Shown here: piece by piece, positions 1 through 5,434 of the stretch | Layout of the letters: each line of letters opens with the position of its first letter | Numbering within the stretch: the first letter of the stretch is position 1 | NCBI RefSeq assembly: GCF_006345805.1 | Contig: NW_021829982.1 | Coordinates: 1 to 5,434 of the forward strand | DNA length: 5,434 nt | Reading direction: 5' to 3' | Source: Octopus sinensis | Lineage: Eukaryota | Program-made: the position numbers and the translations under genes | Notes under the pieces: model-generated | Told to the model about the DNA's origin: nothing | The model's input: only the letters and a program-made list of their open reading frames with translations | Databases searched by the model: none

Positions 1-46
1 TATGATCTAGAAGATATGGAAAAAAATGTAATCAAAAATGTTAATA

Positions 47-102
47 TGTGACATGGTTTGCGCGATACCTATGGTTTGCGCGATACCTGACGTGACCTTG
101 AA
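47..102 (+). repeat. Left TIR of element A, containing a perfect 18-bp tandem repeat ATGGTTTGCGCGATACCT (53-70, 71-88)
   Basis: Aligns to the reverse complement of 1267-1323: TGTGACATGG-TTTGCGCGATACcTATGG(9 nt)TACCTGAcGTGACCTTGAA versus TGTGACATGGTTTTGCGCGATACgTATGG(9 nt)TACCTGAaGTGACCTTGAA. Confidence 0.93.
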
Positions 103-464
103 ATGTACAATTATGACATTGATGGGATTAAATTATAAATCTTTTAATTAGACCGCGACTCATTCTTATCATTTAATATTTACTAAATTAGCTAAAGACT
201 CTCTCATTTTGACAAAAAATTATATTTATAGGAATTTAATTTTTAGAAATTAATTTTTTTTGGTGGAAAACCTAAATTTCTTGAATTATTTCTAGCGTGC
301 AAGTATATTTGCAGCAATGTCCTCGTACAAAGGTTATGTAAAGAATAGTTTGGAATATCAAATTTTAAAAGATGCTTTACAGGATAAATTTCCTGAATAT
401 CTTACAAAGCAAAAAAAATATAGACTAGTTAAGAAAATTGAAAATTTTACTGTAATTATGAAAG

Positions 465-489
465 GTATCATACAAATGTAAATGTATAG
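465..489 (+). other. Putative 25-nt spliceosomal intron A1
   Basis: GTATCATACAAATGTAAATGTATAG contains the in-frame TAA. Removing it and restoring one A upstream gives NFTVI(N)ERLYLK, collinear with SFILLNDCLYI in element B. Confidence 0.7.
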
Positions 490-709
490 ATTGTATCTTA
501 AATGTGCGAATTCAGATCACAAGCTAGTGATTTGTCTAGACAATGAACCCGAAATGGAGATCGTTGCTAAAAGTTTGCATGACTTCTCGCATGGAGGAGT
601 TAACAAAATTGAATATGAATGTCGACAACGATATTTCACAGTTAAAAACGAGATTATTCGAAAAGTCATTCGAAACTGTGAAATTTGTAAATTTGCGCGA
701 CCCTTAAAA

Positions 710-733
710 GTTTTAACTTTTTTTAAATCTTAG
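710..733 (+). other. Putative 24-nt intron A2 (phase 0)
   Basis: GTTTTAACTTTTTTTAAATCTTAG. Removal joins RPLK to IGDINNHVFASCPNERFQ in frame and removes the TAG stop. Element B has no such insertion here. Confidence 0.82.
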
Positions 734-870
734 ATTGGAGATATAAATAACCATGTCTTTGCATCTTGCCCAAATGAAAGATTTCAGAGATAGATCTTAT
801 AGATCTGAAAGTTTTTCTACTATAAATAAAAATTTTAAATGGATTTTACGGTCATTGACGTATATAGCAG

Positions 871-895
871 GTTAGTTTTTTTAACATTTTTATAG
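871..895 (+). other. Putative 25-nt intron A3 (phase 2)
   Basis: AG|GTTAGTTTTTTTAACATTTTTATAG|A. Removal gives IDVYSRFAFARPL exactly, matching uninterrupted IDVYSKYGFTRKL in element B. Confidence 0.88.
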
Positions 896-1266
896 ATTTG
901 CATTTGCGAGGCCGCTCTACACTAAGTCCTCAAATGAAGTTTGTGAAAACCTTAGATCATTATTTTTTTTTAAATGGTCCGTGTCAATTCTTCTTCAGTC
1001 CGATAATGGACTGAATTCAAGAATCGTGAAATGACCAATCTATGTGAGGAATTCAATATCAAACGAATTCACGGAAGGCCAAACAATCCCCGCTCACAAG
1101 GGATTGTCGAACGCTCAACCAGTCAATTACAAGAAAATGGCAAAAATGATCGACAATGATAATAAAAAGTGGCTGGAAAAATTAGAAATGCAGACTTAAA
1201 AAATAATTAACAAGTTATTATTCTTTGAAGTTTAATATTAATTACAATATTGACATTAAGTTAAGC

Positions 1267-1323
1267 TTCAAGGTCACTTCAGGTAACCGGTTGCCCATAC
1301 GTATCGCGCAAAACCATGTCACA
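1267..1323 (-). repeat. Right TIR of element A
   Basis: Inverted copy of 47-102 with one indel, two point mismatches and a diverged 9-nt block. Followed by the TSD TAATA. Confidence 0.93.
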
Positions 1324-1805
1324 TAATATCTCGAGACTTTCTAAAATTTTAAAATAAATAGTTGAAACTTTTAATGTTTTGCATTGTGTCGTATACGGGG
1401 TTTTTTAATTAAGTTTTAATAAAACTGTTATTTAGAGTTCCTCTTAACACTAGAAATTGTAATCAGAAAGTATTAAAGATCGTATTAATCATAAAATCCG
1501 AGTCAATACACTGCGGCCGCATAGGGAACAGTATCAAATTGACTTCCAACAATTAGGTTTTGGTTAAGATTGTCTTTCGAAATTGACTTTTTACGTTAGA
1601 ATATCATATCTCAAATTTTAAAAGTTTTGCCGGGTCCATTAATGAGCCGGTGACATTCAATGTTATTAGACGTTTTTAAACTTGTTTCATCAAAAAATTT
1701 GACGATTATTTAATACTTGGGTTGCACAAATTTTGCTAAACTGTTCTTCGAATTGTTGGAATCGTTCATGTTCGGCATTTTCTAAATCAATTTCTTCACC
1801 AATTT

Positions 1806-1830
1806 CTAAATTATGACCAAAAATAAATAC
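1806..1830 (-). other. Putative 25-nt intron B3 (phase 1)
   Basis: G|GTATTTATTTTTGGTCATAATTTAG|AA. Removal continues the frame PFSESR-EIGEEIDLENAEHE. No paralogue alignment is available here. Confidence 0.72.
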
Positions 1831-1911
1831 CTCTTGATTCACTAAAAGGCTATTCTGGAACTATTGCATTAAATCCTGGAATTCCCCTGAATCTGATAAA
1901 GGGAGTTTCAC

Positions 1912-1936
1912 CTATTTTTACAGAATAGTTTAAAAC
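1912..1936 (-). other. Putative 25-nt intron B2 (phase 1)
   Basis: G|GTTTTAAACTATTCTGTAAAAATAG|GT. Removal restores the integrase motif YNLSTHSSTGETPF with no other correction. Confidence 0.9.
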
Positions 1937-2330
1937 CCGTAGAAGAATGAGTAGAGAGGTTATACCAGATAACTGCATCTCCAATACAGTTAATCCACTT
2001 TTTGGTACTATCCTCAGATAACATTTTCGAGATTTTGCGCGTAATCGTTTGGTTGAAGCGCTCAATGATCCCTTGACTCGTGGATTGTTAGGCCTTCCGT
2101 GAATTTGGAGAATGTTGTATTTCCACACAAGTCAGTAAGGTAAGAATTCTTGAACTCTGTCCCATTATCTGTTTGTAGATATAGGACATGGTCCATGCTC
2201 GATAAATATATCTTGAATATTTTTGAAACCTCGAGTCCAGATTTATTTTTAGCTTTCTTGTGAATCCATATTTGCTGTATACATCAATACAAGTTAACAG
2301 CCATGAAAAAGAATCATTGGAACTCGAAAT

Positions 2331-2352
2331 CTAAAATAATGAGAAAAAGCAC
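2331..2352 (-). other. Putative 22-nt intron B1
   Basis: AG|GTGCTTTTTCTCATTATTTTAG|A. Removal (plus one restored T) gives DLKRF(S)SSNDSFSW, collinear with uninterrupted DLKVFSTINKNFKW in element A. Confidence 0.75.
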
Positions 2353-3027
2353 CTTTTAAGATCGATTAAATCCATTTGAAACCTTTCATTTGGTTATTAG
2401 CAAAAACGTGAATTCTGTATCATGGTCTTTAAAGGTGCAGAAAAGCGGCAAATGTCACATTTGATAACAACATCACGGACGATTTCACGTTTAATAAAAA
2501 AATCTTTGCCTACACAATCTCTCAAGTTCATTTTGACAGGAATGGCTAACTTCGTGAATTCCTTGACAAGTCTTCTATTTTTTCATGATCATCAGAAGTA
2601 ATAACTAATTTGTGACTCCCGTTTTCAACACGATATAAAGGCAGTCATTTAATAGTATAAAAGATTTTGACTTGGTCAAAAACCTTCTTTCCTGATATCT
2701 ATTCTTGTCTTTACATCGATCCCTTGGAGAATCGACTTGATTTGATCATATTCATTGTTATTTTTTATATACTTCTTTTGTTTTGGAAAACCAAACGTGA
2801 ACAATCCATAGTATATAGCGTGCGTAATATTAATAAAAATTTGATGAAAAAAAGATATTAACAAATTAATAAATATATTATAATATTTTAAAGTGCCATT
2901 TGTGTCATTATATTCAATAATTTCGAAAAATTTATAAAAATTACAATATGACTAATCAATAATGTGCGCTCGGGGCGTAGTGCGCGTTGTGCATGCGACA
3001 TATTATTACAAATATTACTTATGCTAC

Positions 3028-3756
3028 CTAACCTGAGAATAAATTAATGATAAATTAAAAGTTAGATTAATTAAAATTTTCAATTTACTGGTCTTGGGCC
3101 TCCCTGAACAGCACCATCATCTTTCGTGATCCTCTTGCTATTATGTGTCCTTCCTCAGAGTATTCGTTTTCTGCCACCTCATCATGTCTCCTCTTCATCG
3201 AGTTAGCTCCCCTTTGGTGAGTGTTCCACACTGCATAATCTTTGTTGAGAATCAATGCTTTAGTCATTACGTCTTCAAACCATGTTTATATTCTACGAAC
3301 ATTCCTTCCAACGTCTTCTTTAATGCAATCGTTTGGATGTACGCCAGAACACTGTCTTTAATGCCAATCAAATCCATGTATATTTTAAAATACTTGGAGG
3401 TGATCGCATCCCAGGTAATGACAATCGGAAGTATTTTGACTTTGGCTTTGTAATGATTCTAATTCACTTGCCAGGATATCATATTTATGAAGTTTTTCAA
3501 CTTCAACTGCTTTTAAATTATCCACACACGTCACTCCAATCTCTATTAGCCATATGTGGTTTAATTTTTTGTCGTATAGGAAAATGTCCGGCTTGTTATA
3601 TTGAATTTTTGACTCGGTAGGGATAGTAGTGTCAACTCGTAATTCAGCACGATCATTGGTAATTACGCTTTGGATAGAGTGAGTCTTCAACCTTTTTGAT
3701 TTTTTGAATCCAATTTTCTGCATAGGTGCATGTGTATGCATTTAACAATTTCGTTG
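3028..3756 (-). mobile_element. 5'-truncated non-LTR retrotransposon with restriction-like endonuclease (RLE)
   Basis: Flanked by the direct repeat TACTTATGCTAC at 3016-3027 and 3757-3768. Homology starts abruptly inside the RHN motif at the TSD, the typical product of target-primed reverse transcription with 5' truncation. Confidence 0.92.
3085..3756 (-). pseudogene. C-terminal RLE (PD-(D/E)xK) endonuclease domain of a non-LTR retrotransposon ORF
   Basis: NEIVKCIHMHLC...YNKPDIFLYDKK (KPD at 3594-3586)...LIEIGVT...EKLHKYDILASEL, then after a frameshift AKVKILPIVITWD...AYIQTIALKKTLE. TAA at 3269-3267 overlaps the ATG of the 60-aa ORF 3085-3267, which is probably the frameshifted C-terminal tail. 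Confidence 0.85.
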
Positions 3757-4024
3757 TACTTATGCTACAATAATATTTTATTAGTAAGGTTTATTTAGTA
3801 CATAAGAAAATTGAAAAAATATTTTAATTTAATTTTTAAGGTTCTTTGTAATAGTATTTAAAGCACGTTCCTAACGTATTTAAATGCAAGCAAACTACAA
3901 AAACTCTAGATATTGATTAGAATAAGAATATGATTACTAGGGCGATTTTTTAACATAAAATAAAAATTAAACTTTATTAATCAAAAAACTAAAAAAATTA
4001 CCCCACAAATTTAACTTTATAACT

Positions 4025-4147
4025 TTAATAAAAGGACTAAAGAAAAAAGGTCATTGGCAGATAGTCAGAGTATTGCCTCTGACTATGGCTATGGATATTC
4101 GTTCGGTTAAATACCGGTGCTCACACGGGTCGCCGGTAACCCTTTCT
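4025..4147. mobile_element. 123-bp GC-rich structured insertion with 11-bp TSD (SINE-like or retroposed RNA)
   Basis: ACTTTATAACT is repeated at 4014-4024 and 4148-4158. Perfect 10-bp stem ATAGTCAGAG/CTCTGACTAT (4061-4086) and a second stem TACCGGTG/CGCCGGTA (4112-4138). T-rich 3' end on the - strand. Confidence 0.72.
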
Positions 4148-4189
4148 ACTTTATAACTAAACAATAAATATACTAAAACTGCTTGTTAC

Positions 4190-4797
4190 ACATACAATAC
4201 TTTTCTTAATTGTCTTGTTAAAAATTTCGGTTGGATCATAGAAAACTCTTTATTTAAGAGAAAGTTCTTTCAACCAAGCAAGAGGTCGGCTGAAAATTCG
4301 TGAGTTATAAATACTCGGCAGGAGATATGTGTAAATTAGTTATGTTGAATATGTTCGAAATATCATTTAACTATTTTGGCAGGTAAAACTTGAACATAAA
4401 ATTTTACCTGATTTCATAAGATTTGCGGCATCAGAAATTAACAAAAGGAAATTTCCCCTTTGAAACAAATTATTTCGAAGTACCTCGTCGACTATCTGAG
4501 TAATAATGTTCTTGTTAGGAGCAAATTCTATTGGCGTATTAGATATGTTGTTTCAAGAGAATTTAACAATTAAACATAACAGAAACATAACATATCTTTG
4601 TTTTATCGGTAATTGCAAAAACTTTTTATTCCTACAAAATAAGGAAGATTTTCAAATTTTTGTTGATGTATTATTTTTTGATCAATTCTGATTTGATCGA
4701 CACAGCTTCTAGCTTTCGATAGTGGGGATACTAGCATTAAGCCATGGCATAGATAGAGCCATCATCCTTTTTTGCATACAACTATAAACGAATATTT
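4190..4797 (-). pseudogene. hAT-like transposase remnant (catalytic-domain pieces and C-terminal dimerisation motif)
   Basis: FAITD.T (~4600-4620); NIITQIVDEVLRNN..QRGNFLLLISDAA...SGKIL...FY (~4385-4510); HISPAEYL*LTNFQPTSCLVERTFS*IKSFL*SNRNF (~4220-4332). Many stops, and the central part is missing. Confidence 0.75.
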
Positions 4798-4799
4798 CT

Positions 4800-5185
4800 T
4801 GATGTTCTAACAAATCCGTTAAATATGCAAGTTTGTGCTTATTGAAATGCGTTGGAAATTTTTATAACTCCCAGGTCCATTGACTGACCAAGCCTGTAGT
4901 ATTTCGCGGTATAACATGATTTCAATATTAGAAAAATTTTCTGGTATGTAATGGGAAGGACAGTTATCCAAAATAAGCAAAATTTGTTTTCTCTAATTTT
5001 AGATTCAAATCAAAGTTTATTAGCCAATCTATGAAGATTTTCCCAGTCATCTAAGCAGGCTGGGAGGTATAAAATTTGTGGCCAATTTGAGAATTGGCCA
5101 TTTTGCAGAGTTTTTTCAATTTTGCAGCGGTAAATTGTTACAAATGGCAAATTTGAGAGGTGGCCAATTTGAGAGGGTTGAGTGG
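4800..5185 (-). mobile_element. pogo/Tigger (Tc1/mariner superfamily) fragment nested in the hAT element
   Basis: A*MTGKIFIDWL...ILLILDNCPSH (LDNCPSH at 4971-4951)...NIEI..PRNTTGLVQSMDLGVIK, which are DDE_1 motifs. The end reads TA|CCACTCAACCCTCTCAAATTGGCCA on the - strand. The second TIR is not found. Confidence 0.85.
5078..5185 (-). repeat. pogo terminal region with repeated putative transposase-binding sites (TGGCCAATTTGAGA)
   Basis: Copies at 5079-5092, 5095-5104 (partial), 5145-5160 and 5161-5176. The last two form a 16-bp tandem with one mismatch. All are in the same orientation. Confidence 0.8.
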
Positions 5186-5187
5186 TA

Positions 5188-5322
5188 TTTACAAAATGAC
5201 TGACGAAAATTTACAAAATGTCTTTTCTCACATTAAATATTACACAACAAAGACAACAATATAATACACTATCCTCAAAGATAATCTTTTACTATGGTTT
5301 CGATTTTGCTACCTTAGGCGTA
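5188..5322 (-). pseudogene. N-terminal zinc-finger-like fragment of the hAT-like transposase
   Basis: (ACG)PKVAKSK...FEDSVLYCCLCCVIFNVRK..HFVN. A CxxC lies ~130 bp inside the 5' TIR, in the same orientation as the rest of the remnant. Confidence 0.5.
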
Positions 5323-5434
5323 TTAAACAAAAATCTTAGTGGTAAAATGTATTATTAATAGTTGTTTTAATAATTTAACTTTTTAACTTAGTTCGCCCTA
5401 ATGATTACATAACTATACAAAATTGTTTTAAACA

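Follow-up and report, generated by a model that had tools for sequence, protein, structure and literature searches.

The window analysed here, a whole contig of 5,434 nucleotides in the 2.7-Gb Octopus sinensis assembly, contains two homologous transposase genes broken by very short inserts, and it raises the question of whether these inserts are introns gained or lost independently after the two families split, and how quickly. The genes, A on the forward strand from position 317 and B on the reverse strand from position 2809, align motif for motif, as the first-pass annotation had said: Pfam finds Integrase_H2C2 and rve in both, and their cores are 54-55% identical. That annotation had further claimed that the two share no intron position, and had read this as rapid intron gain or loss. 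We find that A and B probably belong to a large Ginger-type radiation within a tiny-intron animal, in which the transposase genes were likely intron-free at first, acquired introns of 22-34 nt early at splice-like sites, and then kept them.

Nested Ginger-type elements and their host

The window is a nest of elements (Table 1), with A inserted into the final codons of a third family (X), which in turn splits B. All 46 bases of the leading X stretch are equal to those of two other X copies (L186 and L187), and the X frame resumes beyond A. A full A element of ~1.85 kb has a single gene inside, and an exact 5-bp AT-rich target site duplication (TSD) flanks 16 of 16 A copies having both ends. Window B is cut at 1655 by X; a complete B copy (L003) is 2071 bp long, with ends of ~50 bp and a 5-bp duplication. 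Transposase A in the window carries several single-base frameshifts that other copies lack, and comparison with other genomic copies indicates that the frameshifts of the window are mostly single-base homopolymer errors.

Table 1. Positions of elements and introns in the window
Feature	Position	Strand	Description
Family X last codons	1..46	+	Ginger-type, E clade; split by A insertion
Left TSD of A	42..46	+	TAATA
Element A	47..1323	+	internally deleted Ginger-type DNA transposon, 1277 of ~1850 bp
Element A terminal inverted repeats (TIRs)		+	~55 bp, ends TGTGACA..TGTCACA
Transposase A coding region to deletion junction	317..1193	+	ATG 317; zinc finger, DDE core
Intron A1	465..489	+	site 47.2; in A, A2, A3 and A4, not in A5 or any B family
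Intron A2	710..733	+	site 121.0; in all five A-clade families
Intron A3	871..895	+	site 166.2; in families A, A2 and A3
Deletion junction in A	1190..1193	+	~570 bp gone, taking introns 4-7, including the intron common to A and B
Right TSD of A	1324..1328	+	TAATA
X 3' end and right TIR	1329..1655	+	interrupts B; 27 matches
Element B	1656..3000	-	left TIR at 3000 (TGTCGCATG.., ~50 bp); 3' part not in window
Probable fourth B intron	1691..1716	-	phase 1, linker; ends TG not AG; new relative to first-pass annotation
Intron B3	1806..1830	-	phase 1, linker; read from sequence; not alignable to A linker introns
Intron B2	1912..1936	-	site 279.1; called in nine of ten B-clade families, tenth by eye; not in full-length A
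Intron B1	2331..2352	-	site 146.2; in all ten B-clade families, GC-AG in B4
Transposase B start	2809	-	ATG

A and B are Ginger-type DNA transposons, with TGT..ACA inverted ends, 5-bp TSDs, and an H2C2 zinc finger joined to a DDE core. Their TIRs (~55 bp in A, ~50 bp in B) fall within the ~40-270 bp with TGT..ACA ends that define the superfamily, and the integrase-type gene has its own start codon, with no RT/RNase H or LTR. A TIR pair with a 5-bp TSD was found in nine of 29 family representatives (A4, B, B2, B6, D1, D2, E4, F2 and H1) and a TIR pair without a TSD in two; under our strict rule no TIR pair was detected in the other 18. The C-terminal domain has no Pfam match, but the transposase profile matches Ty3 integrase across positions 80-408. 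The domain carries an SPY/HPY motif, by which we presume that it may resemble GPY/F.

Judged by target site, Ginger2/Tdd is the nearest match; homologue searches brought up no named Ginger2 sequence. The likeness covers TIRs of ~50 bp, TGT..ACA ends, an AT-rich target and an H2C2 plus DDE core, and the 5-bp TSD is that of TDD-4 and TDD-5, whereas metazoan members are described with 4-bp TSDs (PMC2836005). The elements here differ in being shorter (1.6-2.1 kb versus 2.7-6.7 kb for Ginger2) and in carrying up to seven introns of 22-34 nt; Ginger2 is also said to be without GPY/F and YPYY motifs, whereas the C-terminal domain here aligns through the Ty3 integrase end (PMC2836005). We found in these elements neither the 4-bp CCGG/CCGT TSDs and OTU or Ulp1 C-terminal domains of Ginger1 (PMC2836005) nor the 6-bp GC-rich TSDs, mostly TA..TA ends and 4-13 kb lengths of GingerRoot (PMC6839031). 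Like the present elements, Ginger1 has integrase-type transposases with introns (one to four) at family-specific or shared positions, including occasional GC-AG and GT-TG introns, but neither tiny introns nor a gain/loss map is reported for Ginger1 in the available portion of that source (PMC2836005).

The host of these elements is a tiny-intron animal, quite probably a dicyemid. The elements lie on small contigs, with no top hit on chromosome-scale ones, and one contig carrying a transposase copy includes an RPS2 gene with a 26-nt intron. This intron sits at the position of a long intron in the chromosome-scale RPS2 copy, which has three further introns that the small-contig gene lacks. The RPS2 protein is 61-66% identical to those of many animals (50% for one primate entry), with no myxozoan or microsporidian named among its best 120 matches. 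Introns this short are reported, in the parts of the literature available, from dicyemids and myxobolids only, and those introns resemble ours in length (in Dicyema sp. the median is 27 nt) and in their reduced GTa..AG signals (PMC13644364, PMC6543705, PMC6736024). A microsporidian host, suggested by the transposase hits, was rejected because the animal-type genes on these contigs have tiny introns and RPS2 is animal-like.

Intron positions across families

In the window, A1, A2, A3, B1 and B2 are GT-AG inserts. They measure 26, 23 and 26 nt (A1-A3) and 22 and 25 nt (B1 and B2) in most genomic copies, and the window lengths of 25, 24 and 25 nt for A1-A3 reflect single-base homopolymer errors. 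Because their lengths in other copies are never multiples of three, the inserts are not coding indels, a reading that the first-pass annotation had named as one that would refute it. The TG end of the fourth B intron recurs in all seven B copies holding the site, and removal of this intron is probably required for the frame; besides the 26-nt GT-TG form, a 62-nt GT-AG intron is a possible alternative here.

Full-length A (L022 and others) has seven introns, six of them called by a spliced aligner (seeded with seven outside proteins alone and run on complete copies) and the fifth read by eye; full-length B (L002-L005) has five. One intron is common to both. It lies in the C-terminal domain at an equal codon boundary, in phase 0, at GD[KM]^VR[VI]KKDFGTNPSL (GDK^VRVKKDFGTNPSL, 24 nt, in A; GDM^VRIKKDFGTNPSL, 27 nt, in B). 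The claim that A and B have no intron position in common therefore fails for complete copies: window A is without the shared intron because of its ~570-bp internal deletion, and window B because it is cut by the nested element. The remainder of that comparison is borne out, in that A1-A3 are absent from B and both B1 and B2 from full-length A; A and B differ at six of seven alignable sites at 54% protein identity. The two phase-1 linker introns of A and the two of B may be homologous.

We mapped introns family-wide using genome searches scoring the best candidates, whose counts are lower bounds, together with 80 stretches fetched around hits. Models were clustered into families, and the 28 with good models were kept while fragmentary families were dropped. 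These 28 families hold 73 introns at 17 alignable sites (71 GT-AG and two GC-AG), all but one of them 22-30 nt long, with a GC content of 21% versus 34% in exons. Only seven of the 73 are both in-frame and stop-free. Intron removal restores colinearity with outside proteins, after which 29 of 29 sequences yield no new core intron call. The linker is unalignable, so its introns (one or two in each A/B family, always in phase 1) were kept out of every count. Introns at one site differ among families in length and sequence, and in 11 of 11 family pairs the second codon position is more conserved than the third; the exons are evidently under purifying selection. From these sequence features, which include the GT/GC..AG ends, frame restoration on removal and conserved position expected of U2-type tiny introns, we infer that the inserts are spliced spliceosomal introns.

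All 14 A/B families with a representative spanning site 364.0 have an intron there. The A clade has 121.0 in five of five families, 47.2 and 402.0 in four, 166.2 in three, and 180.1 and 234.0 in two; the B clade has 146.2 in ten of ten, 279.1 in nine by call plus the tenth by eye, and 237.1 in B4 alone. Elsewhere, C carries site 284.2, D carries 46.1 and 136.2, E carries 75.0, 115.0, 157.0 and 238.2, and F1/F2 carry 136.2, with no core intron in G1, F3 or H1. Family X, a fifth E-clade family modelled later, has the E-clade sites 115.0, 157.0 and 238.2 plus a call at 77.0. No family mixes A-stem and B-stem sites, and the intron sets of the lineages do not overlap except at 136.2 (D and F1/F2). 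Site 136.2, present in two distant lineages, was either gained in parallel or is ancient and has been lost many times. Single-copy calls elsewhere were treated as artefacts of damaged copies; five in the A+B clade (A2 17.0, A3 407.2, B9 281.2, B10 263.0 and 267.1) were read as artefacts or displaced known introns.

Gain, loss and the timing of intron birth

The nearest named proteins to these transposases are microsporidian, from Dictyocoela muelleri, D. roeselum and Nosema granulosis, and one outside protein (P0001) is 54% identical to A, equally close as B. The Dictyocoela and Nosema integrase-like proteins, labelled 'Gag-Pol' or 'Pro-Pol' and including KAG0418124.1, KAG0432323.1 and the P0001 and P0005 records, have the same length and domain order as the transposases here; they differ in being called as single open frames, and are known here from predicted proteins. 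In trees built with 98 and then 24 outside proteins, the A+B clade (15 families, support 93/78) joins three Dictyocoela proteins and one other in a clade supported at 100/100, and the A-clade node has 90/66, both the A+B and A-clade values being modest. Each of C, D+G, E, F and H is placed with different outside proteins. Families of this genome thus fall in five to six places among outside relatives called as single ORFs, and a single clade for all of them is rejected (p-AU 0.0003). That the outgroup is intron-free is judged from uninterrupted gene calls on short contigs (for example 458 aa on 1475 bp), and also from microsporidia being intron-poor (PMC10815200, in the part available). The outside relatives are predicted proteins, some of which may derive from spliced RNA. 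A homologue search with the 83-aa zinc-finger exon gave no match. Intron number is unrelated to GC3 (rho 0.08, p 0.70); GC3 was therefore dropped as an arrival clock, and intron-free families are not shown by it to be recent arrivals.

The introns that differ between A and B are best read as independent gains after the lineages split. The first-pass annotation had proposed independent gain or loss, and clade-specific intron sets, single-ORF outside relatives and proto-splice-like sites agree with gain. It had also named outgroups carrying all positions as the sign of pure differential loss; none was seen among the outside relatives, a result that holds for predicted proteins.

Such differential loss is the strongest of the rival accounts, and we regard it as unlikely: an intron-rich Ginger ancestor would have shed different introns in each lineage via cDNA recombination, and microsporidia would have acquired intron-free versions later. 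Loss does prevail in plant CACTA transposases, as far as the accessible text of that study goes (PMC4158355), and retroelement fragments are frequent on our contigs, where RPS2 too lacks introns of its chromosome-scale copy; site 364.0 being common to A and B, and 136.2 to D and F, would also follow. What the account demands, however, is an ancestor with at least 17 introns in ~420 codons, near-complete and non-overlapping loss in six lineages, and total loss in every outside relative too, and no family combines A-stem with B-stem sites. Precise loss occurs once family-wide, of 47.2 in A5, but we found none at any of seven introns among A copies, examined as 33 rows (26 had distinct left flanks and seven had no detected end; per intron, 1-18 rows lacked one or both flanks).

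The 'rapid' element of the first-pass claim is not upheld. Sites are clade-specific, and positions are kept between sister families whose fourfold-degenerate identity is 26-50% in 10 of 11 pairs (80% for B7/B8), so silent sites are near saturation between families sharing intron positions. Nine of the ten gains in the A+B clade map to internal branches, which make up 26% of tree length (P 4e-5, or 0.002 with terminal branches halved, in a test devised post hoc with the tree in view, using single damaged copies, with each site gained once and five doubtful calls omitted). Six of these gains lie on the three deepest branches, and only one of the ten is confined to a single family. An early burst of gain in the A+B clade followed by stasis is likely.

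Where introns settled is strongly biased. Of the 17 sites, 14 have G as the last exon base (3.0 expected) and 10 have AG as the last two (0.9 expected). In intron-lacking families the frequency at the same sites is 48% for G against a null of 18%, and 21% for AG against a null of 5%, values reached by 0 of 100,000 random site sets of matching phases. The bias is therefore not merely later polishing, and new introns appear to have been fixed where one half of the junction was already made. At site 364.0, |GT is present in 12 of 13 intron-lacking families, but G at +1 is not enriched overall (5 of 17 sites versus 3.3 expected); the proto-splice-like character seen in the first reading thus holds statistically for G at -1 and not for +1. 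The pattern fits short insertions duplicating or reusing AG or GT.

Searches for the source of the introns were negative. Tandem duplication of flanking exon left no signal (matches per 10 nt 2.92 versus 2.96, and 2.97 versus 3.02, a comparison with low power for old introns). Introner-like likeness between sites was not detected in 2408 between-site pairs compared with shuffles (mean 7.1 versus 6.95, best 15 versus 14.3); 90 pairs scored at least 11, versus 63 in shuffles, a mild excess that fits common T-rich ends. The donor search for the youngest intron gave seven matches, all within family B4. Similar introns at unrelated positions, the mark of an introner, were not found; an extinct introner is possible, since old introns would have lost their likeness. 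Rapid turnover still under way, for example through an active introner, is very improbable: only one gain in ten is family-specific, copies show no presence/absence polymorphism, introns from different sites resemble one another about as much as shuffled sequences do, and the youngest intron has no match beyond its own family, even if 17 sites in one small gene and the contrast between A and B at six of seven sites might suggest it. Pogo elements on the same contigs offer that account a subfamily-specific tiny intron, shared by three of 15 models (346-position profile), with no intron call in the other 12. That the inserts are unspliced, being chance GT-AG stretches in dead elements or assembly noise, is scarcely credible despite the many single-base indels in the assembly and the TG end of the fourth B intron, for inserts of differing length and sequence occupy one codon position and phase across as many as 14 families, keep GT/GC..AG in 73 of 73 cases between exons under apparent purifying selection, and are accompanied on the same contigs by a housekeeping gene whose 26-nt intron stands where the chromosome-scale copy has a long one.

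Under early gain and later retention, the transposase genes would have been intron-free when each lineage arose or arrived. AT-rich short insertions after (A)G or before GT could easily have become introns if the spliceosome here needs little beyond GT..AG at 22-30 nt. Fixed introns would then be retained, since cut-and-paste transposition includes no RNA stage that could remove them, and since an intron that breaks the frame has to preserve its splice sites. The likely order in the A+B clade would place 364.0 on the common stem; 47.2, 121.0 and 402.0 on the A stem and 146.2 and 279.1 on the B stem; then 166.2 and 180.1/234.0 in A subclades and 237.1 in B4 alone, with 47.2 probably lost precisely in A5.

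Comparison with other systems and significance

Parts of this pattern are known already: introns in Ginger transposases, intron differences among CACTA families, gain bursts in transposon-derived genes, and tiny introns in dicyemids. CACTA paralogues likewise differ in exon number and have clade-level intron sets, but loss from a four-exon ancestor prevails there, whereas gain from an intron-free state fits better here (PMC4158355). Domesticated transposon genes of placental mammals, as described in the available account, share the intron-free ancestor, the burst of gain on a stem branch and the later conservation of positions; they differ in being single-copy host genes with long introns, whereas ours are multicopy elements with TSDs and introns of 22-34 nt (PMC3369469). 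In the literature searched, so far as it was accessible, we found no report of introns in dicyemid transposons or of Ginger elements common to microsporidia. What appears to be new, within that same literature, is the apparent birth of tiny introns in transposons that are still multicopy, repeated across several lineages for which close outgroups exist. In dicyemids and myxobolids, very short introns have been described as shrunken old introns at conserved positions (PMC6543705, PMC6736024, PMC13644364, in the portions available), whereas the introns at the 17 or more transposase sites here appear new, in several lineages.

Microsporidia and animals exchange transposons in both directions (PMC4202319), and dicyemids are infected by microsporidia (PMC8262960), according to the available parts of these reports. 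Together with the intron-poor state of microsporidia, this makes transposon transfer between microsporidia and animals plausible, in either direction. It is possible, if rather doubtful, that several intron-free lineages crossed from microsporidia into the tiny-intron animal and that each was intronised in an early burst by selection for expression or for escape from silencing. Work in other organisms has raised the idea that introns in transposon RNA allow escape from the silencing of intron-free transcripts. If this scenario were true, the A+B clade would have acquired up to six new introns over a span of ~0.2 substitutions per site, and the lineages would be replicated natural experiments in minimal spliceosomal intron birth, including a parallel gain at 136.2.

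With several lineages and close outgroups, the system is as useful for studying the origin of tiny introns as the first-pass annotation had hoped. Its close single-ORF relatives serve as outgroups for a polarised data set on whether new introns land at pre-existing proto-splice sites, and here, judged from intron-lacking sisters, they do. The same data bear on bursts of gain after a gene enters an intron-rich genome and on the minimal sequence that a new intron requires, and the overall pattern suggests that microsporidia and a mesozoan parasite have exchanged transposons.

Nested Ginger-type elements

Three elements of one superfamily are nested in the window: the transposon of family X, a third Ginger-type family, is split by transposase element A and itself lies inside element B. 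Family X is a member of the E clade, with 64-66% identity to families E1, E2 and E4, and its E-clade sites hold introns of 26-28 nt. Elsewhere in the assembly, an element of family C, with one in-frame 24-nt intron, is nested within B-family copies at several near-identical loci (L010-L016, L018-L020).

Features of the window and related copies
Feature	Location	Strand	Remarks
Ginger-type family X	window 1-46 and 1329-1655		also copies L186, L188
Probable fourth intron of B	window 1691-1716	-	also L002-L005, L008, L009
Non-LTR retrotransposon, 3' fragment	window 3267-3741	-	restriction-like endonuclease motif
Degenerate pogo/Tigger-type transposase	window ~4200-5200	-	DNCPSH..QPMDLGVI motifs read from frames
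GC-AG intron at first-intron position of B, family B4	L097:~2440-2480	+	likewise other B4 copies

Intron positions, splice ends and reading frame

An intron at transposase site 136.2 is common to families D (L153, L157) and F (L162, L163), lineages only 30-35% identical, and in 22 of the 23 families without that intron the site is preceded by (A)G; we regard it as a candidate for parallel gain. Among pogo-type elements, one subfamily (L087, L153, L167) carries a single intron of 24-27 nt at a position common to its members, and the remaining 12 models show none.

The fourth intron of B ends in TG instead of AG in all seven copies that have it; this is a GT-TG intron or a 62-nt alternative, unless the ending is a defect that became fixed in this family. 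Besides the B4 case, the E4 intron at site 238.2 is also GC-AG. Several introns (L103, L138, L140, L013) are 24 nt long, in-frame and stop-free, so that gene callers read through them and such introns would stay hidden; 7 of the 25 introns with a length divisible by three are in-frame and stop-free.

Copy number and other element classes

The tiny-intron gene for ribosomal protein RPS2 occurs on three contigs (L131-L133) with equal match score, which suggests uncollapsed haplotypes or duplications in the part of the assembly belonging to the parasite, a probable dicyemid; element copy counts therefore do not equal insertion counts. Since window positions 3757-4498 are also present in sequence flanking B copy L002, the window and contig C10288 are partly one locus or a duplication.

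A Pfam search with the non-LTR fragment gave no match. The fragment may resemble microsporidian retroelements and, if so, would be a second element class in common with microsporidia.

Follow-up and report, generated by a model that had tools for sequence, protein, structure and literature searches.

Dicyemid-size introns predicted in two Ginger2/Tdd-type transposase genes on a small contig of the Octopus sinensis assembly

Repeats on the contig

The window analysed here, 5,434 nucleotides in length, is the whole of one small contig (NW_021829982.1; C6453) of the 2.72-Gb Octopus sinensis assembly GCF_006345805.1, in which C1–C30 are the chromosome-scale contigs. Element 1 occupies positions 47–1323 of the forward strand and was classified as an internally deleted Ginger2/Tdd-type DNA transposon with terminal inverted repeats (TIRs). 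It measures 1277 bp, compared with ~1850 bp for full copies, because ~570 bp are gone after position 1164, and introns 4–7 with them. By comparison of copies, a 5-bp target-site duplication (TSD), TAATA, was placed at 42–46 and 1324–1328. The left TIR (47–110, forward strand) starts with TGTGA and the right TIR lies at 1260–1323 on the reverse strand; their inner edges are approximate, ~56 bp being well paired in copy L007. A perfect 5-bp TSD was present in 24 of the 26 copies with both ends, and a 4-bp TSD in none of the 26.

Exons 1–4 of the element 1 transposase gene (317–1164, forward strand) encode an H2C2 zinc finger and a DDE core. Removal of seven introns (26, 23, 26, 23, 23, 24, and 26 nt) from copies L002 and L007 gave a 430-amino acid open frame, the gene spanning bases 272–1735 of the 1851-bp element. 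Unspliced, the frame stops at 70 amino acids; the full spliced frame was open in 2 of 26 copies. The initial annotation had described integrase-type transposase genes and proposed a check against integrase profiles, and both the anatomy of the elements (TIRs, TSDs, and an H2C2 plus DDE transposase) and the profile searches agreed with it. PF17921 (Integrase_H2C2) matched exon 2 of element 1 at 31.2 bits; rve matched exon 4 (E = 2.7e-7), its 31.2 bits being slightly below the 32.6 cut-off and the domain being split by intron 3. A D-x35-E spacing could be read from the 430-amino acid translation, in which no GPY/F or YPYY motif was seen by eye.

Element 2, at 1656–3000 on the reverse strand, belongs to a sister Ginger2/Tdd family. 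Its left TIR begins with TGTCG at 3000, and the element is cut off at ~1656. A full copy, L033, is 2071 bp long with a TAATA duplication; the termini are TGTCG/TGTCA and the TIR is ~47 bp. The transposase gene runs over 1656–2809 (reverse strand), its start codon being read from the sequence. Both window elements are defective, with 5 frameshifts in the gene of element 1 and 11 in that of element 2, one deletion, one truncation, and many 1-nt indels. The repeat piece that cuts element 2 (1330–1655) has an end starting with TGTCA at 1655 on the reverse strand, possibly a further Ginger-type end, and has further copies on C12605, C8886, C12418, and other contigs. Elsewhere, pieces of element 2 broken inside its first intron surround a match to a clade D transposase (clades are described below), in composite repeats (L041, L047–L052, L055–L058, and L060) that sit on C444, C2376, C10313, C12835, and C13365.

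A 3′ fragment of a non-LTR retrotransposon (LINE) with a C-terminal endonuclease region lies at 3080–3757 on the reverse strand and served as an internal control. It had been reported as free of introns, which held when compared with a sister copy, L300 (C2292:253660–257342), where a single 726-amino acid open frame crosses the window's LINE stretch. L300, a long frame with a C-terminal endonuclease-like region, may belong to an R4/Dong-like element. The best 40 of 181 LINE candidates were all on small contigs. On C10288 (L032, L311), the element 2 flank is as in window 1655–4500 and ~740 bp shorter at the LINE site, which suggests two alleles or duplicates of one locus, of which one has received the LINE insertion and the other has not. 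Window positions 4150–5250 hold nested pieces of at least two other repeats; one fragment without a Pfam match reads, we presume, like a pogo/DDE_1-type transposase.

Boundaries and conservation of the inserts

Six inserts beginning with GT and ending with TAG had been picked out in the two genes, and all six were found in the window with the places and lengths originally given. Those of element 1, on the forward strand, are intron 1 at 465–489 (25 nt, phase 2, reference position 48), intron 2 at 710–733 (24 nt, phase 0, position 123), and intron 3 at 871–895 (25 nt, phase 2, position 168). Those of element 2, on the reverse strand, are at 2331–2352 (22 nt, phase 2, position 148), 1912–1936 (25 nt, phase 1, position 281), and 1806–1830 (25 nt, phase 1, approximately position 309). 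Their A+T content is 73–84%.

Frame restoration alone cannot fix the ends of such inserts, and an outside protein was therefore used as a guide. Picking introns by the longest open frame was rejected, since other GT–AG pairs were then chosen for introns 1 and 3. The guide, P0001, is a 450-amino acid protein of Dictyocoela muelleri that was found with the largest exon of an intact element 1 copy (55% identity). Spliced alignment of the window DNA to P0001, with a flat intron cost and introns of 15–60 nt allowed, returned 465–489, 710–733, 871–895, 2352–2331, and 1936–1912 exactly. Alignment of the window copy ended short of 1830–1806, which came out of the alignment of sister copy L033 instead; when the element 1 protein was the reference, a 31-nt alternative pair was preferred here. 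Lying in a poorly conserved and weakly aligned linker, this is the least certain of the six predictions.

As a decoy control, all 256 pairs of boundary dinucleotides were scored for each element. GT–AG came first for element 1 with 784.5 (runner-up, 775.5; median, 708; no intron, 689). For element 2, its score of 676 was equalled by one pair alone, GG–TA, its own slide by one base (median, 630.5; no intron, 620.5). Both the homology-guided ends and the decoy scores fit the earlier claim that the inserts behave as spliceosomal introns.

Other genomic copies had been suggested as a further check. Of 30 element 1 loci, 26 (the window included) were aligned, 4 being excluded for lack of a recognisable right end, and GT..AG was kept at all three forward-strand inserts in 26 of 26. 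The lengths first reported proved correct for the window. Elsewhere, insert 1 measures 26 nt in every one of the 25 remaining copies, insert 2 measures 22–23 nt, and insert 3 measures 25–27 nt. Read error or decay may therefore have shifted the window's lengths by one nucleotide. A pattern spanning intron 3 matched 49 sites in the genome, every one with a 24–27-nt insert that starts with GT (48 of 49) and ends with AG (49 of 49); no site lacking the insert was found among these matches. For element 2, the 22-nt intron at 2331–2352 has GT..AG in 8 of 8 matched copies, its position 148 being common to 14 families, and position 281 (the 1912–1936 intron) is common to 8. Removal of the GT–AG segments restores a conserved frame, and position is kept while the interior diverges, as is characteristic of spliceosomal (U2-type) introns; the inserts are likely to be spliced introns.

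A likely seventh intron in the window, of 26 nt, lies in element 2 at 1691–1716 (reverse strand). It has GT..TG ends, with either a noncanonical acceptor or one decayed by a lesion in a master copy. The insert was present in 7 of 7 matched element 2 copies, and once it is taken out the frame of L032 and L033 is open to the C terminus; the C terminus is reached only with GT..TG removal, both of these aligned full-length copies having frameshifts. A GT–TG intron is reported in Ginger-1_AC (PMC2836005). This insert, the TIRs and TSDs, introns 4–7 (deleted in the window), the likely parasite origin, and the clade-specific positions discussed below had been left out of the initial annotation.

Source of the DNA

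To the extent that it can be read from marker genes, the source of the elements is most likely a dicyemid rather than the octopus, and dicyemids had been among the tiny-intron lineages first named. Tubulin, actin, and Arp genes with tiny introns were found on the element-bearing contigs C7755, C8320, C2292, C8886, C9457, and C12602, and on C7755 the distance between a tiny-intron β-tubulin gene and an element copy is 5 kb. The ATP synthase β gene on C8694, a contig that also carries the family member L174, is intronless and 98% identical to that of Dicyema acuticephalum, in keeping with the description of the dicyemid gene as intronless (PMC2222250); the chromosomal copy has introns of 88–717 nt. 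Two 18S types are present in the assembly. The 1667-nt type has 0 and 2 mismatches to the published dicyemid primers, compared with 7–10 at the other 14 loci, and is located on a contig separate from those with elements. None of the element copies among the matches listed (the best 40 of 287, 40 of 161, and 150 of 3619, plus the 49 intron 3 matches) was on C1–C30.

A comparison with host intron lengths, also proposed at the outset, was made with resident genes on the small contigs. In well-aligned genes, 37 introns were 22–42 nt long, with a median of 27 nt, degenerate donors, and none beginning GTAAGT; with weaker alignments included, 71 introns ranged from 15 to 62 nt. Published figures for dicyemids are a mean of 26.2 nt (PMC2222250), a median of 27 (PMC6543705), 6.2 introns per gene (PMC6736024), and a donor reduced to GTa (PMC13644364).

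With marker genes and tiny introns on the same contigs, the elements are most likely those of a Dicyema whose genome was co-assembled with that of its host. The 5.4-kb window contig, which has repeats only, is likely parasite DNA as well, an assignment that rests on 95–98% identical copies on other contigs. A large share of the Dicyema genome appears to be held in the assembly beside the host chromosomes, in contigs of up to 1.29 Mb; small parasite contigs include C1618 (L091), C8694 (L322), C7755, C2292, C8702, and C1794. Gene sets built on this assembly would mix two animals. Among the resident genes, L061 (C11053) is an intronless divergent actin of 376 amino acids that fits the description of Dicyema actin2 in PMC2222250, the comparison being by description only. 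The tiny-intron actins L084, L115, L077, and L078 have positions 43, 115, and 193 in common, and some also 248 and 309; with such shared positions, it could be tested whether resident dicyemid genes have gained introns.

Intron positions across the family and their origin

To place the two elements among their relatives, 92 related loci were aligned to P0001. Of these, 15 covered the core poorly and were set aside; clustering of the other 77 at 88% identity gave 30 families, a count that degraded copies may inflate. Within the flanks examined, 11 of 30 families showed TIRs with a 5-bp TSD. Intron statistics were restricted to 12 recurrent positions of our choosing, one-off and linker positions being left out. 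At these, 70 family-level introns have a median of 25 nt, and 69 are no longer than 30 nt. None begins GTAAGT, in line with the degenerate donors first noted. Lengths are divisible by three in 29 of 70, and some introns, if retained, leave the frame open (e.g. some 24-nt inserts in sister families). Compared with resident introns, those of the transposons have a slightly lower length (p = 0.004) and a higher A+T fraction (0.79 versus 0.65), so that the match is close, not exact. The earlier inference of a transposon family adapted to a tiny-intron spliceosome was not upheld in that form: intron size is the dicyemid norm (median 25 versus 27 nt in resident genes), with no special adaptation, and in L141, L195, and L203, related families in the same genome, no intron was predicted, so introns are not required.

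Positions are specific to clades. Clade A (9 families, including element 1) has introns at 48, 123, 168 or 182, 236, 394, and 432; clade B (15 families, including element 2) at 148, 281, approximately 309, and 394; clade C at 138; and clade D at 286 and 386. Core positions do not overlap between clade A (48, 123, 168/182, 236) and clade B (148, 281), and position 394, the only one common to the two window elements, is missing from both window copies. At position 148, length varies from 22 to 30 nt across families, with position and phase constant and the interior changing. Interiors are mostly 45–77% identical between sister families (100% in 2 of 21 comparisons), and by eye the 70 introns at different positions have no visible common sequence beyond AT richness. 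The spliced frame gave dN/dS of 0.06–0.17 in 4 of 11 family pairs and 0.78 in 1, dS being saturated in 6; the spliced transposase frame is under purifying selection. Two clade B elements, L159 and L162 (C10228, C10880), have no intron predicted at position 148, likely a case of intron loss in a DNA transposon.

Trees were made with a quick IQ-TREE mixture model (50 rows) and with FastTree (74 rows, 8 long or degraded rows being left out); the AU test was run on 34 rows picked by hand, with a quick LG+G4 tree, and all trees were unrooted. Dictyocoela proteins and one metagenome ORF fall together with clades A and B at 97–99% support. The families of this genome do not form one clade (AU p about 1e-107), and in the FastTree tree they are interleaved with uninterrupted proteins from elsewhere.

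Very probably, then, the six inserts are ordinary spliceosomal introns of dicyemid size, in two Ginger2/Tdd-type transposase genes of a Dicyema co-assembled with its host. An intact element would be transcribed, and up to seven introns of 23–26 nt, marked by little beyond GT, AG, and length, would be removed by the parasite spliceosome. The predicted 430-amino acid H2C2–DDE transposase would then cut at the TGT...ACA ends, and insertion at AT-rich sites would produce the 5-bp flanking duplication; because the element would move as DNA, its introns would be copied with it. Splicing and transposase activity are read here from DNA, and cut-and-paste transposition is assumed from the established biology of Ginger elements (PMC2836005). 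The clade-specific positions most likely represent gains, with some losses, while the elements were resident in dicyemids.

Three other accounts of the inserts and their source were considered. That they are sequencing or decay artefacts, or short unspliced coding insertions, might be suspected from the many 1-nt indels of the window copy and from the open frames left by some 24-nt inserts in sister families. This is very improbable, given inserts that no copy lacks (26 of 26 aligned, 49 of 49 matched) and whose position is shared between families saturated at synonymous sites, truncation of the protein at 70 amino acids on retention, and the rank of GT–AG among the 256 pairs (for element 2, tied with its own slide). 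A somewhat less remote alternative, itself improbable, is that the elements come from the host with its chromosome-scale contigs, or from a microsporidian that was sampled along with it: microsporidia have the closest named proteins, and the window contig has no marker gene. However, no listed match falls on C1–C30, the host introns examined are 88–717 nt long, and copies stand near the tiny-intron β-tubulin on C7755 and with the Dicyema-like ATP synthase on C8694. Derivation from decayed LTR-retrotransposon or proviral integrase genes, to which the "Gag-Pol polyprotein" names of P0001, P0003, and P0008 and the H2C2 and rve domains might point, is scarcely credible and was refuted by the TIR/TSD anatomy. 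The terminal repeats are inverted, not direct, a 1.85-kb unit with one 430-amino acid gene leaves no space for gag or reverse transcriptase, and an RNA intermediate would strip the introns that are fixed in the copies examined.

The direction of intron change is a separate matter. If the introns were ancestral to the transposase lineage, the clade differences would be due to differential loss, and uninterrupted relatives would either have lost theirs or reflect ORF-based databases. Losses are indeed visible (L159 lacks position 148 although its clade carries an intron there, and introns at position 48 are scattered), position 394 occurs in both main clades, protein databases favour uninterrupted ORFs (P0001 is known as a protein only), and loss prevailed in plant CACTA transposases (PMC4158355). 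Ancestral introns are nonetheless unlikely, if a serious contender: clades A and B share no core position, C (138) and D (286) have positions of their own, a nine-intron core would have had to be erased in complementary ways if only loss were at work, and families that are not one clade are interleaved with uninterrupted proteins. Gain inside dicyemids is favoured because the core intron sets of clades A–D are complementary. A fuller scenario, to which we would not give quite an even chance, is that dicyemids were invaded repeatedly by Ginger2/Tdd transposases without introns, plausibly through exchange with microsporidia, and that each lineage gained its own 22–30-nt introns de novo, at a dozen or more new positions. 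Horizontal exchange with microsporidia is plausible: transposon exchange between these and animals has been reported (PMC4202319), as has their parasitism of dicyemids (cited in PMC4150386).

The inserts thus appear real and are largely explained by the biology of their host. Tiny dicyemid introns and Ginger1 introns were known already; what looks new is the radiation of ~30 families, their clade-specific and nearly non-overlapping intron positions, and the intronless families alongside. Family-specific positions, intronless families, and uninterrupted microsporidian relatives together suggest repeated intron gain inside the parasite, and with the clade-specific sets, intron gain can be put to the test in a streamlined parasite. 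An intron there seems to require no more than GT, AG, and length, and multicopy elements of measurable divergence would let gains be ordered; if the gain reading is true, this is a replicated natural experiment on introns still being born at the smallest possible size, in one of the most reduced genomes among animals. ORF-based annotation splits these elements or names their relatives Gag-Pol. No description of intron-bearing dicyemid transposons was found in the literature covered, supplements, Repbase, and subscription papers being outside its scope; words beginning with "transpos" do not occur in the main text of PMC6736024 or PMC6543705.

All features examined match the Ginger2/Tdd type as set out in PMC2836005: TGTNR...YNACA termini, TIRs (~56 and ~47 bp here; ~45–300 bp by definition), AT-rich targets, and an H2C2 plus DDE integrase-like transposase without GPY/F or YPYY. 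No reverse transcriptase or RNase H was found in the unit, where a single gene fills the element. The 5-bp TSD is shared with TDD-4 and TDD-5 of Dictyostelium, whereas metazoan Ginger2 has a 4-bp TSD at RTATAY; here the 5 bp are mostly TAATA/TATTA. The Ginger2/Tdd elements given in that source are also larger (2.75–6.7 kb, against 1.6–2.2 kb), and introns are described there for Ginger1 (1–4, against up to 7 of 22–30 nt here). Ginger1 itself differs in its 4-bp CCGG/CCGT TSD, GPY/F and YPYY motifs, and OTU or Ulp1 domain, none of which was seen in these elements.

The nearest named relatives are microsporidian, from Dictyocoela (55% over the core exon), Pseudoloma, and Nosema, which suggests transposon exchange among parasites. 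Where complete, P0001, P0003, P0008, P0014, and P0015 (Dictyocoela, Pseudoloma, Nosema granulosis) have the same layout of ~430–460 amino acids; they were compared as proteins only, and are deposited as continuous proteins labelled Gag-Pol or Tf2 polyprotein. SCAND3-like and KRBA2-like proteins follow, at 40% over part of the core. The mammalian SCAND3/KRBA2 genes form a clade of GINGER2 and are domesticated single copies, more distant from these multicopy, mobile elements (PMC3575427). A metagenome scan gave distant relatives only (22–43% identity among the best 80 of 259), and the rve and KRBA2-like clusters in the ESM Atlas are a lead only. With the resident introns of dicyemids, finally, those of the transposons share their size (median 25 versus 26–27 nt), a GT donor followed by weak A/T, and a YAG/AAG acceptor (PMC2222250, PMC6543705, PMC6736024, PMC13644364). 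The dicyemid introns described in these sources are from resident genes, whereas those reported here are in mobile elements, are more AT-rich, and stand at positions that are uninterrupted in outside homologues.
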